This document shows, piece by piece, positions 1 to 64,000 of a stretch of DNA of 64,000 nt (within the stretch, counting starts at the first letter, position 1; each line of letters starts with the position of its first letter). The stretch is from sequence record PX418213.1; one strand, written 5' to 3'. The stretch is from a phage. The notes under the pieces are model-generated. The model was not told the DNA's origin and did not search any database. It saw nothing but the letters and a program-made list of their open reading frames with translations. A program made the translations under genes and the position numbers.

Positions 1-122
1 GTCCAGTGGGTTGGGAGAGAATACTTAGTCTGCTAACCGCCACCCCCGTTACTATTACCATGCTAAATGTTTCACCCTGCAACCATTTTAATTGCAAGGT
101 GAAACAATTTCAACTTTAATTA

Positions 123-899
123 TTACGCGACTTTTAGTTTCTCAATATATTGTTGCGGGCTGCAACTATATTCTGCGCGTTCTTCTTCTGTCATACTTTC
201 CCAACATAGTTTTAAGCGATCGGCTAGGAACTGATAATCATTATCATCCTCGAGCGATTCATCAATAAAGGTTCCGCCTATCAATGCCACGCCGATTGAT
301 AGAATATCATTAACGGCTTGCGCGTCCAACGTTTTAAATCCGTATGATGCCGCCGCTGATAATACACCTTTATGATCATCAATCATTGTAAAATCAGCGT
401 TCGGGTATAGCTGTTTAAATAATCCAAAGTAGTAACTTTTATATACTGCGTCCTTGCTGTGGTATATTTCGCTAACCTTATCAGCTTCAAAATATTTGTG
501 CAGTGTATCGCGGGAAAATACACGGATATTACTATCCCCACGCCCGCGCAAGCCTTGCTTGCGTAGGAAGTAATAATCTGATTTGCTCATCAGGCGAGCG
601 GTACAAATAAGGTTTAAGGTATTTGCGTCATTCATGCATTGGCGCATATATTCAACTAATGGTAATAAGGTGTCTTGCATTATTAAATGATGCTTGCAAG
701 CCTCGTTTTTGTATTTATTTAAATCTAAATTCCCGTCGCTATCAAAGCAAGGCGCTACGCGATGGAATGAGTTAACGATAGTGCCATCAAGATCCCAAAT
801 CATGACGCGGGAAACATGAGGAAAGCTACGGGTAATATTCGTTTTAACTTGATTCATTTTGTTACGTTCTCCATTAAAGGGATGTAGTTTATCCAGCAT
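123..899 (-). CDS. dmp: HAD-family 5'-deoxyribonucleotidase-like phosphatase (T5 dmp-like)
   Basis: 258-aa ORF; HAD motif I (IWDLDGTIVNS) near N-terminus; sits beside A1-like gene as in T5 pre-early region. Confidence 0.6.
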   Translation of the reverse strand: MLDKLHPFNGERNKMNQVKTNITRSFPHVSRVMIWDLDGTIVNSFHRVAPCFDSDGNLDLNKYKNEACKHHLIMQDTLLPLVEYMRQCMNDANTLNLICTARLMSKSDYYFLRKQGLRGRGDSNIRVFSRDTLHKYFEADKVSEIYHSKDAVYKSYYFGLFKQLYPNADFTMIDDHKGVLSAAASYGFKTLDAQAVNDILSIGVALIGGTFIDESLEDDNDYQFLADRLKLCWESMTEEERAEYSCSPQQYIEKLKVA

Positions 900-937
900 T
901 GCCCGCTATCTATCAGCGGGCAATAATAAATCAACTA

Positions 938-1330
938 TTAAAGACCAAAGGCCAGCGCATCAGCGATAAAACTAATATCTTCTCCTGATACGTGGGAACG
1001 AATGCCCGCGCATGTAAATACCTTCGCGCTCATTAGTTGATCATCAAGACAAGCCGGACAAGGCGCGACAACTGCAAACGCTAGGCCGGATTTCACGGCG
1101 TCGATGATAATCGTTTCCTGCTTCACCGTATCAACATAAACGCCTGCGGCCTTGATGTGACTACTTGCGCGGCCTTGCGTATAGGCGAAAGTCGTGATCT
1201 GCAGCGCCTCGTTAAACTCGAGTAAATCATCAACAACGTGACCGGCCTCAACGTGATACCGCTCCCCATTAGAATAAACCAGAACGATTGAGGATTGAGC
1301 GCGATCGAATGGAATATTTTGCTTTTTCAT
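938..1330 (-). CDS. hypothetical pre-early protein
   Basis: 130-aa ORF co-directional between dmp-like and A1-like genes; no recognised motif. Confidence 0.5.
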   Translation of the reverse strand: MKKQNIPFDRAQSSIVLVYSNGERYHVEAGHVVDDLLEFNEALQITTFAYTQGRASSHIKAAGVYVDTVKQETIIIDAVKSGLAFAVVAPCPACLDDQLMSAKVFTCAGIRSHVSGEDISFIADALAFGL

Positions 1331-1397
1331 AGTTATAAAACTCCAATTAATTTAATAAGGGAAATAAGCGAGGTATATACCCCGCTTATAAATTTAA

Positions 1398-3083
1398 TTA
1401 TGCGAAAAACTTACCGTTTTTAAAGTCAATCAAAGTGCGCTGGCCGTTCGCATAGGTAATTAAATGCGTTTGCGTCCAGCTTGACGCGCCAACGTTATAG
1501 CCCATATCTAGGGAACCAGCAACGCCCGCCGTATATACGCCGCCGTAAATGCTGGCGGTGTGAGTGTGCCCCGTGTTTAACTTGCCCAATTTCTTAAACT
1601 GCTTAGGATTGCCACGGCTGCCGTTTATGCCGTTGTGACCGTGTACGCCGCATTCAATGCCTGCAATCTTGAAAGATTGATCAGTCGTTAGGAAAATCGC
1701 GTTAAACTCGCAACCTGCGACGGTACGCAGCGCATAATCTAGCACGTTGAAAGTATCATCCTGCCTTGCAATAGCTGCATAGATAGCGGCATTCAGGCGG
1801 TGATATAATTCCGCGTTTGCTGGATCGTCTTTAATGTTAGCATTGCGATCATCAAGCCAACGGGATAGCGCCAGATCGTGGTTTGATTCCACAATGATTG
1901 TTTGACTAAAATCACGTTCCATTGATTCCAGCACGCGCCCGGTATCGATGAGATCATCCAGAACCTTATCACGTCCGGCTGCATACTGTTTCGCTAGAAA
2001 TACACCAGAAGCGCGGTTATGGTGGTTGCGCGATGTAAAATCATGCACGTCATGCACAAATTGATATTTTGGCTTGAGAATATCCACTAGCCCATAAGTA
2101 TCACCGTGCCCCCATGACGCTGCGGCGCACTCCTCATCAAGTTTTTCGGCGTGTATGTCGCCATATTGCAAGCCTAAAACATGCCCCGACGTTTCAAAGC
2201 ATCCGGTGGGAGTAGCGCAAACGTTCAGATCGTAAAACATGCCGCTTTCGTCCATCGTTTCAAGCTGGCGCACAAAAAACTCACCGTCTTCGTCGAACTC
2301 AACAATCAGCGCACCGAAATTATGCAATGCTTCCGCTTTCTGTCCTGCTTTCTGCTGAATGTAGTTTTTAAGCGTTGCCGTTCCGGTGGAATACATGCGG
2401 CGCACTACTTCACCTTTGAGAGCTGGCACGCTTTCGGCGGTGATTTTAGCGTGACCAATTGCCAGACCTTCCAGATTAAGCGCGGTTGCAGTTTCTGCGA
2501 ATCCAGACAGCGGATAGTCTGCGGTGGGCAAAACATTAATTTCAGCCATGAAAGCGAAACGGCGGTTATTTAAAAACACGTTTTTACTGCAAATATATTT
2601 ATCAAACGCGGAATCATATTTGATTCCGTCTGCGCCTTCCCCATTCTGGAATCCGTTTTTATTATAAATATACTTGCTAACCAGCAAATCAGCGCCGATA
2701 AATTGGGCGTATTGCTCCAACGCGGCTAAAAAGTTTTTATGCGGGAAAGTATTATTTTGAATCGACGTTAGAATAAAGCGTTTACCTTGTTTTACTTCCC
2801 ACTGTTCCACCGTGCTAGAAATAATTCCAGCCGCTTCGGGGCGCTCGTCGTTTTTAATGGCTTTTGCTACTTTCGCCGCTTTTGGTTTCGCTGGTTTATT
2901 TGCTTCCAGCCAATCACAAATCGCGGTGGAGTGTTTTGCAGTATCGTAAACCGCTTTCGAAATATCGTCACAAACTTCCAGCTTGGTGGCGCGCAGACGT
3001 TTACCATAGAAATTAAAGTCAGCGGCCAGCTTCAGGATAACGGTTTGCTTTTCTGCGGAAATAATCATAGTAATAAGCTCCAT
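1398..3083 (-). CDS. A1: A1-like pre-early protein, calcineurin-like metallophosphoesterase
   Basis: 561-aa ORF; phosphoesterase motifs GDIHAE, SNHD, GHTHT; size and position match T5 A1. Confidence 0.6.
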   Translation of the reverse strand: MELITMIISAEKQTVILKLAADFNFYGKRLRATKLEVCDDISKAVYDTAKHSTAICDWLEANKPAKPKAAKVAKAIKNDERPEAAGIISSTVEQWEVKQGKRFILTSIQNNTFPHKNFLAALEQYAQFIGADLLVSKYIYNKNGFQNGEGADGIKYDSAFDKYICSKNVFLNNRRFAFMAEINVLPTADYPLSGFAETATALNLEGLAIGHAKITAESVPALKGEVVRRMYSTGTATLKNYIQQKAGQKAEALHNFGALIVEFDEDGEFFVRQLETMDESGMFYDLNVCATPTGCFETSGHVLGLQYGDIHAEKLDEECAAASWGHGDTYGLVDILKPKYQFVHDVHDFTSRNHHNRASGVFLAKQYAAGRDKVLDDLIDTGRVLESMERDFSQTIIVESNHDLALSRWLDDRNANIKDDPANAELYHRLNAAIYAAIARQDDTFNVLDYALRTVAGCEFNAIFLTTDQSFKIAGIECGVHGHNGINGSRGNPKQFKKLGKLNTGHTHTASIYGGVYTAGVAGSLDMGYNVGASSWTQTHLITYANGQRTLIDFKNGKFFA

Positions 3084-3164
3084 TAAAGGGATAAAAAACG
3101 TTTGTTATTGGCAAATGTTGCCAAATATAACGCCTCCAATAATAGGCGTTATAATTTGCAATAT

Positions 3165-3410
3165 TTAACTAATAGGCATCAGGCTAGAACTAACACCGCA
3201 AACAACGGCGGCAATAAAACAAATCAGGCCCAAACGCTTCGCTAACTTAGATTTGCGTTTAAAATAATACGAATCTAAATCATTTTGAAAATATGCGAAC
3301 AATAACGAGGCCGCCACAATAAATAGGCCTAAAATTAAGGATTCAGTAGGAAAGAAAATCATTTTAATAACTCCAATTAAAGGGAAATTATAGTGGGGAA
3401 TAATCCCCAC
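3165..3410 (-). CDS. small membrane protein
   Basis: 81-aa ORF with two hydrophobic segments. Confidence 0.5.
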   Translation of the reverse strand: MGIIPHYNFPLIGVIKMIFFPTESLILGLFIVAASLLFAYFQNDLDSYYFKRKSKLAKRLGLICFIAAVVCGVSSSLMPIS

Positions 3411-3419
3411 TAATTAAAT

Positions 3420-3827
3420 TTATTCACCTGCGGCTTGTTTTACCTCATCGGCAACGCCTAACAACTGCGCCACGGCGTCCAGCGTTTCCAGCTTCGCGCT
3501 TTCAAGGCTTGCCAGATCATCGGCGTCCTTGATAATGCCGGAATCGATAGCGTGTTTTGCAATTACTCGCACATAGTGAGCTTTACGGATTGAGCTGCCG
3601 CCGCCAACCTTGCGCGGCTTGTCGCTTTTTTGGTAGGCTTTCGCGCTGGTCAATTTCGAACGAACTGACACGGGAGAAGCCGCACCAACTGCTTTCGCGA
3701 TCTCTTTCAAGCCGTCGCTATTTGCGAATTCTAGCCCGTTTTCATTGATTAACTGCTGATACATGGAAACAGCCTGCTGGGTGTTTTCTTCGTTCCAGGA
3801 AAATTTTGCGGCTTTAACGTTAGTCAT
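3420..3827 (-). CDS. hypothetical protein
   Basis: 135-aa ORF, co-directional, tightly packed. Confidence 0.55.
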   Translation of the reverse strand: MTNVKAAKFSWNEENTQQAVSMYQQLINENGLEFANSDGLKEIAKAVGAASPVSVRSKLTSAKAYQKSDKPRKVGGGSSIRKAHYVRVIAKHAIDSGIIKDADDLASLESAKLETLDAVAQLLGVADEVKQAAGE

Positions 3828-3927
3828 GGTAAAAACTCCAATTAATTTAATTTAAGGGATTAAATGATTAACTAATGTTAATCGTTATATGCCCCGAACT
3901 ACTGGGGCATATAAAGTTAACACTAAT

Positions 3928-4179
3928 TTATAAAACGGCTTCCCATTTTTCGTTGCGTTGAACAACCTTTACAACGTCGCCGGATTTAACGCGAACGTTA
4001 TAAATCGGCTTGCCGTTGTTACTGCGCTCATTTTCAGCGTATACCGCGTCGATTGTATCGAACGGCATGAGCGCCGCGCCTTTAATACGTTCGGCTTTTC
4101 CGGTCAATTCATCCGTTTTAGTAACGAAAGGAATAAAAACGGATTGACCAACTTTCGGCGCATTAATAACGTTTTTCAT
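3928..4179 (-). CDS. hypothetical protein
   Basis: 83-aa ORF. Confidence 0.5.
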   Translation of the reverse strand: MKNVINAPKVGQSVFIPFVTKTDELTGKAERIKGAALMPFDTIDAVYAENERSNNGKPIYNVRVKSGDVVKVVQRNEKWEAVL

Positions 4180-4408
4180 GGTATAAACTCCAAGTTATTT
4201 GTGGATTGTTCCGCATTATCTGCTACTTTCTAGCAGACAATAAGAAAAAATCCGCTAGCCATTATAAAATCAATTTAAGGAACTCCACGCGGGCCGCTAT
4301 ATCCCAGTTAGGGGGCGGGATGCATTATGGTAAGCACCGACCGTCAGATTTTATCAAGTTATCGCTCTTATCGAACTGGGTACATCTTAAAGCCTATCGG
4401 CTAGGGTG

Positions 4409-4585
4409 TCAAATAGTTTTTTCGTTTTCTTTTAAGTTAGGATCTTCCCAACTGAATAGCATTTCGCAAAATATTTTCCCATCTTTATGATGGTAAGCTA
4501 TTTCACTTCCGTGGTTAGCACAAAAATTAATCACCGCTTCAGCTTGTTCTACCGTGATATTGTTAGCCGTTTCTTTGATTTTCAT
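4409..4585 (-). CDS. small hypothetical protein (58 aa)
   Basis: hand-translated MKIKETANNITVEQ...; AAGGA RBS 9 nt upstream; below ORF-track length cutoff. Confidence 0.3.
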   Translation of the reverse strand: MKIKETANNITVEQAEAVINFCANHGSEIAYHHKDGKIFCEMLFSWEDPNLKENEKTI

Positions 4586-5010
4586 ATCGTCGATTCCTTA
4601 TAATGTAATAAGTTTACCGCCGATAGGCTTTAAGATATACCCAATTTTTAAAGAGCGCGGCGGTAAACTTCCCGCCGTGTAGTTCGTCATTGCCGCCCTA
4701 CGAGATAAATAATAACAAACAACGAAAAAGGCGCAACCTTATATTTGTAAAGAAATGTAAAGACAAACGCCACCGGACACCGTGCGGCGACCTGGGCGCA
4801 GCGCATTAAAATTAAAAGAAACGGGCGCGCGAATAACACAAAACATAGCAGATAGGCAAGTAATTTTTTCACTTATATTTGCTTTGGGGGTATTGACAAA
4901 ATCTAAAAAGCTCGTGGCAGCGATAAACGACGTGGCCCCTTATGATTGGATGGCCAAAAACTTTATTGCGTTCTGGGGCGTTTTAGGCGCATTCTAGCCT
5001 TGTTGATAAC

Positions 5011-5076
5011 TTATCCACAGAAGCAAAAATGAAATTTTCCTAGTTATCCACTTGACTTTTATTTTCCAGTGGATAA
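5011..5076. promoter_or_regulatory. DnaA-box-like cluster with perfect inverted pair
   Basis: TTATCCACA at 5011-5019; AGTTATCCACT (5042-5052) and AGTGGATAACT (5068-5078) form an 11-bp inverted repeat. Confidence 0.5.
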
Positions 5077-5275
5077 CTACTTATTTTATGAAATAAATTA
5101 ATTGACTTTTATTTGCTAGTATGCATCGGAAAGATAGCAGACTAATAATTGCTAGGATGATGATCATGCTGGTGGATTGTAACGGCCTGAATTATTAGCA
5201 GACTGTTAATCAGGGAAAATCTCATTAGCCAACTAACTATTTCATGATATATAATATACTTATAAATTAATGAGA

Positions 5276-5360
5276 AATAATAACTATAAGAAATCATCAT
5301 CATTATAATAATAACTATAAGAAATCATCATCATTATAATAATAACTATAAGAAACTATC
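5276..5360. repeat. 31-bp tandem repeat, about 2.7 copies
   Basis: unit aataataactataagaaatcatcatcattat repeated head-to-tail. Confidence 0.7.
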
Positions 5361-5365
5361 GGCAT

Positions 5366-5497
5366 AAGTGAGAACCACTATCATTTAAGTTATCCACAAC
5401 GTTATCCACAGCACAAAATAATTTGACACGATAGGCGGCGATATGAGGGCTTTTACACAGACTTATCCACAGGTTATCCTACTGTATAAATATACAG
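5366..5497. repeat. left arm of ~130-bp imperfect inverted repeat with three TTATCCACA boxes
   Basis: reverse complement closely matches 8755-8886 at both ends (gtgagaac...ttatccaca...ctgtataaatatacag). Confidence 0.65.
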
Positions 5498-5786
5498 GGT
5501 AAAAAGGCAGTGTTAACGACTGCAATCAATTTTAGGCGGCCTAAAACGCTTTCTAACGAGCTAAACGCTGCGGGGTAATATTAAAGTAAAGACCCAACAC
5601 GTCGCCCTGATGGCTTCAGTGCGTCGCCCTGGTGGCTTCGCCGTGTTTTGCTCGTTACTACACCGCTGCGCGGTTAGCATAAAATTAGGCGTTAGGCAAG
5701 AAAAATAAAAAAGTAAAATAATCTTTGCCTATGCTAGAAAATTACCTTTATCATTCACTCACCGATTAACGAGAGGGGCCGAACAA

Positions 5787-6773
5787 ATGAGGCTATATAA
5801 ACCAGATAACGCAACCGTCTTAAAAGGTGCGCTGCGTAACCTGCTGGACGGTAGCAGAACAACCAGCATTAAGCATTTTGTTTTCAATATTGAAACTATT
5901 CATCAAAACTTTTTTGATGATTATGATGCTTATAATATGAATAGTTTTCTACCGTTATATAAGCAAGGGGCAACGCTTGTTTTATATAATCAGGATTATC
6001 AATTACTTACTAGTCGGGGGCCGGATACTGATTTCATAATAGTAAAAGGCAACACAGTAAAAGCCTATGATACTGGGGCGGGCCTAGAAGTTTTTTCAAT
6101 AGAAAACTATGAGGCCAATGATAATGATCTTTATGACGTAGAAAATTTTCTCGATTCATTTTGGCGTTATTTATCAGTTGGCTGGAATCGGTCGGATTCT
6201 GATGGGTATCGTTTTGCGGCTATAATGGCCTTTGATGATAACGGTAATTTTTTGCTACCGTCGGAGTTATATAATCGGGTATATGAAGGCGATATTGTTG
6301 ACGCCGGATTTTCTTTCGAAAGGGAAGAAAGTATTGGCAATATAGAAAAACATGTTGTAAATTCTAACACTAAAAACGTTCACACTCAAACTACTGAAAA
6401 CAAAGGAAAAAATACCATGACCAAGATTGCTAACATCGTTGCCGCTAATAAATCCGCCGTTGTAAACGCTGCAAAACTGGAAGCGGGTAAAATTGCACTA
6501 ACTCAAATCACGAAAGTAGCGGCTAAAAAAGCACCGTTCATGATCAGAGGCTATATTGATACGCCGATTGGTCGCGTAGTGATCGCTAACCTGCTGAGTG
6601 TAGCGGTTGACCAGTACGCCCCGAGTAACCAGAAAGCGAAAGCGGTAGCAAGCGCGGCAATGGAAGCGGCTATGTTAGAAATGGTGCAATCTTTTAACAT
6701 CGCTGAGATGATCGATGAAATGGTAAAAGGTATCGATATTTCTACTTTTACCAATAACACCGAAAACGAGTAA
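5787..6773 (+). CDS. hypothetical protein (328 aa)
   Basis: long plus-strand ORF with GAGAGGGG RBS; first gene of inverted-repeat-bounded block. Confidence 0.6.
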   Translation: MRLYKPDNATVLKGALRNLLDGSRTTSIKHFVFNIETIHQNFFDDYDAYNMNSFLPLYKQGATLVLYNQDYQLLTSRGPDTDFIIVKGNTVKAYDTGAGLEVFSIENYEANDNDLYDVENFLDSFWRYLSVGWNRSDSDGYRFAAIMAFDDNGNFLLPSELYNRVYEGDIVDAGFSFEREESIGNIEKHVVNSNTKNVHTQTTENKGKNTMTKIANIVAANKSAVVNAAKLEAGKIALTQITKVAAKKAPFMIRGYIDTPIGRVVIANLLSVAVDQYAPSNQKAKAVASAAMEAAMLEMVQSFNIAEMIDEMVKGIDISTFTNNTENE

Positions 6774-6890
6774 TAAATAATCTAATGTAAAGTTTTGTAA
6801 AGGTCGCCTTTTATGGTGGCCTTTTTTGTTATAATGCCTTTACACCGTTCGAGGACGGTTGAAATTTTCCCAAAATTTTGGAGGCTTAAA

Positions 6891-7121
6891 ATGGTTGCTT
6901 TTTCTTCTGCTAGTCATCTTTTCACTGGAAAAGGCTGGGTATCAAATCGCTGGATCATTCAAGAAATGGTGCAAGAGTACGGCATCGCTAAAACTTATAC
7001 TACCATACAGGCGCTTTATGATAATGATCAGATTGATCAGCAAACGGCGGGCTTTTTACTGGATACCCTGAAGGCGGAGCACTGTACCAAAAAACAAGCG
7101 GCCAAAATTATTTTAATGTAA
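6891..7121 (+). CDS. hypothetical protein
   Basis: ORF 6813..7121 with start moved to ATG 6891 behind GGAGG RBS. Confidence 0.5.
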   Translation: MVAFSSASHLFTGKGWVSNRWIIQEMVQEYGIAKTYTTIQALYDNDQIDQQTAGFLLDTLKAEHCTKKQAAKIILM

Positions 7122-7170
7122 TCAATAACGGGGGATATAATATCCCCCACTAACTAGGGGAGTATTACAA

Positions 7171-7350
7171 ATGGTTATTTTTCGAGCTTTTTTAGCGGGT
7201 ATCTTGGGCGCTATTCTTACTCTTTTTGCTACCGCTTACGGTATCCAAGATTATTGCGGCTTAGTAGTCACAAAACCTATGGTTACTATTGGCGCGGGTA
7301 TCGCTGTATTTTCTTATCTGCTGGGCTGCATGACTAGTAAAGGAGAATAA
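7171..7350 (+). CDS. small membrane protein (59 aa)
   Basis: hand-translated MVIFRAFLAGILGAILTLF...; GGGGAG RBS; hydrophobic. Confidence 0.45.
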   Translation: MVIFRAFLAGILGAILTLFATAYGIQDYCGLVVTKPMVTIGAGIAVFSYLLGCMTSKGE

Positions 7351-7352
7351 AA

Positions 7353-7565
7353 ATGATCCGCAACGTTTCTCTTGCACGTTCGAAAGGCTTTGCGCTGGTG
7401 GATGCTAACACGTTCGAGCGTCCTGATTGTAAAATTGAATATGTAGCACGTAATAAAAATGCCTTTCGTGTTACTGAAAAGAAATTCGACAAGCGCGGCA
7501 ACGTGATCCTTGAAACGGTCAGGCACTTTGCCACCTTTTACGCTGCGTTTCGTGGGGTACTATGA
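7353..7565 (+). CDS. hypothetical protein
   Basis: 70-aa ORF with AAAGGAGAA RBS. Confidence 0.55.
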   Translation: MIRNVSLARSKGFALVDANTFERPDCKIEYVARNKNAFRVTEKKFDKRGNVILETVRHFATFYAAFRGVL

Positions 7566-7693
7566 AAAGCGTTATTGTTGTTCTCCTTGCAATGGCTGGC
7601 GGTTTTATCGCCACCTTATTTAGGAATGACCCCGTTTCGCTGGGGATCTTTATGCTTTTATCTGGATACCTGATCGGGAGGTTATGCAAATGA
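7562..7693 (+). CDS. small membrane protein (43 aa)
   Basis: ATGA start/stop overlap with upstream gene; hydrophobic MKSVIVVLLAMAGGFIATLF. Confidence 0.35.
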   Translation: MKSVIVVLLAMAGGFIATLFRNDPVSLGIFMLLSGYLIGRLCK

Positions 7694-8034
7694 TCATTTA
7701 CGAGGGCAATCGTTTTGTTGCTAACTGCCGCCCGGCATTGTTAGCAAACTATTTAAACCAGCTTTCGCCAGCTTATAAGGGCGTTATTAATATTTATGAG
7801 GGCAAGGCGCATTATAAAATCAATGCGGTCGTTGCCCGTGAACTAGCGTTTCAATTTTTAACCTTCGCATCTTGCGACGTTCAGGTAATGGGTGAGGCAT
7901 TAATCGCAGAAAATGAGGATGATTTTATTAATATTTTTCGCAAGATATGCACCGAGCGCCTGATAATGAAAGGCGCGTATATTCAATCCACGGCTGATAG
8001 TATTGAAACAGCGTTTCGAAAGGTGGCGCAATGA
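7684..8034 (+). CDS. hypothetical protein
   Basis: 116-aa ORF, overlapping-coupled with neighbours. Confidence 0.55.
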   Translation: MQMIIYEGNRFVANCRPALLANYLNQLSPAYKGVINIYEGKAHYKINAVVARELAFQFLTFASCDVQVMGEALIAENEDDFINIFRKICTERLIMKGAYIQSTADSIETAFRKVAQ

Positions 8035-8246
8035 GTGAAATTACTTGGAATATGTTGCTGAAGGTTAAACGGGTAAAATTAACGCAGGATTTATGGGGAG
8101 TAGGTAAAACTGGGGATGTATTCACTGTGTTTAAAGACGCCCATCATAGGTTTATAAGAAGGAATAACAATACCGGTACAGCGTTTTATTTAATTGATTT
8201 AATCAAATTACATGGTGAGGATATTTTCAAACTAGAATATGAGTAA
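8031..8246 (+). CDS. hypothetical protein
   Basis: 71-aa ORF, ATGA overlap with upstream gene. Confidence 0.5.
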   Translation: MSEITWNMLLKVKRVKLTQDLWGVGKTGDVFTVFKDAHHRFIRRNNNTGTAFYLIDLIKLHGEDIFKLEYE

Positions 8247-8301
8247 CTATATAATTTTGGCGTATTGCAATGAGATAGCCAACTAATAACGGAGCGTTAT
8301 T

Positions 8302-8496
8302 ATGAGCAATAAAATTGTTGTAACCAAAACTACTACGATGGTAGACGTTTTTTACGTGCCCAATACGCCGGAGAATCGACAAGCGGTTGAGCGTGGGGAA
8401 TATGATAAAGTGATCTATGATCACGATGGTTATTATCAGTATTTGGTGGATTCATACGGGGAGGAGGAAAAGATCACGCATCAACTACCTGACTAA
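8302..8496 (+). CDS. hypothetical protein
   Basis: 64-aa ORF, last gene of plus-strand block. Confidence 0.5.
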   Translation: MSNKIVVTKTTTMVDVFYVPNTPENRQAVERGEYDKVIYDHDGYYQYLVDSYGEEEKITHQLPD

Positions 8497-8754
8497 TAAT
8501 CACGGGGCGCAACTATCCGGGAGTGCCCCCAATTTTCAAACGATAATCATTCTCATTTGACCGCGCTCGCGATGGTTAGCCTGCTAATGGTTCGGGTGTT
8601 ACGTGTCGCCTTGTGTGATCGTTAGCGTGCTAACTAATTTTCAAGCCTCCTCCAATTTTGCCCTTGTTTTAGTATCTCCACCAAAATAAAACGCGTTAGA
8701 ATGCGTTTGAGAGCGTTTTAGCGGTATATTAGAATTATTCACTACATAGGAATA

Positions 8755-8886
8755 CTGTATATTTATACAGTAGGATAAGCTGTGGATAAGTCTGTTAATA
8801 ACGCCTCAAAATGGCTAGGATTCTGTCAAGTCAAATCGTGCTGTTAATAAGTCTGTGGATAACTTAAATAACAGTGTTTCTCACTT
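8755..8886. repeat. right arm of ~130-bp imperfect inverted repeat with TGTGGATAA boxes
   Basis: ctgtatatttatacagtaggataagctgtggataag ... tgtggataacttaaataacagtgtttctcac mirrors 5366-5497. Confidence 0.65.
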
Positions 8887-8889
8887 CCG

Positions 8890-9125
8890 TTCTTAAATGA
8901 GAATCATTATCATTTGCATTTCACTATCTAACTAATAATCATTCCACTTTTTAAATGAGAATCGTTCCACTTCCTGAATAATTTTCGTTCCACTTTCTAA
9001 ATGATAATCGTTATCATTTGCATTCCTCTTTCTAAATGCGAATCATTCCACTTCTTAAATGAGAATCGTTTCACTTTTTAAATGAGAATTATTATCATTC
9101 TCATTCCGCTTTTTAAATGAGAATG
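8890..9125. repeat. array of about 7 TAAATGAGAAT-type motifs
   Basis: taaatgagaat and variants (taaatgataat, taaatgcgaat) at irregular 23-60 bp spacing in AT-rich DNA. Confidence 0.6.
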
Positions 9126-9148
9126 ATTCTTATTATCATTCGTATTTA

Positions 9149-9170
9149 GCGCAGGGCAATTGCCCTGCGC
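9149..9170. promoter_or_regulatory. perfect 22-bp palindrome GCGCAGGGCAATTGCCCTGCGC
   Basis: exact palindrome between the two repeat arrays. Confidence 0.6.
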
Positions 9171-9174
9171 TTTT

Positions 9175-9397
9175 GTGCAAATCCGACATTGCTCCACGGG
9201 TGTTACGTGCGGGCGTGTATGTGCGAATCCGACAATTTTTGGTAGTGTGCAAATCCGACTCGAAAAATTTTTATAGTGTGCAAATCCGACAATGAATTTT
9301 TCTAGAAACTCCAGCAATCTCGAACTGCGCATCAATCCTGTGGAGTATGTGCAAATCCGACATGGTTTTTCTAGGATTAAGATGTGCGAATCCGACA
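9175..9397. repeat. six direct copies of GTGC(A/G)AATCCGAC, each followed by a T-run
   Basis: copies at 9175, 9221, 9247, 9278, 9349, 9384. Confidence 0.7.
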
Positions 9398-9725
9398 AGA
9401 TTTTTGTGACTTCGATGAGAGGGTGTGTGATTGTGTGAGTTTGAGGAGAAGTTGAGAGAGCGAGTGAAACTTGGGGGAACTGCGAGAGGGGCGCATGTTT
9501 GGTGCAGGGCACCTGATTTGCGGGGATTTTGGGGAAGAGTTGAGAAGATTTGGGTTAATTTGAGATTAGGGGAGATAAAGTAAAATTTTATTAGCAAAAT
9601 GGGGCAAAATAGCTTGACAAGTGAAAATTTCTGTGGCTCTAAAAACTCAGGCAATCATGGGCCTTCGGCCCGAAATAATGCTGCTATTTTCAGGAGATTA
9701 TATGTTCCTAAAAACTTAGGCAATT

Positions 9726-9774
9726 GTGCAAATCCGACCATAAATTTCTAGAAACACAATGTGCGAATCCGACA
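9726..9774. repeat. two further GTGC(A/G)AATCCGAC copies
   Basis: gtgcaaatccgacc at 9726 and gtgcgaatccgaca at 9761. Confidence 0.65.
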
Positions 9775-10284
9775 GTAATTTCTGGAAATGTGTTTTCAAA
9801 AAATGTCCCCTAGAAATAACCGCCCTCCTCATAACCGCCCTGTATTAAACCGCCTAGTATATGTTCCTAGAAACTTAGGAGAACCGCCCACTAGAAGTGT
9901 AGTATCTCGTGAGTATTTCGTGAGAACTCTGGAGTTTCTAGGAAAGTGTTGTGCCACCCTAGCAGATGAGCGGCAACAGGTGTATCATCTTGAATGTAAA
10001 TTATGTGGTCAAAAGTTTTACTTTTATTTTAAATATAAGATCCCCCAGGGTTCTCATATAGAGCTTTGCCCCCGCCAGAAGGTCTCGTGGTGTTTCTAGC
10101 AATTTATATTAAATTACTTATTAACTTGTCCTGTCGCTCCGTATCCTCCGCTACAAGTTAGTAATTTTAAATTACTGAACCACCACACCTTCTGTGTGGC
10201 AACTCTAAATGGTTAATTCTATTAACTCATAGAGTTATGATAACATACATTTAGCTATCTGTCAACGAGAGTTTGTATTTGAGT

Positions 10285-10309
10285 CTCGGTACAGATATTG
10301 TGCACCGAG
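10285..10309. other. stem-loop at boundary of repeat region and early genes
   Basis: CTCGGT (10285-10290) pairs with ACCGAG (10304-10309), 13-nt loop. Confidence 0.4.
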
Positions 10310-10321
10310 ACATGCAGGATC

Positions 10322-11206
10322 TTACAGTAACTCTTGGTATGCTTTTTGATACGCCTCAGTGTCAGTAGGTGTATCTTTTGCTAGTGCAATTAGTTCATCT
10401 GTTATCTGAATATTCGTATTATAACGTGAGTGGAACTCGTTAGGAATTTCTAGGTATCTATTGATGAATGCTGCAGCAAGCGGTGTGACTAAACCAATCT
10501 CTAGAGATAGCTTAACTTGTTTTTCGTAGATTAAATATTGAGAATCAGATGGGGTTGGTGGGGTTACATCAGTTTTCTCCGGTTCTTTTTCTGGAAGCAA
10601 GGGATTATTATATAATGCTTCATCTGGAAGCACAGATTTACGCTCTTTAAATATATAAGTTTCTAGATCCGATGCTTTAGATCCTGAGTATACCGCAAAG
10701 ACGCTAGCTTTACCCTGGGATGCCCTAACTGGTAAATAACTAGTAGGATAGCTTCTTAATGCATCATGGAATGGACTTCCTGAGTACTTGTACGTATCCC
10801 CATAGAGATCATCAATATTCATTCGTTCATCTTCAAAAATGTGAAAAGAGCTAAATGATGGGATAGTAAAGTATTCCATCTGTAATCCATAAACTAAGAA
10901 ACGATGTGCATATGCGCTAATCTTTAAGACTGTGAATGCTTTTTCACCTTCTTTATGGGCGTTGCCTTTTGAAGTAACTTGATAACGTTTACAAAACATC
11001 TCTACTAGACGTTTCTCATTAATACTAAGGGTGGAGTATAGTCGTCCACTTAATCCTATAAGTGCATCGAACATAAATGCTAGTTTATCTTTTTCTTCCT
11101 GAGATAGTTCTGGAAACGGTAATACTTTCGCATTAGGAACATTATTGTTCTCTTTAGGTTTTGTTTTACCAGCATTTTGTCTTAGTTTATCTTTAAAGTT
11201 ATACAT
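10322..11206 (-). CDS. hypothetical protein
   Basis: 294-aa ORF. Confidence 0.6.
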   Translation of the reverse strand: MYNFKDKLRQNAGKTKPKENNNVPNAKVLPFPELSQEEKDKLAFMFDALIGLSGRLYSTLSINEKRLVEMFCKRYQVTSKGNAHKEGEKAFTVLKISAYAHRFLVYGLQMEYFTIPSFSSFHIFEDERMNIDDLYGDTYKYSGSPFHDALRSYPTSYLPVRASQGKASVFAVYSGSKASDLETYIFKERKSVLPDEALYNNPLLPEKEPEKTDVTPPTPSDSQYLIYEKQVKLSLEIGLVTPLAAAFINRYLEIPNEFHSRYNTNIQITDELIALAKDTPTDTEAYQKAYQELL

Positions 11207-11285
11207 TATTATCTCCCATTTTTAAGGTCTGGATGACCTTCTTTTTATTTTAGAGCCTCCGTAGAGGCTCATGTATTAGGAATTA

Positions 11286-11888
11286 TTAATCCTTTTTACT
11301 CTCATTAATAGCAGCTCCCAACGCCTCCATAATAGCATCTTCTAAACTTCCATGTTGACTAGGATTATTAAAATGAATAGTACAAACAGAACTCCTAGAA
11401 ACTCCAGCATCCGCAGGTGCTACGCTTCGCATATCAGATTCAAAAGCTTCTTGAGTATGTTTCAACTGTACAGAAGGGCCGTAATCTTCCCCAAATTTAT
11501 ATGACTGCGTACTACTTACCACACCCCCACAAGGAACATTGTGCATATCCGATGATTTATTCAGCATTGCGATTGTCCCCGACTGCCACGGATCCCGAAT
11601 AGTTACTGGAGTACTAGGGCGGTTCACCTCAGCCTTCACAAGTTTGTACCCTGCATCGATTAATGCGTTAATTAGATTATCAGCTGGGATGCGAGCCTTA
11701 CCAAAAATCTTGCGAGCGTCTTCGAGCTTATCCTCAAGACCTTTACATGCTCTAAGGTCAGTGTGTGCAAAGGTTAGCTTCATAGATTTGAATTGTACAG
11801 TAGCAGTTAAATCTTTAAAGCTATAATCCCATGTATTCAGTTCATGATCTGGTACTACTTGAATAGATTGTTGCGCATTAAAAGTCAT
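11286..11888 (-). CDS. hypothetical protein
   Basis: 200-aa ORF. Confidence 0.6.
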   Translation of the reverse strand: MTFNAQQSIQVVPDHELNTWDYSFKDLTATVQFKSMKLTFAHTDLRACKGLEDKLEDARKIFGKARIPADNLINALIDAGYKLVKAEVNRPSTPVTIRDPWQSGTIAMLNKSSDMHNVPCGGVVSSTQSYKFGEDYGPSVQLKHTQEAFESDMRSVAPADAGVSRSSVCTIHFNNPSQHGSLEDAIMEALGAAINESKKD

Positions 11889-12073
11889 TATTTATTCTCC
11901 AGTTTGTCTAACAGTTTATGGGCTGCGATGTTATATTGTTTAAGTTCACGATTAAGGATTTGGTTCTCACACTTTAGCTCTAGATTCTTATTATTAAGAA
12001 TGTTGCAGATTAGTAGAAGTGCTAGTATTAGTAACAGAGAACCTATGAGCATTAAAAGAAAAAGAGTTTCCAT
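11888..12073 (-). CDS. small membrane / coiled-coil protein
   Basis: 61 aa; N-terminal hydrophobic LMLIGSLLLILALLLI then charged helix. Confidence 0.45.
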   Translation of the reverse strand: METLFLLMLIGSLLLILALLLICNILNNKNLELKCENQILNRELKQYNIAAHKLLDKLENK

Positions 12074-12513
12074 TATTTGATCTCCATTCTTAACTTTGAA
12101 AACTTATTATACCAAACTATATGATTATCGTCAATTACAAATTTATGATAACATGCTGGTACGGTATAAGTTCCATAATCCGTGACACGCTGCACAACCT
12201 TGTGTGCACACAGTCGACAACCATGCCCTTCTAAATGAGATCTAGCAGTTTGCCAATAATACCCTTCATGATCTGGACAATAGATCTCGACTTGCTGTTG
12301 CATTGTTTTGTAATTTACTCGCTCATACCCAAAGAAAGCTCCATGAACTGCAACAGCTTTCTTGATAAATATAAGGTTTAGTGCTTCTTGTTGAAAGTCG
12401 GGATGTAGCTGTTTAATCTTAGTTCTATTAATAGATCCATCCGATTTGATAAACCTGTTTATTGGAAAGTTGTTAGCTTCCTCGATTAGTAATTCATTTA
12501 CTTTTTCTCTCAT
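12073..12513 (-). CDS. hypothetical protein with Cys/His cluster
   Basis: ORF 12073..12615 trimmed to internal Met to avoid overlap; motif CPDHEGYYWQTARSHLEGHGCRLCAH. Confidence 0.45.
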   Translation of the reverse strand: MREKVNELLIEEANNFPINRFIKSDGSINRTKIKQLHPDFQQEALNLIFIKKAVAVHGAFFGYERVNYKTMQQQVEIYCPDHEGYYWQTARSHLEGHGCRLCAHKVVQRVTDYGTYTVPACYHKFVIDDNHIVWYNKFSKLRMEIK

Positions 12514-12514
12514 A

Positions 12515-12739
12515 TTAGATATTCTCACAGCTAAGGTAGAAACATTCGTAAGCATCACCAGTAAACTCTTTATCTTGTAGTATACACTTAGCCTGGTCTT
12601 CTGGTACTCCAGCATCTAATAATTGTTGTTTACTTGGCTTTTCAGCGAATACCTTTACAAAATATTCACCATCCTGATTATACTCATTTATATCTCTAGT
12701 AAGGACATATACTTGCATCTGAAGTTCCTTGAAACACAA
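12515..12739 (-). CDS. hypothetical protein
   Basis: 74-aa ORF. Confidence 0.5.
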   Translation of the reverse strand: MCFKELQMQVYVLTRDINEYNQDGEYFVKVFAEKPSKQQLLDAGVPEDQAKCILQDKEFTGDAYECFYLSCENI

Positions 12740-12772
12740 AAGGCCAGAACAATCAAGTCCTGGCCTCTAGAA

Positions 12773-13144
12773 TTAATGAAGTTGTTTACCACTTCTTAAA
12801 ATAGTGGCCGTTTCCATAAGACCTAGCGTAGCATCACGCTTATTGATCTGTTTACCAAGTTCATCAGTACGTTTACCGATATAAGCATTAATAGCCATAT
12901 TCATAGCTGTAGCGAGATCTTCTTTGGTTATCTCTTCATCATCTAAAGCTAATTTAGCCAAAGAATCGAAAGTACTAGAAAGCCCTATAAGATCAGAAGC
13001 TTCCCCAGCCAAAATAGGATTTATATTATCTATTGTTATTTCTAACATGGAGTTAACAATATTTTCTCCGTCTACTAGACCAGATTCAATATTACTCTCC
13101 CATTCCTTCATCTGCTCCAGCAATGGATTTTTCTTTTCTGTCAT
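12773..13144 (-). CDS. hypothetical protein
   Basis: ORF 12773..13210, start assigned to internal Met (MTEKK); true start ambiguous. Confidence 0.45.
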   Translation of the reverse strand: MTEKKNPLLEQMKEWESNIESGLVDGENIVNSMLEITIDNINPILAGEASDLIGLSSTFDSLAKLALDDEEITKEDLATAMNMAINAYIGKRTDELGKQINKRDATLGLMETATILRSGKQLH

Positions 13145-13553
13145 GGTAGAGGTTTCCTGTGTCAGTTGGTAAGAAGGACGATTGAGCTTTAGGTGGATGT
13201 TGTTTAGCAATCCAGTTAAGAATCAGTACACGACTAGGAACAATATCAGTGTTGTACCAAAAATCATGAACCCATTGACGAGCATCCTCAAACTTACCAA
13301 ATTTATATGCTTTCTTAAATAATTCAAACCCAAAACAATCTGGTGTGAAGTCTACTTCACGATACTGAACTACTTTGGAACCGGTTAGGTCTTGGATCGC
13401 TGCATTAATTTCTGTATGCGAGAATTTTGTTTCGTGAAACTTGTTAAAGAATCGGTAGTTGAAGCGTCCGTTCGTTTCGACAAACAACTGGATGAAGAGA
13501 TCGTTAAATTGGTTATCAAACCAGTAATTCTGTAGTTGTTGTAGTGCTGTCAT
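13092..13553 (-). CDS. hypothetical protein
   Basis: 153-aa ORF. Confidence 0.5.
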   Translation of the reverse strand: MTALQQLQNYWFDNQFNDLFIQLFVETNGRFNYRFFNKFHETKFSHTEINAAIQDLTGSKVVQYREVDFTPDCFGFELFKKAYKFGKFEDARQWVHDFWYNTDIVPSRVLILNWIAKQHPPKAQSSFLPTDTGNLYHDRKEKSIAGADEGMGE

Positions 13554-13750
13554 TTACGAACTCCGTTAATTGCCACGATGATGCCTTCGTACATAAAAGG
13601 AAGTAGTCCAGAAGTGTAGAAGATATTTTCTGTTATTCCTAGATGTCGAAAAAGTATATTAAATAATGCTGTTAGAAATACAATCTGAGGCAGTAATACA
13701 AAATACTCAGTTACAATCTTTGGTGCCTGATAAACAAGACGTTTTATCAT
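13550..13750 (-). CDS. small membrane protein
   Basis: 66 aa, hydrophobic. Confidence 0.45.
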   Translation of the reverse strand: MIKRLVYQAPKIVTEYFVLLPQIVFLTALFNILFRHLGITENIFYTSGLLPFMYEGIIVAINGVRK

Positions 13751-13849
13751 TGTTTTTAAGTCTCCTTATTACTTTGGCCTGCTCCACAATAATAAAAACT
13801 GCAAGCACTAATAGTGCTATTAGCCCAGCAGTAATTGGTACTAAATCAA

Positions 13850-14182
13850 TCATGGGAGACGCCATACGTAATTAGCTGTCTGTAGGATCTTAGGAGTATC
13901 GCCTTGATGCATTACTACAGACTCTGGTGAATAACTGTTAGCTAGTTCTTTACGAATCATCTTACATTCTTTACCAGTATCAATATTTTTAACAATCACT
14001 TTCATATTAAGTGGTGTTAATACAGAAAGTGGTTTCCAGGAATCTTCAATTTCAACTGCTACCTTTTTCTCAATTACTGTGAGAACTTCTAGTGTATCGT
14101 CTGGCATAGTGATATAGTCATTAGTATTCACAAACTGTAATAGATCAAGTAAGGTATTTAATTCATTAAAATTAAGCTTCAT
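13850..14182 (-). CDS. hypothetical protein
   Basis: 110-aa ORF. Confidence 0.5.
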   Translation of the reverse strand: MKLNFNELNTLLDLLQFVNTNDYITMPDDTLEVLTVIEKKVAVEIEDSWKPLSVLTPLNMKVIVKNIDTGKECKMIRKELANSYSPESVVMHQGDTPKILQTANYVWRLP

Positions 14183-14417
14183 CTTTAAGAATATCCTCTA
14201 CCATATCACAAGACTGCTGCAATTCATCAGCAATACGCTTAATATCGGTTTTTGTTACTTTACCAGCTAACATCACTAGTAGCATAGAAAAGATAATAAG
14301 TGGAACTGGAATAACAAATAAAGCTACCTTAACAACATTCTTTGGTGCCCATGTGTGGTATTTAGTAATCAGTACACCAACCACAATTAGATAAAACGCT
14401 AGAATAAACATCATCAT
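14172..14417 (-). CDS. small membrane protein
   Basis: 81 aa, two hydrophobic segments. Confidence 0.5.
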   Translation of the reverse strand: MMMFILAFYLIVVGVLITKYHTWAPKNVVKVALFVIPVPLIIFSMLLVMLAGKVTKTDIKRIADELQQSCDMVEDILKDEA

Positions 14418-14695
14418 CTTTTAATCTCCGTAATTATCTGTGCACGCATTACTTTATTAGGTAATTTTGTATTCCCAGCTATTGCTTCAATATTGTTTAA
14501 TTTTTCTTTTAGAATATCCGAGCGTCTCTGTGCTAGTTCAATATCTTGTTCTTGTTCTACTAGGCGGCAGTGAAGTCCGCTATTAGTAGTAAGCATACTC
14601 TCTATATTTTTTCGCATGCTTACAATACCAATAATCCCACCTATAGCTACTAGTGTCATAAGCACTAGCAATCCAATGAGAATTTCAGTTAACAT
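14414..14695 (-). CDS. membrane-anchored coiled-coil protein
   Basis: 93 aa; N-terminal TM (ILIGLLVLMTLVAIGGIIGIV) then charged helix. Confidence 0.5.
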   Translation of the reverse strand: MLTEILIGLLVLMTLVAIGGIIGIVSMRKNIESMLTTNSGLHCRLVEQEQDIELAQRRSDILKEKLNNIEAIAGNTKLPNKVMRAQIITEIKR

Positions 14696-14717
14696 TAATT
14701 ATATACTCCCTTAGTCC

Positions 14718-15014
14718 TTATTTCTTACCTTTCAGTTGCTTAACTTCACGCTCAAAGCTAGCTGCTCGGCGTTCTGCCACTGCTTGATGCTCCTTAGCAA
14801 AGCGTGCCTCTTGTTTTGCTAAGTTAAAGGCCATAGCGTTCTTGTTAAGAGAATCATACATCTTCTTCATCGCCGGAATAGACATCTTCATGAGCTGACC
14901 CTCAAAACCCTGCATGTCGAGGAGAATTGCTAATACATTGGCCATTTCAGTCTTGGTAAGGTTAGAGGCGTCGAAGTCTTTAGTCATGTTTTTCATTAGA
15001 ATTTCCTCTCTCAT
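14718..15014 (-). CDS. hypothetical protein
   Basis: 98-aa ORF directly downstream of promoter 15029-15057. Confidence 0.55.
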   Translation of the reverse strand: MREEILMKNMTKDFDASNLTKTEMANVLAILLDMQGFEGQLMKMSIPAMKKMYDSLNKNAMAFNLAKQEARFAKEHQAVAERRAASFEREVKQLKGKK

Positions 15015-15028
15015 TAATTTATGAACTT

Positions 15029-15057
15029 ATTATACAGAATTTTAAGGCTTAAAGCAA
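15029..15057 (-). promoter_or_regulatory. T5-type strong sigma70 promoter
   Basis: minus-strand TTGCTT, 17 bp, TATAAT in A/T-rich context. Confidence 0.6.
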
Positions 15058-15074
15058 CTGAATTTTTTAATTAC

Positions 15075-15503
15075 TTACCAATCGTTAACAACGCCGGAGA
15101 ACTCAGAAGCAAAAACTTTTTCAAATTTCTCTGCAATTTCAGGATGATCTTTGCAGATCAGCTCAATACAGGCTTCTGGAGTCATTCCTTCATCTTCAGG
15201 ATCACCGTAGTATTTATTCCAAAGATCATTAGGAATGATGCGTTCAGCTAGGTCTTGGAAATAAACTGCCTGATAACGTGGAGCCTCTTCAGTAAAAAGT
15301 TCTTCGATCTCTTCGTCTGCCTCACCCCTGTAATATGCCATTAATAGGGCATCAGTTGCGTAACATTCCCAAACCATCAAACGTTCAGAGATAGGATTAG
15401 ACTTATCTTGAACGTAAGACTGGAACAAGGTTCGGAAAGTTGCCTTAACTTGTTCAAACTTATCTGCTGCTGCGAAAACTAGAGCTTTGTCAACTTTGTT
15501 CAT
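15075..15503 (-). CDS. hypothetical protein
   Basis: 142-aa ORF downstream of promoter 15534-15562. Confidence 0.55.
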   Translation of the reverse strand: MNKVDKALVFAAADKFEQVKATFRTLFQSYVQDKSNPISERLMVWECYATDALLMAYYRGEADEEIEELFTEEAPRYQAVYFQDLAERIIPNDLWNKYYGDPEDEGMTPEACIELICKDHPEIAEKFEKVFASEFSGVVNDW

Positions 15504-15533
15504 TTTGATTCCTTCTCATCAATTTATAAAGTA

Positions 15534-15562
15534 ATTATACAGAAACTTAAGCATTTTAGCAA
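15534..15562 (-). promoter_or_regulatory. T5-type strong sigma70 promoter
   Basis: TTGCTA, 17 bp, TATAAT. Confidence 0.6.
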
Positions 15563-15670
15563 ATAAAACTTTTAATTAAAATGCCTAATCCCGTGCCAAT
15601 AGCAATACAAATGAGTATAAGTATTGCTATCGCTTGTATGATTCGTTTAATAATAGCCTCAGCTATATAC

Positions 15671-16192
15671 TTAGACATTTAACATCCAGCTAGTTTTATC
15701 ATGCGAAGTGTACTTACCACTCATGATGTCTTCCAGGCGTACTGGTGATTTTGCATACTCGACACAAACGTTAATATAACGAGGATCCCCCATTAGCTCA
15801 AAGTGAGTATGCCCATGTAAGTTCTTCTTACCTCTCAGCTCCCCATGGTGTATTGGGGCATGGGAAAGCCAGAAGTTTTTATACTTAACTAGTGATTGTA
15901 CGTTATCTACAACCCCTATTAAGTCTTTGAAAGATAATCCTTCTCGTTCTAAGTCGTGGTTTCCCAAAACTAACGTAGTTCTAACATTGCCAAAGAGTTT
16001 TTCGAACTTCTCCAAACCATTTCTAGATACAAATGCGTCTCCTAAAATATAGAATAATGTACGCTTATTCTTCACGGATGTAATAGTATCCATAATAAAT
16101 TCGTCATGCTCTTCCATAGTAGAGAAGATTGGTCTGAATTTAGTAATATTTGCATGTCCCAAGTGGAGATCACTCCAAAAGCTAACTTTCAT
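15671..16192 (-). CDS. calcineurin-like metallophosphoesterase
   Basis: motifs DLHLGH, GDAFVSRN, GNHDLE, HGHTHF. Confidence 0.65.
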   Translation of the reverse strand: MKVSFWSDLHLGHANITKFRPIFSTMEEHDEFIMDTITSVKNKRTLFYILGDAFVSRNGLEKFEKLFGNVRTTLVLGNHDLEREGLSFKDLIGVVDNVQSLVKYKNFWLSHAPIHHGELRGKKNLHGHTHFELMGDPRYINVCVEYAKSPVRLEDIMSGKYTSHDKTSWMLNV

Positions 16193-17067
16193 TAAAGAAT
16201 CCTCTGTACACCGCAGCTATTATTTTTATCAGTGGTAAATGTGGTGATTTTGCCAGTTTCATCGTTAACTTGCGCAACCGTCAACTGCCCGTTGAAAACA
16301 CCGCCAGTATCCAGATAAACACGGTTCTGATATAAAACCGGGTAGGGTACTCCAGTATGCCCATGAAATACAAAGTCTACTCCATTAACTGGGGGTACTT
16401 CTACCATGTATTTTTCTTTAAATCCTGCATAACGCTGGAAATATGGGTGTTCCTCACCATTTTTGGATAAGTAGAAGCCTATTTCTTGGATTACATCTCG
16501 ATCCCATAAATATGGTTCAACATGATATTCAGGATGGTCATGGGGGTCTTCCTTAGCTGCTTCTACTTGCGCAATAAGATTATCCCATACTGGGGTTTCT
16601 ACTTCATTACCACATTCTTTGTACGTAAAAGGTACACCACCATGAACAACACCAAATTTCTTACCACGATGTCTAACAGTTAGGAATACTGGCATTTTTT
16701 CAGCCATATCTTCGGCAATACTTTTAATGGTGTCTGCATCCAATTCATTCATGGCCCACATACCACCATTATACATCCAATTAGCCCAATCTCCTGCAAT
16801 CATAAATTGGTCATGATTACCACGGACACTGATAAAACGTGGATTATACAGGAATTTGGCTAAAACTTGTAGATTTTGCGTGCCTCGATCAATTAAGTCA
16901 CCAACACATACTACGCAATCTTTTTTGCTATTATACCCAGCCAATTTCAACGCATCTTCTAGCAAATCATTGCATCCATGAATATCACCGACGAAAAACA
17001 AGTTGGCGTCATCCGGCACTACTAGAGTTTTATGTACATTGAATTCTTTTTTCATAATTATTCCCAA
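16192..17067 (-). CDS. serine/threonine protein phosphatase (PPP family)
   Basis: motifs GDIHGC, GDLIDRG, GNHD. Confidence 0.75.
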   Translation of the reverse strand: MGIIMKKEFNVHKTLVVPDDANLFFVGDIHGCNDLLEDALKLAGYNSKKDCVVCVGDLIDRGTQNLQVLAKFLYNPRFISVRGNHDQFMIAGDWANWMYNGGMWAMNELDADTIKSIAEDMAEKMPVFLTVRHRGKKFGVVHGGVPFTYKECGNEVETPVWDNLIAQVEAAKEDPHDHPEYHVEPYLWDRDVIQEIGFYLSKNGEEHPYFQRYAGFKEKYMVEVPPVNGVDFVFHGHTGVPYPVLYQNRVYLDTGGVFNGQLTVAQVNDETGKITTFTTDKNNSCGVQRIL

Positions 17068-17303
17068 ATAACGGTTAAAATAGTTGTGCCATAATCATTA
17101 GATAGTTGGAGAGTATAACCCTCTTTATAGAGGGCTTTTATAGCTTCATAACTAATTTCATCACGATTAAACTGCACAAAAGAACCCCCAATCCCCACAG
17201 AAGAAACTATTCTCTTTTTAACATACTTATATGGTTTCTTCCTGCTATTAAGGAGTGCAGCTCTATTTATCCTGGCTAAACGTTTTGCTTGTTCCGCTAA
17301 CAT
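17058..17303 (-). CDS. hypothetical protein
   Basis: 81-aa ORF. Confidence 0.45.
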   Translation of the reverse strand: MLAEQAKRLARINRAALLNSRKKPYKYVKKRIVSSVGIGGSFVQFNRDEISYEAIKALYKEGYTLQLSNDYGTTILTVIWE

Positions 17304-17330
17304 TTAATCCTCCAATCAATTTATATAACT

Positions 17331-17359
17331 ATTATACCAAAATTTTTAGCAAAAAGCAA
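17331..17359 (-). promoter_or_regulatory. T5-type strong sigma70 promoter
   Basis: TTGCTT, 17 bp, TATAAT. Confidence 0.55.
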
Positions 17360-17360
17360 G

Positions 17361-17392
17361 TAAAATAAAAGCCTGATCAGCTAAGATCAGGC
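17361..17392 (-). terminator. rho-independent terminator
   Basis: GCCTGATC...GATCAGGC hairpin with U-run on minus strand, after thioredoxin-like gene. Confidence 0.6.
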
Positions 17393-17400
17393 TTTGTTTA

Positions 17401-17691
17401 TTAGTCCTCCGGATTATCATCCAGGAAATTTTTAATAGCTTCGTGCATAGTTTCTTTACGAAGCTGACGTCCAATCAGAATATGATTAGCTTCTACTCGA
17501 CCATTAGGTAAGCGATCCGCCAGAACTACTACGGGAACTTGGCGCACACCAAATTTCTGCATTAATTCTGTATTATCAGTCTCTTTATGGATTTCCAAAT
17601 TATAGTCACTGACTACTTTATCAAATACTGGCTCGAAAAGTTTGCAAGGGTTGCAAGTGGAACCTTTTAATAGATATACTAATTTACTCAT
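17401..17691 (-). CDS. thioredoxin/glutaredoxin-like protein
   Basis: 96 aa; CxxC motif (CNPC) near N-terminus; terminator downstream. Confidence 0.6.
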   Translation of the reverse strand: MSKLVYLLKGSTCNPCKLFEPVFDKVVSDYNLEIHKETDNTELMQKFGVRQVPVVVLADRLPNGRVEANHILIGRQLRKETMHEAIKNFLDDNPED

Positions 17692-18115
17692 AGTTATTAA
17701 TGGCCTCTAAGAAGTTTCTCATGGTTTTTACGGTTGCGGTGCTTAGATCAAGATTTACACCCAAACACTCGGTTAATGCTTCCTGATAAGGAGCCTTCAA
17801 TCTGCCTTCTGGGACTTCTACCTTTTTATACTCTTTATTTTTGACCTTTTTAATCATAGTCTCTAGTACAAGAAGCGGTAATTTAGCACCTTCAATATCA
17901 GTACCCAAAAGTTCAGTTAAAATTTTATTAAGATCAAGACGAGTTAACTTTTTGCCCTTAGACATAGATGCACCTACCTTTGTATCAATAGATTTTTCCG
18001 CTTTCTTTTCGAGCTTTTTGTACTCAGGAGAGTCATGATCACGGAGTGCAATGTTTAGCTCGTAATGTGGTATACGAAAATGTTCCGCCATTTGAGTATA
18101 GAAACGATCAGACAT
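17684..18115 (-). CDS. hypothetical protein
   Basis: 143-aa ORF. Confidence 0.5.
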   Translation of the reverse strand: MSDRFYTQMAEHFRIPHYELNIALRDHDSPEYKKLEKKAEKSIDTKVGASMSKGKKLTRLDLNKILTELLGTDIEGAKLPLLVLETMIKKVKNKEYKKVEVPEGRLKAPYQEALTECLGVNLDLSTATVKTMRNFLEAINNYE

Positions 18116-18190
18116 AATATATACCTCTCTTAACTAATTTATGTATATATTATATAATAACTAGGGCTAAAAGTCAAATACTTTTTTATC

Positions 18191-18607
18191 TTAATCCACT
18201 GCATGTATAAATCTTTTCCTAACTAGATACATAGTTATTGGGTAAATTGAGTACATAAGTATCGGGGAGAAAAGGGTGAAATACGCTGTAACTCCCCCAG
18301 CTAACATCAAAGGTATTAATGCTAGAGTAAGGGCCATAAGAATCATGCCGAATGAAACAGCCAAAGCTATGGATATAGGATTCTCTAGTTCCATCCATAA
18401 CCAACAATATTTCGTATCTCTATGGCAATTGCATTTACAAACGCCGAATGAACCCATAATTATATACTCTAGTCCGTGAATAACCTTTATTAATAAGCTA
18501 TTTCGGGTAGTTAATGCAAGGATAGTAAAGACTATCATTAAAACGAATACTACTAGACTTATTTTCCAGATACCTAGCAGCATCATAGTGAATAGTTCTG
18601 CAAACAT
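18191..18607 (-). CDS. polytopic membrane protein
   Basis: 138 aa, about 4 hydrophobic helices. Confidence 0.5.
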   Translation of the reverse strand: MFAELFTMMLLGIWKISLVVFVLMIVFTILALTTRNSLLIKVIHGLEYIIMGSFGVCKCNCHRDTKYCWLWMELENPISIALAVSFGMILMALTLALIPLMLAGGVTAYFTLFSPILMYSIYPITMYLVRKRFIHAVD

Positions 18608-18684
18608 GGCTTTCTCCTATCTTCAAAAATTATTAAAGCCCCCTTTGCCTAAAAAGGCGGGAATATTCCCGCCTAAGTTATTAA

Positions 18685-19098
18685 TTAAACTAGTTCGACA
18701 TGACCGCCATCATAGGTACCACGTTTTATTTCATCGTGATAATCTCCCGAAGCATTCCAATCAGCACCAAAACGAAGTTTAATGCCTAGTTCTTTACCAG
18801 CTTGTTCAAAAGCCTTTTTAACTGCCCAAAATGCTTCTAAATCATTCCAATCAATTTTGCCATTAATGTATGGAGCAAAATCAAGGGCATCCCCAGTAAT
18901 ATGCTTGCTTTTACTAGGATCTTTTAAAAATGAAGTACCATTAGCAATATTCTGGGCACTTTGTGCTACTGTACGAATACCCTGTACGATCGTGAAATCA
19001 TATGGAGATAATTCTAAAGCTCTACGAGCTACTTTTTGTAGCTCTGGCTTAACGGTAGCTAATTGTTTTTCGCTATTTTTACCAAATTTAAAACTCAT
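18685..19098 (-). CDS. lys: endolysin, L-alanyl-D-glutamate peptidase type (T5 Lys-like)
   Basis: 137-aa ORF matching T5 endolysin in size and sequence character; immediately downstream of holin-like gene. Confidence 0.7.
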   Translation of the reverse strand: MSFKFGKNSEKQLATVKPELQKVARRALELSPYDFTIVQGIRTVAQSAQNIANGTSFLKDPSKSKHITGDALDFAPYINGKIDWNDLEAFWAVKKAFEQAGKELGIKLRFGADWNASGDYHDEIKRGTYDGGHVELV

Positions 19099-19751
19099 AT
19101 TGATCTACCTAAAGATCTCTGTTGTGGGGAACAGAGCTTTGTTAAATACTCGTTAAATTTCTCAGAATCGGCTGCATCTACAGGATTATCTTTCCAAGCA
19201 ATACCAATATATCCAGCATAGATATTGTTTAGATTGAAATACGGACAAGTGTATATATAATTAAAAGTAACGTTCTTAAACGCAGGTATATTTAACCCCA
19301 TGTATTTATTTACTTTTACACTTAAATCCGACGCGTAGTTAAAGCCGTCTAAGTGACGTCTATATAGCTCAGACGTCTTATTTACCGCTTTATCGGCCAA
19401 GTCAGCCCTATCTAATTGCGCATTGCTTTCCCATGCAATAATGTTAGAATAATCATTAATGGCATCGGGTTTATACTTGACTACAAAAACAGCATCCGCA
19501 CCCGTTTGGGAAAAAAGCACCATGCTCTTTTCTCTAGCTACGTTAGGAAAATTACTTATCCTTTGAGTTTGAACATCCTGTAGAACTGCAGACGTGGAGA
19601 AAGTCTTTAAGAACGACATCACCTCACTAGTATTACTAACAAATAAGAAAATAATGACAGCAACTAAGATAGTTAGCAGACGTTTAAGAAGCGATGCTGG
19701 ATCTTTCGCTTCTTGGAGCAGTACCGTTAATAATTGTAAGAACTTTTCCAA
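19095..19751 (-). CDS. holin (T5-type, 218 aa, single TM)
   Basis: N-terminal TM LLTILVAVIIFLFV; ATGA-coupled to endolysin gene. Confidence 0.6.
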   Translation of the reverse strand: MEKFLQLLTVLLQEAKDPASLLKRLLTILVAVIIFLFVSNTSEVMSFLKTFSTSAVLQDVQTQRISNFPNVAREKSMVLFSQTGADAVFVVKYKPDAINDYSNIIAWESNAQLDRADLADKAVNKTSELYRRHLDGFNYASDLSVKVNKYMGLNIPAFKNVTFNYIYTCPYFNLNNIYAGYIGIAWKDNPVDAADSEKFNEYLTKLCSPQQRSLGRSI

Positions 19752-19922
19752 TTGTAACCTCCTCTAACCAGTACCATTATACTAATTTTGGAGGAAAATT
19801 ACAATGTGTTTTTAAAGATCACTTCTGGAGCATAAAATTTTGTCGTTGTCAAGAAGAATTTTACATAAAAGAAAAGCCAGGGTCGTTAAACCCTGGCTTA
19901 AAACTACTTACTCTTCGTTATG

Positions 19923-20507
19923 CTACTCTGACTGAGGTAACTGGGCTTTATTATATTGCTCAGATCGATATTTTGCCAAGATTTCAATACGCTTATGGAT
20001 TTCTTTGCTATCTAGATAGATATTTTTGTTGTCTTTTACCATCTCGTCGATTTCGTCTATTGAGAAGAACGGATAGTAGACATCTAGCATCATATCTTCT
20101 ACGAACTTGTTGTAAGATTCATAGGCTTTCTTGATTTCTTGACCCTTCTCACAGAATCCGCCAGAGAACGTGTGTCCCATTAGCGTAGCATGTGGATGTA
20201 CTACCCACCCATGGCAGGATAAGAAAATTGTGCAGTAAGCAGAAGCACTAGGACCAACCAGATGTCCTATAACTGTTCCACGGCAATTAGCAATTAAGTT
20301 AGATAACTGTGCAGCAGTATCAACATAACCACCAGGGCCATTAATCATCAGATTAATTTCGTCGTCCTCATTTGCTTGCATAAGTACCATTGATAAATCA
20401 CGGTATTCATCCGGCGGACCTAATTCTTCATCAAAGAAAAAGGTATACTCATTAGATTGGCGAATGGAGTGAAACAGGTTAGTCTTTTCTTCTTTTTTAT
20501 TAGTCAT
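19923..20507 (-). CDS. ClpP-like serine protease
   Basis: INGPGGYV and GPSASAYC motifs resembling ClpP oxyanion and Ser regions. Confidence 0.5.
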   Translation of the reverse strand: MTNKKEEKTNLFHSIRQSNEYTFFFDEELGPPDEYRDLSMVLMQANEDDEINLMINGPGGYVDTAAQLSNLIANCRGTVIGHLVGPSASAYCTIFLSCHGWVVHPHATLMGHTFSGGFCEKGQEIKKAYESYNKFVEDMMLDVYYPFFSIDEIDEMVKDNKNIYLDSKEIHKRIEILAKYRSEQYNKAQLPQSE

Positions 20508-20519
20508 AGCGATCCTTGA

Positions 20520-21272
20520 TTATCCAACTAGTGGTTCTAGCTCTAAGTCACAGAAGTTATAAACTTCTAGTTTAAGGTTATTGATACCATCGAATTTATT
20601 AACTAATTCGTGAGTAATATATTTTGCAGGAATACCACTTTCAGATGGATGATCTGATTTAATAGTAAACTTCTGCTCAGCGGGTACTACATTTACTATC
20701 AAAGAATCCATATCTAAATGGTTTGTTTCTCTGAGTAGCTCTCCTTCATTGGGGAATCTAACATCTGTTATTACGGCGACGTCTGGGTCGTCTTTAGCGA
20801 TGGATTGCTCCAGAATTATGAGCCAAATGCGTTCGTGCACCAGCTGTCTTCCTAGCTCTGTCCCTACGAGCTGTAACATTTTTCTCGGAGAAATAAATAA
20901 ACTGTAAAGTCCGTCTTCTTTATTCTCTGAGATAAGTTGTTGAGGATTAAGATATTTTTCCTCAAAAATAGGCCAAACGTACGAGAAGTCTTCAAACTTA
21001 TCGATACCGTACTTAAACCACACATCTCTGGCTCGCTCCAATTGAGATTGTGTGACCGTAAACCATTGGTCAATCTCTTTCCCCCTGCGCTCTCCTAGAA
21101 ACTCTGGAGTTACACCGAGGATTACGGATGCAAGTTCATAAACGGGCTTAGCAAAACTATAACGATGAGAAAAACACGTTGGATACGTGTCATTACACCA
21201 ATCGATAATTAATTTTGCAACGGTATCTTTTCCCGAACCAGCTTCACCATGTAAACCGACTAATACTGACAT
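20520..21272 (-). CDS. dnk: deoxynucleoside monophosphate kinase
   Basis: 250 aa; P-loop GEAGSGKDT at N-terminus. Confidence 0.65.
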   Translation of the reverse strand: MSVLVGLHGEAGSGKDTVAKLIIDWCNDTYPTCFSHRYSFAKPVYELASVILGVTPEFLGERRGKEIDQWFTVTQSQLERARDVWFKYGIDKFEDFSYVWPIFEEKYLNPQQLISENKEDGLYSLFISPRKMLQLVGTELGRQLVHERIWLIILEQSIAKDDPDVAVITDVRFPNEGELLRETNHLDMDSLIVNVVPAEQKFTIKSDHPSESGIPAKYITHELVNKFDGINNLKLEVYNFCDLELEPLVG

Positions 21273-21625
21273 TAATCTTTCCTATTGTTAATTGGTGGAT
21301 AATATACTAAACAACGTTTTTCTTGCAAATCTTGGCGATAGAAGCAAACCATACTTGTCAGTCGTGAAATATACGAATATTCTGCCTCACGGCATTTTGC
21401 CAACATATTCCAATCTTTATATGGTACAACAACTACTACGCCATCTTCCCCATTTGTAGCTAATTTCTTTTCAAACCTAAAGTTAAAGCTACAAGGTTGA
21501 AGTCCTTTAGGCCAGTCTACATGAGCTTGCTTTAACTCATGAGATGGCTCTGGTTTTATTTCTTCTGCACAGCCTGTGATTGTGATTGTGGCTGCGAGCA
21601 GTACTCCAAGTTTCCAGTTAAACAT
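21272..21625 (-). CDS. o-spanin-like outer-membrane lipoprotein
   Basis: signal peptide with lipobox (ITGC); 70-bp overlap with upstream i-spanin-like gene. Confidence 0.55.
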   Translation of the reverse strand: MFNWKLGVLLAATITITGCAEEIKPEPSHELKQAHVDWPKGLQPCSFNFRFEKKLATNGEDGVVVVVPYKDWNMLAKCREAEYSYISRLTSMVCFYRQDLQEKRCLVYYPPINNRKD

Positions 21626-22005
21626 GCTAATCTTTCCTCGAACTCTTTATTCTGCTTTTTAGCAATTAATGTTACCAATCCAGGCTTTGCAGCGATAACA
21701 TCTTGACGACTAAGAGCTTTATCTAGCTGCTTAATCTTTTTGTCTAGATCTGCTTGCGAAATATTATTCATTGTGAAATACTGATTCATTCTAGTCTCAC
21801 GAAGTTCGCTTTCAGCTTTCACCTTATTAAGGGAAGTCTCTAGAGAAGAGATCTTTTTAGTAGCTACTGCAAGATCTCCCGCTAAAGTCTCCACTTTATC
21901 TACTAAGTGATAAGCACCGAACCCGATGCCTATCGCTAGACCTGCTCCCAGGATGTACCACTTACCGTGCCATATTCCTGAAAGAAGTTTTTGTATCAAA
22001 TCCAT
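21556..22005 (-). CDS. i-spanin-like protein
   Basis: N-terminal TM (YILGAGLAIGIGFGAY) followed by coiled-coil-like periplasmic region. Confidence 0.55.
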   Translation of the reverse strand: MDLIQKLLSGIWHGKWYILGAGLAIGIGFGAYHLVDKVETLAGDLAVATKKISSLETSLNKVKAESELRETRMNQYFTMNNISQADLDKKIKQLDKALSRQDVIAAKPGLVTLIAKKQNKEFEERLACLTGNLEYCSQPQSQSQAVQKK

Positions 22006-22660
22006 GCGCTGCTAACCTGTCTTTATCTGATACTTTAATCATATCAGGCTCACCAGTTCCTAGTACACCGAAGATATACTGTTCGAGAACTTGGTGTAAA
22101 CGGTATAAGTTACTTTCAATTTCCTGCCACGGAATACCTGACTGATGGAAACGAATGTTAGTCTGAATCACGAAGTTACGAACATCATCGTTATCGTTCT
22201 TTTTAATACCTTTCACATATGCAATCGGTACACGCAGTTCGGATAAGATACGTTCTGCTTTAGGTTTTGCTTCAGCGAGCAAATCACGCATTGTTTCACG
22301 AACATCTCCACGACTCTTATCCATTAAGTAAGAGCGAGCATGCAATCCCATCTCTTCCATTTTATCGAACATAGTGTCGAGATTAAACGTTTTGAAGCTA
22401 AATGCTGGATGCCAGCAGTACAGCTCGTGTAACCAGTAAACTTCACCTGCAACAAATAGTGGGTTTACAAAGTATTCGAAATCACCACGGAAAGATAGCG
22501 AACCATCACGAAATACCTGGCGAGTATGCACAATGTTCTTTTCTGCATCATCGGTTACTTTAACCAGCAACTCCTCAGTTTTACGTTCCCACACACGATC
22601 TGGGTCGAACAAACTGTTCTGCAAATCATACACATCGGCGAACTTAGAAATAATCCTCAT
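21962..22660 (-). CDS. hypothetical protein
   Basis: 232-aa ORF downstream of promoter 22692-22720. Confidence 0.55.
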   Translation of the reverse strand: MRIISKFADVYDLQNSLFDPDRVWERKTEELLVKVTDDAEKNIVHTRQVFRDGSLSFRGDFEYFVNPLFVAGEVYWLHELYCWHPAFSFKTFNLDTMFDKMEEMGLHARSYLMDKSRGDVRETMRDLLAEAKPKAERILSELRVPIAYVKGIKKNDNDDVRNFVIQTNIRFHQSGIPWQEIESNLYRLHQVLEQYIFGVLGTGEPDMIKVSDKDRLAAHGFDTKTSFRNMAR

Positions 22661-22691
22661 ATTTAATCCTCTTGCCTCAATCTATAAACAT

Positions 22692-22720
22692 ATTATACAA
22701 AAGTTTGGGCATTTAAGCAA
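22692..22720 (-). promoter_or_regulatory. T5-type strong sigma70 promoter
   Basis: TTGCTT, 17 bp, TATAAT. Confidence 0.6.
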
Positions 22721-22730
22721 CTAAAATTTT

Positions 22731-22770
22731 ATTATAAAAATAGCCCAGTCGCAAAAGTGCGGGCTGGGCT
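22731..22770 (-). terminator. rho-independent terminator
   Basis: AGCCCAG...CTGGGCT hairpin with U-run on minus strand. Confidence 0.55.
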
Positions 22771-22814
22771 TTGTCATTATTTGCTTTTGCTAGTAAGTTG
22801 ATTTAGCATCAATC

Positions 22815-23195
22815 TTATGTAATATTAGTTTCTCTAGCTTTACGTAGTACCCCTGCATTTCTCCACAATTTGATGTCAGCAACTGTTTCTTTATACGGGG
22901 CAATGGTAGAACCAATTGGGCCAGCAACTAATAGCCCAAAGAACCCTACAATACGCATATAGAACAAACATTCTTTGGCTGTCATACTACTTACTGCTTT
23001 TTTCTGTCTTTCATCTCTAAACTCATGCTCTTGATTATCAATACGTAGATACTTAACAAACCATTCAGCAGAGTATTCGTCCAAATGTCTAATAATAGCT
23101 ATAGCATATCCAGCACCGATTAAAAACCAAGTTGTAACAAGAATTAGTAATATAGTCATATTATCTCCAGTTAGGGCTAGCAGCCACCTCACCAC
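22815..23195 (-). CDS. membrane protein
   Basis: 126 aa with TM segments. Confidence 0.5.
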   Translation of the reverse strand: MVRWLLALTGDNMTILLILVTTWFLIGAGYAIAIIRHLDEYSAEWFVKYLRIDNQEHEFRDERQKKAVSSMTAKECLFYMRIVGFFGLLVAGPIGSTIAPYKETVADIKLWRNAGVLRKARETNIT

Positions 23196-23269
23196 TTACC
23201 GCACTAAGGGGCACGACTCCCTTATCCGTAACAGTTGCAGGTGACGCAACTCGGTCCTACGCGAGTTCT

Positions 23270-23554
23270 TTAGGTATTCTGCATTTCAGCTTTAAATTTT
23301 TTCATATTACGAGTTTTTCTATAAAAGAAGAATACAGATGCTGGGCCTAGCAGAATATCCACAATAAATATCATAGATCTAGCACATCTGAGTAATGTTT
23401 TATCATCAAGAGGTGGCAGATCTAACGGTCGAGTTTTATGTATAACGTATAATATTACATCTTTATTCTTAGAAATATACAGATCATCAACCAAGCTGTA
23501 AATAGCAACTACAGATCCAATGACGAACCAAAGAGCAAATGGAGAGATAATCAT
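23270..23554 (-). CDS. membrane protein
   Basis: 94 aa hydrophobic. Confidence 0.5.
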   Translation of the reverse strand: MIISPFALWFVIGSVVAIYSLVDDLYISKNKDVILYVIHKTRPLDLPPLDDKTLLRCARSMIFIVDILLGPASVFFFYRKTRNMKKFKAEMQNT

Positions 23555-23847
23555 TTCAGATCCTTTTCATTAATTAGAATATTAGTAAACAGTGGAGTAA
23601 ATCCTAGACTCATAGTGGGTCCAAAGGTTTTCATAGCTATCCATAGCTGCATAGTAATCATCCCATCTTTAATCTCTGGATCTTTATATTCACCAATACG
23701 TTTCTTGGCAAAAGCAACTATGTCTGGGTTATTTTTATTTTCCTGAATATAGTCATGCCAAAATTGGGTATTCTCACTACGTAGGAATGTTAAAACATCC
23801 TTAGTTGCGGGAATCTGCACTGTGCTGTTGATGTTTAGTCTTTTCAC
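23551..23847 (-). CDS. hypothetical protein
   Basis: 98-aa ORF. Confidence 0.5.
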   Translation of the reverse strand: MKRLNINSTVQIPATKDVLTFLRSENTQFWHDYIQENKNNPDIVAFAKKRIGEYKDPEIKDGMITMQLWIAMKTFGPTMSLGFTPLFTNILINEKDLK

Positions 23848-24244
23848 GTTCTTCTCTCCTACGTTTACTTTCTTTCATCATATGAGCTGCTACAACTTCA
23901 TGGTAGTAGTCATTAATGTTACCTTCTGGCAAGAAATGCTTAATAGTCTCTAGCTGACAGATAACTCGATGAAGATGGTTATTTGGTAGACACAATTTTA
24001 TACCTGCAACAAATCCAGAGAAGCCTGGAACACTGAACATGGGTTGGGCCTCTACTCTACCTTCAGAGTTGATATTAAGCTCAATTGAGATACCCATTTT
24101 CATACTATAAAGCTGGCAATATTCTCCGTTACCAGACCTTGACCAAATAGTGAAGTCCTCATCAATTTGATCTTGGATTTCTGTAATTGCAAATTTAATT
24201 CTAGGGTCTAAATTATTCATCTTCACCTTCAAAGTCGCAATCAT
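23801..24244 (-). CDS. hypothetical protein
   Basis: 147-aa ORF. Confidence 0.5.
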   Translation of the reverse strand: MIATLKVKMNNLDPRIKFAITEIQDQIDEDFTIWSRSGNGEYCQLYSMKMGISIELNINSEGRVEAQPMFSVPGFSGFVAGIKLCLPNNHLHRVICQLETIKHFLPEGNINDYYHEVVAAHMMKESKRRREEREKTKHQQHSADSRN

Positions 24245-24578
24245 AACGACAAGTAAAAGAACTGGAGCTATTAGTACGTTGAGTGGTTATTTCACCGCGT
24301 TTGCTAATAGTAACGGCTGGAGTAGAGAAGTTTTTATTAGTATATATTTCTACTTTACCATTACGTTCCTTAATATCACGAACTTTACCATACTCGGTAA
24401 TAATGCCGTTCTGTTGGACTTTAACATTACCATTTTTCATAGAAACTTTGGTAGATGCCAGAGAACCGAAACTAACTGCGGAGATCATCAGTGCAATAAT
24501 AAACTTATTCATCTTCATCCTCCCCACTACAATCACGACATACATCATAATCGTTGAAAGAACGTTCGTGGGCTTCAC
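24213..24578 (-). CDS. secreted protein
   Basis: signal peptide MKMNKFIIALMISAVSFGSLAS; acidic C-terminal tail. Confidence 0.5.
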   Translation of the reverse strand: MKPTNVLSTIMMYVVIVVGRMKMNKFIIALMISAVSFGSLASTKVSMKNGNVKVQQNGIITEYGKVRDIKERNGKVEIYTNKNFSTPAVTISKRGEITTQRTNSSSSFTCRYDCDFEGEDE

Positions 24579-24786
24579 ACCACCAAGAACAAGAATCGCA
24601 GAGAAACATTTCGGTTTTCTCCAGTGCTTGACCTAAAAGATCATCAGCTTCCTCAGCAGTAATCTTCAATCCGCACACATCTGCCACACGTTCTTTAATT
24701 AAACGACCTGCTTCGTGGTAAGACATACAGGTTCCTGCAACATCATGTTCAAGAACATGAACAGCACAGTCTAGACGAGTTTTCAT
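24505..24786 (-). CDS. Cys-rich protein with acidic tail
   Basis: CDSCSWWC...CRDCSGEDEDE. Confidence 0.5.
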   Translation of the reverse strand: MKTRLDCAVHVLEHDVAGTCMSYHEAGRLIKERVADVCGLKITAEEADDLLGQALEKTEMFLCDSCSWWCEAHERSFNDYDVCRDCSGEDEDE

Positions 24787-24816
24787 TTCAAACCTCTCTC
24801 ATCAATTTATAAACAT

Positions 24817-24845
24817 ATTATAGCAAGAAAAGAGAGGTTTAGCAA
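24817..24845 (-). promoter_or_regulatory. T5-type strong sigma70 promoter
   Basis: TTGCTA, 17 bp, TATAAT. Confidence 0.6.
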
Positions 24846-24862
24846 ATGAATTATTTCAGAAT

Positions 24863-25210
24863 TTAGTCATAGCACCACCATAACCCGCGTTTACGCATGT
24901 CATGATCGCGATTATAATCATAATTTTCTGGATCTTTCATCACGCGGTGGAGTTCTTGACGATTCCCTTGACGAACCATTTTATTAGAATGCCACTTAAC
25001 ATTCTTACTAATAGAATTCCAGTTATAACCATCCTTTTTCTCATTACGAATGGTTGCTTCCTTCATTTCTTTTTTGATGTCGTCCCAGGATTTGGCATAA
25101 ATAACACGAATCCAGTAGCCATTTTCTTTGAGGAAAGAAAATTCTTGAGAGAATTGTTCTTTAGACTTCCACCACTGATCACCAGATTGTCTACGATAAG
25201 TACGGCTCAT
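24863..25210 (-). CDS. hypothetical protein
   Basis: 115-aa ORF. Confidence 0.5.
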   Translation of the reverse strand: MSRTYRRQSGDQWWKSKEQFSQEFSFLKENGYWIRVIYAKSWDDIKKEMKEATIRNEKKDGYNWNSISKNVKWHSNKMVRQGNRQELHRVMKDPENYDYNRDHDMRKRGLWWCYD

Positions 25211-25331
25211 ATTACCTCCATTAAGTCTTTTAAATTAACCTAATGTGGATGAATTTTATTATACATATATTATGTACCTTTATACAGAAAAACCCCAGAC
25301 TACTTATTCAATAGCTGGGGTTTGTTATTAA

Positions 25332-25637
25332 TTACAGATCGGGGCGTTCATCTTCGAACGCTACGAAGCCATCAAATTCATCGTTTGAAATACCACCAGT
25401 ATAGGTGGTGTCCGCAATCATCGCTTCCATTTTCCGGATCTCCGAGGTTTTCATGCCTGCTTTACTATTCTTATAATACTTGCGAGGGTTCCCACACATC
25501 CAACAAGAACAGATGCAAGGAGTAGTAGTGATAATACCTAACCGCTTAGGGCTTTCTTCATGTGGAAAGACTGTCCAATACTTCTTGCGGTTGTTCTTCA
25601 CACGTTGCCGGTGATGGCGTCTTAATGCTCGATCCAC
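25332..25637 (-). CDS. basic protein with Cys cluster
   Basis: N-terminal RRHHRQRVKNNRKKY and CICSCWMC; not a canonical CxxxCxxC radical-SAM motif. Confidence 0.5.
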   Translation of the reverse strand: MDRALRRHHRQRVKNNRKKYWTVFPHEESPKRLGIITTTPCICSCWMCGNPRKYYKNSKAGMKTSEIRKMEAMIADTTYTGGISNDEFDGFVAFEDERPDL

Positions 25638-25718
25638 ACATTTCTCCTAAAACTTGGGAGATAAACGGAGTTTGCTCGACTACCTTGCGTAGCTGGGAGA
25701 AATCGTATCCAAACCCCA

Positions 25719-26087
25719 TTACATCGCCTGAGTAAATGTACGACTAATAACGTCGTTCTGTTGTTCACGAGTCAATGCGTTAAATCGAACAGCATAGCCA
25801 GAGACACGGATAGTCAATTGAGGATATTTTTCAGGATGTTTCTGTGCATCCAAAAGCTGATCACGGCTTAACACATTGACATTTAGGTGCTGTCCACCTT
25901 CGATTTGAGGGGCGACTTCCACTTTGACTTCACGGAAGGCTTCGGGATCGAATTGTGGCGTGATACCTTCTAGATCTTCAACTAGAACTTTCTGTTTAAG
26001 TTCACCATTGTCGGAGTATAGCTGAATAATCTGATTTTCATGAACAAGGTTAATTACGCCAGATTTAAGATTTTGATATGCTTTCAT
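25719..26087 (-). CDS. grcA: autonomous glycyl radical cofactor (GrcA/YfiD-like)
   Basis: C-terminal ...[10 protein letters not shown]...[28 protein letters not shown] matches the GrcA/PFL glycyl-radical signature (RVSGY). Confidence 0.75.
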
Positions 26088-26129
26088 TAGATCTCCCCGA
26101 TGTTAGAATTTGGCTCAGCTCTTTATTCT

Positions 26130-26324
26130 TTATACTTTTCCATAGTATACGGAAACTGTCTTACCAGTTTGGTTCATGACATATGCTACTTCATCTTCTT
26201 TTAAAAAGATGGCTTGGTCTACTCCAACTATAGCCAATCTTTTATTTCTAGGATTAAAGCTTACACTTCTGCCTGTATGAATCTGTTCCCCATTCTTGGC
26301 TGACATTATTTTAATTGTTAACAT
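26130..26324 (-). CDS. hypothetical protein
   Basis: 64-aa ORF. Confidence 0.45.
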   Translation of the reverse strand: MLTIKIMSAKNGEQIHTGRSVSFNPRNKRLAIVGVDQAIFLKEDEVAYVMNQTGKTVSVYYGKV

Positions 26325-26361
26325 AGCTGCTCCTAAATTTAGCTATCTCTAGCTCTTTTAA

Positions 26362-26437
26362 TGGTAGTTAGTAGTGGATTTGAACCACTGTAGTCACTCC
26401 GTATGAAGGAGGTGCATAACCGCTCTGCCAACTAACT
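26362..26437 (-). tRNA. tRNA, anticodon CAT (Met or Ile2)
   Basis: T-arm GGTTCAAATCC, acceptor AGTTAGT/ACTAACT, CCA encoded. Confidence 0.6.
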
Positions 26438-26533
26438 GTTATGTTTTACTAGACTAAGTAAGTATTCTTTATACTCTTTAGACCAATTAGCTTTTTTAAA
26501 CTTTCCTGGACGCATAGTCTTAATTCCTAAATT

Positions 26534-26610
26534 TGGTACTCCGGGAGGGATTTAAACCCCCGATCTCTCGGTTATCAGCCGAGTGCTTTAGATCGCTAAG
26601 CTACCGAAGC
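26534..26610 (-). tRNA. tRNA-Ile (GAT)
   Basis: acceptor stem pairs; anticodon arm CTCGG-CTGATAA-CCGAG; CCA encoded. Confidence 0.65.
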
Positions 26611-26611
26611 A

Positions 26612-26839
26612 TTAACATTTTACAGTAGAACGTTTGCCATTTCTAGGTGCACCTGGAAGTCGTGCACGTTCTGCCATTCTTCGCTTAATCTTTGAGATAT
26701 TTTCTAGTGTTTGTTTTTCAAGCTTAATACCTGAAACACTACACCACTGATTACCATCCCATGCGGTAATGATCATAACACCATTACTCATAATCTTTTC
26801 TGTGAAAGTAATTCTCATTATAGCAACTCGTCTAAGCAA
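26612..26839 (-). CDS. hypothetical protein
   Basis: 75-aa ORF abutting tRNA; uncertain. Confidence 0.3.
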   Translation of the reverse strand: MLRRVAIMRITFTEKIMSNGVMIITAWDGNQWCSVSGIKLEKQTLENISKIKRRMAERARLPGAPRNGKRSTVKC

Positions 26840-27111
26840 GAGGTATATTTAAGTTTACCATCTTTATCTACTTTAATTTCGACTTCCGCTCGTGGTACTT
26901 GACGAACTACACCATGAATCATCTTATAGCGAATGCCTTTAGCTGGTTCACGATCTTTTGGAAATACTTGCTTAACCGTTACTACCTTGAAACCCTCACG
27001 CGGTGTTAACACTACTACTTGATCACCTTCTTTGATCTTCCAAGAGCTAGGAAATTCATAGGTATAGCGTTGACCACCAGTTTGGAACACAACAGAAAGA
27101 TAACGTTTCAT
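26818..27111 (-). CDS. hypothetical protein
   Basis: 97-aa ORF downstream of promoter 27142-27170. Confidence 0.5.
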   Translation of the reverse strand: MKRYLSVVFQTGGQRYTYEFPSSWKIKEGDQVVVLTPREGFKVVTVKQVFPKDREPAKGIRYKMIHGVVRQVPRAEVEIKVDKDGKLKYTSCLDELL

Positions 27112-27141
27112 TTGGTTTCCCTCTCATTAATTTATATAAAT

Positions 27142-27170
27142 ATTATAACAATAAATAAGAGAGAAAGCAA
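27142..27170 (-). promoter_or_regulatory. T5-type strong sigma70 promoter
   Basis: TTGCTT, 17 bp, TATAAT. Confidence 0.6.
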
Positions 27171-27178
27171 ATGAATTT

Positions 27179-27346
27179 TTAATAAAGTTTAGTCACTTCA
27201 TAAACTATACTACGAGATTCTTTATTACGTTGTATTAAATTAGCATATGCTTCTTCAGCTTCATTTTTAGTATTAAAGTCTATAACGTGGGAGGTATTAG
27301 CTCTGTTTGATTGGCTATACCAGATAACTACTAGGAGTTTAAACAT
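27179..27346 (-). CDS. small hypothetical protein
   Basis: ORF 27179..27373 trimmed to internal Met with AAGGA RBS so it no longer overlaps the tRNA. Confidence 0.4.
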   Translation of the reverse strand: MFKLLVVIWYSQSNRANTSHVIDFNTKNEAEEAYANLIQRNKESRSIVYEVTKLY

Positions 27347-27360
27347 ACTAATCCTTAAAT

Positions 27361-27447
27361 TGGTGCTGGGCACAGGATTCGAACCTGCAATGGGATTACT
27401 CCTCCTGATTACAAATCAGGTGCATTCAACCATTCTGCCAACCCAGC
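27361..27447 (-). tRNA. tRNA with long extra arm, anticodon TGT (Thr-type) in arm CCTGA-TTTGTAA-TCAGG
   Basis: 87 nt; acceptor GCTGGGT/GCCCAGC; T-arm GCAGG-TTCGAAT-CCTGT; class-II-like length unusual for Thr. Confidence 0.5.
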
Positions 27448-27612
27448 AGAACCCGTTATTTCAACGGGATTTCTTTTTCAATAACAAGAGACTTGTCAGT
27501 CATAACTATCATTGCCATTTGTTGTAGAAATTCAAAGGTGAAGGCTACACGTTCTTCACCAATCTCTACTTCTACACGTTTCTTTTGTTTATCGATCTTG
27601 ACTTTTATGTTA

Positions 27613-27864
27613 TCAGCCATTAGAGAGTACAGTACTGGTAGTTGGCAATACTACAGATGAAGCAACAGTGTTTAAATGCTTTCTCCAGTCTAGGTTAAAT
27701 TGTTTTCGAAACTCTTCATAAGGTTCTTCTGGATAAAAGCTAAAACCCCCTTTCTCATCATTCAGGATAACAGATCCGTCAGTTTGTTCGTATGCTCGGT
27801 ATGTTTCTCCAATAACAATAACTCGTTTATCGGTACTTTTATTACGAAACTCAAAAACGTGCAT
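27613..27864 (-). CDS. hypothetical protein
   Basis: 83-aa ORF. Confidence 0.5.
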   Translation of the reverse strand: MHVFEFRNKSTDKRVIVIGETYRAYEQTDGSVILNDEKGGFSFYPEEPYEEFRKQFNLDWRKHLNTVASSVVLPTTSTVLSNG

Positions 27865-27880
27865 AATGTTTCCTTAAAGT

Positions 27881-27956
27881 TGGAGCGGCTAGAGGGAATC
27901 GAACCCTACTCAGCGAGGCTTGGAAGGCCTGCGACACAACCCATGTGCTTAACCGC
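27881..27956 (-). tRNA. tRNA-Gly (TCC), tentative
   Basis: acceptor GCGGTTA/TAGCCGC; loop CTTCCAA; one mismatch in anticodon stem. Confidence 0.5.
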
Positions 27957-27964
27957 TTATTATT

Positions 27965-28040
27965 TGGCTGGAGAAGGAGGAATCGAACCTACCATTAACG
28001 GAGTCAAAGGCCGTTGTGCTAACCGTTACACTACTCTCCA
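27965..28040 (-). tRNA. tRNA-Gln (TTG)
   Basis: U1-A72 acceptor (TGGAGAG/CTTCTCCA) as in bacterial tRNA-Gln; loop CTTTGAC. Confidence 0.55.
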
Positions 28041-28046
28041 ATTATT

Positions 28047-28122
28047 TGGCTGGAGTGCCTGGGATCGAACCAGGAACCTTCGGAGTCAGAGGCCGACGAT
28101 CTGCCAATTGATCTACACTCCA
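28047..28122 (-). tRNA. tRNA, anticodon CTG (Gln-type), tentative
   Basis: acceptor TGGAGTG/CACTCCA; T-arm CTGGG-TTCGATC-CCAGG; loop CTCTGAC. Confidence 0.5.
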
Positions 28123-28131
28123 AAAATGCTA

Positions 28132-28368
28132 TTAACTAGATGCTGTTTCTACTGGCTGAGACACAGCAGGCTGTTCTAACGTATCTGGTGCTGATACAGA
28201 GAAAAGAGCTTGTAATGCTGCAATATCACGCTCGTAAGTATCAATACGAGTAGTAAGAGTATCTACCATCTGTTTATGGTAGGCTAAGTTATTCTGAGAT
28301 TCATCTCGAAGAGTTTGCAGTTCTGCAAGACGTGTTAACATAATTTCACTAATTAAAGCATTACTCAT
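28132..28368 (-). CDS. coiled-coil protein
   Basis: 78-aa ORF. Confidence 0.5.
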   Translation of the reverse strand: MSNALISEIMLTRLAELQTLRDESQNNLAYHKQMVDTLTTRIDTYERDIAALQALFSVSAPDTLEQPAVSQPVETASS

Positions 28369-28558
28369 TTGTTTCTCCTAAGTTTTCCGGTTCTTCTAAA
28401 CGTTTGCCTTCATGATCTACTCGAATAACTCCGCACCCTTCGCAAATCACAACTGCACCATAACCTTCTTTGACCTCAGCTTCTGTAATCAAACCAGAAA
28501 GATCACCAGTATCTCTGCCCCACATATCAATGGAGCATTGTTTGCAGAAATCAGCCAT
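28361..28558 (-). CDS. hypothetical protein
   Basis: 65-aa ORF. Confidence 0.45.
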   Translation of the reverse strand: MADFCKQCSIDMWGRDTGDLSGLITEAEVKEGYGAVVICEGCGVIRVDHEGKRLEEPENLGETNE

Positions 28559-28583
28559 ATTTTATTTCCTATTTAAGTTAATT

Positions 28584-28660
28584 TGGGGTGGCTAGTGGAA
28601 TTCGAATCCACATAGGCCTGATTCACAATCAGGATCATTAACCAATTATGATATAGCCAC
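28584..28660 (-). tRNA. tRNA-His (GTG)
   Basis: extra 5' G typical of tRNA-His; anticodon arm CTGAT-TGTGAAT-ATCAG. Confidence 0.7.
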
Positions 28661-29029
28661 AATTGAAAACTCGCAGGGTTAGCGAAACCATCCTCAATTA
28701 GCATGTTCTAGAATACTAATCAAGTTATCTCCTATTGCACGCAGCTCAAGACGAGTACGAATTTTCAATTGTGGCGGCTCTCCGAAACTCTTCTACTCTA
28801 GCCTTAGCAGCTTACTCCCGAACGCATGTCGGGAAAGTCTTACTAAGAGTATCAAATAGCACCGTTACACTTTGAGCCATAGGTGTATCAAGAAGCAGAA
28901 GGACTTGAACCTTCACGAGATAGACCATTTATCTCAGCCGCTTTATGAGGTATGTTGCGGGGAGTGGATGTTCCCCATAAACCTTTTAGGCAGCCCCGTC
29001 TACCGATTCCGGCATACTTCAAGATTTTT
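28661..29029 (-). ncRNA. non-coding stretch with isolated T-arm-like hairpin
   Basis: GAAGG-TTCAAGT-CCTTC hairpin near 28898-28914 with no matching acceptor stem; GGGGA..TCCCC hairpin at 28958-28975. Confidence 0.3.
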
Positions 29030-29203
29030 TTATAAACCAGCAGAAGCCTCATTTAGAGCATCAACAATAGCTTCACGTTGGGTCATTCCATACCCGGTGG
29101 AATCTAGGTGTGGCAAATAAGCCATCCATCCCTTATCTGTTTCATGAAGACATGCTTTAAATTTTGTACCATCCTTCATTGTTACAGTAACTGTTTTGCT
29201 CAT
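29030..29203 (-). CDS. small hypothetical protein (57 aa)
   Basis: hand-translated MSKTVTVTMKDGTKFKACLHE...; AAGGAAA RBS. Confidence 0.4.
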   Translation of the reverse strand: MSKTVTVTMKDGTKFKACLHETDKGWMAYLPHLDSTGYGMTQREAIVDALNEASAGL

Positions 29204-29223
29204 AAGATTTCCTTATAGTTAAT

Positions 29224-29313
29224 TGGCAGAAGATAATGGAGTCGAACCATCACCGTATCGCTACAGCGGGCTGGTTTTCAAGACCAGTTACGTACCACTA
29301 CGTCCTATCTTCT
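29224..29313 (-). tRNA. tRNA-Ser (TGA)
   Basis: 90 nt with long variable arm; anticodon arm CTGGT-CTTGAAA-ACCAG. Confidence 0.7.
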
Positions 29314-29326
29314 AGTATTTATTATA

Positions 29327-29674
29327 CTAATAGTCACTCGTACTAGTGAAGTTTTCTACTTTTCCACAAATTTTACAAGTCCTACGATGGTAGTAGGTAA
29401 TTTTTACTTTAGACCAGCCATCGTGATCATTACCTAGGTTTTCTGTTACTCCCCAAGTATGAGAACACTCATTTTCAATTTGCTTAGTAAGAGCGTTATA
29501 GCGAGTATAAAACTCCTCCTGAGCAATAGCAAACTCTTTCTGTAGTTTATCACGAGCAATAATAGCACGTTCCAGATATGTTAAATCTGGCATTCCAGCT
29601 TTTTCAGCAGCATCTATAATCTTATCTTCATCTAAAGATGCTAAAAACTCTAGAGCTTTATCTTTTGCTAACAT
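29327..29674 (-). CDS. hypothetical protein with C-terminal Cys pairs
   Basis: 115-aa ORF; ...CSHTWG...RRTCKICGK. Confidence 0.5.
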   Translation of the reverse strand: MLAKDKALEFLASLDEDKIIDAAEKAGMPDLTYLERAIIARDKLQKEFAIAQEEFYTRYNALTKQIENECSHTWGVTENLGNDHDGWSKVKITYYHRRTCKICGKVENFTSTSDY

Positions 29675-29693
29675 TATTATTACCTCAAGTGTT

Positions 29694-29784
29694 TGGCGGA
29701 AGAGGAGAGATTTGAACTCTCAAGCCGTTTTACCAGTCAGCCACTTTCCAAGCGGTTTTCGTCGCCAATTCGATTTGCTCTTCC
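29694..29784 (-). tRNA. tRNA-Ser (GGA), tentative
   Basis: 91 nt; acceptor GGAAGAG/CTCTTCC; T-arm GAGAG-TTCAAAT-CTCTC; long variable arm. Confidence 0.55.
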
Positions 29785-29804
29785 AATAATAAGATGATGC
29801 CTCT

Positions 29805-29893
29805 ATCACACCAGGCTGTTATGCCTCGCTGGGATTCGAACCCATTAAAACAGCTCAACCGAGATAGTAGGTTTAATTTACTCTGACCATCAA
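29805..29893 (-). ncRNA. degenerate tRNA-like element
   Basis: T-loop GGGTTCGAATCCC at 29831-29843 but no complementary acceptor strand or encoded CCA. Confidence 0.3.
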
Positions 29894-29896
29894 ATT

Positions 29897-29973
29897 TGGT
29901 GCGTGACAAGGGATTCGAACCCTCAAAACCCGACTTCTAAGGACGGTATGTATGCCAATTCCATCAATCACGC
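29897..29973 (-). tRNA. atypical tRNA, anticodon TAG (Leu codon) but class-I length
   Basis: 77 nt; acceptor GCGTGAT/GTCACGC; D-loop GAATTGG (Leu-like); loop CTTAGAA; no long variable arm. Confidence 0.45.
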
Positions 29974-29978
29974 GTATT

Positions 29979-30057
29979 TGGTGGAGAATAACGGAATCGA
30001 ACCGTTCTGATGTCCTCGGTGCAAGCGAGGTGTCCACTCCATGCAGACCCATTCCCC
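29979..30057 (-). tRNA. tRNA-Ala (TGC)
   Basis: G3:U70 pair in acceptor (GGGGAAT/ATTCTCC); anticodon arm CCTCG-CTTGCAC-CGAGG. Confidence 0.7.
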
Positions 30058-30295
30058 AAATTCTTTAGTTTACTAAGGCTATTAGCTCGGCGCAACTACA
30101 GCACCTTCGCTTCGAGCGGAAGGAACTGCGTCATCTCGCAAACCCAATACACTATTCAGTTGCCGCTGAATCTAGTGGACTAATCTAGAACTTCTCCCGA
30201 ATCGTAGGGATCGTGCTTTTTGGCAGCCAGTCCTAGGTCGAGCTAATACCTTAGTGAACTATGATGAGGATTTCTCCTCATCAATTTATATAAAT
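30058..30295 (-). ncRNA. structured leader / candidate ncRNA at 5' end of tRNA transcript
   Basis: no ORF; long-range complement AGGCTATTAGCTCG (30076-30089) with CGAGCTAATACCT (30239-30251); local hairpins. Confidence 0.35.
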
Positions 30296-30324
30296 ATTAT
30301 AACAAGAAATTAAGCATCAAGCAA
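30296..30324 (-). promoter_or_regulatory. T5-type promoter driving tRNA cluster segment
   Basis: TTGCTT, 17 bp, TATAAT; overlaps 3' end of CDS 30317-30685. Confidence 0.55.
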
Positions 30325-30685
30325 GTACATTTTTAGCGATTTCTTGCAGTTCCTTTACATCACGAACGTAAAGGTAATCAGAGCTTCCAGAGTGCATACT
30401 TTGCATAACTACACCTTCATCTGGTGCATTATCCTTCAGAGTAATTCCTAACCAGAACTCGGCAAAACTAGGTGTTATCTCACCTTGACTTGCCTTGAAT
30501 ACATCATATTCTGTAAGTTCTTGACCAGTAGATAATCCCAAATAGACAGAACTAAGATCTATCTCTTTATGAGACTCATAAAACTCCGTTAGATCTTTCT
30601 CCATATCCCAACCATGCTGTAACGCGAACTCCATTGCCACATGACTGAAATAACCTTGAATCTTGCTTGATAATTGCATTTGCAA
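30317..30685 (-). CDS. hypothetical protein
   Basis: 122-aa ORF starting with TTG. Confidence 0.5.
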   Translation of the reverse strand: MQMQLSSKIQGYFSHVAMEFALQHGWDMEKDLTEFYESHKEIDLSSVYLGLSTGQELTEYDVFKASQGEITPSFAEFWLGITLKDNAPDEGVVMQSMHSGSSDYLYVRDVKELQEIAKNVLA

Positions 30686-30704
30686 TTCCTTATTTTGAGT
30701 TAAT

Positions 30705-30778
30705 TGGTACTCGGTGATAGAATCGAACTATCGCAATCGCCGTGTAAAGACGGGGTTCTCCCATTAAACTAACCGAGC
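30705..30778 (-). tRNA. tRNA-Val (TAC), tentative
   Basis: acceptor GCTCGGT/ACCGAGT; T-arm GATAG-TTCGATT-CTATC; loop TTTACAC. Confidence 0.5.
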
Positions 30779-30782
30779 AATT

Positions 30783-30861
30783 TGGTAGATCGCCTGGGAC
30801 TCGAACCCAGAACCTTCCGATTAAAAGTCGGATGCTACTAAACCTATTGAGCTAGCGATCT
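30783..30861 (-). tRNA. tRNA-Lys (TTT)
   Basis: anticodon arm TCCGA-CTTTTAA-TCGGA; acceptor AGATCGC/GCGATCT. Confidence 0.7.
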
Positions 30862-30862
30862 A

Positions 30863-31030
30863 TTAGTAACCATTGTATACTTCTTTAATAGAGTGAATTT
30901 TCAAGTAAGGGTGATTAGTATTAAACTCTGCCATTACTTCATCCCAATTTTTACCGTAATGAGCGAGTAAGGATTTTGATGTATTCTTACCTAAACGTTT
31001 GTCACTTACTACTAATCGAAATACTTTCAT
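30863..31030 (-). CDS. small hypothetical protein (55 aa)
   Basis: hand-translated MKVFRLVVSDKRLGKN...; AGAGGA RBS. Confidence 0.4.
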   Translation of the reverse strand: MKVFRLVVSDKRLGKNTSKSLLAHYGKNWDEVMAEFNTNHPYLKIHSIKEVYNGY

Positions 31031-31050
31031 TTCGAAATCCTCTATTAAAA

Positions 31051-31128
31051 TGGAAGCGGGTGCAGGAATCGAACCTACCTCTTTCTAGCTTATGAGACTA
31101 GTGATCTCTACCAGAGATCTAACCCGCA
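31051..31128 (-). tRNA. tRNA, anticodon CAT (Met/fMet/Ile2)
   Basis: anticodon arm CTAGT-CTCATAA-GCTAG; T-arm GTAGG-TTCGATT-CCTGC; irregular acceptor end. Confidence 0.55.
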
Positions 31129-31134
31129 ATTGTT

Positions 31135-31212
31135 TGGTCTCCGTGGGAGGATTTGAACCCCCGACCCTATCGCCCCAAACGAAACGCTCTGGCCAAACTG
31201 AGCTACACGGAG
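31135..31212 (-). tRNA. tRNA-Pro (TGG)
   Basis: acceptor CTCCGTG/CACGGAG; D-arm GCTCAGTTTGGCCAGAGC; loop TTTGGGG. Confidence 0.6.
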
Positions 31213-31216
31213 AATA

Positions 31217-31375
31217 TTATTTCTTCAACCACAACAAAGATAAGCCCAACATACTAAAGCCGCTAACTAATCCGATACATTTTTCTTCTATAGTAAAAGT
31301 ATCTAGATTAAATGCTGTTATAGCTATTGGCATACACCATAATGCCATAAAAACTTGAGCTATCTTGTGTTTCAT
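31217..31375 (-). CDS. small membrane protein (52 aa)
   Basis: hand-translated MKHKIAQVFMALWCMPIAITAF...; GAAGGAAAG RBS; promoter directly upstream. Confidence 0.4.
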   Translation of the reverse strand: MKHKIAQVFMALWCMPIAITAFNLDTFTIEEKCIGLVSGFSMLGLSLLWLKK

Positions 31376-31407
31376 TTTGCTTTCCTTCTCTTCACTTTAT
31401 AAGATAT

Positions 31408-31436
31408 ATTATACAGAGAATTAAGCAGAATAGCAA
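31408..31436 (-). promoter_or_regulatory. T5-type strong sigma70 promoter
   Basis: TTGCTA, 17 bp, TATAAT. Confidence 0.6.
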
Positions 31437-31439
31437 ATG

Positions 31440-31828
31440 AATTTTTAATAAATTTACTTATTGTGTAGGCCACCTGGAGGCTACCAACCCCACGGCTGAC
31501 AAAGAAGTTTGCGAGACCTCTCTTAAATGCCAGAATAGACCCGCCGATCTATCGGAACCTACATAATAAGTAAACTTTATAGTGTCATTCTAGACAGGAC
31601 TCGAACCTGTTATCACTTGTGCGGACTTACGAGAACCATTCTTTCACTCGAATCGAACGAGCTTCTGCCCTAGCCAAGCTGGTTTCCCCATCAACCACGC
31701 TAGAATGTTTGATTGTTTTCAGTGCAAGAGTCCGAGTCTTGGACACGACCGCTTCGCAAGTACATAGGCAGCTTATCATGAGTCAGCACTTCCGAATTGC
31801 TAGCTCCGTGTTCTGCACTGAAATTTTG
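31440..31828 (-). ncRNA. structured non-coding region with tRNA-like elements
   Basis: no ORF; D-arm-like TGGTT-GATGGGGA-AACCA; two T-arm-like hairpins (CTCG-TTCGATT-CGAG and ACAGG-TTCGAGT-CCTGT); ATTCTAG/CTAGAAT complement about 120 nt apart; separate stem TTCAGTGCA/TGCACTGAA (31719-31727 with 31812-31820). Confidence 0.35.
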
Positions 31829-32176
31829 TTAATTTAATAGTAAAGTACGATCTACTTCACCATTAATTGTTCGGCACTCTTCTGGGATTGCTGGTGTAGC
31901 CTTATATTCCCACCATTCAGAACCGTCGTATTCACCACGTTCTAACCAAGTTCCGTCAGTAAACCATACATTACCATAAAGCAATTGCCCACCGAAACCC
32001 GAGTCATATTTAAAGTCTAGATTATTTAGAAAATCTTCAATATCTTTTTCTGTATAACCTACGGGCAATACCCAAACTTCTTTGTCTCCATAATAACCGA
32101 ATTCTATCTTAATACACTTAACTTCAGAATTAGTATTCTTTAGGGCAAGTAACAACTCTTCTTTAGCATTAATCAT
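31829..32176 (-). CDS. hypothetical protein
   Basis: 115-aa ORF. Confidence 0.5.
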   Translation of the reverse strand: MINAKEELLLALKNTNSEVKCIKIEFGYYGDKEVWVLPVGYTEKDIEDFLNNLDFKYDSGFGGQLLYGNVWFTDGTWLERGEYDGSEWWEYKATPAIPEECRTINGEVDRTLLLN

Positions 32177-32202
32177 AGCATATTTCTCGTGCTAGTTTAA
32201 TT

Positions 32203-32278
32203 TGGTACACCCACTAGGACTTGAACCTAGAACCCTCCGCTTAAGAGGCGGTAGCTCTAACCATTGAGCTATGGATGT
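32203..32278 (-). tRNA. tRNA, anticodon CTT (Lys-type), tentative
   Basis: acceptor ACATCCA/TGGGTGT; D-arm GCTCAATGGTTAGAGC; loop CTCTTAA. Confidence 0.5.
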
Positions 32279-32279
32279 A

Positions 32280-32438
32280 TTAAATTACTTTTTCCAGTTC
32301 ATCAGCTATGGCTTTGATTTTTTCAAAGTTTACATCACTTATAATGATACCTTCCAGTGACAGAGATATTCTAGCATTTTTCATAGCAGATTCTTTTATC
32401 TGCTCTATCTCTTCTGGAGTAAACTCCCTACGTTCCAT
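32280..32438 (-). CDS. small hypothetical protein (52 aa)
   Basis: hand-translated MERREFTPEEIEQIKESAMKNARISL...; AAGGTAGG RBS. Confidence 0.4.
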   Translation of the reverse strand: MERREFTPEEIEQIKESAMKNARISLSLEGIIISDVNFEKIKAIADELEKVI

Positions 32439-32455
32439 AGCTAACCTACCTTATT

Positions 32456-32532
32456 TGGCGCGACCGATGGGATTCGAACCCACATTCCCTCCCGTGACAG
32501 GGGAGTACCATTACCAAGCCAGCCCCGGTCGC
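32456..32532 (-). tRNA. tRNA-Asp (GTC)
   Basis: acceptor GCGACCG/CGGTCGC; anticodon arm CTCCC-CTGTCAC-GGGAG. Confidence 0.75.
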
Positions 32533-32541
32533 ATAATTCAT

Positions 32542-32727
32542 TTACTCAGCTTTGAGTTTTTCAATAGCTGCATTAAGTTCCTTAAGAAACTCTTTTCGTA
32601 CATTAAGACGATTAAGACTTACTAGTATATCATGTTTAAGTTCTTCGATGTATTTCTTCTCAACTTCAATATTGTTGAGAGTGCTATCACGATGAACCTC
32701 TAGCTGCGCAATTACATTCTTGGACAT
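32542..32727 (-). CDS. small coiled-coil protein
   Basis: 61-aa ORF. Confidence 0.4.
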   Translation of the reverse strand: MSKNVIAQLEVHRDSTLNNIEVEKKYIEELKHDILVSLNRLNVRKEFLKELNAAIEKLKAE

Positions 32728-32829
32728 GCTTGTTTCCTCAGTTATTAATGAAAATGGTATCTGTGGCTGAATTCGATGTCAGCAATGATAGCTGGTTGGC
32801 TACCGGTTTACTTAACTCTACACAGAATT

Positions 32830-32912
32830 TGGCGGGCCGTGTAGGATTCGAACCTACGTTGTCTTTCGACATGGATTAACAGTCCACCGCCAAACCGCTT
32901 GGCTAACGACCC
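32830..32912 (-). tRNA. tRNA, anticodon GTT (Asn-type) with 13-nt extra arm
   Basis: 83 nt; acceptor GGGTCGT/ACGGCCC; anticodon arm GTGGA-CTGTTAA-TCCAT; variable GTCGAAAGACAAC. Confidence 0.55.
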
Positions 32913-33064
32913 TAAATTTATATTGCTGACTAGGATTTTCACCTAGACGGAGTTAGCACCGTAGCGTGTAGCGGCATACCTCTCCAAACCGTGCCTCATC
33001 TTTCAATTACGGAGACAGTGTTCCTACGCGTGCCTGAATTGATTTAACAATTCTTTCAGCAAAT

Positions 33065-33140
33065 TGGACGACCGCATGAGATTTGAACTCACATAAAAAG
33101 GATTTGCAATCCTTCGCCTAAGCCATTCAGCCAACGGTCG
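33065..33140 (-). tRNA. tRNA-Cys (GCA)
   Basis: anticodon arm AAGGA-TTGCAAA-TCCTT; acceptor CGACCGT/GCGGTCG. Confidence 0.7.
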
Positions 33141-33188
33141 ATTTATCTTGTTCTGTCATGTTGCTTCTCCAGTTCAATTTATGTAATT

Positions 33189-33217
33189 ATTATACAGAAC
33201 TTTTGGAAACTAAGCAA
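33189..33217 (-). promoter_or_regulatory. T5-type promoter upstream of tRNA-Cys
   Basis: TTGCTT, 17 bp, TATAAT. Confidence 0.6.
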
Positions 33218-33497
33218 CTACATTTTTTAAGAATTTGATGCCTTTCTTTTTCTTCTTATATTTCCACGTTAATGGATTCTGTCGATTATGAACGCTTGAG
33301 ATCTTCGTCTCGTCAAAGTTCTTCAATATCATGTAATCACAAGATAATTGTTCTAGTGGAATGTGATCACCGTCAAAAGCGTATACATAGGGCTGTTGAC
33401 TAGCACGATAATGATAGACTTTGTTAATTCTACGTTTCAGCGACTTATCCGCGCAGTAAATAAAGAAGTTTTCAGGATGCATCAGCAGCTCCTTCAA
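33210..33497 (-). CDS. hypothetical protein
   Basis: 95-aa ORF. Confidence 0.5.
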   Translation of the reverse strand: MKELLMHPENFFIYCADKSLKRRINKVYHYRASQQPYVYAFDGDHIPLEQLSCDYMILKNFDETKISSVHNRQNPLTWKYKKKKKGIKFLKNVVA

Positions 33498-33499
33498 TT

Positions 33500-33574
33500 T
33501 GGTGCACCCTGTTCGTATCGAACGAACCTCTCAAGCTCTTCAGGCAAGCGCTAATCCATCTCAGCTAAAGGTGC
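33500..33574 (-). tRNA. tRNA, anticodon ambiguous (GAA-Phe or CTG)
   Basis: acceptor GCACCTT/AGGGTGC; T-arm GTTCG-TTCGATA-CGAAC; anticodon stem irregular. Confidence 0.45.
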
Positions 33575-33580
33575 AAATTT

Positions 33581-33660
33581 TGGCAAACCTACTAGGACTC
33601 GAACCTAGACCGTACGGTTTTGGAGACCGACATGCTGTCCAGTAACACTCTAGGAATGCA
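33581..33660 (-). ncRNA. tRNA-like element with mismatched acceptor
   Basis: T-arm CTAGG-TTCGAGT-CCTAG, variable hairpin ACCGTACGGT, 3' TAGGTTT-G-CCA; 5' strand pairs at only 5 of 7 positions. Confidence 0.35.
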
Positions 33661-33665
33661 GGAAT

Positions 33666-33742
33666 TGGCGTCCTGTGCGGGGGTCGAACCCGCAAATCCT
33701 ACCTTGAAAGGGTAGTGACTTTACCAGTTTGTCTAACAGGAC
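33666..33742 (-). tRNA. tRNA-Glu (TTC)
   Basis: acceptor GTCCTGT/ACAGGAC; anticodon arm CTACC-CTTTCAA-GGTAG. Confidence 0.75.
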
Positions 33743-33748
33743 TTAAAT

Positions 33749-33835
33749 TGGTGGGGAAAGATGGAGTCGAACCACCCGAGTCGCAATGACAACTGATTTA
33801 CAGTCAGCTCTGCTACCACTTACAGAATATTTCCC
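33749..33835 (-). tRNA. tRNA-Tyr (GTA)
   Basis: long-arm tRNA; acceptor GGGGAAA/TTTCCCC; anticodon arm GCTGA-CTGTAAA-TCAGT. Confidence 0.7.
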
Positions 33836-33967
33836 CATATTTAGAAGTATTCAAAAAATTCTAATTTAAACACTTTTAAATATGTTTCCAAATTAGGTAA
33901 CTATTATACCAAGTTTTAAGGCACTGAGCAAGTCAAATTTTAAAGAACTTGCTCAGTGCTGTATTGG

Positions 33968-34243
33968 TTAGTCGAACTTAGGAGTGACAGTTAAGGAGAA
34001 TGGAAGTTCGAAAACTTCTTCACCCTCATTACTAACAGTAATTACACGACCTTTAAGTTCAGACATTGAAATATCAATATCAGCTTTTGCATCCGGAGCC
34101 ATGCCAGCTTCAACACATTTAGCTTTAATTTCCGGCAGAAGTTCTACATCATAGAAATAAAGCCATTCAATCTCACCTTCCCAGCCTTCCCAGGATTTAC
34201 AGATTGCACTTTCAATACCAGCTGCTATAACACGATTTTGCAT
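33968..34243 (-). CDS. hypothetical protein
   Basis: 91-aa ORF. Confidence 0.5.
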   Translation of the reverse strand: MQNRVIAAGIESAICKSWEGWEGEIEWLYFYDVELLPEIKAKCVEAGMAPDAKADIDISMSELKGRVITVSNEGEEVFELPFSLTVTPKFD

Positions 34244-34273
34244 TCATTAACTCCTTCATCAATTTATATAACT

Positions 34274-34303
34274 ATTATATCAGAAATTTAAAGCAAAAGG
34301 CAA
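34274..34303 (-). promoter_or_regulatory. T5-type sigma70 promoter
   Basis: TTGCCT, 18 bp, TATAAT. Confidence 0.5.
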
Positions 34304-34333
34304 GTACATTTTTAAAAATTCTGTTTGGAGGAG

Positions 34334-34540
34334 CTAAACTCCAGATTCTTCAGCCAAGTCTAGGCTAATAAGAGATATAGCCATAATTGCCGCTCCATGT
34401 TCTTTTTCTCCAGTCTCTTTAGCTAGAGTTATAATGTCAAGAAATTGCTTATGAAAATCTGCAACCTCTTGAGTTATACCTGCCTCAGCAATCATGCCTT
34501 TAAGCATAAAACGTTGTGCAGTAATTTCAGGATTAGCCAT
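34334..34540 (-). CDS. hypothetical protein
   Basis: 68-aa ORF. Confidence 0.45.
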   Translation of the reverse strand: MANPEITAQRFMLKGMIAEAGITQEVADFHKQFLDIITLAKETGEKEHGAAIMAISLISLDLAEESGV

Positions 34541-34700
34541 GTTGTTTCTCCAGTTTCATCTTTAATAGTCTACAAATAAAATCAATGTCTTCATCCGTGC
34601 CTAGATCTCTGTCTTCAAGAGTTGCCTTGAAGTTTTTAGTCAATTCCATGAGGATAACTTCCCTAGAACGACGTGTTGGCGGAGGTGGATGTCTATACAT
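34533..34700 (-). CDS. small hypothetical protein (55 aa)
   Basis: hand-translated MYRHPPPPTRRSREV...; AAGGAAA RBS; stop overlaps next start. Confidence 0.4.
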   Translation of the reverse strand: MYRHPPPPTRRSREVILMELTKNFKATLEDRDLGTDEDIDFICRLLKMKLEKQHG

Positions 34701-34715
34701 CTTATTTCCTTAATT

Positions 34716-34792
34716 TGGTAGGGGTGGTGGGATTCGAACCCACAAAACCTGAATTTTAAGTCCAGTACCTATGCCAATTCGATTACACCCCC
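34716..34792 (-). tRNA. atypical tRNA, anticodon TAA (Leu codon) but class-I length
   Basis: 77 nt; acceptor GGGGGTG/CACCCCT; D-loop GAATTGG; anticodon arm CTGGA-CTTAAAA-TTCAG; no long variable arm. Confidence 0.5.
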
Positions 34793-34893
34793 ATGTAATC
34801 AGTTTATTAGTTGATACATATTATAGCCTAGTGAAAATCCTACTACTAGTCCCACAAACCAACCAATATAATAATCTTTTAGTTTCACAGGTA

Positions 34894-35079
34894 TTATCCT
34901 CTTTCAATATCTAGAGAAATACCACAGTTAGGATTAATACCTGTACCCTTGCAATTTGGGCAAATCCATATATTGCAAAAAGTATCTCCTGCTTCTGCAT
35001 CAGAACTTTCACCAATTCCCCTACACTCAGGGCAGGCGCATTCTTCTAGCTCTTGCTTGAGTTCTTGAAACTTGGACAT
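34894..35079 (-). CDS. small zinc-ribbon-like protein
   Basis: 61 aa; CPECRG...CPNCKG. Confidence 0.5.
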   Translation of the reverse strand: MSKFQELKQELEECACPECRGIGESSDAEAGDTFCNIWICPNCKGTGINPNCGISLDIERG

Positions 35080-35088
35080 ATAGTCTCC

Positions 35089-35277
35089 TTAGTTAATTAC
35101 TTTTGAGGCTTCTAAAGCATTAACGTAGTAAACATCTTCTACATTATACATATAGTCTACTACTTTGTCCATAGCATGGAGTTCGGATGTAGCCTTTACT
35201 AGTCTGTACCCTTGTTTAAACTCGTCCGAACGTTCTCTATCTTGTGCAAATTTAACAGAAACTATGAATAATTCCAT
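35089..35277 (-). CDS. hypothetical protein
   Basis: 62-aa ORF. Confidence 0.45.
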   Translation of the reverse strand: MELFIVSVKFAQDRERSDEFKQGYRLVKATSELHAMDKVVDYMYNVEDVYYVNALEASKVIN

Positions 35278-35296
35278 TAATTGTCCTTATTTAATT

Positions 35297-35374
35297 TGGT
35301 GGCTCCCCGAGGATTCGAACCTACGTACCTTCCGGTTATGAGCCGGGTGCTCATACCATATGAGCTTGAGAACC
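35297..35374 (-). tRNA. tRNA, anticodon CAT (Met/Ile2)
   Basis: acceptor GGTTCTC/GGGAGCC with G-U pairs; loop CTCATAA; T-stem has mismatches. Confidence 0.5.
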
Positions 35375-35380
35375 AAAATC

Positions 35381-35469
35381 TGGCGGAAGAAGTGGGAATC
35401 GAACCCACAAGGCTATATTTCAAACCGACAGATTAGCAATCTGCTGCAATACCGTTATGCTATTCTTCC
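35381..35469 (-). tRNA. tRNA-Ser (GCT)
   Basis: 89 nt long-arm tRNA; acceptor GGAAGAA/TTCTTCC; anticodon arm GCAGA-TTGCTAA-TCTGT. Confidence 0.65.
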
Positions 35470-35484
35470 GAATTTATAAGATAT

Positions 35485-35513
35485 ATTATATTAGAAATTT
35501 AGCTTCATAGCAA
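35485..35513 (-). promoter_or_regulatory. T5-type promoter upstream of tRNA-Ser(GCT)
   Basis: TTGCTA, 17 bp, TATAAT. Confidence 0.6.
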
Positions 35514-36060
35514 GAAAATTTTTCAAGTTTTCGGTAGACATCTCATCCATATCTACGGGAGAAACAAAGCCGTTTAATTTTCTAGCAAATTTTTCACCTG
35601 CAGGGTCATTATCCCCAACAGCTACCAATTTAAAAGGTAGTAATTTCAGTTGCTTTAATAATGCTTTTCCTGGAGAAGAACCCAACATTGCCAGGGCTGG
35701 ATAACCAGCGTTATGTAGCGCCACTGCCTTAAATACAGACTCAGCAATCAATACTACTTTTTCATCTCCATTGAGAGTTTCTAGTCCCCATACACACTGG
35801 GTAGTAGAATAAGTAAAATATTTAGCTTCAAAGGGGCACTTACCATGACCTTTTGGAGCAGAAGGATTATAAGTTTGATAGCCCCTCAACATCCCAGAGA
35901 AGTCATACAACGGGACTGTTAGCCATCCTTCCGGACTTAACCAGCAATGATATTTATCTGTATCAAATCCTCTAGATAAGAGGTGCTGTGTTAGCTCATC
36001 AACATTCATATTTGGTTCCTCTCTCAAATTTATAGATATATTATACTGAGAATTTAGCAT
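35491..36060 (-). CDS. Toprim-domain protein (primase-like fragment)
   Basis: VLIAESVFKAVAL...VAVGDNDPAGEKF resembles DnaG-type Toprim E...DxD motifs; only 189 aa. Confidence 0.55.
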   Translation of the reverse strand: MLNSQYNISINLREEPNMNVDELTQHLLSRGFDTDKYHCWLSPEGWLTVPLYDFSGMLRGYQTYNPSAPKGHGKCPFEAKYFTYSTTQCVWGLETLNGDEKVVLIAESVFKAVALHNAGYPALAMLGSSPGKALLKQLKLLPFKLVAVGDNDPAGEKFARKLNGFVSPVDMDEMSTENLKNFLAMKLNF

Positions 36061-36068
36061 TCAAGCAA
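36040..36068 (-). promoter_or_regulatory. T5-type strong sigma70 promoter
   Basis: TTGCTT, 17 bp, TATAAT. Confidence 0.6.
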
Positions 36069-36184
36069 TCAAATTTTTTAACTTTTTAGAGGAAAATCAT
36101 AGGGCACTTAAGGGTAGCAGATAAGTGGTGAGGACCAAAATTTGTGACCCCACTAAAAATTCAGGGGCAATTTTTAAAGACCCC

Positions 36185-36213
36185 TTGACATTTTCGCTGG
36201 GGTAGTGTAAAGT
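36185..36213 (+). promoter_or_regulatory. sigma70-type promoter for plus-strand three-gene module
   Basis: TTGACA (36185-36190), 17-bp spacer, TAAAGT; AGGAGG RBS before 36266. Confidence 0.4.
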
Positions 36214-36265
36214 ATATGTTATGGATGAGTGATCAAAGAGACACACATTTTCTATATACTAGGAG

Positions 36266-37261
36266 GTGTCAAAAATGACAGAAGAAGTAGCTAAGAGTCC
36301 TGAGACCGTCGCTAGCGTTGCAGCAGAACTGCACCGTCACGAGGAATCAGATAAGAAAAAGTGGGAGAAGGTCAGAGCCTACGAAGAAAAACATCGTGAA
36401 CACGATGATGAAGAAGATGACGATGATGAACATTGTCATAAATATGGAAAACATAAAATGCAAGAACCAGTAAACGTATTTACTAGTGGCTTCCCTGGCC
36501 TACTGGGTGGTTACCCAGCAAACGCAGGTGCTTTCGGTGGTGAAGGTATGGGACTATTCGGAGCTATCCTAATCGGTGCTCTATTAACAGGCGGATTCGG
36601 TGGATTCGGTGGATTCGGTGGACGTGGTATAGTTGGTGAAGGTACCGCAGTTGATGCAGTACTTCAGAACCAAGATACCGCTAGTATTCTAGCAGCTATT
36701 AACACTACTCGTACAGAAGCTAATCAGGGTACTGGGGCTGTTTTAAGCGCAGTTAACAATGGTTTTAGCCAGACATCCCAAAACCAGAGCCGTGATACTC
36801 AGTCTGTACTAACTACGATCTATGGTACAGGTGCTAATCTGTCTAATCAGATCTGCCAGGAAACTCGCAATGTTATTCAGGGTCAGTTCGATCTTTCTCG
36901 CCAGATTGATCAATCTTTCGCAGCTAATCAGATAGCTCGTGCACAAGATAAGTTTGATTCTGCACAGATCGCTTTCCAGCAGACTTTACAAACTAATAAC
37001 CAGTTTGCCGCTGTTCAGGCTCAGATGTGTGCTAACCAGAACTCTCTGGAACGTCAGATCGCTGAATGTTGCTGTGAACTTCAGACTGCGATCGCTGGTG
37101 TAACTACTGCGCGTATCCAGGATGAGTTAGACGCATGTCGCCTACGTGAAGCAATCGCTGCGGGTAGCGGTGCTAACGGTCAGGTAATTAATCAAATCGC
37201 TTTAAGTCTTGGTGCTATCACTCAGACTCTGGCTGGTCTGCAGGCTAAACTGCCGGCTTAA
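36266..37261 (+). CDS. glycine-zipper membrane protein with Q/N-rich coiled-coil-like tail
   Basis: 331 aa; His/acid-rich N-terminus (HREHDDEEDDDDEHCH); GLFGAILIGALLTGGFGGFGGFGG; long Q/N/S/T-rich region with ECCCE. Confidence 0.6.
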   Translation: MSKMTEEVAKSPETVASVAAELHRHEESDKKKWEKVRAYEEKHREHDDEEDDDDEHCHKYGKHKMQEPVNVFTSGFPGLLGGYPANAGAFGGEGMGLFGAILIGALLTGGFGGFGGFGGRGIVGEGTAVDAVLQNQDTASILAAINTTRTEANQGTGAVLSAVNNGFSQTSQNQSRDTQSVLTTIYGTGANLSNQICQETRNVIQGQFDLSRQIDQSFAANQIARAQDKFDSAQIAFQQTLQTNNQFAAVQAQMCANQNSLERQIAECCCELQTAIAGVTTARIQDELDACRLREAIAAGSGANGQVINQIALSLGAITQTLAGLQAKLPA

Positions 37262-37282
37262 TATTAAGGGGAGGAGCCCATT

Positions 37283-37699
37283 ATGAGTAAATATGGTTTT
37301 GTAAATAACGGACTTAATCAAAGTATGGGCTCCCAGCAGCCCGTTCCGGGTCTGGATAACCCCTACTTACAACAGTTGCAACAGCGTTTAGCAGAAGCGC
37401 AACAGATGCAGCAACAACTCCAGCAAAACCCTGGAAGTGTAAGTCCTATGCAAATGATGCAGCAAATGAGCGGGCAGTCGCAAATGTCTCAACAAATGCA
37501 GCAACAGATGCCGCAGCAGCAAGTTCAACAACAAACCCAACAACCGCAGGTTTCTGCGGAAGGACAGGCAGTACTAGCCCTTTTCGAAGACTTCGCAAAG
37601 ACAGAGGATGGGAAACAGCTTGTATCACTTATGGGTAAGTTTAATAGCTTCTGCCAAAGCCAAGTTGCAAAAGCTCAAAATGGTGGTAATAACTCCTAA
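37283..37699 (+). CDS. Gln/Met-rich low-complexity protein
   Basis: 138 aa; central QQLQQRLAEAQQMQQQLQQ...QQMQQQMPQQQVQQQTQQPQ; GGAGG RBS. Confidence 0.55.
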   Translation: MSKYGFVNNGLNQSMGSQQPVPGLDNPYLQQLQQRLAEAQQMQQQLQQNPGSVSPMQMMQQMSGQSQMSQQMQQQMPQQQVQQQTQQPQVSAEGQAVLALFEDFAKTEDGKQLVSLMGKFNSFCQSQVAKAQNGGNNS

Positions 37700-37708
37700 G
37701 GAGAAATT

Positions 37709-37903
37709 ATGTGTTGCAGAAAATCTGTTTCGTGCTGCCCAATGCCTGTAGCACGTTGTTGCTCTCCAGCAATGTTTACGCAAATACCGGCGTTCAATCC
37801 GTTTGCCTTTAAGCCTACTCTTATCCTGCCCCCTAGAGTGGATTTTCAGTCAAGATTGGCCTCCCGTATGGGTGGTTGCTGTACACCGAGAGTGTGGTTC
37901 TAA
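37709..37903 (+). CDS. small Cys-doublet-rich peptide
   Basis: 64 aa with four CC doublets (MCCRKSVSCCPMPVARCC...GGCC); AGGAGA RBS; followed by terminator. Confidence 0.45.
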   Translation: MCCRKSVSCCPMPVARCCSPAMFTQIPAFNPFAFKPTLILPPRVDFQSRLASRMGGCCTPRVWF

Positions 37904-37913
37904 ACCAAAAACA

Positions 37914-37950
37914 AAAGCCCCTGCCGAAAGGTAAGGGGCTTTTTCTTTTG
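37914..37950 (+). terminator. rho-independent terminator
   Basis: AGCCCCT...AGGGGCT hairpin followed by TTTTTCTTTT. Confidence 0.65.
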
Positions 37951-37959
37951 CCTTAAATA

Positions 37960-37994
37960 CAGAAAAGCCCGCGCTCTCGGAGGAAACGCGGGCT
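37960..37994 (-). terminator. rho-independent terminator for SPFH gene
   Basis: GCCCGCG...CGCGGGC hairpin with U-run on minus strand. Confidence 0.6.
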
Positions 37995-38018
37995 TGGTTC
38001 GAAGATTACGTGTAACTA

Positions 38019-38966
38019 TTACTTGTTACGCATATCCATGATCATTTGACCATCGTAGCCAGTACCTACCACAGTCTGAGGTACACCACCTTGATATTTC
38101 TGAGCACGAATCATCTCAACTTCCAGTTGTTTCCAACGAATCATCTCAGGAGTAATAGTACGTTGCAATGCGGCGTTAGCTTCAGCTTCTTTCTTAGCTG
38201 CGTACAGTTTAGCATCTGCGTCACGTTCATTAGCAATAGCTTGGTTGTTGCGAGCTTCACGATCTGCTTCTGCTTGTTTAACCTTCTGCTGTGCTTCTTG
38301 TTCAACACGAGCCAGTTCAGCTTTTGCAGCATTAACTTGCTCTTCACGAACTTTGGTATTCTGTACCTGCTCCATGATTACCGGTGGCAAAGTAATATCC
38401 TGAAGGAACACCTGCTTAACTGTGTAACCATATGGGCGTGCATACTCTTCAACTTCCTGTTGAATTGCAGTTTGCAATTGAGCCTGAATTTTAGCATCAA
38501 ACAAATCTTGTGCTTTAGGTACAGACTTACCAAACTCACGAATAGTAGACAGTAATTTTTCAGTTACATATTTGTCTAACGCTTGATCCTGAGTACCTGC
38601 ATTAATACGGTTAATCGGTGCCTTAGAACCATCAAACTGCAACATAACAGTCAGGTCAACAGTGGATTTAAACTTATCCTGACTAGGAACCTGAAGTTTA
38701 TCTAATTTTAGAGCAATATCTTTTGTACTAAAAGTATCGAAAGAAGCAAAAGGATTTACAATATGAAAGCCGGGTAATACTGGATTAGGGTCTACTTTAC
38801 CCAGGAAAGTCTGGGTTTTAACAGTACCGTCTTGAACAACAGTATAGGAGTTAAGGGCCAGAACTAAACCTACCAAACCAACTGCAGCACCAATACCCCA
38901 ACGTTTGATATTACGCATCAATTTTTGCTCATAAGTCAGTTCTTTAGTGTTTTTAGTAGCAAACAT
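38019..38966 (-). CDS. SPFH/band-7 (prohibitin/HflKC-like) membrane protein
   Basis: 315 aa; N-terminal TM (WGIGAAVGLVGLVLAL); band-7-like core; C-terminal coiled coil. Confidence 0.65.
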   Translation of the reverse strand: MFATKNTKELTYEQKLMRNIKRWGIGAAVGLVGLVLALNSYTVVQDGTVKTQTFLGKVDPNPVLPGFHIVNPFASFDTFSTKDIALKLDKLQVPSQDKFKSTVDLTVMLQFDGSKAPINRINAGTQDQALDKYVTEKLLSTIREFGKSVPKAQDLFDAKIQAQLQTAIQQEVEEYARPYGYTVKQVFLQDITLPPVIMEQVQNTKVREEQVNAAKAELARVEQEAQQKVKQAEADREARNNQAIANERDADAKLYAAKKEAEANAALQRTITPEMIRWKQLEVEMIRAQKYQGGVPQTVVGTGYDGQMIMDMRNK

Positions 38967-39000
38967 ATATTTCCTTTGTTTTAGTTACAGTTAATAAAAT

Positions 39001-39075
39001 TGGCCGAGGTGACAGGATTCGAACCTGCATAAAGGAATTTAGAAGACTCCTGCCTCTCCCTTAGACTACACCCCG
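39001..39075 (-). tRNA. tRNA-Arg (TCT)
   Basis: acceptor CGGGGTG/CACCTCG; anticodon arm GGAGT-CTTCTAA-ATTCC. Confidence 0.7.
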
Positions 39076-39083
39076 AAATTTAG

Positions 39084-39584
39084 TTATTTAATCAGATTAG
39101 CTTGACTTTCCACTGCTTCTGTAGCAGCTTTCTCAGCAATTCTAGCAGCTCGATTTGTCCTAGCTTTAGCAATTATCTTTTTATATTGTTCATCTATTAG
39201 ATCTTCTATCTCGTCATAGAATCTACATTGGTCTAGATAATTTATTGCATCAACATTATAAAGTTTTATATGTAATGCAGAGCTACGACCACCTTTCAAT
39301 GTGCTTTCTAAGATCTGTGGACGATAACGTCTAAGAGTATCTTTTGCCTTTTTAACTTCACCAGTTTCTTCTCCTAATTGGATTAGGTGATAAAGTCGGG
39401 TGTTATCAACGTAGTGCAGTTCAACACTGTGATATTCACCTTCACGAAGATTAAATCCGGTGAGTTTACTCATCTTTTCCTGTGCTTGTTCCAGTGTAAG
39501 CCGCTCCGTAAAATGAACTACGTACAGGATATGAGGACAACACATCTCTTGATGATCAAATATACAAGTAGTTCCTAGATTCAT
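39084..39584 (-). CDS. hypothetical protein
   Basis: 166-aa ORF. Confidence 0.5.
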   Translation of the reverse strand: MNLGTTCIFDHQEMCCPHILYVVHFTERLTLEQAQEKMSKLTGFNLREGEYHSVELHYVDNTRLYHLIQLGEETGEVKKAKDTLRRYRPQILESTLKGGRSSALHIKLYNVDAINYLDQCRFYDEIEDLIDEQYKKIIAKARTNRAARIAEKAATEAVESQANLIK

Positions 39585-39599
39585 AGATATATTTCCTAT

Positions 39600-40396
39600 T
39601 CTAAGTATTTTTAAGAATTCTCATAAAAACTCTTAAAAATACAGACGATACCGGGAGAGTCATAAGTCTCACTCATTAAGTATTTCAAGACAAAATACGG
39701 TAACGTCTATTATTTTCCAGTTTAAGTCAGGGTGACTTAGTGGTTATGTCCTGCGGTATATTGAGGACTCGGTTAGGCTTGGGGTCATGACTTCCCACCT
39801 TTTGCTGCTACTCAACAGGAGTTATCGCGAATTACCTGTGCTATTGTGCACCATTAGTGACATCTCTCATGTCAGCATTTCCCACTTTGTGGATAGCTTG
39901 AAAAACTACTCCGATATGGAGAAAGAACTTCACTATCCTAGAATACCTTCTAAAGTTCTTCTTTAGCCTGGACATAGTTAAATCGTAATAAAACTATTCA
40001 GCAGACTGGTTGGTTAGTCTGGAACCAACTACCGCGTGGTTTAGGCAGTGCGCAACTAACCTCGGAAGCTTTTACGTTAAAAGCACCAGTTATCCAGTTC
40101 TTACCGACCGTAGGATTCGAACCTACATCTTCCACCAGTTACGACTTGATAATACCAATTATACTAGGACGGCAGTGTTACTACATAAGTGATTTCCACA
40201 CCCCACTATTTATAAATTAGAGAAGAGTTTAGGGGAGAGGTTTCAGACGCCTCATTTTACACGTTCTAGCCACTAACCGGGATTGCCGCCCCCTGTGTAC
40301 TAGTTTTACAACTAACCCACCGACTCTATTCAATGCGCTCCGCTTGGGATTCTGCACTCAGCGTAATCGGCTCGCTGTTCCCTAATTTATGAATAT
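39600..40396 (-). ncRNA. about 800-nt non-coding transcribed region with degenerate tRNA-like element
   Basis: no ORF of 60 aa or more; lies between promoter 40397-40425 and gene 39084-39584; T-loop GGTTCGAATCC at 40113-40123 with imperfect acceptor. Confidence 0.3.
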
Positions 40397-40425
40397 ATTA
40401 TACAGAATTTATAAGCATTTAGCAA
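40397..40425 (-). promoter_or_regulatory. T5-type strong sigma70 promoter
   Basis: TTGCTA, 17 bp, TATAAT. Confidence 0.6.
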
Positions 40426-40433
40426 ATAAATTT

Positions 40434-40877
40434 TTAATTAAATTCTCCAGCAATCTGAGCAGCAGTACCACCATCATAACGCCCAGGAAATTCTTCCTTA
40501 ATCGCTTTCATCAGCATACCCTTTGTAATTCCAGGGTTTAGCTTAACTAATTCTGCAAAGTATTTACGAATCTCAGTATCAGATAACTGAGGAGGCAGAT
40601 ACTCCTGCAACCATTTATTTAGAATGTACTCATACTGAGCAGACTGCAAGCTATAACTATCAAGATCTTGACCATGAAGTTTAGCTTTCATCTGGTTAAT
40701 GCTTTTTAGTTGAGCTTTGAGATAAGACACAAATTGTTCAGAAGTGATGAAATCTTTATCAATACGCTGAAGATCCCCAATTATGGTCTGATAGCTTTTA
40801 GCGACTTCTTTATCAGAACCATTAAACTTAGAATCCTGCAAAGCTCTACGCAAAACATCTAAAATATTCTCTTCCAT
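40434..40877 (-). CDS. GatB/YqeY-domain protein
   Basis: 147 aa; C-terminal ...ITKGMLMKAIKEEFPGRYDGGTAAQIAGEF resembles YqeY family. Confidence 0.55.
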   Translation of the reverse strand: MEENILDVLRRALQDSKFNGSDKEVAKSYQTIIGDLQRIDKDFITSEQFVSYLKAQLKSINQMKAKLHGQDLDSYSLQSAQYEYILNKWLQEYLPPQLSDTEIRKYFAELVKLNPGITKGMLMKAIKEEFPGRYDGGTAAQIAGEFN

Positions 40878-41047
40878 TATTTCATTCCTAACGCTTGGTT
40901 AAAAGATTGTTCTGTCATAACTGCTGAGACTTTGGCGAAATCAAACTTTTTAGGGTTCGTAGTGATTTCAGCAACGTTAGAAGTTTTAACAGTTTTCGTA
41001 GTACGAATACCGCGAGTGTTAACACCAATAATTACAACTGATTTCAT
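40877..41047 (-). CDS. small hypothetical protein (56 aa)
   Basis: hand-translated MKSVVIIGVNTRGIRTTK...; GAGGAAG RBS; TAATG overlap with YqeY-like gene. Confidence 0.4.
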   Translation of the reverse strand: MKSVVIIGVNTRGIRTTKTVKTSNVAEITTNPKKFDFAKVSAVMTEQSFNQALGMK

Positions 41048-41078
41048 ATTTCGCTTCCTCTCATTAATTTATGAAAGT

Positions 41079-41107
41079 ATTATACAGAAATTTAAGTAGT
41101 TGAGCAA
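41079..41107 (-). promoter_or_regulatory. T5-type sigma70 promoter
   Basis: TTGCTC, 17 bp, TATAAT. Confidence 0.55.
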
Positions 41108-41115
41108 GTAAATTT

Positions 41116-41565
41116 TTAAGTTTTAGTGACAACAGGTTTATAGAATGTATGTCCCTTAATCTTAGTTGTTTTCTTAAATTTCTTTGTCCAGTAAGGTTTA
41201 TCTTTACCACTATGGAAGTATAGTGCTCCATGTGTAGGATCTTGTGGTAAATCAACGTAGTATATCACTCTAGCTAAATTCTTAGCGGTTTGCCAAGCCT
41301 CATCAGTTTTATCAACTTTTGGTCTCTTAGATACCCAAGAGAACTGGTTAGACTGATATACTACTTTACAGTAGGAATCTGGGAATTTACCGGAGTTTAC
41401 ACGGTTTTTAGTAACATGTGCAATCGCCGTCATTCCCTTTATGCCCTCACCACGACTTTCGAAATAGATATTTTTAGCAATGCAATCTATTTCTTTTGCA
41501 TCGTGCGATGCCTGACTACTAAAGCTGAAGGTAAGGGCAGCTACTAAAAGCAAAGCTGCCTTCAT
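41116..41565 (-). CDS. secreted SleB-like cell-wall hydrolase
   Basis: start moved to Met with AGGAG RBS; signal peptide MKAALLLVAALTFSFSSQA; core ...NIYFESRGE...AIAHVTKNR... Confidence 0.6.
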   Translation of the reverse strand: MKAALLLVAALTFSFSSQASHDAKEIDCIAKNIYFESRGEGIKGMTAIAHVTKNRVNSGKFPDSYCKVVYQSNQFSWVSKRPKVDKTDEAWQTAKNLARVIYYVDLPQDPTHGALYFHSGKDKPYWTKKFKKTTKIKGHTFYKPVVTKT

Positions 41566-41569
41566 TCTT

Positions 41570-41887
41570 TTACTCCTGCCAATCATATTCAACACGATTG
41601 GGATTTTCTTTATACCCTAAGTCAAGCAAATCATTACGCATATTTTGCTTAGCTACTGGGTTCGAGGTTACTAGTACCACTTTCTTTGGTCTCTGCCCAA
41701 ATTCTAAGAGTAAACGAAGAATTTGATAACCTTCCATACCATCTACAGCCAAGTCATTATCCATATAAACGAAATGGCCTGTGGTATCAGTTTTATTCAG
41801 AAACTCTACAGCGGCTTCTGGGGTTCGAATGATAATGTCCATTCCGTGAAGATTACGCACATCATCAATCAAAATATGAAAAGTCAT
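41570..41887 (-). CDS. hypothetical protein, possible receiver-like fold
   Basis: 105-aa ORF; domain call is weak. Confidence 0.45.
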   Translation of the reverse strand: MTFHILIDDVRNLHGMDIIIRTPEAAVEFLNKTDTTGHFVYMDNDLAVDGMEGYQILRLLLEFGQRPKKVVLVTSNPVAKQNMRNDLLDLGYKENPNRVEYDWQE

Positions 41888-41917
41888 AATAGCCTCGTTT
41901 CATCAATTTAAAAATAT

Positions 41918-41946
41918 ATTATACATATAATTTAGTAGATTAGCAA
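41918..41946 (-). promoter_or_regulatory. T5-type strong sigma70 promoter
   Basis: TTGCTA, 17 bp, TATAAT. Confidence 0.6.
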
Positions 41947-42329
41947 ATACATTTTTAAATTGTGAAACTAGTAAACCGATAAACAGCCTAGAGGCGCCAC
42001 AGGCCATATCTTATGAGCCATGTACCTTTGATCTAGGGTTTGAATCATCAACGAATACTTTGCATCTTTTAGCTTTAGAAGTTTAGAAGTTTGAGTTCTT
42101 TAAACTTTTCAGCTTTCATACTTAAATGTTGATCTTTGAAGTTGTGTCGGTAATATCAACGACGCTTTGTTCTTACGTGTCAGCTTAAAAGGCTGGTGTA
42201 ATAAACATAATCTCCAATAGATTATACTTTATAGTATGGTCAGCGGTCCTATTTAACCTCGTATTTCAACCGCTGCTGCGAGGTAAGATGCTTGGGCTTT
42301 CGTCTACCGATTTACTAGCTTTTAAATTA

Positions 42330-42968
42330 TTACTCTACTTCAATGAAGGTAGAGGCGTTAGACTCGGACAGAACAAAGTCAACATTTGTTGCAAAGTCCT
42401 GATATTCCTCGTCATGCTGCTTAATCAGCTTTTCCAGTTCCAGCGGATCAATCAAGAATGGAGTATTCTTGAGTTCCAGCAGGTTGAGCTGCATTTTAAC
42501 TTCATCTTCGGAAGTTTTCTTATCGCGGGTAGCCATGCTATCCTGCAAACGCTCATATTTAGCATCAAACTGTGCTTTCTGCGTATTAAACTTAACCGTA
42601 GCGGCATGGAACTGCTTACGCATATTAGCCAGCAGTTGGGCTTTAAGTTCCATAGAACGCTTAGCTTCAATTGCTTCCGCAACAGTCATCTTACGAGAGC
42701 CAATCTCAACGATTGTTTCCGCATTGCTTTTAATCAGAGCAGATTTGATACGATCACGCTGGGACATCATATCCAGGAGAGATTGGAAATCTGCCTTAAT
42801 ACGAGTAGACAAATCAGCTACTTCGATTGCAGCGCCAACTACAACCTGGTTTTTATCCTTACCTTCGCCAACAGCGATCAGAAGCTGCTGTTCAGTAGCT
42901 TTACGGATTTTAGCTTCCAGAGATTTGATAGTTGCCAGAGCGCGAGTTTTAGAGATACGAGTAGTCAT
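42330..42968 (-). CDS. hypothetical coiled-coil protein
   Basis: 212-aa ORF; overlapping plus-strand ORFs judged spurious. Confidence 0.55.
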   Translation of the reverse strand: MTTRISKTRALATIKSLEAKIRKATEQQLLIAVGEGKDKNQVVVGAAIEVADLSTRIKADFQSLLDMMSQRDRIKSALIKSNAETIVEIGSRKMTVAEAIEAKRSMELKAQLLANMRKQFHAATVKFNTQKAQFDAKYERLQDSMATRDKKTSEDEVKMQLNLLELKNTPFLIDPLELEKLIKQHDEEYQDFATNVDFVLSESNASTFIEVE

Positions 42969-43021
42969 TATTTGCTTCCTTATATGAAGTTTGAGATTTG
43001 AATTTGTTTAAATTTGGTCTA

Positions 43022-43204
43022 TTACAGACCAATTGCCAGCAGAGTGCGCAGAACAGTATCATTACTGTTATCAATTTTAGGATTAGCACGATTTAGCAGA
43101 TCAAAGATCTTCTGGATACCTGATTGACGTTCAGCCATACGACGGATGCCCAGATTACGAGTAGCTTTCTTACCATTTTTACGAACATTTTTAGATACTG
43201 GCAT
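43022..43204 (-). CDS. small basic protein
   Basis: 60-aa ORF downstream of promoter 43245-43273. Confidence 0.4.
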   Translation of the reverse strand: MPVSKNVRKNGKKATRNLGIRRMAERQSGIQKIFDLLNRANPKIDNSNDTVLRTLLAIGL

Positions 43205-43244
43205 ATTTGTTTTCCTTTTATTGTTTTCTCAAATTTATGAGTAT

Positions 43245-43273
43245 ATTATACAGAATTTTGGGGCCGGAAGCAA
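43245..43273 (-). promoter_or_regulatory. T5-type strong sigma70 promoter
   Basis: TTGCTT, 17 bp, TATAAT. Confidence 0.6.
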
Positions 43274-43274
43274 A

Positions 43275-43976
43275 TCAAATTTTCATTTTTTCGATCATAG
43301 CTGCAACACAATAGCTCTCAACTAAGGCATCAAATGCAGGAGCATGCTTAACCGGATAGATCCCATAACGAATGGTGTCCATCTTTTCCATTTTAGCTAT
43401 TGCCCAGCTAATACCTTCGGTCTCTAGAGCTTTATAACTGTATCCAGCTTGCATCCAGAGATTACGAAGAGATCGAACATTGCCCAAATTCCAGAATTTC
43501 CACGGAACTACCTCTTCATTGGTTCCAGCATGGAACGTATTTGCAGAGTAGATAGTCATATCAAACTCTGGGCCATTGCCATAATACAAAGCATTTTCGC
43601 CTAGAGCCAACTCCATAATATTTTGAGCCATAGAGAAGGCAGCATAGTTTGAGCCTAATTTATTAGTGCAATGATGTTTACCATTTTGGAAGGCAATCAG
43701 TTTTGGATTACGTTCCTTCATAGCTTCCATAATGTGGATAGCAGACGGACTATTTTTAGCTTGATCCATCCAGAATGCTAGAGTAGATGCTGTAACTTTG
43801 GCACCAGAATTAAGTTGATCTTGCACATCCAAAGTAACAAATACTAGATCAGGGTCTTTATCAATTCCATGCATAGCCACAAAAGCGAAAGAAGGCATTG
43901 CGATATGAGTAGTACCACAATCTCCTGGAGTTCCTAGAGATTCAATATCTAGCATACCAAATGGTTTTACTTTCAT
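43275..43976 (-). CDS. DEDD-family 3'-5' exonuclease-like protein
   Basis: 233 aa; N-terminal FGMLDIESLG resembles DnaQ-like Exo I motif. Confidence 0.5.
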   Translation of the reverse strand: MKVKPFGMLDIESLGTPGDCGTTHIAMPSFAFVAMHGIDKDPDLVFVTLDVQDQLNSGAKVTASTLAFWMDQAKNSPSAIHIMEAMKERNPKLIAFQNGKHHCTNKLGSNYAAFSMAQNIMELALGENALYYGNGPEFDMTIYSANTFHAGTNEEVVPWKFWNLGNVRSLRNLWMQAGYSYKALETEGISWAIAKMEKMDTIRYGIYPVKHAPAFDALVESYCVAAMIEKMKI

Positions 43977-44004
43977 AACTTATCCTTTATTGTGTAGAAA
44001 ACTA

Positions 44005-44226
44005 TTAAAGAGCTGTCTCTTTAATAGACTCCCACTTCTTGGGGTCTTTAAAACCAGGAAGCATATCCTCACTGACATCCCAGTTCTCTTCCATATAGGG
44101 GTCATCTAAGTCTAACTCATCCACTGCTAAATCCATTACCTCATGACTAGAAAGTCGTGTATAATCCCTAGCTGACTTATGGGTGCTAGCACGGTTAAAA
44201 TCATTCTTTGCTACAAAATTACGCAT
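44005..44226 (-). CDS. hypothetical protein
   Basis: 73-aa ORF. Confidence 0.45.
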   Translation of the reverse strand: MRNFVAKNDFNRASTHKSARDYTRLSSHEVMDLAVDELDLDDPYMEENWDVSEDMLPGFKDPKKWESIKETAL

Positions 44227-44267
44227 AGTTTCTCCAAATAAGAGGGGCTTTCGCCCCCTGATTTAAA

Positions 44268-44483
44268 TCACTTGCCCAGCAGTTTAAGGATATTTTCCAT
44301 AATAGTTTGGGCGGATTTTTCACTCTTGTTGGTTTCAGCCAACTTTAAAGCGAGTTCTTCCTGCTGTTTCTGAATATCAGCTGCGATTTTTTGATCAGCC
44401 TCAATACGAGCTTGAAGCTCATCAGTGATAGTGGTAAAGGAAGCAACGATTTCAGTAACAGAACGTGGTTTCTTAGAGAACAT
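44268..44483 (-). CDS. hypothetical coiled-coil protein
   Basis: 71-aa ORF. Confidence 0.45.
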   Translation of the reverse strand: MFSKKPRSVTEIVASFTTITDELQARIEADQKIAADIQKQQEELALKLAETNKSEKSAQTIMENILKLLGK

Positions 44484-44547
44484 AAAAAATATCCTTGATT
44501 AGTTAGAGAATTAGTCGATTGTAGGGGCTTTCGCCCCTATTTATCTA

Positions 44548-45063
44548 TTACTTCGCTTTACGCTTGCGAGCTGGTTTAGCAGATTTACGAGCAGAATCAC
44601 CCGTGAACTTAATGCCTACACCGTAACACAGAGCACGAACATTATCTTTACTATACTCTACGCCAAAGATATTTGGCTTAACAGAACCAAACTGTCCACG
44701 AGTATCACGCAATACATCTGCTGTTGGTTTACGCTTCTGGTTAACTGCCTTCTCATAGTCTTTCATAGACATACCATTACGAGAGAACAATTCAGCCCCA
44801 GCGTTGAAGCTCAAGGAAACCGGGACAGATTTGTGGCCGTAATTTTCTACATACATAACCATTTTGTAGGATTTACGGGTGGCATTTTTAGCTTTAGGCT
44901 TTTGACGAATCGGAGCCGGGTTATTCAGTGCTTGTGCAGCCTGAGCATCGGTAGGATGCTTACGCAGGTGACGTTCCAGGCGAGCTTTGCGATTAGCCTC
45001 GGTCTGCGGGAAAGTTTTAACTGCCGGAGCTGCTTGAGTTTTTGCGTTTTTCTGCTTAGCCAT
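44548..45063 (-). CDS. basic, probably nucleic-acid-binding protein
   Basis: 171 aa; K/R-rich termini. Confidence 0.5.
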   Translation of the reverse strand: MAKQKNAKTQAAPAVKTFPQTEANRKARLERHLRKHPTDAQAAQALNNPAPIRQKPKAKNATRKSYKMVMYVENYGHKSVPVSLSFNAGAELFSRNGMSMKDYEKAVNQKRKPTADVLRDTRGQFGSVKPNIFGVEYSKDNVRALCYGVGIKFTGDSARKSAKPARKRKAK

Positions 45064-45101
45064 TATTTGTTTTCCTTTTTGTTTATCAATTTATGAAGTA
45101 T

Positions 45102-45130
45102 ATTATACGAGAATTTGAAGCGTTTAGCAA
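45102..45130 (-). promoter_or_regulatory. T5-type strong sigma70 promoter
   Basis: TTGCTA, 17 bp, TATAAT. Confidence 0.6.
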
Positions 45131-45138
45131 ATGAATTT

Positions 45139-45588
45139 TTAATTTATTAACTGTAAGCTTCTTTTAATTTCAGACCTTACCTGCATCAAAAGAACTCCTA
45201 AAGTATTATCCCCGATGCCTCGGCAAACACCCCAATATGTATCTCCCCAGGTATTTCCTTCGATCAAAGTTGCATTTTTTGTTGCTAACAGTTTGTCTCT
45301 CAAATCAGGGATTGCAAACTTTAACCGTAAAAGCTCTAGCATTACATCATCTTTTACCTTATCCCAGTCAGAGCGCAGAGTTAATTTACGTCCTCTACGT
45401 TTGGCAACTCCTGCATTTAGGGAGCGCAGTACATGAGCTACATCATCTTTTTGGTCGGATTTCATAGCCTGAAAAGCATGTTCTACAGTATCAGCATGCC
45501 ATATCTCATTTAGGTATTCGAAAGTAATTGGTGATAAATAAAAGTTAGATAAGAAACTATAAGCACCTTTAAATTCAGTAATCTTCAT
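45139..45588 (-). CDS. NADAR-domain (YbiA-like) protein
   Basis: 149 aa; ...EGNTWGDTYWGVC...GDNTLGVLLMQVR resembles NADAR/DUF1768. Confidence 0.6.
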   Translation of the reverse strand: MKITEFKGAYSFLSNFYLSPITFEYLNEIWHADTVEHAFQAMKSDQKDDVAHVLRSLNAGVAKRRGRKLTLRSDWDKVKDDVMLELLRLKFAIPDLRDKLLATKNATLIEGNTWGDTYWGVCRGIGDNTLGVLLMQVRSEIKRSLQLIN

Positions 45589-45869
45589 TTTTTACGCCCC
45601 GCATCTTTAGCCTCTTCGGCTGTATAGATATACTGATAAGCCCCTTTGGAGTAGGCTGGAGCAGTACACATTTTCTTACGCTCAATCTCTTCTTGGGCTT
45701 TTCTTTCGCGTTCAGCTAATTCTTCATCCAGATAAACTAAACGTTGTTCTGGAGGGGGTGGAAGACGTGTTTCTGGCTCACCAATATTAGCCTTTCTTAT
45801 TTGACGAGGTGATTGTGCACGTTTTCTCAATGGTTTAAATCCTAATGAATTTGAGTTATAAATCCGCAT
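45585..45869 (-). CDS. hypothetical protein
   Basis: 94-aa ORF. Confidence 0.5.
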   Translation of the reverse strand: MRIYNSNSLGFKPLRKRAQSPRQIRKANIGEPETRLPPPPEQRLVYLDEELAERERKAQEEIERKKMCTAPAYSKGAYQYIYTAEEAKDAGRKK

Positions 45870-45896
45870 AAAGCCCTCCTCACTTTCAATACGAAT

Positions 45897-45925
45897 ATTA
45901 TACTAAATTAGAGGGCTTTAAGCAA
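45897..45925 (-). promoter_or_regulatory. T5-type strong sigma70 promoter
   Basis: TTGCTT, 17 bp, TATAAT. Confidence 0.6.
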
Positions 45926-45946
45926 GAGAATTTTTTAATTTATTTA

Positions 45947-46435
45947 TCACATCTCAGCCATTTCAGCTTCAGTAATAACTGTGTTACATAAGGCATCTAC
46001 AGCTTCATTACCACTAATACCAGAATGTCCTTTAACCTTAATAAAGGTAGGGTTAGTATTATGAAAGTTGATATACTGCTGTGTTAATTTAAATGCTTCC
46101 TGCCAAAGTTCTAGATTAAGAGGAACTTCACCATCTGCTTTCTTCCAGCCTTTCCTTTGCCAAGAAAACATCCAACTTTCCATACCATTTTTGCAATAAG
46201 CAGAGTCAGTATAGATAGCAATTGGTCTATTATCTTTTTTAACAGACCAACGTAGAGCTTCTACAATAGCTGTGAGTTCCATCTCATTATTTGTAGTTTT
46301 AGGATTATAACCAGATTTAGAACCTAAACGATCGTCGTTATCATCATAGACAATAAAACCCCAAGCACCTGGACCTGGATTAGACTTACAAGCACCATCT
46401 GTGTAAATGTGGAAAACCGACATTATACCTCCCAA
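45947..46435 (-). CDS. rnhA: ribonuclease H
   Basis: 162 aa; RNase HI motifs YTDGAC, NNEMEL, YTDS, GHSGI.GNE.VD. Confidence 0.8.
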   Translation of the reverse strand: MGGIMSVFHIYTDGACKSNPGPGAWGFIVYDDNDDRLGSKSGYNPKTTNNEMELTAIVEALRWSVKKDNRPIAIYTDSAYCKNGMESWMFSWQRKGWKKADGEVPLNLELWQEAFKLTQQYINFHNTNPTFIKVKGHSGISGNEAVDALCNTVITEAEMAEM

Positions 46436-46704
46436 CTAATTTTAAGACCCATGTCTACAAAGGCGGCTTCTCGGTAGTATTGTGAGAGATGATACCCCTT
46501 ATCCGATAAGGCTTTTAGTACCGATTTAGCCGCTCCTGGCATTTCTCTAGGGTTATATAGCCACCTAGCGTAAGGATTATCTCTAATAATTACTTCTGTA
46601 TTTCCAGACTTAGCAGCTTCTACAATCTTTTCTTCTATAAATTTTAGAAATGCGGGTACTTCTGTTAATCCTGCAAGTTCTTGGGCTTCTTTGGCTGAAA
46701 TCAT
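46423..46704 (-). CDS. hypothetical protein
   Basis: 93-aa ORF. Confidence 0.5.
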   Translation of the reverse strand: MISAKEAQELAGLTEVPAFLKFIEEKIVEAAKSGNTEVIIRDNPYARWLYNPREMPGAAKSVLKALSDKGYHLSQYYREAAFVDMGLKISWEV

Positions 46705-46729
46705 TATATACCTCCAATTTATAAAATAT

Positions 46730-46758
46730 ATTATATTTAAATTTCACTAAATAAGCAA
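46730..46758 (-). promoter_or_regulatory. T5-type strong sigma70 promoter
   Basis: TTGCTT, 17 bp, TATAAT. Confidence 0.6.
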
Positions 46759-46797
46759 ATGAAATTTAAATATAATAGCCCCGAAGGGCTATTTAAA

Positions 46798-47652
46798 TTA
46801 CACAGTGAATGGATATGCAATAGCAGGATGGTGTTTGTAACCACGAACAGTAAAATCATCCTTATTTACCCAGGTCAATACGTCCTCCAGAGTTCGGATA
46901 TTTGGATTGATTTCTAGAGTAGGAGGTGCAAAAGGTTCACGATCGAATTGCTTATGCTCCATCAAAACGTTATACTGATCCTCATAAATATGAAGATTGA
47001 TAATCTTCTGGCGTGCAATTCCTGGTTTAAGGCCTGTAATCTGTGCCATTAATGCTAGAAGCGTATAGCACTGAACCATGTTAAATACTTGGCCTAACAG
47101 GAAGTCATTAGATCTCTGGAAAGAGTTCAGATATAATGTATCTCCCAAAATAGAGAACTGATGAGTGTGCATACATGGACGTAAGCAACCCTTTGAGAAC
47201 TCTCCCGGATTCCAAAATGTTAGAATTTCCCCACGATCATCAATGCCCTTCTTCAGGTTATGATAAATCTTGGCTAGTTGGTCAAACATAAGACCATCGG
47301 AATTAGTCCACTGACGTCCTTGAACACCATAGACTCGTCCCATATCATCCTCACCTTTACGGTATGGATTGTCTAACCAAGCTAAGTTTTCATTTGCATT
47401 AGCATTCCATGTGTTAACACCAATAGCGCGGAATTGTGCTGCTGAATCATACCCGCGTAGATACCCAATCATTTCCATTATTGCTTGTTTTGCAAACGCC
47501 TTACGGGTAGTAATAAGTGGAAATTCACCTGCACCTACGTTAAAAGTAAAGTCTGCGTCAATAATAGTGAGGCAACGAACCCCCGTTCTAGGATTCGTTA
47601 CCCACTGACCTTCTGATAGAATACGTTTTCCAACTTCGATATACTGATCCAT
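46798..47652 (-). CDS. thyA: thymidylate synthase
   Basis: 284 aa; ThyA-like sequence; ATGA-coupled to DHFR gene. Confidence 0.8.
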
Positions 47653-48185
47653 TAATAAGTAACCAATTCCTGTACAAATCGCAGGCTGTTATCACTGTTT
47701 GCGCCAGTTGCGTAAACTAAACGAGTAGATTCATAGTTGTAATCTAGAATCGTATTATCCAGATGTACATCTGCCTCTAGTTTTTGATTACTAAAGATTG
47801 TGGATACGAAAGCACTTTCAATATGTCCATGAATATACATTTCGTACAGTAATGTTGCACCACCTAAAACCACTGTCTGTTGATCTTTTAAGAATGTAGG
47901 TAATGTATCTCCAATCTTTGAAATTGGGGTATAGATACCATGCTTAATATCATCAGGCAGAGGACGATCCGCACGAATAAAGAGGTCAGATTCTCCAATC
48001 ATACGTTGCCGAACAACTTCTGGAAGTGCTAAATAAGTACCCGCACCAATGATGATGTTATCTGGATTCAACACGTCTAGTTGAGAATAGAAAGCATCTA
48101 GTTCTTCTTTGAAGGAACCCCATGGGAGTTTACCTCGGAGGCCGAACTCCCCATTCGGCCCAACTGCATATATTGCTGTAATCAT
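47652..48185 (-). CDS. frd: dihydrofolate reductase
   Basis: 177 aa; N-terminal [25 protein letters not shown] motif. Confidence 0.75.
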
Positions 48186-49327
48186 AAGAAATCTCCAAAT
48201 TCATTACCCAGATCTTTCAAAGTATCCGTAGAGGTCTCAGTTACCTGACCTACACGGTAGGCTGCACCAATCTGGATTTCTTGTGGAGCAGGCTGTAAAG
48301 AGGTGGTATCCAACCAGTTCATGATCCACGGAATAGGGTTTTTGGTGATTACTGGTAAATGACTAGGCCATTCTACACCAATGTGCATAAACGCATTACG
48401 CCCTACAAAATATAGGTACTCTTCTAGAAGTTCTGCATTCAAGCCAATCAGACTACGACCTTTGAAAATGAAGTGGCCCCATTCAATTTCAGTTTTCAGA
48501 GTTTTCAGGAGCTGTGCTGGTGCTTTAGTCACTGCTTCATCTACCAGATCTTTGTCAAATTGCTGAAACATAATCTGGATGATTGCTTTAGACATCTGAG
48601 TGTGTAGAGCTTCATCTTTAGCAATTAATTGTAGGTTTTTAGCAATACCTTGTAGAATATCGTTCTCTGCTAATGCAAAGGTACATGCAAAGGATGCGTA
48701 AAACTGCATTGCTTCCAGACCATAGATCGCAAAATAAGCGTCTAATAGTTTAGCCTGAGTTTCACGTTTAACTTCAGGGAACTCAGTTTCTGGATATGTA
48801 TTGTCTCCACGATGATCGCGTACTGCGATGAAATACTGACCTAACTGGTACAGTTCATCGAATAGTTCAACAGAATCAGCGATGCGTGCGAATGCTTCTT
48901 GGTTTTTGGTTACAGAATCAATAAATTCTGCTGGATCAGTTAGCACATTACGAATAATATTGCTATAAGCACGACTATGCAGATCTTCGAAGTAGCTCCA
49001 CTGCTTGAGCATACCTTCCAATTCTGGACGACTTACAAGCGGCATAATAGCTGCTTCAGGAGCACGACTGATAAAGGAATCAGTTTGAGTCTGCCATGCT
49101 AAGTTCAGGAGTGTAATTTCCTGAATTTCACGTGGGAGATTAGGCCATTGTTTCTTATCTGCTTCCAGACTGATTTCAGTTTCAGTCCAAAATTGAGAGC
49201 GTTGCAGAAGTGCCAGGCGTTCTAGTTCTGGATGTGCTACACGTACATAATCTGCGATACCGAGAGAATCTCCCAGGAAAAGGTCAGCGTTAGTATGATC
49301 CCAATTCAGGTTTAGTAAAGTAGTCAT
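48182..49327 (-). CDS. nrdB: ribonucleotide reductase class Ia small subunit
   Basis: 381 aa with di-iron/tyrosyl-radical motif pattern. Confidence 0.8.
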   Translation of the reverse strand: MTTLLNLNWDHTNADLFLGDSLGIADYVRVAHPELERLALLQRSQFWTETEISLEADKKQWPNLPREIQEITLLNLAWQTQTDSFISRAPEAAIMPLVSRPELEGMLKQWSYFEDLHSRAYSNIIRNVLTDPAEFIDSVTKNQEAFARIADSVELFDELYQLGQYFIAVRDHRGDNTYPETEFPEVKRETQAKLLDAYFAIYGLEAMQFYASFACTFALAENDILQGIAKNLQLIAKDEALHTQMSKAIIQIMFQQFDKDLVDEAVTKAPAQLLKTLKTEIEWGHFIFKGRSLIGLNAELLEEYLYFVGRNAFMHIGVEWPSHLPVITKNPIPWIMNWLDTTSLQPAPQEIQIGAAYRVGQVTETSTDTLKDLGNEFGDFL

Positions 49328-49358
49328 TGATTTTCCTCTTTCTCACTATTTCAGGAAT

Positions 49359-49387
49359 ATTATAGCAAATCTGGTAGCGATTAGCAA
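49359..49387 (-). promoter_or_regulatory. T5-type promoter for nrdB-DHFR-thyA operon
   Basis: TTGCTA, 17 bp, TATAAT upstream of nrdB. Confidence 0.6.
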
Positions 49388-49400
49388 GTAAAATTTCAAA

Positions 49401-49425
49401 GAAAAAGGAGACCCGAAGATCTCCT
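49401..49425 (-). terminator. rho-independent terminator after nrdA
   Basis: GGAGA...TCTCC hairpin with U-run on minus strand. Confidence 0.55.
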
Positions 49426-49433
49426 TGTTTTTA

Positions 49434-51764
49434 TTAAATAGTACAACCACCGGATGCACAACCGGCTGCTTCTTCTCCAGCACCTCCACCATTTGCGGTA
49501 TTGAAGTTAGCATAATACCAAGTTTTCCACCCATACTTAACAGCAGTCATGAAATCACGAACTACTACTGGGCCAGGAATGATTTCATTCTCAAACTTGG
49601 TGTAGTCATAGTACATATTCGTACTGATAGACTGACTGAAGAATTTCTGCATAGTTGCTACCCATTTGATCCACTCGATACGATCTACATCATAAGCCAG
49701 TTTATAGCTCATTAATGTTTCCCAATCGGTTGCACCTGGAGCAATTGCAATTACTTTATTTACTGCACTACCTTTAATAGATACAATCTTACGAGGCGGT
49801 TCGATAGAGTTAGTAACTCCTAGCAGAACAGAAGAACTTTCTCCCGGCATCTGAGCAGTCAGAACAGAGTTACGCATACCATATTTCAGAATATCTGCAC
49901 GTAGAGACTCCCAATCCATTTCTAGACCTACGGATACCAGTTCATCAACAGTTTTCTTGTACGTATCGATTACCAGAATTCCTTTAGATGGTTTAGTACG
50001 ATCAAACCACTCACATGCACCCTGTTCCTTAGCCAGGCGTACAGAGGCTTTATGCAGGAAGTAAGACAGTTTTTCAGCCTCACGGTGAATCCAGTTACGG
50101 GCTTCAATACCTTCGTAAGCCAGACCTTCTGCTGCCATTGCACCTGCTGCATTCATCAGGCCAATACCAACATTACGACGTTTCTTAGCCGTATATTCCA
50201 TAGTTGGGAACGGATAATCCTGAATTTCAATAATTGTATCAACGAATTTCAGGAGGATGTAGCAAGTTTTTTCCCACTCAGCCAGAGACTCCATGCGCCC
50301 AAGTACAACACCACCTAAGTTACACAGAGATACTTCACCAATATCCTCCGGCTTCATTTGATCAAGCTGCTCTTTTGTCTTGTACAGCTCTGTAATGTGA
50401 TGGAACGGGCGCGTAGGCTGAGTAATTTCAACACAAAGGTTTGTCATACGGATCGGATCAAGGAAGTTACCGTGACGATTAGATTCCCCGATGTGATGAG
50501 CATACATACGTCCTGTTTCCATTCGGATACGTAGCCAAGTATCTAGGATTTCTTTTGCAGAGACTTTAGGAGCTGCTGGAACTGTTTTTCCTTCGTGGTC
50601 GATCTTTGTAAGAGATGCCACACGTTTCTCCGCTGCCACGTAGATTTCTTCAAAATTAGCCTCGTCATCACTATAAAACGCTTCATGAACTTCTGGAGCA
50701 TAGAAGTATGACATTAGCGTAATATCTTCGTTTTTAAGATAACGTTTTAACAAAAGATTGTTAAAGCTCAGAGAATAATCCATCTTATCGATTTTATTCT
50801 CATCTGTAGCACGTTGTTGCTTAACCTGCATCAATTGAATGATTTCAGGATCGAAGTATGGATAAGACACTGTAGCAGAACCACCACGAGTTTGCTGAGT
50901 ATTGGCCTTTACTGAGCGGTCAATGTGTCGATAATATGGCAGTTTTCCGGAATGCGGGAATGCCCCATTTCGCACCGGATCAGCAATTGATCGGCTTTCA
51001 AGATGATACCCGATTCCCGCTCTGGCTGCGACCATTTTGAAGACGATGTGCTCGGCGGTGTCGATTGAATCCAACGTGTCAGTGGAATCCACGAGGCAGC
51101 AACTAGCAAATCCACGGTCACTAGAGCGCAGACCAACCAGTGGCGGCGTAGGAACGTTGATTTTGTGGAGTGACATTGCGTTGTAGAGATCGATTGCATC
51201 TAGAATTGTCCAGTTAGGTTGAGATAACATAGCCATTGCCATACCCATGTAGGCAAACTGCGGGGTTTCATAAATTTCACCAGTGGCTATATTACGACGG
51301 GAATACTTATCAAAGAACTGCTTCAGCCCACCACTAGTAAAAAGACGGTCACGATCATGGTCGATAACCTGATTCAGAGCTTCAAATTGCTCATCGGTAA
51401 TCCATGCACTCATGTCTTCCCATGCACCTACGCTAACCATGTGGTCATGGAAGAAGCGTAGAGAAGGTGGTTCGAAGGAATCATAAAGGCGTTTACGCAT
51501 TTGCGCAAGACGTAATTCCTTTGCTGGCACATCATATGCTGGATTATCTTTAATAAGACTTTCAGCAGCTTTAATTAATGCATCCATCAGAGTGTCGGAA
51601 TCTACAACCCCTTTAGGCAGAGTTTTTTGAGCAGCCATAGTAATGGCTGACCAACTTACATCAACTGTTTTGCAACCATACTCTGCCCAACCATTGATTT
51701 TTTCAGGAGCAAAGTCTTCTACAGTACCGTCACGTTTAATTACTTTTTCAATGCGATGGCTCAT
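49434..51764 (-). CDS. nrdA: ribonucleotide reductase class Ia large subunit
   Basis: start moved to ATG 51764 (MSHRIEKVIKRDG, ATP-cone) behind AAGGAAAG RBS; terminator downstream. Confidence 0.8.
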   Translation of the reverse strand: MSHRIEKVIKRDGTVEDFAPEKINGWAEYGCKTVDVSWSAITMAAQKTLPKGVVDSDTLMDALIKAAESLIKDNPAYDVPAKELRLAQMRKRLYDSFEPPSLRFFHDHMVSVGAWEDMSAWITDEQFEALNQVIDHDRDRLFTSGGLKQFFDKYSRRNIATGEIYETPQFAYMGMAMAMLSQPNWTILDAIDLYNAMSLHKINVPTPPLVGLRSSDRGFASCCLVDSTDTLDSIDTAEHIVFKMVAARAGIGYHLESRSIADPVRNGAFPHSGKLPYYRHIDRSVKANTQQTRGGSATVSYPYFDPEIIQLMQVKQQRATDENKIDKMDYSLSFNNLLLKRYLKNEDITLMSYFYAPEVHEAFYSDDEANFEEIYVAAEKRVASLTKIDHEGKTVPAAPKVSAKEILDTWLRIRMETGRMYAHHIGESNRHGNFLDPIRMTNLCVEITQPTRPFHHITELYKTKEQLDQMKPEDIGEVSLCNLGGVVLGRMESLAEWEKTCYILLKFVDTIIEIQDYPFPTMEYTAKKRRNVGIGLMNAAGAMAAEGLAYEGIEARNWIHREAEKLSYFLHKASVRLAKEQGACEWFDRTKPSKGILVIDTYKKTVDELVSVGLEMDWESLRADILKYGMRNSVLTAQMPGESSSVLLGVTNSIEPPRKIVSIKGSAVNKVIAIAPGATDWETLMSYKLAYDVDRIEWIKWVATMQKFFSQSISTNMYYDYTKFENEIIPGPVVVRDFMTAVKYGWKTWYYANFNTANGGGAGEEAAGCASGGCTI

Positions 51765-51906
51765 TTGGCTTTCCTTTTTATAGTTATCAGGATTTAAGGA
51801 ATATTCTACTTTATTATCGGTCATTAGGCAAATAAAATTTTCTGATAGAAAAGGCCCGAGTATTTTCATACCCAGGCCCTGTATATTACCAGTCTAGCTT
51901 TTTAGC

Positions 51907-52128
51907 TTATTCAATTACTTTAGCTCTAGCTACTTCTTTTAATAGAATATCTATGGAGGTGCTCAGCTCATTATAATTGAATGGTTTATTTGGATTTGAG
52001 GTTACAATTTTCCACGCTAGGGTTGTCTTAGGACTTTCTTCCCCTTCCTTACGTGTAATCATATTAGCAGCACTCAGTGAAGTACGATGTATTTTAGTTT
52101 TACGGCTCATATGAACGACGTTTCCCAT
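51907..52128 (-). CDS. hypothetical protein
   Basis: ORF 51907..52197 trimmed to Met with GGAAGG RBS. Confidence 0.45.
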   Translation of the reverse strand: MGNVVHMSRKTKIHRTSLSAANMITRKEGEESPKTTLAWKIVTSNPNKPFNYNELSTSIDILLKEVARAKVIE

Positions 52129-52129
52129 A

Positions 52130-52891
52130 TTACACCTTCCCCATGTCTTTAAAAATATCATAGAATGCTTTAGACTCAACAGAACGAACGTTATCAATCA
52201 ATTCGATCATTGAGAATGGGGCATTTTCGTATTTCTCATAGACTTCCATAAGGAGTGCTAGACCTGAGTCACCTTTAATGTCTTTCTGAGCTATATCTCC
52301 GCAGATAATTAAACGGCAGTCTTGTCCTACACGAGTTAGGAGACAAATCATTGCCTCAACGGAAATATTCTGAGCTTCATCGACAATTACATAGGAGTTG
52401 TTGAAAGTTCTGCCACGAGCATGTTCGATAGCCAAAAATTTAATTTTCTGACGTTCGACATATCCTTTATATGCATGATCGCCAATGGCCCATTTCATAC
52501 CATCAGCTATTGGCTCCAACCAAGGCTCTAGCTTTTCTGCTAGATCACCAGGAAGCATACCAAGAGACTTACCTAGAGGTTCATTAGGACGTACGAGAAT
52601 CACTTGCTCAATATCTGAGTGAATGTCTACGAGTTCCTGAGCTGCAAGAACGGACGGAATAAAGGTTTTACCAGTACCTGGCTCACCGATACCCACAGTC
52701 ACTGTGTTGTTCTTGATCATATTGATATATGATTTTTGCTCGCGGTTTTTACCTACTAGGGATTTAGCAACTGGGTTAGCGTAATCATTAGAAAAATCAG
52801 CCTGAATTACGTTATTCTCATATTTGTTGCCACGCTTTCTTGAACCATTGCGGTTCTCTCTTTTTTGACGTGCTTTTCCCATAAATAACAC
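52130..52891 (-). CDS. phoH: PhoH-like ATPase
   Basis: 253 aa; Walker A GEPGTGKT, Walker B VIVDEAQN. Confidence 0.8.
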   Translation of the reverse strand: MLFMGKARQKRENRNGSRKRGNKYENNVIQADFSNDYANPVAKSLVGKNREQKSYINMIKNNTVTVGIGEPGTGKTFIPSVLAAQELVDIHSDIEQVILVRPNEPLGKSLGMLPGDLAEKLEPWLEPIADGMKWAIGDHAYKGYVERQKIKFLAIEHARGRTFNNSYVIVDEAQNISVEAMICLLTRVGQDCRLIICGDIAQKDIKGDSGLALLMEVYEKYENAPFSMIELIDNVRSVESKAFYDIFKDMGKV

Positions 52892-52955
52892 TCCTATAGT
52901 GTACTTCGCTAACAGAGGATCAACAAAAAGATCTTGTTTATCAACTTACAAATAT

Positions 52956-52984
52956 ATTATACCAATATATACAGTAAAAAGCAA
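52956..52984 (-). promoter_or_regulatory. T5-type promoter for phoH, divergent from nrdD promoter
   Basis: TTGCTT, 17 bp, TATAAT. Confidence 0.6.
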
Positions 52985-53176
52985 CTACAATTTTAAATAA
53001 GCCTATGATATTGCATTTAAATAAAAAATTTGCTTGCTTTTAACGTGAGATGTGTGATAATAGATAATCATTTTATATCGCGTACACGAGTGCGTGATTA
53101 TACAATTTTTAATAGAGATTGACAAATAAAATTTTTTGACTCAGATCATGTTACAGAACTTTATAGTAAAATATTG

Positions 53177-53205
53177 TTGACATCCGCCCTCGAATGAGTT
53201 ATAAT
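53177..53205 (+). promoter_or_regulatory. sigma70-type promoter for nrdD
   Basis: TTGACA, 17-bp spacer, TATAAT; further TTGACA/TTGCTT elements upstream. Confidence 0.6.
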
Positions 53206-53234
53206 AGTAGTCTTAGTTAGAAAAGGAGAGTATA

Positions 53235-55109
53235 ATGAATCGCAATGAAGAACTAAAGTATAAAGAAATGCAGGCGTTAATTAGAAACTGCAAAGAGATT
53301 ATCGAAGGGTCAGCAGATGAAGAGCTGCTGTTTAATAATGCCAATAAACCCTCAGAACGTTTCCCTACACAAAGGGATATGCTTGCAGGTGAATTGAGTA
53401 AGTATCTAATTCTAGAAGAAATGCCAATTCAGATTCGAAATGCTCATATGATTGGGGATATTCATTTCCATGATGCCGATTATGCTGCATTAGGCATGAC
53501 TAACTGTTGTCTGGTAGCTCTGGAAGATATGTTGAAGAATGGTATGAAGGTTGGTAATGCTGAAATTAGCACTCCAAACTCTATCACTACTGCGGCGGCT
53601 ATTACTGCTCAGATTATCACTCAGGTTAGCTCCCATCAGTATGGTGGTACTTCTGTAGATCGCCTTGATGAAGTATTAGCCCCTTATGTTCGTAAATCCT
53701 ATGATAAAAATCATGCGTTTGCAAAACGTTGGACTAAGGATGAAGCCAAAGCATCCGTAATGGCTACGGAGATGACTGAAAAAGAAGTCTATGACGCTTG
53801 TCAGGGTTTAGAATATGAAATCAATACCATGTTCAACTCTAATGGTCAGAGTCCATTTATTACCTTTGGTTTTGGTCTAGGAACTTCTTGGGAAGCACGT
53901 CTAGTACAGAAAGCAATACTGAAAGTACGCATGGATGGTTTAGGTATCAATAAACGTACAGCTATCTTCCCGAAACTGGTATTTGTACTTCGTGATGGTG
54001 TTAACATGAAACCAGGAGATGTTAATTATGACATCAAGAAGTTAGCTATGAAATGTACTGCTGAACGTATGTATCCAGATTATATTAGCTATGACAAGGT
54101 TGTAGAAGTTACTGGAGACTATAAAGTTTCTATGGGCTGCCGTTCATTCCTAGCTGCTACAGAAGATGGTGAAACTGCCGGTCGTAATAACTTAGGTGTT
54201 GTTTCTGTAAACTTGCCTAGAATTGCTATCGAAGCTGAAGGAAATATTGACCTATTCTTTGATTTGCTTGAGCTACGTGTGGATACAGCATTAAAAGCGT
54301 TGGAGTGGAGAGTTGATCGCTTAAAATACATTCAAGCTAAAGCTGCACCCATCCTCTATATGTCAGGAGCCTTTGGGTTACGCTTGGGGCCTGATGAATA
54401 TGTATTCGATCATTTCTATAACCGTGCTTCTGTATCTCTAGGGTATATTGGCTGCCATGAAATGCTACAGTTCATGTTTGGCAAAGATGTAGACACAATG
54501 TCCGAGACCTGCATCAAGTTTGTTCAGCGTGTATTGCAGTACATGCGAGATAGAGTCGATCAGAAGAAGGAAGAGACTAAGTTAGGTTATAGCCTGTATG
54601 CTACACCGTCAGAGTCCCTATGCGATCGTTTTTGTCGTCTAGACCGTGAGTATTTCCCGGAGCATGAAGATATTCTGTCCAAAGGATACTACACTAACTC
54701 TCACCACCTTGATGTGGAACGTAAAGTTGCTCCCAATGTGAAATTTGATTATGAATCTAACTTTACGCCTATTGCCTCTGGTGGGTGTATTTCCTATGTA
54801 GAACTACCGGATATGAAACGATTCCCAGATGCGCTGGAATGGGTTATTAATTATGCTGCTAGTAAGGTTCATTACTTCGGTATTAATACTCCAGTGGATT
54901 CTTGTGGTAAATGTGGATTCTTAGGTGAAACAATAGCATCCGAAGATGGATTTAAGTGCCCTATCTGTGGTAATCATGACCCCGAAACTCTTGAAGTAAC
55001 TCGTCGAGTTTGTGGGTATCTTGGAAATCCGGGTGCTCGTCCATTTAACCCTGGCAAACAGCACGAGGTTATGGGCAGAGTGAAGCATCAGGATATTCGA
55101 GCTAAATAA
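53235..55109 (+). CDS. nrdD: anaerobic ribonucleoside-triphosphate reductase (class III)
   Basis: 624 aa; C-terminal Zn ribbon (CGKCG...CPICG) and glycyl-radical motif RVCGYLG. Confidence 0.85.
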   Translation: MNRNEELKYKEMQALIRNCKEIIEGSADEELLFNNANKPSERFPTQRDMLAGELSKYLILEEMPIQIRNAHMIGDIHFHDADYAALGMTNCCLVALEDMLKNGMKVGNAEISTPNSITTAAAITAQIITQVSSHQYGGTSVDRLDEVLAPYVRKSYDKNHAFAKRWTKDEAKASVMATEMTEKEVYDACQGLEYEINTMFNSNGQSPFITFGFGLGTSWEARLVQKAILKVRMDGLGINKRTAIFPKLVFVLRDGVNMKPGDVNYDIKKLAMKCTAERMYPDYISYDKVVEVTGDYKVSMGCRSFLAATEDGETAGRNNLGVVSVNLPRIAIEAEGNIDLFFDLLELRVDTALKALEWRVDRLKYIQAKAAPILYMSGAFGLRLGPDEYVFDHFYNRASVSLGYIGCHEMLQFMFGKDVDTMSETCIKFVQRVLQYMRDRVDQKKEETKLGYSLYATPSESLCDRFCRLDREYFPEHEDILSKGYYTNSHHLDVERKVAPNVKFDYESNFTPIASGGCISYVELPDMKRFPDALEWVINYAASKVHYFGINTPVDSCGKCGFLGETIASEDGFKCPICGNHDPETLEVTRRVCGYLGNPGARPFNPGKQHEVMGRVKHQDIRAK

Positions 55110-55151
55110 GCTAATCAGCCGGGTTGCTAGTCGACCTGGCTTTTATTTTAT

Positions 55152-55180
55152 TTGCTTTCAGCCAAAAATTTATATATAAT
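55152..55180 (+). promoter_or_regulatory. sigma70-type promoter
   Basis: TTGCTT, 17-bp spacer, TATAAT; near-duplicate of cassette at 62772-62800. Confidence 0.6.
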
Positions 55181-55208
55181 AGATTTATAAATTTGAGAGG
55201 AGAAAGAT

Positions 55209-55589
55209 ATGGAATTAAAGCCCTATATAGTTGAATCTACATGTGGTGGTTTCCATCTGGGTGTGGATGATATTGCTGAGGCTGTCTTTGCTGCCACAGG
55301 TGATTACTCGCACATAGAGGGTGTTGCATACCCTACCATTATTGGCGATTGGGTAGGAACAAATCTAGATGTATCTCCTTATAACCCATATTGCTTGTTT
55401 GATGAAGACAGAGATGAAGTAAAATGTAATCTTGAATTTGTGTATAATAGAGTGTTAAAAGTATACCAACGTAGCCCCAATGGGTACGAAGATATTACTT
55501 GGAGCATTAAACAGTATCTTAAAGATATATACTCTAGTTTTTCTGACGAAGACCTAGAAACAGTTGCAGTGGAGTTTAATAATGACTAA
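55209..55589 (+). CDS. hypothetical protein
   Basis: 126-aa ORF with GAGGAGAAAG RBS. Confidence 0.5.
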   Translation: MELKPYIVESTCGGFHLGVDDIAEAVFAATGDYSHIEGVAYPTIIGDWVGTNLDVSPYNPYCLFDEDRDEVKCNLEFVYNRVLKVYQRSPNGYEDITWSIKQYLKDIYSSFSDEDLETVAVEFNND

Positions 55590-55788
55590 GAATGTGAAAC
55601 ACCTTAAATATCGCTTAATTTACAATGGACGTATGGAAACAGAAGACCTAGCCCAATTAGCTATTAATTCTAATGAGGTTACAGTGCGTGCGCTGGCAAT
55701 TGAAAAGTTGCGTGCCTCTTATGAAAATCGTGTTATGGAACTAGAGGAGAAACTTTATGGCATTCTCGAAGCCGATGCTACCAGATAA
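55564..55788 (+). CDS. hypothetical protein
   Basis: 74-aa ORF. Confidence 0.45.
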   Translation: MQWSLIMTKNVKHLKYRLIYNGRMETEDLAQLAINSNEVTVRALAIEKLRASYENRVMELEEKLYGILEADATR

Positions 55789-55978
55789 TGGTTTAAATGC
55801 CGCTTTGGAAAATGCATTAATGCAGCAGTGGGAAACTGGCTATAAGGATGGTGTTGAATCCTGTGCTACTATGCTAGAAGTTATTGCTAATACCTTAATG
55901 GAGAAAGGCAATAAAGAATTAGCTGAGCTATTAGACAGTATTGGGCAAAACTTCAGAGAACAGGTGAAAAATGCGTAG
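55757..55978 (+). CDS. hypothetical protein
   Basis: 73-aa ORF. Confidence 0.45.
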   Translation: MAFSKPMLPDNGLNAALENALMQQWETGYKDGVESCATMLEVIANTLMEKGNKELAELLDSIGQNFREQVKNA

Positions 55979-56789
55979 ATTAATTATTATTAGCGGTGCA
56001 GGTTTGAGTGTTGAAAGTGGTGTACGAGCTTTTCGTACTGATACTACTAGTGGTAAAGCACTGTGGGATGACTATGATCTAGAAGAAGTATGTAATATTC
56101 ATGCCTTTCGTGGTAATTTTTATCATAAAACCCATATGTTTTACAACAAGCGTCGTGAAGAGCTAAAAACTGTTGAACCCAATCTTGCGCATTTGCGTAT
56201 TGGTGAATGGTATAAACAATATCCAGGTCAAGTAGTAAACTTGACTACCAACGTTGATGACCTTATTGAGCGTGCTGGAGTTCCACATAGTGACATTCTG
56301 CACATTCACGGATATTTAAAAGAGGTTGTTGTAGCTGATAGCTACAATAGTAGCAATAAACGGATTATTGATGTAGGATACAATTCTGTTGATCCAGATG
56401 ATTATAAATGGGTTAAACCTAATGTAATCTTCTTTGGAGAGCATGCTCCTGCATACGCAGAAATGTATAATGTTTTTGATGGTATTACCAGTCAAGATAT
56501 GATCATTGTGGTTGGTTGCTCTAACCAAGTAATTAACTTCTACTGGGAATTATTTCCTGTTCTTAATTTGACTGCTGCGAAACTTATGGTTGTTAACTAT
56601 TATGATAGTGCCCTAGCGGCGGAACCGGGCTATCAAGGTATGACTCGTAGTGAGATGTACCAGCTGGAAGAACGTGGTATCCCTTACTGGAGTAAAGGTG
56701 CAGTAGATGCTTTCAGTGATCCTGATTTTATTGCTCGTGTAGAAGCTCATTTAGAGGGTAGACCTTATGTGTCGAGAAGCAAGAAATAA
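55971..56789 (+). CDS. Sir2-family NAD-binding protein lacking Zn-ribbon cysteines
   Basis: 272 aa; ISGAGLSVESGVRAFR, PNLAHLRIGEW, TTNVDDLIERAG, HIHGYL, KPNVIFFGE match Sir2/CobB blocks; no CxxC pairs. Confidence 0.7.
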   Translation: MRRLIIISGAGLSVESGVRAFRTDTTSGKALWDDYDLEEVCNIHAFRGNFYHKTHMFYNKRREELKTVEPNLAHLRIGEWYKQYPGQVVNLTTNVDDLIERAGVPHSDILHIHGYLKEVVVADSYNSSNKRIIDVGYNSVDPDDYKWVKPNVIFFGEHAPAYAEMYNVFDGITSQDMIIVVGCSNQVINFYWELFPVLNLTAAKLMVVNYYDSALAAEPGYQGMTRSEMYQLEERGIPYWSKGAVDAFSDPDFIARVEAHLEGRPYVSRSKK

Positions 56790-56964
56790 TGAATGGGATA
56801 TTTTTATAACTGAGTCTGGCACTTGGTGTTATAGGTTTGCCTACAGGTTTGCCTACAGGTTTCCTAGTGTAAGAAAACGGTTGGGATACGCATATAAAAT
56901 TATCTATACTATGGATAATATATGGTTATCCTCTGGAGATGAGGAGAAACAGGTATGTCCATAG
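56767..56964 (+). CDS. hypothetical protein
   Basis: 65-aa ORF. Confidence 0.35.
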   Translation: MCREARNNEWDIFITESGTWCYRFAYRFAYRFPSVRKRLGYAYKIIYTMDNIWLSSGDEEKQVCP

Positions 56965-57137
56965 TTAAATCTGTGTATACACATCCAGATGATATATTTG
57001 TATGGGCGGATGGTAGTTGGTGCTATCGCTGTGAGCTGTGGGAAATGGATTATAAATCCGATGACTATGGTGTTATATATGTTGATACGGTTGAGTATGA
57101 TACGTTCTTAGAAAGGAACAGAAATGGAAATAAGTAA
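56955..57137 (+). CDS. hypothetical protein
   Basis: 60-aa ORF. Confidence 0.4.
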   Translation: MSIVKSVYTHPDDIFVWADGSWCYRCELWEMDYKSDDYGVIYVDTVEYDTFLERNRNGNK

Positions 57138-57630
57138 TACTCCAATTATTTTTCTAGACATTGATGGGGTGCTCAATTCGAGCATCTCCCACCATCATGC
57201 ACCTGACGATGAGAAGATTTTCTTTGGAAGTGATTGGGTTTTCAAACCGCTTCTCAAGGCTTTTCAGGACTTTATTCGTCCTTCTCCAATAATGATTGTT
57301 GGAGTATCATCTTGGTTCTCTGTCAGAAATGAGATGGAGAACGTTCGGATTATGACCGGATTAGGTCTTATCGATCGTTTTCTTGGTACAACGGATTTTA
57401 CTGGTGGTGGATTATCTAGGGGTAATTCTGTTCTTCGTTTCGTCGAAAAGCATAAGCTCAAACATTGGTGTGTACTTGATGATGCGGGTGCTATGATGTA
57501 TCAGTATCCAACGGTTATAGTCAACGGTAGAACTGGGATAAATCTTCAAGATTTAAAAGCTGTTAGCTATATGCTAGAATTTAGCCCAGATCTTGAAATG
57601 TGTAAATCCTTACAACAATTTAAGGTGTAA
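57124..57630 (+). CDS. HAD-like hydrolase
   Basis: 168 aa; N-terminal IIFLDIDGVLN (DxDG) and downstream VLDDAG acidic motif. Confidence 0.55.
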   Translation: MEISNTPIIFLDIDGVLNSSISHHHAPDDEKIFFGSDWVFKPLLKAFQDFIRPSPIMIVGVSSWFSVRNEMENVRIMTGLGLIDRFLGTTDFTGGGLSRGNSVLRFVEKHKLKHWCVLDDAGAMMYQYPTVIVNGRTGINLQDLKAVSYMLEFSPDLEMCKSLQQFKV

Positions 57631-57632
57631 AT

Positions 57633-58061
57633 ATGTTCAATAATGTATTCTCTAAAGAAGCTAACCCAATTTTGGTTAACTTTTGGCGTACTCTCCCGGC
57701 TAGCCTGTATAATGAGGCTATTAACTCCTTGAAAATATGGTGTGAGAATAATGAAATCTCCTTTGCTTTTAAAGATGATATTGATGAGGGCCCCTGTATT
57801 GGTTTAACTGTGCAGGTAGAGGATGGTCTTGAAGAGATTGTCGGCTGGAAAGAGTTGGATGAAATGGGCTTAGTTTTTGCGTTAAACTATAAGCTGTTTA
57901 TGCCTAACAAACACCGTATTGCTATTAATTATAAAACCGGTGAATCTCCTGGTTTTCAGGTTAATGAACGTTATGGTTGGTCTTACTCACCAGAAGAAGT
58001 AAATGAGGGGATTCAGAAACTTCGACGTTTCGGGTATATAATCCCAGGTTTAACTGCTTAA
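57633..58061 (+). CDS. hypothetical protein, paralog A
   Basis: 142 aa; shares PCIG, MGL..ALN and IPGL/VPGL blocks with next gene. Confidence 0.5.
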   Translation: MFNNVFSKEANPILVNFWRTLPASLYNEAINSLKIWCENNEISFAFKDDIDEGPCIGLTVQVEDGLEEIVGWKELDEMGLVFALNYKLFMPNKHRIAINYKTGESPGFQVNERYGWSYSPEEVNEGIQKLRRFGYIIPGLTA

Positions 58062-58070
58062 GGAGGCAGA

Positions 58071-58463
58071 ATGGAACAAGTATATTGGCGTCAGATTGAC
58101 CCTAGTTTGGTGAAACGTGCGGAGAAGCTGCTACAACGTTGGTTGGGGGTAAGACAAGCCTCCTTCACTTTTCCGGAACAGCAAATAGATGACCCCTGCA
58201 TTGGTGTTTTCCTGTCTGGATATGCCGGGGAATGGGAATTGGATTGGAATGAATTGTCTGCTATGGGCTTGATTGTTGCCCTAAACTTCTCTATATTCCA
58301 TCCACGTGGTTTGGCCATATGTCGTGTGCCTGATGACGGTTGTTCGCCCCATCTTTTACAGGTGGAAGATGATATTTGGGAGTACACTCCAGATATTCTC
58401 AAAGAGGCTAAAGAACAATTAAACCGTGTTGGGATATATGTTCCGGGATTAAATGATGAATAA
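58071..58463 (+). CDS. hypothetical protein, paralog B
   Basis: 130 aa; same motif blocks as 57633-58061. Confidence 0.5.
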   Translation: MEQVYWRQIDPSLVKRAEKLLQRWLGVRQASFTFPEQQIDDPCIGVFLSGYAGEWELDWNELSAMGLIVALNFSIFHPRGLAICRVPDDGCSPHLLQVEDDIWEYTPDILKEAKEQLNRVGIYVPGLNDE

Positions 58464-58650
58464 GGAATTTTGGAAAATAAAAGGTAAGATTTCTAAGTGG
58501 AATACTACAGGGAAAATTAGTAAGTCTCTAGAGATAGAGATAGCTAGAATGTTTACTGATCCTGATTTTGATATAGGAAAGCTAAGTAAAGTAGATGCTA
58601 AAAAAGTAGATAAGTATATGGAAGAGATTAGAAGTATTTTAAGTGTCTAA
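58453..58650 (+). CDS. hypothetical protein
   Basis: 65-aa ORF. Confidence 0.4.
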   Translation: MMNKEFWKIKGKISKWNTTGKISKSLEIEIARMFTDPDFDIGKLSKVDAKKVDKYMEEIRSILSV

Positions 58651-58657
58651 TCCACAT

Positions 58658-58684
58658 AACCGAGTCATTTTGGCTCGGTTTTAC
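58658..58684 (+). terminator. rho-independent terminator
   Basis: AACCGAG...CTCGGTT hairpin followed by TT. Confidence 0.5.
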
Positions 58685-58726
58685 CCGTACTCAAGACCAA
58701 TGATAGCACCATCCGGAAAATTTTAC

Positions 58727-58755
58727 TTGCAGGATGCCCAAAATCTTGATATAAT
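58727..58755 (+). promoter_or_regulatory. sigma70-type promoter
   Basis: TTGCAG, 17-bp spacer, TATAAT. Confidence 0.5.
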
Positions 58756-58764
58756 ATTTATATT

Positions 58765-59250
58765 GAATTGAGAGACATTAGTAAAAATTGATTTTGCTAA
58801 TTTTTCTTGTTTACAATCCGCGATACGGAACAGTTAGGCTGCCCCATTAAGGGTTGTTTTAACTGTTACGTGTTAGTTTTTAAACAAATAATTAATAGAA
58901 TACTTAGCGATCTACATCCCGTAGGAACCCTGGTAAGGCCTCGAAGCAACCTAGTGTGAGGTGGTTGTGAAGTGAGACGGGAAGAGTGAAAAACTCTGAG
59001 AAGTGATGACGTAAGGTATACTACATCTAGTATGAGCTAGTACATGAAGCATTAGGTGAGCAAATCTGGCTTAGCGGCCATCCTCAAGGATTTGTGCGGT
59101 ATAGTGAAGCGGCAGTGTAGCGTGAAAGGGGAAGTTGCCACCCCCCTTCAGTATTTGCGATTAATTTGTTGAGAAATTGACAGTAACAGTTGTTCTATTC
59201 TTTCTGAATAGTCCTAAAGAAAACTTATTTCATTTCCAACACAGGAGTAT
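58765..59250 (+). ncRNA. candidate purine-rich non-coding RNA / long leader
   Basis: no ORF; downstream of promoter; recurring GTGA(A/G)G units; GGGG..CCCC hairpin near 59128-59148. Confidence 0.3.
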
Positions 59251-59254
59251 TGTT

Positions 59255-62041
59255 GTGTTCTCAATCCTACAAGGTCATGCAGGATTTCATCGCGATTTAG
59301 CCACAGGCAATTGGCGAGAAGTTAAAGCAGAAGACTATCTTTTTGCTAAAAGATTTTCCTCAAAGCATCCTGAAGGTAAACCAGCTTCAATGCCCTTCAA
59401 GTTTGATGTAATTGATGAAGTTGATCCTCAAACCCTAGTAGAAATGCTTCCTCTTATGAGACGTTTAACGTCTGACCCTCATATCGTTGCGGTACGAGGT
59501 CGATGTCTTGCACCTAAAAATAATGTGCGACGTAAGAAGGGCAACTTTAATATATCTAACCCAAGTCATATAATTGCAATGGACGTGGATGGTATTGTAG
59601 ATACAGGTGGTTGTAACAAGTTTGATCTTGTTGGCATGGCTCGACATATTATTAGAATGTTAAATAGTATTAGTGAGGATATGTTTCCTCTTGATGCAGG
59701 GTTTATTGCTCATGCATCGTCTTCGGCTGGACTAAAACCAGGTATCCGAATGCACTTAATACTAGAATCTAATGTTAAAGTAACTCAGGGTCAAATCAAA
59801 TTCTTATTTACATCTATCAACGAAAGTAGTAGACAAAAGTATGGCTTTGATATTGCCGACTTAGCCTATTACTCTTCCGTACAGCTCCATTACTTTGCAG
59901 ATCCGTTATTTATCGATGGTATAGTAGATCCGTTTAAAGCGGAGGGTGCTTCACGTCTGGTATTTGTTAAGGGTTCTAAAGTAAATTTACCCAATAATCT
60001 GGTTGACTATGAAACAACTAGGGGTGAGTTTAAAGAGGAGTTTTACTCTTTACTCGATCAAATTAAAGGTAAAAAAGCTGCCTCTGATAAAGTAGAGGAA
60101 ACTATCAGCGAACTAGAAGAAGCTGAGGATGGAGTGTATCTACGTATCATACCTAAACTCTATCACAGAGCTTTAGAGGATGGTGTTGACTTTGCATGGC
60201 TAGAAAAAGAAATCCGTCCAGCCTTATCAGAGTATATTGCAACTAAAGATAATAGTCGTAATATTCAAGATTACTTTAATAACGGTCGTAAACAGGCTCT
60301 GAAAGCATTTGTTAATAATTCTAAACGTGATATACCGGATGTTTTAAAAGGTATTCCACTTAAAAAACTAGAAACTAATTCTCTAGAAACTGATAACTTC
60401 TTGAAATTAAATACTGTACCACCAGAAGGTTATATGACTTTTGTAAAAGCAAGTCTAGGTACAGGTAAAACTACAGCGGTTGTGCGTTGGTTAGACTCAG
60501 GAGTTATTAAAGGTAATTTCTTAGCAATTACCAATACTAGAGCGCTAGTATCTTCAAATGCTAAGAAATTTAGTGCAGGACAATATGATAAGTCTGTAGA
60601 TATGCTTAATTTTAAGCGTGGTGCTATTGACCGTATGTCCACAACTATTCACTCTTTGCATAAGTTCAAGAGTTTTATTGGTCAAATTGATGCAATCTTT
60701 ATCGATGAATGTGATGCTGTAATGAATGACCTATTATTCGCCCCGGTTGTTAAACAACGTCGTGAATGTATTCAGGTTCTTCGAGACATTCTTGCAACTG
60801 CAAAAATCATTATATTATCTGATGGGGATATTAGTGCAGAAACAATTGAAGCATATGGTTCTTTGATTGAGTTTGATAAACCGGTTGCATTTTATAATCA
60901 TCACCGTAAAATGCTATCAAAAGCTCATGCTTATGAGTTCCCGGATGAATCCAGTATTTGGGTTGCACTTCAGACTTCTCTAGAGATGGGTGAGAAATCT
61001 ATCCTAGTATCTGACTGTGGGCCGGATGAACTGAATGAGAAGGGCATGGCATTACGTCGTAATACGGGTGCGTTAGTTAAGGAAATCCACTCAAACTCTA
61101 CGTCTGATGTAGATATTCGACGTATTCTGGATTACACAACTAATGAGCTAATTGATCAACAAATTGATTGCTTATTATGTAGTCCATCGGTAACAAGTGG
61201 TGTTGACTTTAACTACTTTGATAACGTATTCGTTATTACTAGAACCTCAAACCAAGCGCCAAACATGCGTTTCCAAGCAATCAGGCGCGACCGTGGTGCT
61301 CAGAACATTTATTATTTTATTGATAAATCTACGAGTGGGTTCTCCGCAGGTTCTGAGCAATATAACATTGATGAAGGTTGGCTGGAGTTAGCACAGCAAT
61401 TATACGCACGTCGCAGGGAGCTGGAATCTAGAAACTATACTAGTACTCTACGTTATTACTTGCTTGATCAGGGTGCAACTATTGATATTTTCAGTGAAAG
61501 CTGGGGAAATATCGAAGGTGCAGGAAAAGAGTATACGGAAGAGCGAATCAAAGCTATTTTGTATTCAACTCCTGATTATTGTGCTCCACGCCATGCAGAT
61601 GCGTATGAAGCTAAACTACTTCTTGTTCGCTATTACCATCTTGAGTCTATTAAAGATGTAACAGTTGAGCATGTTGAACAATATATCAAAGATAAACCGA
61701 ATGATCGAGCTGCATTCTTCCATAAGATGCACGAGATGTTCTGGGAAGATATTAAGAAGTGTTCAAATGTCACTATCAAACCCTTTATAGAAGCTCTGAA
61801 AGGTAAGAAGAAAGATTTCTTCCTTAAAACAGGTCAGAGTGCTAACCCAAAATATGCGAGAATGTATCTTGGTATGATGGGTATTGGCAAGGATATGAAC
61901 ACGGAGAATATTGTAGACTGGTACAGAACCTATTGTAAAATCGAGTGTATGCCAATCCCCCTAAAATTCATGACAGAGGAAGAGAAGGCCATGGCAGAAG
62001 AAGTAATGTCCGAACTTGGAGCAACCAATGAAGATACATAA
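59255..62041 (+). CDS. primase-polymerase / helicase-like fusion protein
   Basis: ORF called from TTG 59177; GTG 59255 behind AGGAG RBS preferred; N-terminal IIAMDVDG and IRMHLIL (AEP-like), C-terminal Walker A LGTGKTT and Walker B FIDECD. Confidence 0.55.
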   Translation: MFSILQGHAGFHRDLATGNWREVKAEDYLFAKRFSSKHPEGKPASMPFKFDVIDEVDPQTLVEMLPLMRRLTSDPHIVAVRGRCLAPKNNVRRKKGNFNISNPSHIIAMDVDGIVDTGGCNKFDLVGMARHIIRMLNSISEDMFPLDAGFIAHASSSAGLKPGIRMHLILESNVKVTQGQIKFLFTSINESSRQKYGFDIADLAYYSSVQLHYFADPLFIDGIVDPFKAEGASRLVFVKGSKVNLPNNLVDYETTRGEFKEEFYSLLDQIKGKKAASDKVEETISELEEAEDGVYLRIIPKLYHRALEDGVDFAWLEKEIRPALSEYIATKDNSRNIQDYFNNGRKQALKAFVNNSKRDIPDVLKGIPLKKLETNSLETDNFLKLNTVPPEGYMTFVKASLGTGKTTAVVRWLDSGVIKGNFLAITNTRALVSSNAKKFSAGQYDKSVDMLNFKRGAIDRMSTTIHSLHKFKSFIGQIDAIFIDECDAVMNDLLFAPVVKQRRECIQVLRDILATAKIIILSDGDISAETIEAYGSLIEFDKPVAFYNHHRKMLSKAHAYEFPDESSIWVALQTSLEMGEKSILVSDCGPDELNEKGMALRRNTGALVKEIHSNSTSDVDIRRILDYTTNELIDQQIDCLLCSPSVTSGVDFNYFDNVFVITRTSNQAPNMRFQAIRRDRGAQNIYYFIDKSTSGFSAGSEQYNIDEGWLELAQQLYARRRELESRNYTSTLRYYLLDQGATIDIFSESWGNIEGAGKEYTEERIKAILYSTPDYCAPRHADAYEAKLLLVRYYHLESIKDVTVEHVEQYIKDKPNDRAAFFHKMHEMFWEDIKKCSNVTIKPFIEALKGKKKDFFLKTGQSANPKYARMYLGMMGIGKDMNTENIVDWYRTYCKIECMPIPLKFMTEEEKAMAEEVMSELGATNEDT

Positions 62042-62546
62042 ACCAATGCCTCCTATGGCATTTATCCTGAAAAAGCTTAAGTATGATGAAAGTACTGGGG
62101 ACTTAATTTGGTTATCTGGCCCAAGGAAGGGAAGGGTAGCGGGCTCCAAAATGAAAACTGGGAGACAGTTAGAGTTTACTATAAAGGGAGAGCGGACAGC
62201 TTACTTAGCCCATAGAATAATCTGGTTTATAAAAACAGGCGAAGATCCTGGGGATAAAACTATCGACCACAAAGACGGGGATAACTTAAACAACTTGTGG
62301 GATAATTTACGTAAGGCTACCTACTCCGAAAATGGAAAGAATAAGAAGTGTTCTACTAATTCTACCGGATTCACTGGAGTTGTAAAACGAGGTAATAGGT
62401 ATATGGCCTACGCTTACTGTGATGGAAAGCAGCATATTTTTGGTAGACGAGATACCCCGGAAGAAGCCCATCAGCTATACCTTATGGGAGTTAAAGAACT
62501 GTTTGGTGAATTTAATCCCTCGGAGAGATATGACAGTGAAGAATAA
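62016..62546 (+). CDS. HNH homing endonuclease with AP2-like DNA-binding domain
   Basis: HNH core AHRIIWFIKTGEDPGDKTIDHKDGDNLNNLWDNL; AP2-like GFTGVVKRGNRYMAYAY; overlaps 3' end of upstream gene. Confidence 0.7.
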   Translation: MEQPMKIHKPMPPMAFILKKLKYDESTGDLIWLSGPRKGRVAGSKMKTGRQLEFTIKGERTAYLAHRIIWFIKTGEDPGDKTIDHKDGDNLNNLWDNLRKATYSENGKNKKCSTNSTGFTGVVKRGNRYMAYAYCDGKQHIFGRRDTPEEAHQLYLMGVKELFGEFNPSERYDSEE

Positions 62547-62771
62547 AAAATGGGAAACAAGGAAGTTCCCAGTAAAAGAACGTAAAGTTCCTGCTTACAA
62601 CACTTCGGAAAAGCTATGTAGGGTGGTTCCTGCTAGACTAGCTGGCATCCCTAACATATCCGAGTGGTTACTTAAACAACGGAAAACAAACGTGTCTCTT
62701 CGCATCGGCTTTGAGTTAGATAAAGTCTATGCTGAACTTGCTTCTTTGCTCAAGGAATCGTAAAAATTTAT

Positions 62772-62800
62772 TTGCTTTCAGGAAAATTTTTCTGTATAAT
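62772..62800 (+). promoter_or_regulatory. sigma70-type promoter (duplicate cassette)
   Basis: TTGCTT, 17-bp spacer, TATAAT. Confidence 0.6.
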
Positions 62801-62831
62801 AGATTCATAAATTTGAGAGAGGAGTTTAAAT

Positions 62832-63536
62832 ATGGCTGGTTCTCGCAGAAAGAAACATATCCATGAAATCCCTGATGAAGTCTTTAAAAAGGTTATAGAG
62901 CATCTGGAGAACGGTGGTACTAAGAAAGCAGCATGTGAAATGCTCGGCGTATCATCCAATCCAACTATGGAAAGGATGATTGAGGAGTGGCAAGACCGCC
63001 AGATCCAAGTTGCCGAAATGAAGAAAAAGAAACGCGGCACACTTATTGAAGGCATTGAGTTAGCTAACGTTATTGAGCAGTATTTATCTGGTGATTCTTT
63101 CGAAGAAATTGCCGATCGTAATTACCGCTCTGTAGCAATGGTTAAATCTGTTCTGGAACGATATGGTGCTCTACTTCGTTTGAACGATATTGTAGATCCA
63201 TTGAATCCTCCAATTATTCCTGATGATGCTGTAGCAGAAGAATTTGCAGTTGGTGAGCTTGTTTGGGTTCCTGGATACCAGTGTATTGGTGAAATCAAAA
63301 AAGCAATGGATAATCCTGTTGGTTGCTATCGTGTATGGCTTCTATCAGAAGGCAAACAACAGAACGTCCATTATATGAATTACGAGCTGGCTTCTGTTAA
63401 ACATCTGGAAAAATTAGGGGTTGACGTAAAATCTCTAGGGTACAAGTGGACTCGTGAAGAAGTAATTTCATTAATTAATGAAGCTGTTAAGGCTGCCTTG
63501 AAACTTGATAAAGAAAAAGGAAAACGCCGTGAGTAA
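62832..63536 (+). CDS. hypothetical protein with HTH-like segment
   Basis: 234 aa; GGTKKAACEMLGVSSNPTMERMIEEW. Confidence 0.55.
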   Translation: MAGSRRKKHIHEIPDEVFKKVIEHLENGGTKKAACEMLGVSSNPTMERMIEEWQDRQIQVAEMKKKKRGTLIEGIELANVIEQYLSGDSFEEIADRNYRSVAMVKSVLERYGALLRLNDIVDPLNPPIIPDDAVAEEFAVGELVWVPGYQCIGEIKKAMDNPVGCYRVWLLSEGKQQNVHYMNYELASVKHLEKLGVDVKSLGYKWTREEVISLINEAVKAALKLDKEKGKRRE

Positions 63537-63780
63537 GCTAACAGATTTGCTTAAAGATGGGGAAGTAAAAACTCTGTATCGTAGAAGCTGGGATAATGAT
63601 AATAATGGCTTAGTATTACTAACTCTAGATGCTGACTCAGATGTAGTTACCCAACATACCTGGGTAGCTGGTAATTATCCCTATAGTGAGGTTGTTACGT
63701 TAACAGTATGCGAAGCTATTGCCGACGATTGGGAGGTTGCCAGCATCGATGATATGCTCGCTGTTGGCCTGGTGGAGTAA
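63505..63780 (+). CDS. hypothetical protein
   Basis: 91-aa ORF. Confidence 0.45.
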   Translation: MIKKKENAVSKLTDLLKDGEVKTLYRRSWDNDNNGLVLLTLDADSDVVTQHTWVAGNYPYSEVVTLTVCEAIADDWEVASIDDMLAVGLVE

Positions 63781-63797
63781 CTACAGAAAAATTTCAG

Positions 63798-63826
63798 TTG
63801 CTTAATCCTATAATTCTTGATATAAT
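63798..63826 (+). promoter_or_regulatory. sigma70-type promoter
   Basis: TTGCTT, 17-bp spacer, TATAAT. Confidence 0.55.
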
Positions 63827-63883
63827 ATTCTCATAGTTTGAAAGAACTATTCTGTTTAATTCTTAATTAAGGAAATATAAAAT

Positions 63884-64000
63884 ATGACTACTCCAACTCA
63901 GTGGACTGATGAACTGTTCGAAAAAATGTCTTCCGAATACGTTGCTCGTATGGAGCAATTCCCAGAGGATGAACGTCCGGGTGTTAGCATGGAAATTGTT
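63884..64000 (+). CDS. hypothetical protein (5' partial, runs off window)
   Basis: ATG 63884 behind AAGGAAA RBS; MTTPTQWTDELFEKMSSEYVARMEQ... Confidence 0.4.
   Translation, partial: MTTPTQWTDELFEKMSSEYVARMEQFPEDERPGVSMEIV

What the first reader, a model, noticed from the sequence alone, without database searches (positions are those of the whole stretch)
5366..8886. About 3.4-kb plus-strand gene block bounded by ~130-bp imperfect inverted repeats rich in DnaA-box-like motifs
The arms 5366-5497 and 8755-8886 are reverse complements with closely matching ends and divergent middles, each with several TTATCCACA/TGTGGATAA boxes. They enclose eight plus-strand ORFs (5787-8496), the only plus-strand genes in the first 36 kb. 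Further DnaA boxes (a perfect inverted pair at 5042-5078) and a 31-bp tandem repeat sit just outside. This looks like an origin-like, invertible or mobile cassette rather than ordinary intergenic DNA.
Basis: seen in the sequence. Interest (0 to 1): 0.7.

Follow-up and report, generated by a model that had tools for sequence, protein, structure and literature searches.

The report
Phage T5 pre-early inverted repeats
These are the known, already annotated 131-bp inverted repeats with DnaA boxes in the first-injected end of T5-like phage genomes, thought to help pause DNA injection; they are not a replication origin, a transposon or a switch.

Summary
Arms 5366-5497 and 8755-8886 match at 103 of 132 positions, against at most 70 in shuffles. 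They carry eight DnaA-type boxes in four pairs and enclose eight plus-strand ORFs.

The element is not new. The window is the left terminal repeat (first-step-transfer DNA) of a T5-like phage. The arms are orthologues of T5's annotated IRC-spacer-IRD and IRD'-spacer-IRC' repeats. Davison proposed these as part of the injection stop signal, acting through membrane-bound DnaA; this is untested.

I found no transposase, invertase or target-site duplication. No inverted isomer appeared in 391 related genomes, and the arms show no co-evolution.

Four results add to the published account:
- **Left arm dispensable.** A 2026 T5 deletion mutant, whose primers I mapped, removes the left arm and the whole block and is still viable.
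- **LexA-type site.** The inner end of each arm is an SOS-box-like palindrome (right arm 19/20 to consensus), conserved across seven lineages of the family. I found no report of it in the literature I could read.
- **Fur-box-like array.** These palindromes sit just right of the right arm.
- **Ancient inversion.** The block lies in the opposite orientation in Sugarlandvirus and in the Pectobacterium phages DU_PP_V and My1.

Verdict: already known, low interest as a discovery. The function is still open.

The parts
5366..5497 (.). Left arm, orthologue of T5 IRC-spacer-IRD (outer 39 nt, 52-nt spacer, inner 41 nt)
   Evidence: annotated in T5 record AY587007 at 6022-6152
5390..5410 (+). DnaA box pair TTATCCACA-acg-TTATCCACA
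5451..5471 (+). DnaA box pair TTTTACACA-gac-TTATCCACA
5480..5499 (.). LexA/SOS-box-like palindrome TACTGTATAAATATACAGGG (17/20 to consensus)
   Evidence: conserved in 23 relatives
5787..6773 (+). ORF1, DUF7566 protein (T5 gene 011 family)
   Evidence: homologues in 506 phage records
6813..7121 (+). ORF2 (phrog_5145; the family matches only residues 27-102, so the true start is probably the ATG at 6892)
7171..7350 (+). ORF3, small protein; the T5 homologue is annotated with two transmembrane domains
7353..7565 (+). ORF4, homologue of the T5 Ung-dependent abasic-site nickase
7562..7693 (+). ORF5 (phrog_19184)
7684..8034 (+). ORF6 (phrog_4379)
8031..8246 (+). ORF7, no family hit; this stretch aligns in few relatives
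8302..8496 (+). ORF8 (phrog_6973)
8753..8772 (.). LexA/SOS-box-like palindrome TACTGTATATTTATACAGTA (19/20 to consensus)
   Evidence: identical 20-mer upstream of the tum-like gene of 186-like phage SEN1
8755..8886 (.). Right arm, orthologue of T5 IRD'-spacer-IRC'; lies inside the 'injection stop signal' feature of the T5 reference record
8781..8801 (-). Box pair TTATTAACA-gac-TTATCCACA, read on the minus strand
8842..8862 (-). Box pair TTATCCACA-gac-TTATTAACA, read on the minus strand
8893..9141 (.). Adjacent repeat array (T5 DRE/DRC, palindromes E-I) built of Fur-box-like palindromes
5276..5368 (.). 31-bp AT-rich tandem repeat, about 3 copies, abutting the left arm; specific to this lineage
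5042..5078 (.). Perfect 11-nt inverted pair AGTTATCCACT / AGTGGATAACT (near-DnaA boxes)

Best explanation
**Identity (shown).** The window begins at the left end of a T5-like phage (Demerecviridae). The finding lies in the left terminal repeat, which is the first-step-transfer (pre-early) DNA. The two arms are orthologues of the T5 repeats IRC-spacer-IRD and IRD'-spacer-IRC'. They bracket the rightward pre-early operon (T5 genes 011-017).

**What the arms are (shown).** They are two old, diverged copies of a roughly 132-bp non-coding module. Each copy is held by purifying selection on its own. The arms are not kept complementary to one another.

**Module content (shown).**
- Two pairs of DnaA-type boxes: 3 bp apart within a pair, 61 bp from pair start to pair start.
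- A LexA-operator-like palindrome at the inner end.

**Most likely function (inferred).** Host DNA-binding proteins already present in the cell load onto the arms as the DNA enters. DnaA is the published candidate and LexA is my added candidate.
- The right copy, together with the adjacent repeat array, lies in the region where transfer pauses at about 8% of the genome. It probably contributes to that pause or to membrane anchoring.
- The left copy is an accessory duplicate lying between the divergent pre-early transcription units.

**What it is not.** It is not a replication origin, a transposon or a programmed invertible switch. Recombination at the arms has nevertheless inverted the enclosed block at least once in the family's history.
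For: **Identity.**
- The region is 89-93% identical and collinear with Spc35, HMD-P4 and other Tequintavirus genomes. Spc35 annotates 1-9573 as 'left TR; first-step-transfer DNA'.
- The arms align without gaps to T5's annotated IRC/IRD and IRD'/IRC'.
- The right arm falls inside 'injection stop signal (iss)' in NC_005859.
- The eight-box layout and the 52-nt spacer match Davison's description (10.1101/866236).

**Selection on each arm separately (22 distinct arm pairs).**
- Left-versus-right identity is 0.768 within a genome and 0.765 between genomes (permutation p = 0.08).
- Left arms are 0.87 identical to one another, and right arms 0.93.
- The block between the arms varies from 1590 to 4060 nt.

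**Left arm dispensable.** The primers for the T5 'hegG to 017' deletion (10.64898/2026.04.02.716235) map to T5 5392 and 9082. The deletion therefore removes 6022-6152 and the whole block. The phage is viable with small plaques.

**LexA-like site.**
- Right arm 19/20 and left arm 17/20 to TACTGTATATATATACAGTA; these are the only two such sites in 64 kb.
- The right-arm site has 1-2 mismatches in all 23 relatives that could be scored.
- ACTG...ACAG is invariant in 13 arms from 7 lineages.
- The same 20-mer sits upstream of the tum-like gene of the 186-like phage SEN1.

**Host factors fit the biology.** According to Davison's review, transfer stops in vivo without protein synthesis.

**Inversion.**
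Against: - No experiment has tested these sites. The BF23 paper says so explicitly (PMC10644984).
- The exact stop site is unmapped.
- DnaA, LexA and Fur binding are inferred from sequence alone. The palindrome could equally bind a phage protein such as A2.
- The left arm can be deleted. The 'both arms form one complex' version of the model is therefore not required for growth.
- The module could instead act on the nearby pre-early promoters.
- I could not read Heusterspreute 1987, Wang 2005 or Davison 2015. The LexA resemblance may already be noted there.
Confidence: 0.6

Rival explanations
1. Transcriptional control module. The arms are operators where DnaA or LexA tune the divergent pre-early promoters or insulate the rightward operon. 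On this reading they have no role in stopping DNA transfer.
For: - In T5 the left arm lies between the annotated divergent promoters T5P3 and T5P4.
- A promoter-like site on the minus strand (5516-5489, 10/12) puts its -10 hexamer inside the left palindrome. Another (8707-8735, 10/12) fires into the right palindrome.
- LexA and DnaA boxes are classic operator elements (established knowledge).
Against: [quoted passage not shown]
- The right arm lies downstream of the operon's terminator-like sites.
- The right arm is the better conserved copy (0.93 against 0.87).
Confidence: 0.22
2. DnaA-dependent replication origin or secondary origin. The box cluster plus the adjacent AT-rich tract would act like oriC.
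For: - Eight boxes in ordered pairs.
- 150 nt of 19-29% GC directly outside the left arm in every relative examined.
- Three AT-rich 31-bp repeats in this phage.
Against: - Electron-microscopy mapping places T5 origins near the genome centre, and T5 replication genes are in the second-step DNA (Davison).
- The left arm with its AT-rich neighbour can be deleted.
- The GC skew here simply follows gene orientation.
Confidence: 0.06
3. Programmed invertible segment. A recombinase flips the block between the arms to switch expression.
For: - Inverted repeats flank a unidirectional operon.
- Both orientations exist across the family.
Against: - No invertase or tyrosine recombinase in or beside the block.
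- A simulated inverted junction is found in 0 of 391 genomes, against 128 of 511 for the real junction.
- Orientation tracks the lineage rather than varying within it, in the records checked.
Confidence: 0.02
4. Mobile element. A transposon-like cassette bounded by terminal inverted repeats.
For: Terminal inverted repeats enclose variable cargo.
Against: - No transposase.
- The flanks CTATCGGCAT and CCGTTCTTAA are not a target duplication.
- The element is found only at this locus of T5-like phages.
- Some lineages keep the right arm with only part of the left arm, or with none detected.
Confidence: 0.02
5. Long-range DNA structure. The two arms pair with each other (stem-loop or synapsis), and that structure blocks transfer.
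For: The inverted arrangement is conserved, and such a 'knot' is part of Davison's discussion.
Against: - There is no covariation. Arms of one genome are no more alike than arms of different genomes.
- The spacer is only 58% complementary.
- The distance between arms varies 2.5-fold.
- The left arm is dispensable.
Confidence: 0.05

Closest known systems
Bacteriophage T5 inverted repeats IRC-spacer-IRD (AY587007 6022-6152) and IRD'-spacer-IRC' (9332-9462), part of the proposed injection stop signal
   Same: - Same position in the left terminal repeat.
- Same length and the same 52-nt spacer.
- Same four pairs of DnaA-type boxes.
- 83% (left) and 92% (right) sequence identity.
   Different: Only detail differs.
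- This phage has all eight boxes, whereas T5 has seven.
- It lacks the hegG homing-endonuclease insertion next to the left arm.
- It has a lineage-specific 31-bp tandem repeat.
E. coli oriC and other chromosomal DnaA-box clusters such as datA and DARS
   Same: Ordered clusters of TTATNCACA boxes beside AT-rich DNA.
   Different: - No evidence of unwinding or initiation here.
- The boxes come as head-to-tail pairs 3 bp apart, duplicated in inverted orientation 3.3 kb apart.
- They sit on DNA that is present in the cell for minutes before the replication genes arrive.
LexA operator of the tum (p95) promoter in 186-like temperate phages
   Same: The right-arm 20-mer TACTGTATATTTATACAGTA is identical to the site upstream of the tum-like gene of phage SEN1.
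   Different: - Here the site is in a virulent phage.
- It does not demonstrably overlap a mapped promoter.
- It is duplicated at both ends of an operon.
Invertible segments of phages Mu (G), P1 (C) and Salmonella Hin
   Same: Inverted repeats bound a gene block.
   Different: - Those have short (26-34 bp) crossover sites, an adjacent serine invertase and mixed orientations within a population (established knowledge).
- None of these three features is present here.

Membership tests
T5-type IRC-spacer-IRD / IRD'-spacer-IRC' repeat pair | Lies in the left terminal repeat (FST DNA) of a T5-like genome, to the right of dmp-A1-A2 | tested here: met
   Window 123-3827 is collinear with dmp, A1 and A2 of Spc35, whose left TR is 1-9573.
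T5-type IRC-spacer-IRD / IRD'-spacer-IRC' repeat pair | Two arms of about 131 bp in inverted orientation, with conserved ends and a 52-bp spacer | tested here: met
   132-nt arms split as 39 + 52 + 41 nt.
T5-type IRC-spacer-IRD / IRD'-spacer-IRC' repeat pair | Eight DnaA or variant boxes in four pairs, each separated by 3 bp | tested here: met
   Boxes at 5390/5402, 5451/5463, 8781/8793 and 8842/8854.
T5-type IRC-spacer-IRD / IRD'-spacer-IRC' repeat pair | Sequence homology to the T5 arms, left to left and right to right | tested here: met
   Alignment A2; 83% and 92% identity.
Injection stop signal (functional) | DNA transfer pauses here until A1 and A2 are made | not testable with these tools
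   Needs a blender or qPCR transfer assay. The literature says the sites are untested.
DnaA-dependent replication origin | DnaA-box cluster | tested here: met
DnaA-dependent replication origin | Adjacent AT-rich unwinding element | tested here: inconclusive
   A 19-29% GC tract lies outside the left arm in all relatives. This is also the divergent promoter region.
DnaA-dependent replication origin | Initiation of replication at the site | not testable with these tools
   Published mapping places T5 origins mid-genome.
Site-specific invertible segment | Recombinase encoded in or next to the segment | tested here: not met
   Pfam and PHROG hits give only DUF7566, a nickase family and unknowns. 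The neighbours are pre-early genes.
Site-specific invertible segment | Both orientations among close relatives or within a population | tested here: not met
   0 of 391 records hold the inverted junction. All IMG/VR loci are collinear. Population reads are not available.
Transposon / insertion sequence | Transposase and target-site duplication | tested here: not met
LexA operator (SOS box) | Match to TACTG(TA)5CAGTA with CTG and CAG intact | tested here: met
   19/20 and 17/20; invariant ACTG...ACAG across 13 arms.
LexA operator (SOS box) | LexA binding and SOS-dependent effect | not testable with these tools
   Supported only by identity to the site upstream of a tum-like gene in SEN1.

The most novel reading that the evidence does not exclude
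The pause signal of T5-like phages is a landing pad for several host regulators rather than for DnaA alone. Each arm combines DnaA boxes with a near-perfect LexA operator, and the right arm is followed by an array of Fur-box-like palindromes. If these proteins form the roadblock, or set the timing of its release, the long-unexplained two-step DNA transfer would be coupled to the host's replication, SOS and iron status. One example would be LexA cleavage after A1-driven host DNA breakdown. The model could be tested directly in lexA, fur and dnaA hosts.
Probability: 0.15. Interest if true: 0.7.

Novelty: already known. Interest (0 to 1): 0.25.

Why it matters
How T5 stops after injecting 8% of its DNA has been unexplained since Lanni's classical two-step model, 52 years old when Davison wrote. 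These repeats are the leading candidate for the signal.

The finding itself re-discovers an annotated feature, so it adds nothing as a discovery. Four points from this check sharpen the open question:
- The left arm can be deleted, so attention should go to the right arm.
- The arms do not co-evolve, which argues against a pairing structure.
- A family-wide LexA-type site and a Fur-like array name new host factors to test alongside DnaA.
- The arms mark the limits of an ancient inversion of the pre-early operon.

Tried and rejected
- **Mobile element.** Rejected: no transposase and no target duplication.
- **Active inversion.** A simulated inverted junction found no genome, against a positive control with the real junction.
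- **Arm pairing or gene conversion.** A permutation test on 22 arm pairs showed no excess identity within genomes.
- **Structured RNA.** Rfam gave no match in 4600-10400.
- **31-bp tandem repeat as a conserved unwinding element.** The repeat itself is present only in a few close relatives.
- **Prior reports of LexA or Fur sites in T5.** Four literature searches found nothing relevant.
- **Unreadable papers.** Davison 2015 could not be read. Heusterspreute 1987 and Wang 2005 were not available to me either.
- **Viral-contig scan with a 16-mer.** Most loci returned from small metagenome contigs showed no arm homology and were ignored. Only loci with arm or flank homology were used.
Full report
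**1.
- The repeat finder returns one outstanding inverted repeat: 5366-5497 against 8755-8886, 132 nt, 78% complementary. That is 103 matches of 132. The best 132-nt inverted match in ten shuffles of the same 5 kb reached only 61-70.
- The ends match and the middle does not: outer 39 nt 85%, 52-nt spacer 58%, inner 41 nt 98%.
- TTATCCACA occurs six times in 64 kb, all between 5011 and 8862, with 0.66 expected.
- With the relaxed consensus, the arms hold eight boxes in four head-to-tail pairs. Boxes in a pair are 3 bp apart, and pair starts are 61 bp apart.
- Eight plus-strand ORFs fill 5787-8496.
- The 31-bp tandem repeat and the 11-nt inverted pair at 5042-5078 are also present.

**2. What it is.**
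- The region is 89-93% identical and collinear with many Tequintavirus genomes.
- Spc35 shares the window's coordinates and annotates 1-9573 as the left terminal repeat, the first-step-transfer DNA. It has dmp, A1 and A2 on the minus strand to the left.
- The T5 record AY587007 annotates inverted repeats C and D at 6022-6152 and D' and C' at 9332-9462. The window's arms align to them without gaps, left to left and right to right.
- The T5 reference record places the right arm inside a feature named 'injection stop signal (iss)'.
- Davison's preprint describes exactly this layout in 25 T5-like phages: 131-bp arms, a constant 52-bp spacer, and eight DnaA or variant boxes in pairs 3 bp apart. He traces the first DnaA box to a 1987 paper (10.1101/866236).
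- The finding is therefore a re-discovery of a known, annotated element.

**3. The enclosed genes.**
- ORF1 is a DUF7566 protein.
- ORF4 belongs to the family of the T5 Ung-dependent abasic-site nickase.
- The other ORFs are small proteins of unknown function.
- None is a transposase or recombinase.

**4.
- *Mobile cassette.* There is no transposase and no target-site duplication. The element is found only at this locus in T5-like phages.
- *Active inversion.* I built the junction that recombination at the arm midpoints would create and searched 50,697 phage records. No record covers 80% of it (0 of 391). The real junction is covered in 128 of 511. Every IMG/VR relative with both arms is collinear.
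- *Origin.* The box cluster beside a 19-29% GC tract is conserved. Davison cites mapping of T5 origins to the genome centre, and the left arm can be deleted (section 5).
- *Structured RNA.* Rfam finds nothing in 4600-10400.

**5. How the arms evolve, and which arm matters.**
- In 22 distinct arm pairs, the two arms of one genome are no more alike (0.768) than arms taken from different genomes (0.765; permutation p = 0.08).
- Each arm is much closer to its orthologues: left 0.87, right 0.93. The right spacer is far better conserved than the left (0.91 against 0.78).
- The arms are therefore not kept complementary. Each is conserved on its own, and the right arm more strongly.
- The distance between arms ranges from 1590 to 4060 nt.
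- A 2026 preprint built a viable T5 mutant, with small plaques, deleted from hegG to gene 017 (10.64898/2026.04.02.716235).
- Its primers map to T5 positions 5392 and 9082. The deletion therefore removes the left arm and the whole block and keeps the right arm. The authors do not comment on this; it is my inference.

**6. A LexA-type site.**
- The inner end of each arm is a palindrome. The right-arm copy, 8753-8772 (TACTGTATATTTATACAGTA), matches the SOS-box consensus at 19/20. The left-arm copy, 5480-5499, matches at 17/20.
- These are the only two sites within three mismatches of the consensus in 64 kb.
- The right-arm site has one or two mismatches in all 23 relatives that could be scored.
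- I aligned 13 arms from Tequintavirus, Pantoea AAS21, Sugarlandvirus, Hongcheonvirus, Novosibvirus and a Vibrio Pogseptimavirus. The ACTG...ACAG core and the neighbouring box pair are the invariant part.
- The same 20-mer lies just upstream of the tum-like 'UV induction' gene of the 186-like phage SEN1. In phage 186 that promoter is LexA-controlled (established knowledge).
- Davison's preprint does not mention LexA, and three literature searches for LexA found nothing. The older T5 papers could not be read.

**7. Inversion between genera.**
- Loci were oriented like the window, with A1 and A2 on the minus strand at left and the right arm at right.
- In Klebsiella phage GZ8, homologues of ORF6 and ORF1 (E = 4e-36) lie between the arms on the minus strand in reversed order.
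- In Pectobacterium phage DU_PP_V the same holds for ORF8, ORF6 and ORF1. The strands of the My1 and other Klebsiella phage matches agree.
- Pantoea AAS21 and Proteus PM135 keep the window's orientation.
- The outer spacer sequences stay with their flanks. The breakpoints therefore lie in, or just inside, the nearly identical inner 41-50 nt.

**8. Mechanism.**
- *Shown:* identity, conservation pattern, motif content, dispensability of the left arm, and the ancient inversion.
- *Inferred:* host proteins present before infection bind the arms as the DNA enters. This fits Davison's statement that the pause needs no protein synthesis. The right arm and its neighbouring repeats contribute to the pause or to membrane anchoring. 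The left arm is accessory, perhaps regulatory.
- The BF23 paper states that no experiment has tested these sites (PMC10644984).

**9. Verdict.** The element is already known. Interest as a discovery is low. The added observations are leads for an old open question, not conclusions.

Noticed in passing
window 8893-9141 (also 8536-8560): The repeat array just right of the right arm is built of palindromes such as TGAGAATCATTATCA and TGATAATCGTTATCA. They match the Fur-box consensus GATAATGATAATCATTATC at 15-16 of 19 positions. There are 13 hits of 14/19 or better in 274 nt, against 0.08 in local shuffles, although the copies are repeats and so not independent. Similar sites lie near the arms in T5 (palindromes G and I), a DT57C-like phage, DU_PP_V and a Vibrio phage, but not in GZ8. 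Davison 2020 does not mention Fur.
   Followed up: partly
window 227-251: A Fur-box-like site (16/19) lies inside the dmp coding region. It is conserved at the same place in T5 and in a DT57C-like phage.
   Followed up: no
window 9173-9405: Five copies of about 16 nt, GTGTGCAAATCCGACA, at irregular spacing. They are probably the counterpart of the T5 'direct repeat D' series near the end of the terminal repeat. Their function is unknown.
   Followed up: no
window 5488-5490 and 8762-8764; 22 arm pairs from related loci: The central three bases of the LexA-like palindrome flip between AAA and TTT. They do so independently in left and right arms of different phages, while the palindrome arms stay intact.
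   Followed up: partly
L002 (T5) 6055-6075; L129, L125, L123 right arms: The left arm of T5 and of two relatives carries the outer-spacer variant CTTATACATTTTGTAAA. In other genera that variant is found in the right arm. This suggests occasional exchange between the arms over long times.
   Followed up: no
window 5541-5558 and 8704-8721: A further 18-nt inverted pair (89% complementary) lies 34-44 nt inside each arm. The original duplication may therefore have been longer than 132 nt.
   Followed up: no
phage collection hits H61, H105, H133: Records labelled Listeria phage (3.4 and 14 kb) and Campylobacter phage A148 carry this T5-type element. They are probably mislabelled or contaminated entries.
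   Followed up: no
window 8031-8246: ORF7 has no PHROG or Pfam family, and this stretch aligns in only a few relatives. It is a variable or recently gained gene within the block.
   Followed up: no

What the first reader, a model, noticed from the sequence alone, without database searches (positions are those of the whole stretch)
8890..9170. Irregular array of TAAATGAGAAT motifs ending at a perfect 22-bp palindrome
Seven TAAATGAGAAT-like units at variable spacing in AT-rich DNA are followed by GCGCAGGGCAATTGCCCTGCGC (9149-9170). This is not CRISPR-like; it looks like a clustered binding-site array plus a cruciform or terminator-like palindrome.
Basis: seen in the sequence. Interest (0 to 1): 0.5.

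Follow-up and report, generated by a model that had tools for sequence, protein, structure and literature searches.

The report
Fur-box array in T5 injection-stop region
This is the already described repeat-and-palindrome block of the "injection stop signal" in a T5-like phage's terminal repeat; its repeat units score as near-consensus binding sites for the host iron regulator Fur, which I found reported nowhere and which offers a testable lead on how T5 pauses DNA injection.

Summary
Positions 8894-9148 are a gap-free head-to-tail mosaic of nine units, four of 35 bp and five of 23 bp. The mosaic ends at a perfect 24-bp palindrome (9148-9171). The window is a T5-like phage. The block is the homologue of the untranslated "Repeat Region 3" / injection stop signal (iss) of phage T5, whose repeats have been catalogued but never explained.

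New here: a weight matrix learned de novo from 12 footprinted E. coli Fur operators puts its seven best hits in the 64-kb window inside 8539-9140. They score 18.9-25.9 bits; true operators score a median 18.3 bits when left out of training. Sites overlap at 6-bp offsets, as in real Fur clusters. The motif persists next to DnaA boxes in five lineages, including a Vibrio phage with unrelated linkers. The arms show no compensatory covariation, so the units read as protein sites, not hairpins.

The palindrome is a conserved GC hairpin plus T-run. Its right arm is the T5 "7.9%" nick site (A|GCGCAGGG).

Best reading: a host-factor (Fur, alongside DnaA) landing pad at the trailing end of first-step-transfer DNA. 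Binding and role are untested. The element itself is already known.

The parts
8504..8529 (+). Context: hairpin just after the last pre-early ORF (8302-8496). It is the homologue of T5's annotated putative rho-independent terminator and marks the left edge of the untranslated region.
   Evidence: Fold -15.4 kcal/mol. T5 annotation 9275-9296. ORF list.
8539..8557 (.). Isolated Fur-box-like dyad AACGATAATCATTCTCATT, 340 bp upstream of the array.
   Evidence: 23.7 bits on the Fur matrix, 4th best hit in the window. Similar sites at the equivalent place in phiR2-01, S113 and SuperGirl.
8781..8862 (+). Context: two DnaA-box pairs. TGTGGATAA at 8781 and 8854; variant TGTTAATAA at 8793 and 8842. This corresponds to the IRD'-spacer-IRC' element of the T5 literature.
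   Evidence: (family D6). Davison preprint, section 3.3.3.
8873..8887 (+). Conserved anchor AGTGTTTCTCACTTC immediately before the array.
   Evidence: Exact in 34 distinct T5-like arrays.
8894..8928 (+). Long unit 1 (35 bp). Dyad AATGAGAATCATTATCATT at 8896-8914, plus an overlapping site 6 bp to the right.
   Evidence: 25.9 and 15.8 bits; the best Fur-matrix hit in the window.
8929..8951 (+). Short unit (23 bp, degenerate): TAACTAATAATCATTCCACTTTT.
   Evidence: Weak site of 10.1 bits.
8952..8974 (+). Short unit (23 bp) with one half-site: TAAATGAGAATCGTTCCACTTCC.
   Evidence: 12.2 bits.
8975..8997 (+). Short unit (23 bp, degenerate): TGAATAATTTTCGTTCCACTTTC.
   Evidence: 5.2-5.7 bits.
8998..9032 (+). 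Long unit 2 (35 bp). Dyad AATGATAATCGTTATCATT at 9000-9018, plus an overlapping site at +6.
   Evidence: 25.4 and 13.4 bits.
9033..9055 (+). Short unit (23 bp): TAAATGCGAATCATTCCACTTCT.
   Evidence: 11.6 bits.
9056..9078 (+). Short unit (23 bp): TAAATGAGAATCGTTTCACTTTT.
   Evidence: 12.4 bits.
9079..9113 (+). Long unit 3 (35 bp). A 25-bp dyad AATGAGAAT-TATTATC-ATTCTCATT, i.e. two overlapping sites at 9081 and 9087.
   Evidence: 24.6 and 20.1 bits. Perfect 9-bp arms, read directly from the sequence; the repeat finder lists 12-bp arms with 1-nt spacing, 92% complementary, as I16.
9114..9148 (+). Long unit 4 (35 bp). Overlapping sites at 9116 and 9122. It abuts the palindrome.
   Evidence: 22.6 and 18.9 bits.
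9148..9171 (.). Perfect 24-bp palindrome AGCGCAGGGCAA/TTGCCCTGCGCT. It forms a GC-rich hairpin.
   Evidence: (I15). Fold -24.4 kcal/mol on the + strand and -21.9 on the - strand. Stem conserved with a variable loop in relatives.
9171..9177 (+). T-run TTTTGTG after the hairpin. Together with the hairpin it makes an intrinsic-terminator-like signal for rightward transcription.
   Evidence: Conserved as GCGCTT(T/A)TGTGC in relatives. The simple terminator scan did not list it.
9163..9171 (-). Predicted site-specific nick site, minus strand 5'-A|GCGCAGGG, with the cut between 9171 and 9170. It is the homologue of T5's 7.9% major nick.
   Evidence: The T5 record places a nick at 9748/9749 right after ...CCCTGCGC. 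The three T5 nicks examined share A|GCGCAGGG. The record's consensus is 5'-NPu pGCGCN-3'.
9148..9156 (+). Second copy of the nick motif A|GCGCAGGG, on the + strand. It is present only in this lineage; T5 has GAGCAGGG here.
9175..9396 (+). Context: six copies of GTGC(A/G)AATCCGAC (DRD repeats of the T5 literature) at 9175, 9221, 9247, 9278, 9349 and 9384.
   Evidence: (D3, D4).
9629..9639 (+). Inferred right end of the left terminal repeat (...TTCTGTGGCTC), by alignment with T5's annotated repeat end.
   Evidence: T5 repeat_region ends at 10219. The same motif is found in the window.

Best explanation
The feature is the central block of the T5-type injection stop signal (iss, 'Repeat Region 3'). 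It lies in the untranslated right end of the left terminal repeat, between a pair of DnaA-box elements and the DRD repeat array.

Anatomy, shown here: nine abutting units of 35 or 23 bp. Each 35-bp unit carries a 19-25 bp dyad that is a near-consensus operator for the host ferric uptake regulator Fur, made of two overlapping sites 6 bp apart. Each 23-bp unit carries a half or weak site.

Mechanism, inferred: when the first 8% of the genome has entered the cell, pre-existing Fe(II)-Fur dimers coat this roughly 255-bp stretch (about 10 strong positions plus weak ones), and DnaA occupies the adjacent boxes. The result is a large host-protein/DNA complex on the last-entered DNA. Its most likely roles are to hold or mark that DNA end during the pause, and to act as a roadblock that keeps RNA polymerase leaving the pre-early genes from reaching the untransferred DNA. 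A direct role in the stop itself is possible but unproven.

Palindrome: the GC hairpin plus T-run behaves as a terminator-like structural element. Its right arm is the recognition site of the phage nickase, so the boundary of the first-step DNA coincides with the '7.9%' nick. This is shown by homology to the T5 annotation; the nick itself was not observed here.
For: (1) Identity of the region. It is 82-93% identical to T5-like phages across 8500-9700. The T5 record annotates the iss at 9140-10149 and a nick at 9748/9749. The order of elements matches the published description.

(2) Fur matrix. Palindromic EM on 12 DNase-footprinted E. coli K-12 Fur regions, with no seed consensus, gives ATTGATAATCATTATCAAT. 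Leave-one-out scores of the true operators have a median of 18.3 bits (range 9.4-25.2). In 20 kb of E. coli control DNA every hit >=18 bits falls in a footprinted region.

(3) Window scan. The top 7 of about 64,000 positions are all in 8539-9140: 25.9, 25.4, 24.6, 23.7, 22.6, 20.1 and 18.9 bits. Simulations give 0.2 hits >=18 bits per window. Composition-matched shuffles of the array itself never reach the observed count (0 of 2000).

(4) Cluster architecture. There are 26 positive-bit sites covering 241 of 255 bp, spaced 6 or 3 bp apart within units. Chen et al. 2007 report exactly this spacing for genuine Fur clusters.

(5) Unbiased motif. De novo EM on 36 phage arrays gives AATGAGAATCATTCTCATT. 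Its matrix correlates 0.87 with the Fur matrix at zero shift; the null mean is 0.32 and the null maximum 0.52. It departs from the Fur consensus at Fur's low-information positions 2, 6, 14 and 18 (consensus strings; per-position information); the columns that vary most among relatives in the first unit are Fur positions 5-6, 10 and 14.

(6) Conservation. All 34 distinct T5-like arrays (Tequintavirus, Epseptimavirus, Sugarlandvirus) have 3-9 sites >=15 bits although array length varies from 136 to 325 bp. Pantoea phage AAS21 and Vibrio phage ValDsh2 keep the cluster next to DnaA boxes, and in ValDsh2 the linkers are unrelated. A motif kept while its surroundings turn over is what a fixed host specificity predicts.

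(7) Protein site rather than hairpin. There is no excess complementarity at variable arm positions (0.51 against 0.45, and 0.46 against 0.47).

(8) No phage Fur. None of 10 pre-early ORFs matches any Pfam DNA-binding family, Fur included.

(9) Palindrome.
Against: - No binding experiment exists; everything rests on sequence.
- The repeats arose by duplication, so the sites within one phage are not independent observations.
- Genuine Fur clusters usually overlap promoters (83% in Chen et al.). Here only weak promoter-like hexamers are found.
- Fur occupancy depends on iron. T5's receptor FhuA is itself Fur-repressed (my own knowledge), so the cells richest in that receptor would have the least active Fur. 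That is awkward for an essential step.
- A cytoplasmic protein has no obvious way to halt DNA at the envelope.
- The array is not universal. Vibrio phage Chazly21 (Thalassavirus) has a different 15-bp repeat at the same place, and Proteus phage 2 keeps only half-sites.
- The phage consensus prefers GAGAAT/GCGAAT to Fur's GATAAT. That could reflect a different, Fur-like specificity.
Confidence: 0.55

Rival explanations
1. The dyads are operators for a phage protein, most obviously the pre-early DNA-binding protein A2 (with A1). A2 is essential for second-step transfer and would bind here to restart DNA entry. On this reading the resemblance to Fur boxes is convergent or incidental.
For: The window's A2 homologue (3420-3827, minus strand) belongs to phrog_1725 'DNA binding protein'. 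The 2026 T5 preprint states that A2 is a DNA-binding protein needed for second-step transfer and 'may associate with viral DNA'. The site lies at the transfer boundary. The phage consensus (GAGAAT/GCGAAT) differs slightly from Fur's GATAAT.
Against: The motif coincides with Fur's in register and information profile far beyond chance. A2 is retained at 42% identity in Chazly21, which lacks the array. So A2 does not require these sites. The element that, like A1 and A2, is present in every genus examined is the DRD motif GTGC(A/G)AAT(C/T)C, which makes DRD the better A2 candidate. The stop occurs without phage protein synthesis (established T5 literature, from my own knowledge), although restart does not.
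Confidence: 0.2
2. The palindromic units act as DNA structure rather than protein sites. They would extrude as hairpins or cruciforms, helped by the adjacent nick, and jam mechanically in the tail or channel to stop injection.
For: The region has a high density of dyads (20 inverted-repeat pairs). There is a nick site at its right edge. The terminal GC hairpin is strong and its stem shows one compensatory variant.
Against: For the AT-rich units the variable arm positions are no more complementary than chance. The 23-bp units have no dyad at all. From my own knowledge, T5 is reported to eject its DNA in vitro on purified FhuA without a stable stop at 8%, and nickless mutants are reported to transfer in two steps; I did not check either point here. 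The compensatory signal concerns only the GC hairpin.
Confidence: 0.07
3. The right end of the array is a Fur-repressed promoter driving a short non-coding RNA that ends at the hairpin terminator, in the manner of RyhB or PrrF.
For: Fur boxes followed by a strong hairpin and U-run form the classic layout of such genes. A 9/12 promoter-like match TTCACT-17-TATCAT at 9070-9098 overlaps the 9081 and 9087 sites. Sub-threshold Rfam hits to sRNA families, including PrrF (24.8 bits, gathering score 90), all end at the hairpin.
Against: All Rfam hits are far below their gathering scores. The promoter-like hexamers are weak and I could not find them at the equivalent place in T5 by eye. The published descriptions read here treat the region only as non-coding or untranslated and mention no transcript.
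Confidence: 0.08
4. Fur decoy: replicated phage DNA, with two arrays per genome, soaks up Fur and derepresses iron uptake to feed the phage's iron-dependent ribonucleotide reductases.
For: The array has a very high site density. T5 encodes NrdAB and NrdD (annotation). Multicopy Fur boxes are known to titrate Fur; this is the basis of the Fur titration assay (my own knowledge).
Against: T5 degrades the host chromosome during the first-step pause, so little host gene expression is left to derepress. Apart from one 17.6-bit hit inside the coding ORF 123-899 (position 230), no phage gene in the 64-kb window has a site of 15 bits or more outside the iss.
Confidence: 0.05

Closest known systems
Phage T5 injection stop signal, 'Repeat Region 3' (DRE/DRC direct repeats, palE-palI, palJ, then DRD). 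Sources: the Davison 2020 preprint 10.1101/866236 as read here, and the NC_005859 annotation. From my own knowledge, the sequence was first reported by Heusterspreute et al. 1987 and Wang et al. 2005.
   Same: Same genomic position, same order of elements and homologous sequence. The GC palindrome lies directly before the DRD repeats, as palJ does in T5.
   Different: This phage has nine units (287 bp from anchor to DRD) where T5 has about six (209 bp). Its palindrome is perfect, so the nick motif is present on both strands. Assigning units to the DRC/DRE/pal names is by order only, because the figure could not be read.
E. coli Fur operator clusters (entC, fhuF, sodA, cirA, fecI and the aerobactin iucA promoter; 19-bp Fur box, overlapping sites 6 bp apart; Chen et al. 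2007, PMC2189734)
   Same: Same 19-bp dyad in the same register. Scores equal or exceed the best footprinted operators. Overlapping sites lie at 6-bp or 3-bp offsets.
   Different: The array covers about 255 bp with 26 positive sites. E. coli clusters hold 1-14 sites over 19-142 bp. There is no convincing overlapping promoter and no downstream gene. It sits in a virulent phage's non-coding terminal repeat. Binding is untested.
T5 site-specific nicks (consensus 5'-NPu|pGCGCN-3' as given in the NC_005859 annotation)
   Same: The right arm of the palindrome is identical to T5's 7.9% nick site. The three T5 nicks examined share A|GCGCAGGG. CTGCGC is kept before the DRD repeats in every genus examined, including those without the hairpin.
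   Different: In this phage the motif also occurs on the + strand, 22 bp away. Whether either strand is nicked in this phage is unknown.
Chromosomal protein-titrating or roadblock site clusters such as the DnaA-binding datA locus (functional analogy only, from my own knowledge)
   Same: A dense non-promoter cluster of high-affinity sites for an abundant host DNA-binding protein, adjacent to DnaA boxes.
   Different: No homology, and none was tested here. It is offered only as a 'works like' comparison.

Membership tests
T5-type injection stop signal region (Repeat Region 3) | Lies in the untranslated right end of the left terminal repeat, downstream of the pre-early genes | tested here: met
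   The last pre-early ORF ends at 8496. No credible ORF lies in 8500-9640. The inferred repeat end is 9639. A1, A2 and dmp homologues lie to the left.
T5-type injection stop signal region (Repeat Region 3) | Order of elements: DnaA-box inverted repeats, then AT-rich repeat/palindrome block, then GC palindrome, then DRD repeats | tested here: met
T5-type injection stop signal region (Repeat Region 3) | Sequence homology to the T5 region | tested here: met
   82% identity to T5 and up to 93% to other T5-like phages over the region.
T5-type injection stop signal region (Repeat Region 3) | Acts in cis to halt DNA transfer at about 8% of the genome | not testable with these tools
   Needs infection experiments. 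Even for T5 the assignment rests on position.
Fur-binding site cluster (Fur boxes) | Match to the 19-bp Fur operator at the level of footprinted sites | tested here: met
   18.9-25.9 bits, against a leave-one-out median of 18.3 bits for true operators.
Fur-binding site cluster (Fur boxes) | Overlapping sites offset by 6 (or 3) bp | tested here: met
   Criterion taken from Chen et al. 2007.
Fur-binding site cluster (Fur boxes) | Overlaps a sigma-70 promoter that it represses | tested here: inconclusive
   Only 9/12 promoter-like matches inside the array. The region has 13 matches against 6.5 +/- 2.6 in shuffles.
Fur-binding site cluster (Fur boxes) | Metal-dependent binding of Fur shown by footprint, gel shift or titration assay | not testable with these tools
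   No experimental data. Searches of the held library for Fur together with T5, first-step transfer, pre-early, Tequintavirus, T5-like or Demerecviridae returned nothing relevant.
Rho-independent terminator | GC-rich stem-loop followed directly by a U-run | tested here: met
   10-bp stem with a 4-nt loop, -24.4 kcal/mol, z = -5.3, then UUUUGUG. The stem is kept with a variable loop in relatives. The simple consensus scan did not list it.
Rho-independent terminator | Terminates a transcript in vivo | not testable with these tools
   No transcript data were available to me.
T5 site-specific nick site | 5'-NPu|pGCGCN-3' on the nicked (minus) strand, at the position homologous to a mapped T5 nick | tested here: met
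   Minus strand reads AAAA|GCGCAGGG, with the cut between 9171 and 9170. It aligns with the T5 nick at 9748/9749.
T5 site-specific nick site | Physical interruption present in virion DNA of this phage | not testable with these tools
   Needs nick mapping on virion DNA.
CRISPR array | Constant-length direct repeats separated by unique spacers of similar length | tested here: not met
   The units abut without spacers and are of two lengths.

The most novel reading that the evidence does not exclude
T5-like phages carry, at the boundary of their first-step-transfer DNA, the largest known natural cluster of Fur operators. The host iron regulator Fur, with DnaA on the neighbouring boxes, is a host factor of two-step DNA injection. 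It would either form the nucleoprotein complex that holds or insulates the paused DNA, or make the pause or restart sensitive to the cell's iron state or to release of DNA-binding proteins from the degraded host chromosome. I put in-vitro Fur binding at about 0.75, from the scores. The probability given below is for binding that matters to the phage.
Probability: 0.4. Interest if true: 0.7.

Novelty: already known. Interest (0 to 1): 0.5.

Why it matters
How T5 stops injecting after 8% of its genome, and then restarts, remains unresolved. [quoted passage not shown] The one detailed analysis calls the function of these repeats "impossible to guess" and proposes DnaA as the host factor.

Recognising the main repeat as a Fur operator names a second, abundant and easily manipulated host protein. 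That turns an anatomical curiosity into simple experiments: gel shifts, fur mutants, iron chelation and array point mutants. It also separates three layers of the region:
- host-factor sites (DnaA, Fur);
- a family-wide motif pair (CTGCGC and DRD) that tracks the universal A1/A2 proteins;
- a hairpin/nick element.

If Fur does not bind, the array still stands as a conserved operator array for some other dimeric protein.

Tried and rejected
- CRISPR-like array: rejected, because there are no spacers.
- Selected hairpins or cruciforms in the AT-rich units: rejected, because arm complementarity at variable positions equals the chance level.
- Known RNA family: only sub-threshold Rfam hits. No tRNA search was run.
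- Promoter reading: only weak consensus matches.
- Phage-encoded Fur homologue among the pre-early proteins: none in Pfam. A2 has no relative in the PDB by sequence.
- BLAST of a single 38-bp unit against plasmids, hoping for an unbiased hit to known Fur-regulated promoters: gave only marginal, uninformative matches.
- Fur supplementary site list of Chen et al.: not held. I rebuilt the matrix from the footprint coordinates in their Table 3 instead.
- Davison 2015 review (PMC4743489): not held, so its treatment of these repeats could not be checked.
- Perfect Fur 7-1-7 match at 232-246: lies inside a coding ORF and is treated as probable chance.
- DNA curvature prediction: not attempted.
- A2 structure prediction: not run, judged not decisive.
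Full report
WHAT IS THERE. TAAATGAGAAT occurs five times exactly and twice with one mismatch on the + strand between 8894 and 9124. The whole 64-kb window has 12 matches at <=1 mismatch against 3.6 +/- 1.9 in shuffles, and no shuffle reaches 12. The spacing is not irregular. The stretch 8894-9148 is a gap-free head-to-tail mosaic of nine units of two sizes. The 35-bp units start at 8894, 8998, 9079 and 9114. The 23-bp units start at 8929, 8952, 8975, 9033 and 9056, and two of them are degenerate. The last unit abuts the palindrome (Tandem Repeats Finder periods 23, 35 and 81). The palindrome is perfect over 24 bp (9148-9171). It is the longest in the window, and simulations give 0.01 palindromes with arms >=11 per window.

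WHERE IT IS. The window is a T5-like phage. The A1 homologue at 1398-3083 is 98.4% identical to that of Salmonella phage PH204. The region 8500-9700 is up to 93% identical to many Tequintavirus genomes and 82% identical to T5. [quoted passage not shown] That stretch lies inside the left terminal repeat, which "comprises first-step-transfer DNA". The record also places a "major DNA single-chain interruption" at 9748/9749.

Aligning T5 with the window gives the same order of elements:
- a hairpin after the last pre-early ORF (8504-8529);
- two DnaA-box pairs (8781-8862);
- a conserved 15-mer (8873-8887);
- the AT-rich unit array;
- the GC palindrome;
- six GTGC(A/G)AATCCGAC repeats (9175-9396);
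- the inferred repeat end at 9639.

Davison's preprint (10.1101/866236) lists the same succession (IRD'-spacer-IRC', DRE, DRC copies, palE to palI, palJ, then DRD). It notes the conservation of this succession among 25 T5-like phages and proposes that the DnaA boxes stop injection. [quoted passage not shown] So the object is already known as sequence anatomy, while its function is open.

THE UNITS ARE FUR BOXES. Each long unit holds a dyad such as AAATGAGAAT-C-ATTATCATTT, which I recognised as resembling the Fur operator. I tested this rather than rely on memory. I took the coordinates of 12 DNase-footprinted Fur regions of E. coli K-12 from Table 3 of Chen et al. 2007 (PMC2189734). I fetched them from NC_000913.3 with the coordinate offset checked against gene starts. 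I then ran a palindromic expectation-maximisation of width 19 from random starts, with no seed consensus. It converged on ATTGATAATCATTATCAAT, the known Fur dyad. Leave-one-out best scores of the true operators have a median of 18.3 bits (range 9.4-25.2). In 20 kb of E. coli control DNA every hit >=18 bits lies in a footprinted region.

Scanning the window gave these results:
- The seven best positions of about 64,000 are 8896 (25.9 bits), 9000 (25.4), 9081 (24.6), 8539 (23.7), 9116 (22.6), 9087 (20.1) and 9122 (18.9). All lie in the iss region.
- First-order simulations of the window give 0.2 hits >=18 bits.
- Composition-matched simulations of the AT-rich array itself never reach the observed counts (0 of 2000).
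- Inside the array, 26 positive-bit sites cover 241 of 255 bp. They are spaced 6 or 3 bp apart within each unit, which is the hallmark Chen et al. report for genuine Fur clusters.
- The E. coli clusters in that paper span 19-142 bp with 1-14 sites, so this array would be larger than any of them.
- The long units are thus two-dimer sites. The short units carry one good half-site (10-12 bits).

IS THE MATCH AN ARTEFACT OF SCORING WITH FUR? I derived the phage motif independently by the same de novo procedure on 36 arrays. The result is AATGAGAATCATTCTCATT. Its matrix correlates 0.87 with the Fur matrix at zero shift, against a mean of 0.32 and a maximum of 0.52 for shuffled arrays. The two consensus sequences differ at positions 2, 6, 14 and 18, which are among Fur's low-information positions. 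In the positionally homologous first unit of 31 distinct arrays, the columns that vary most are Fur positions 5-6, 10 and 14. Column entropy correlates -0.44 with Fur information over the 25-bp span.

CONSERVATION. An exact search for the 15-mer anchor in IMG/VR, plus loci fetched from GenBank phages, gave 34 distinct arrays from Tequintavirus, Epseptimavirus and Sugarlandvirus. Array length ranges from 136 to 325 bp, so units are gained and lost. Even so, every array has 3-9 sites >=15 bits, with scores up to 27.6. The modal spacing of strong sites is 35 bp, and the others differ from it by multiples of 6.

Further out the picture is as follows:
- Pantoea phage AAS21 (A1 65% identical) has seven sites of 17.7-23.0 bits beside a DnaA box.
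- Vibrio phage ValDsh2 (Pogseptimavirus) has DnaA boxes followed by sites of 16.6-20.6 bits at 35-bp spacing. Its linkers are unrelated to T5's. Two more sites (18.9 and 25.9 bits) lie upstream.
- Proteus phage 2 (Novosibvirus) has three 46-bp units that keep a perfect AATGATAAT half-site but a degenerate partner.
- Vibrio phage Chazly21 (Thalassavirus) has a different 15-bp repeat, CACTAATATAGGGAT, at the same place. It still keeps the DnaA boxes, CTGCGC and GTGCAAATCCGACA.

A motif held constant while linkers, unit number and hosts change is what a fixed host specificity predicts. Its replacement in one distant lineage shows that the module is not indispensable to the family.

PROTEIN SITE OR DNA STRUCTURE? 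I collected 39 distinct 25-bp dyads. Positions that vary (5/21 and 6/20) are complementary in 0.51 and 0.46 of cases, against 0.45 and 0.47 expected if the arms vary independently. So there is no selection for base pairing in the AT-rich units.

The GC palindrome behaves differently. It folds to -24.4 kcal/mol (z = -5.3) and is followed by UUUUGUG. In relatives the stem GCAGGGCA/TGCCCTGC is kept while the loop changes from AATT to AGTTT, AATTT or 9-10 nt. One variant has compensating changes on both arms. That fits a hairpin, terminator-like for rightward transcription, although the simple terminator scan did not list it.

THE NICK SITE. The T5 record's three left-hand major nicks are at 9748/9749, 22336/22337 and 39746/39747. 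On the nicked strand they read AAAA|GCGCAGGG, GAGA|GCGCAGGG and GAGA|GCGCAGGG. This extends the record's consensus NPu|pGCGCN. In the window GCGCAGGG occurs three times only. One copy is on the minus strand at 9163-9170, the homologue of the 7.9% nick. One is on the minus strand at 21083-21090, the homologue of the 18.5% nick. One is on the plus strand at 9149-9156, because this lineage's palindrome is perfect. T5 has GAGCAGGG on that arm. CTGCGC directly before the DRD repeats is present in every genus examined, including those that lack the hairpin's left arm. The nick or recognition motif is therefore the most deeply conserved part of the palindrome.

MECHANISM. Three things are shown: the anatomy, the Fur-operator identity of the dyads by score and architecture, and the conservation pattern. 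The rest is inferred. On this reading, pre-existing Fur dimers load onto the array once it has entered, next to DnaA on its boxes. They form a large host-protein complex on the trailing end of first-step DNA. That complex could hold the DNA, or block RNA polymerase coming from the pre-early operon from reaching DNA that has not yet entered.

I do not claim that it causes the stop, for four reasons:
- A cytoplasmic protein has no clear way to arrest DNA at the envelope.
- Fur activity depends on iron.
- FhuA-rich cells are those with least active Fur (my own knowledge).
- The array is absent from Thalassavirus.

A Fur-decoy role is unattractive because T5 destroys the host chromosome during the pause.

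The main rival is binding by the phage's A2 protein (phrog_1725 "DNA binding protein"). Against it, A2 is retained at 42% identity in Chazly21, which has no such array. The motif that is as universal as A1 and A2 is DRD, not this array. No pre-early ORF resembles Fur or any Pfam DNA-binding family. A Fur-repressed small RNA ending at the hairpin is conceivable. Its only support is a weak promoter match and sub-threshold Rfam hits, one of them to PrrF.

LITERATURE CHECK AND ITS LIMITS. The Davison preprint contains no occurrence of "Fur". Searches combining Fur, Fur box or ferric uptake regulator with phage T5, first-step transfer, pre-early, Tequintavirus, T5-like or Demerecviridae returned nothing relevant. 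The 2015 review could not be read. Most subscription papers, including (to my knowledge) the 1987 and 2005 T5 sequence papers, are not in the library. So "not reported" means not found in what I could search.

VERDICT. The element is the already described T5 iss repeat block, so it is not novel as an object. The Fur-operator identity of its units appears to be new and is strongly supported by sequence statistics. It is untested biochemically, and its role in injection is speculative.

Noticed in passing
window 9148-9156 (+) and 9163-9171 (-): Because the palindrome is perfect in this lineage, the T5 nick motif A|GCGCAGGG is present on both strands, 22 bp apart. T5 and many relatives have it only on the minus strand. 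If both strands were cut, the genome would carry a staggered double-strand break at the first-step boundary.
   Followed up: partly
window 21083-21091 (-): This is the only other exact AGCGCAGGG in the window. It corresponds to T5's 18.5% major nick. No exact copy was found for the 32.6% nick.
   Followed up: partly
window 232-246: A perfect match to the Fur 7-1-7 core TGATAATCATTATCA (17.6 bits on the 19-mer), near the genome's left end. It lies inside the minus-strand ORF 123-899, so it is probably chance.
   Followed up: no
L109 (Vibrio phage Chazly21) about 100-215, minus strand: At the position of the Fur-like array this Thalassavirus has 4-5 tandem copies of a different 15-bp unit, CACTAATATAGGGAT. 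It keeps the DnaA boxes, CTGCGC and GTGCAAATCCGACA. The array slot is conserved but its motif has been swapped.
   Followed up: partly
window 9175-9396, 9726-9773; L106, L108, L109: The DRD motif GTGC(A/G)AAT(C/T)C... is found in every Demerecviridae genus examined, with lineage-specific variants (for example GAGTGCGGATTCTAT in ValDsh2). Two more copies lie beyond the inferred repeat end. Its distribution parallels that of A1 and A2, which suggests it is the phage-protein site.
   Followed up: partly
34 related arrays: Array length is polymorphic (136-325 bp). Unit lengths are all 6n-1 bp (23, 29, 35, 41, 47). Strong sites are most often 35 bp apart, about 3.3 helical turns, and this holds even in the Vibrio phage.
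   Followed up: partly
window 8593-8617 and 9197-9221: A direct repeat CGGGTGTTACGTG... (80% over 25 nt) brackets the DnaA-box/Fur-array/palindrome block, with copies 604 bp apart.
   Followed up: no
window 9420-9560: A G-rich, purine-skewed stretch with GAGTTGAGA-type repeats lies between the DRD repeats and the repeat end. It includes a degenerate copy of the palindrome arm (GTGCAGGGCACCTGATTTGCG at 9501-9522).
   Followed up: no
window 9047-9188 (+): Sub-threshold Rfam hits to small-RNA families (rliI, PrrF, tsr26, Hrs12) all end at the GC hairpin. PrrF is itself a Fur-regulated sRNA, but the score is 24.8 against a gathering score of 90.
   Followed up: partly
window 18655-18674: The second-longest perfect palindrome in the window (10-bp arms). 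Not examined.
   Followed up: no

What the first reader, a model, noticed from the sequence alone, without database searches (positions are those of the whole stretch)
9175..9774. Eight copies of GTGC(A/G)AATCCGAC, each followed by a T-run, in a gene-poor region
A 14-bp motif recurs at 9175, 9221, 9247, 9278, 9349, 9384, 9726 and 9761, all in one orientation. This is typical of iterated protein-binding sites. Together with the neighbouring repeats, the region resembles the repeat-rich injection-stop/terminal-repeat boundary described for T5-like phages, but the binding factor is unknown.
Basis: partly seen in the sequence, partly recalled or inferred. Interest (0 to 1): 0.6.

Follow-up and report, generated by a model that had tools for sequence, protein, structure and literature searches.

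The report
Known T5 "DRD" repeats at terminal-repeat end
The eight repeats are real, but they are the already-described "DRD" direct repeats of the injection-stop region of T5-like phages; they flank the exact end of the phage's long terminal repeat, and the protein that binds them is still unknown.

Summary
There are eight exact copies of (T)GTGC(A/G)AATCCGAC at the stated coordinates, all on the + strand, and no other copy with 0-1 mismatch in the 64 kb. Seven of the eight, not all, are followed by a T-run.

The window is the left end of a T5-like phage (Demerecviridae), so window coordinates are about the same as genome coordinates. T5 has nine copies at the homologous place. These match the "nine DRD direct repeats" of "Repeat Region 3", the annotated injection-stop (iss) region.

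What I add:
- The same 13-mer persists in Klebsiella and Serratia phages and in metagenomic T5-like contigs whose spacers cannot be aligned.
- A variant, GGTGCAAAT(TCTA/TGAT), occupies the same place in Vibrio phage Ceto.
- In every lineage with an array, it sits just inside the right end of the terminal repeat. In most lineages further copies lie just outside that end. The end is conserved (TTGACA-N12-TGTGGCTC|, window 9639), and nine independent genome ends stop there.
- T-runs are dispensable, because some lineages have T-run-free arrays with a 15-bp period.

Best guess (about 0.35) is an oriented pac/cosB-like array that positions the terminase for the right-end cut. The main rival (about 0.25) is that the copies are targets of the essential DNA-binding pre-early protein A2. 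Neither is proven.

The parts
9175..9187 (+). DRD copy 1 (GTGCAAATCCGAC). It has no T-run and starts 4 nt after the position homologous to the T5 7.9% nick.
   Evidence: nick position from the T5 annotation and the alignment
9221..9233 (+). DRD copy 2 (GTGCGAATCCGAC), followed by TTTTT
9247..9259 (+). DRD copy 3, followed by AAAAATTTTT
9278..9290 (+). DRD copy 4, followed by TTTTT and then CTAGAAAC
9349..9361 (+). DRD copy 5, followed by TTTTT
9384..9396 (+). DRD copy 6, followed by TTTTT. It is the last copy inside the terminal repeat, and the repeat end lies 256 nt after its start.
9726..9738 (+). DRD copy 7, which starts 87 nt beyond the predicted terminal-repeat end (unique DNA)
9761..9773 (+). 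DRD copy 8, outside the terminal repeat
9148..9174 (+). Perfect 12+12 palindrome AGCGCAGGGCAA/TTGCCCTGCGCT followed by TTT (terminator-like). The T5 'major single-chain interruption' (record 9748/9749, minus strand) maps to window 9170/9171.
   Evidence: I15
9400..9600 (+). G/T-rich, C-poor tract between DRD6 and the repeat end (GC skew +0.44 to +0.69). The composition, not the sequence, is conserved in distant lineages.
9614..9639 (+). Terminus block TTGACA-N12-TGTGGCTC. The predicted right end of the terminal repeat, and so the physical right end of the genome in the right-hand copy, falls after 9639.
9818..9890 (+). Three AACCGCCCT-type repeats (9818, 9833, 9882), conserved in order after the outer DRDs in several genera
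8781..8862 (-). DnaA boxes (TTATCCACA at 8781 and 8854, each paired with a variant box). This corresponds to the published IRD'spacerIRC' element, which lies to the left of the DRDs.
8893..9140 (.). AAATGAGAATCATTATCATT-type repeats resembling Fur boxes, lying between the DnaA boxes and the DRDs
11541..11553 (+). Degenerate copy (GTGCATATCCGAT, 2 mismatches) inside the T5.019-like gene. The homologous site is an exact or 1-mismatch copy in T5 and many relatives.
3420..3827 (-). Gene A2, encoding an essential pre-early DNA-binding protein with no known target. It is a candidate binder only.

Best explanation
The eight copies are the 'DRD' direct repeats of the T5-type 'Repeat Region 3' (iss / terminal-repeat boundary). 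I am about 0.9 confident of this identification.

I read them as an oriented array of binding sites for one sequence-specific protein, placed on both sides of the right boundary of the long terminal repeat. My preferred mechanism is inferred, not shown. I propose that the array works like a pac/cosB-type recognition region. A packaging protein, most likely the small terminase, would load on the copies inside and outside the boundary. It would thereby position the nuclease on the conserved TTGACA-N12-TGTGGCTC| site to make the right genome end.

The left end is injected first, so the right end is presumably the first DNA packaged. That would put DRD1-6 at the first-packaged end, as cosB is in lambda. 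The common orientation of the copies would give the reaction its polarity. The T/A-runs beside many copies would be accessory bending or spacer elements.
For: 1. The copies are real and confined to this locus. The paired motif occurs in IMG/VR only in T5-sized or T5-like contigs. It forms no array in any Enterobacterales genome.

2. The motif itself is selected. In Klebsiella phage Sealy, Serratia phage Kamaji and metagenomic T5-like contigs the spacers cannot be aligned, yet 6-12 same-orientation copies of GTGC(A/G)AA(T/A)CCGA(C/T) remain at the same place.

3. The array is tied to the terminus. T5 and phiR2-01 annotate their repeat ends at the same homologous base. The contig ends of records that carry both repeats (L045, L059, L051, L042, L064, L030 and T5) stop exactly at ...TGTGGC(T/C)C, 256-258 nt after the start of DRD6. 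That gives six copies 244-465 nt inside the end and two to three copies 87-260 nt outside it.

4. Vibrio phage Ceto belongs to a different subfamily. Its 8,301-bp repeat ends at TTGACAATTACGGGGGTCGC|, and variant units (GGTGCAAAT...) lie on both sides of that end in the same orientation.

5. No comparable array is seen in the sequence at the left boundary of the repeat. That fits a single assembly site per genome unit.

6. A gene annotated as the small terminase is conserved family-wide.

7. The DRDs are not promoters, intrinsic terminators, tRNAs or any known RNA family.
Against: - There is no experimental link between terminase and these sites, and I found no literature on how T5 termini are recognised.
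- The mature genome keeps an intact, uncut copy of the whole site at the junction of the left repeat and unique DNA. Cutting would therefore have to be context- or direction-dependent.
- The DRD6-to-cut distance (about 245 bp) is long.
- From general knowledge, small-terminase specificity usually drifts quickly. Here the 13-mer is invariant across several enterobacterial phage genera.
- Proteus phage PM135 keeps the terminus block but has only degenerate copies.
- Some records place the repeat end elsewhere: 47-50 nt after DRD6 in saus132 and L061, 20 nt further on in L055, 10139 in Wang 2005, and 9749 in the st0 record.
- Two lineages (L062/L027) show copies on only one side.
- The position is equally compatible with a role in restarting DNA transfer.
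Confidence: 0.35

Rival explanations
1. The DRDs are the binding sites of the pre-early protein A2, alone or with A1. After first-step transfer stops, newly made A2 would bind successive copies as they enter. It would act as a ratchet or handle that restarts and directs second-step transfer.
For: A2 is essential, binds DNA, is required for second-step transfer, and has no known target. It is encoded in the window (3420-3827). It matches a 'DNA binding protein' PHROG. It is conserved across the family, including Vibrio and Proteus phages. Its model (pLDDT 84) has an N-terminal three-helix bundle plus a conserved basic linker, KPRKVGGGSS. DRD1 starts 4 nt after the 7.9% nick that marks the end of first-step DNA. 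In Ceto both the motif and the A2 helix-3/linker differ from the enterobacterial forms.
Against: Injection has no reason to respect the terminal-repeat boundary, yet the copies flank it in both subfamilies. If transfer stops at about 7.9%, the DRDs are not yet in the cytoplasm where A2 is. Proteus PM135 keeps the A2 helix and the PRKVG(A)GSS linker but lacks a canonical array. The fold search gave no significant match (best E = 0.9), so even the HTH assignment is tentative. A2 and the small terminase have the same phylogenetic distribution, so that profile does not discriminate.
Confidence: 0.25
2. The DRDs bind a host protein that helps create the injection stop as part of a nucleoprotein roadblock, together with the neighbouring DnaA boxes and Fur-like boxes.
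For: First-step transfer stops without phage protein synthesis (established knowledge). Any protein-mediated stop must therefore use host or virion proteins. The DRDs sit next to DnaA boxes and Fur-box-like repeats. The motif is invariant in phages of Escherichia, Salmonella, Klebsiella, Serratia and Yersinia but altered in a Vibrio phage. That is the pattern expected for a host-lineage factor.
Against: I know of no E. coli factor with this recognition sequence, though this rests on memory and was not tested. There are no arrays of the motif in Enterobacterales genomes. The copies lie to the right of the estimated shear point (9618 in T5). Two to three copies lie beyond the repeat end.
Confidence: 0.15
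3. The DRDs are iterons of a replication origin, in the classic layout of DnaA boxes, an AT-rich stretch and direct repeats.
For: The region contains DnaA boxes, AT-rich repeats and an array of direct repeats in one orientation.
Against: The spacing is irregular (46, 26, 31, 71, 35, 342, 35 nt). The unit is 13 bp. The adjacent ORFs show no replication-initiator signature. T5 origins were mapped near the genome centre, and the replication genes are not expressed in the first step.
Confidence: 0.05

Closest known systems
T5 'DRD' direct repeats in Repeat Region 3 / injection-stop (iss) region (Heusterspreute 1987; Wang 2005; Davison 2015 and bioRxiv 10.1101/866236)
   Same: The locus is homologous, the 13-mer is the same, the orientation is the same, and the spacing is nearly identical. 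T5 has nine copies and the window eight. The literature lists 'nine DRD repeats' at this place.
   Different: The window lacks the ninth, most distal copy, which in T5 is the 1-mismatch copy at record 10478. The equation DRD = this motif therefore rests on position and copy number.
Phage P1 pac site and lambda cosB (R1-R3) / SPP1 pacL-pacR (from general knowledge)
   Same: In these sites short iterated motifs lie next to, or on both sides of, the terminase cut site. They are bound by the small terminase, and adjacent A/T tracts or IHF bends assist.
   Different: The motif sequences are unrelated. Distances to the cut are longer here (87-465 bp). T5 makes long exact terminal repeats rather than cohesive ends or headful ends. 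Terminase binding is untested.
T7/T3 short repeat arrays flanking the terminal repetition (SRL/SRR; from memory)
   Same: Arrays of short direct repeats lie beside the terminal repeat of a phage with exact direct terminal repeats, and their function is likewise unsettled.
   Different: The phage family and the motif are different. The T7 repeat is 160 bp, against about 9.6 kb here.
Plasmid/phage iterons
   Same: Both are same-orientation direct repeats lying next to DnaA boxes.
   Different: The spacing is irregular, no adjacent initiator gene is present, and the origins are mapped elsewhere.

Membership tests
T5 DRD repeats (Repeat Region 3) | Located in the non-coding region between the pre-early (+) and early (-) genes at the right end of the left terminal repeat of a T5-like phage | tested here: met
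   The window starts at about T5 base 5. The region is 87-96% identical to T5-like phages. The flanking genes are homologous.
T5 DRD repeats (Repeat Region 3) | Same repeated sequence, orientation and copy number as in T5 (nine copies) | tested here: met
   T5 has 8 exact copies plus one 1-mismatch copy at record 9753-10478. The window has 8 copies in register with them. The literature states 'nine DRD repeats', but the DRD sequence itself could not be read because the figure is not held.
T5 DRD repeats (Repeat Region 3) | Lies to the right of the IRD'spacerIRC' DnaA-box element and the DRE repeats | tested here: met
   The order DnaA boxes > AATGAGAATCATT repeats > DRD is found in the window, T5, Sealy, Kamaji, L037, L054 and L062.
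Functional injection-stop signal (iss) | Cis-acting site at which DNA transfer halts at about 8% of the genome | not testable with these tools
   Only position is available. DRD1-6 fall inside the T5 'iss' misc_feature (9140-10149) and DRD7-9 fall outside it. The estimated shear point, 9618, lies to the left of DRD1.
Terminase recognition site (pac/cos type) | Lies immediately beside the site where genome ends are cut | tested here: met
   Nine records end at TGTGGC(T/C)C|, 256-258 nt after DRD6. Ceto has the same layout.
Terminase recognition site (pac/cos type) | Bound by the small terminase and required for packaging initiation | not testable with these tools
   A small-terminase gene exists family-wide. 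No binding or genetic data were found.
Iterons of a replication origin | Regularly spaced repeats of about 17-22 bp next to an initiator gene | tested here: not met
   The unit is 13 bp and the spacing is 26-71 nt plus a 342-nt gap. No initiator signature appears in the neighbouring ORFs. Origins are mapped mid-genome.
Intrinsic terminators (motif plus T-run) | G+C-rich hairpin immediately before the T-run | tested here: not met
   The scan found no terminator-like site within 9175-9800 on either strand. No hairpin precedes the T-runs. The separate palindrome at 9148-9171 followed by TTT was also not called by this scan, whose tail criterion (5 T in 8) it does not meet; I read it as terminator-like (I15).
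Sigma-70 promoters | -35/-10 hexamers with 16-18 nt spacing | tested here: not met
   No promoter-like site was found within 9175-9800. The TTGACA at 9614 has no acceptable -10 at 16-18 nt (read).
tRNA or other known RNA family | Match to a tRNA model or an Rfam covariance model at the curated threshold | tested here: not met
   ARAGORN found no gene. All Rfam hits are far below the gathering scores and none covers a DRD array.

The most novel reading that the evidence does not exclude
The DRD array, together with the conserved TTGACA-N12-TGTGGCTC block, is the cis-acting element that defines the right boundary of the long terminal repeat in all Demerecviridae. It would be the assembly site for the packaging machinery. 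Because a full copy also sits in the left repeat, the same nucleoprotein site could also underlie the injection stop and restart. Alternatively, it is the long-sought DNA target of the essential protein A2.
Probability: 0.35. Interest if true: 0.6.

Novelty: already known. Interest (0 to 1): 0.3.

Why it matters
Two T5 questions are decades old: how DNA transfer stops at 8% and restarts, and how exact 10-kb terminal repeats are cut. Neither has a defined cis-element or binding protein.

The DRD repeats are the most sharply defined conserved motif in the region. They flank the exact repeat end in two subfamilies and co-vary with lineage. Taken together, these features make them a concrete, mutable target for the T5 genome-engineering methods now available.

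As a scan finding, however, it rediscovers a published repeat family.

Tried and rejected
- **Core versus spacer conservation among close relatives.** In 25 close relatives the cores are 92% identical to the window and the non-core positions 86%. In a permutation test 406 of 5000 random placements did as well. This does not discriminate, because the whole non-coding region is conserved. The useful signal came only from distant genera.
- **Promoter and terminator reading of 'motif + T-run'.** No such sites are present.
- **tRNA-like or RNA-gene reading**, prompted by the resemblance to the T-arm sequence GTTCGAATCC. The tRNA and Rfam scans were both negative.
- **Host-chromosome arrays.** The bacterial-genome scan found only two mis-binned T5-like fragments and unrelated tandem repeats.
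- **A2 fold assignment.** The model is confident, but Foldseek against the PDB gave nothing significant (best E = 0.9). Only weak similarities to the HTH domains of TnpE, Mos1, Myb and LexA appeared. Pfam found no domain.
- **Phylogenetic profiling of A2 versus the small terminase.** Both occur in the same roughly 900 records, with about 40-47% identity between Vibrio and enterobacterial phages. This does not discriminate.
- **Published FST deletions.** They end at gene 017 and leave the DRD region intact, so they give no essentiality data.
- **Davison 2015 review.** It could not be retrieved.
- **Helical phasing of the T-runs.** Successive T-runs are 33, 26, 70 and 35 nt apart, which is not in phase. 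This was my own hand count from the sequence, not a tool result.

Full report
**1. The observation**

Reading window 8400-10800 and a pattern search confirm eight exact copies of GTGC(A/G)AATCCGAC. They lie at 9175, 9221, 9247, 9278, 9349, 9384, 9726 and 9761, all on the + strand. At up to 2 mismatches the window has 14 hits, against 1.33 expected, and none of 100 shuffles reached 14. No further copy with 0 or 1 mismatch exists in the 64 kb.

Three of the 2-mismatch hits elsewhere (32841, 34727, 40110, minus strand) read GTTCGAATCC. That is the tRNA T-arm consensus, which I recognise from general knowledge; no tRNA scan was run on that part of the window.

All eight copies are preceded by T. 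Seven of the eight are followed within 3-9 nt by a T-run, T5 in five copies and T3 in two. Copy 1 has none.

The region 8560-10320 lies between convergent gene blocks. The homologous T5 stretch has no annotated CDS.

**2. What the locus is**

The region matches hundreds of T5-like phages (Demerecviridae) at 80-96% identity. The closest is Escherichia phage HK6. The first bases of the window align with base 5 of the T5 left end, so window coordinates are essentially genome coordinates.

The T5 reference record annotates three features at the homologous place:
- the left terminal repeat (1..10219);
- an 'injection stop signal (iss)' (9140..10149);
- a major single-strand interruption at 9748/9749.

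T5 carries eight exact copies and one 1-mismatch copy of the motif at record positions 9753-10478. They are in register with the window's copies.

Davison's preprint (10.1101/866236) follows Heusterspreute 1987 and Wang 2005. It describes 'Repeat Region 3' (9194-10409) as containing 'nine copies of direct repeat DRD'. [quoted passage not shown] I therefore identify the finding as the published DRD repeats.

A 2026 preprint still lists no DNA target for the essential DNA-binding protein A2, and its large deletions stop short of this region.

**3. Evidence that the motif itself is selected**

Among 25 close relatives the whole non-coding region is conserved: cores 92%, the rest 86%. A permutation test was not significant (406 of 5000). 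The informative comparison is with distant genera.

- In the Sugarland-like Klebsiella phages BLAST aligns only the window ~9569-9698 part of the query.
- Even so, Klebsiella phage Sealy has 9-12 same-orientation copies and Serratia phage Kamaji has 6-7.
- Metagenomic T5-like contigs (L027/L062) carry a head-to-tail array with a 15-bp period and no T-runs. Others (L037, L054) have 17/27-nt spacings.
- Over 245 distinct copies the flanks show T at -1 (88%), A at +14 (68%) and T enrichment at +19 to +21 (64-76%). The T-run is therefore frequent but dispensable.
- The paired motif occurs in IMG/VR only in T5-like contigs.
- In bacterial genomes it occurs only in two mis-binned T5-like fragments and in unrelated tandem repeats.

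**4. Relation to the genome terminus**

T5 (10219) and Yersinia phage phiR2-01 (9901) annotate their repeat ends at the same homologous base...TTGACAAGTGAAAATTTCTGTGGCTC|. Contigs that include both repeats end at that same base: L045, L059, L051, L042, L064, L030 and T5. This is 256-258 nt after the start of DRD6.

A distant lineage (L021) ends about 22 nt after its own TTGACA. The exceptions are saus132 and L061 (47-50 nt after DRD6), L055 (+20 nt), Wang's 10139 and the st0 record's 9749.

In the window the block is 9614-9639. DRD1-6 therefore lie 244-465 nt inside the repeat end, and DRD7-8 begin 87 and 122 nt outside it.

The same order of elements recurs in all lineages examined:
- DnaA boxes;
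- Fur-like or other repeats;
- the palindrome and nick site;
- the inner DRD array;
- a G/T-rich tract;
- the TTGACA terminus block;
- the outer DRDs;
- the AACCGCCCT repeats;
- the early genes.

Vibrio phage Ceto (subfamily Ermolyevavirinae) has an 8,301-bp repeat ending at TTGACAATTACGGGGGTCGC|. An array of (TA)GGTGCAAA(T/A)T..A(T/C) with a 15-bp period lies 110-310 nt inside that end. Three to four more units lie 55-215 nt outside it, in the same orientation.

Proteus phage PM135 keeps the terminus block but has only degenerate copies.

**5. Mechanism**

The DRDs are not promoters, terminators, tRNAs or known RNAs. The best-supported general statement is that they form an oriented array of sites for a sequence-specific protein, tied to the terminal-repeat boundary.

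The only processes for which that boundary has meaning are cutting the genome ends and duplicating or recombining the repeat. The left end is injected first, so the right end is presumably packaged first. That would place DRD1-6 in the first-packaged few hundred base pairs, as cosB is in lambda. Motifs on both sides of the cut recall P1 pac and SPP1 pacL/pacR. These comparisons come from general knowledge.

I therefore favour a terminase-recognition role (about 0.35). The steps that are shown are the position, conservation, orientation and lineage-specific variation of the array. The steps that are inferred are who binds it and what binding does.

The main rival (about 0.25) is A2 binding for restart of the second step. 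A2 is essential, binds DNA and has no known target. Its model shows a three-helix N-terminal domain and a conserved basic linker. It changes in Ceto along with the motif.

Several points count against A2:
- Injection has no reason to respect the repeat boundary.
- PM135 keeps A2's conserved segments without a canonical array.
- The fold search was not significant.
- A2 and the small terminase share the same phylogenetic distribution, so that profile cannot separate them.

A host-factor roadblock (about 0.15) and origin iterons (about 0.05) are less likely, for the reasons given under the rival explanations.

**6. Novelty and verdict**

The additions made here are incremental. They are family-wide persistence of the motif, a lineage-specific variant in Vibrio phages, dispensability of the T-run, and the way the array flanks a precisely conserved terminus. 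They do sharpen the hypotheses into testable ones.

Interest 0.3. Novelty: already known.

Noticed in passing
window 8893-9140 (also 227-251): The AAATGAGAATCATTATCATT-type repeats left of the DRDs closely resemble the Fur-box consensus GATAATGATAATCATTATC. At up to 3 mismatches there are 4 hits in the window against 0.03 expected (227, 233, 9084, 9119), and many more at up to 5 mismatches. Similar boxes occur at the same place in T5, Sealy, L037 and L054. A full-text search found only one paper holding both 'T5-like' and 'Fur box', and I did not open it. T5 uses the Fur-regulated receptor FhuA.
   Followed up: partly
window 9614-9639: The block TTGACA-N12-TGTGGCTC is the most conserved part of the region. 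It is the only part that BLAST finds in Sugarland-like Klebsiella phages. Related forms (TTGACA followed by a G-rich 14-22 nt) mark the genome end in Vibrio phage Ceto and occur in Proteus PM135. It looks like a -35 element but has no usable -10. It is probably the terminus cut site.
   Followed up: yes
window 9400-9600: A tract of about 200 bp that is strongly G/T-rich and C-poor (GC skew up to +0.69) lies on the strand whose 3' end is the right genome end. The composition, not the sequence, is conserved in all lineages, including the Vibrio phage. This is reminiscent of telomeric G-strands or of RecA-preferred GT-rich DNA.
   Followed up: partly
window 9818-9890 and 38-44: AACCGCCCT is repeated three times just beyond the outer DRDs. 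This is conserved in T5, Sealy, Kamaji, L037 and L054. An AACCGCC also sits about 35 nt inside the left genome end.
   Followed up: partly
window 9148-9174: A perfect 24-nt palindrome followed by TTT looks like an intrinsic terminator closing the pre-early block, although the terminator scan did not call it. Its GCGC end coincides with the position of the T5 7.9% nick (window 9170/9171, minus strand), 4 nt before DRD1.
   Followed up: partly
window 11541-11553; T5 record 12142-12154: An extra DRD copy lies inside the T5.019-like early gene. It is exact or has 1 mismatch in T5 and most relatives, but has 2 mismatches in this window. It is unclear whether it is functional or coincidental.
   Followed up: no
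L001/L002/L016/L061/L055 (database records): Public records disagree on the right end of the T5-type terminal repeat. The values are 9749 (st0 record), 10139 (Wang 2005), 10219 (NC_005859), 47-50 nt after DRD6 (saus132, L061) and 20 nt past TGTGGCTC (L055). Most independent records agree on TGTGGCTC|.
   Followed up: partly
L152, L159 (bacterial MAG contigs): Two short contigs binned as Spirochaetia and Clostridia MAGs (INTA.CYC isolates) are fragments of T5-like phage iss regions, so they are binning contaminants.
   Followed up: partly
L151 (Proteus phage PM135), reverse strand around record 90600-93600: PM135 keeps the DnaA boxes, the palindrome and the TTGACA terminus block, but has only degenerate DRDs (GTGCGTAATCGAC, GGAAATCCGAA). 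It also has two reversed TGCAAATC units inside its G/T-rich tract. This is a natural 'array-poor' variant that would be useful for comparison.
   Followed up: partly
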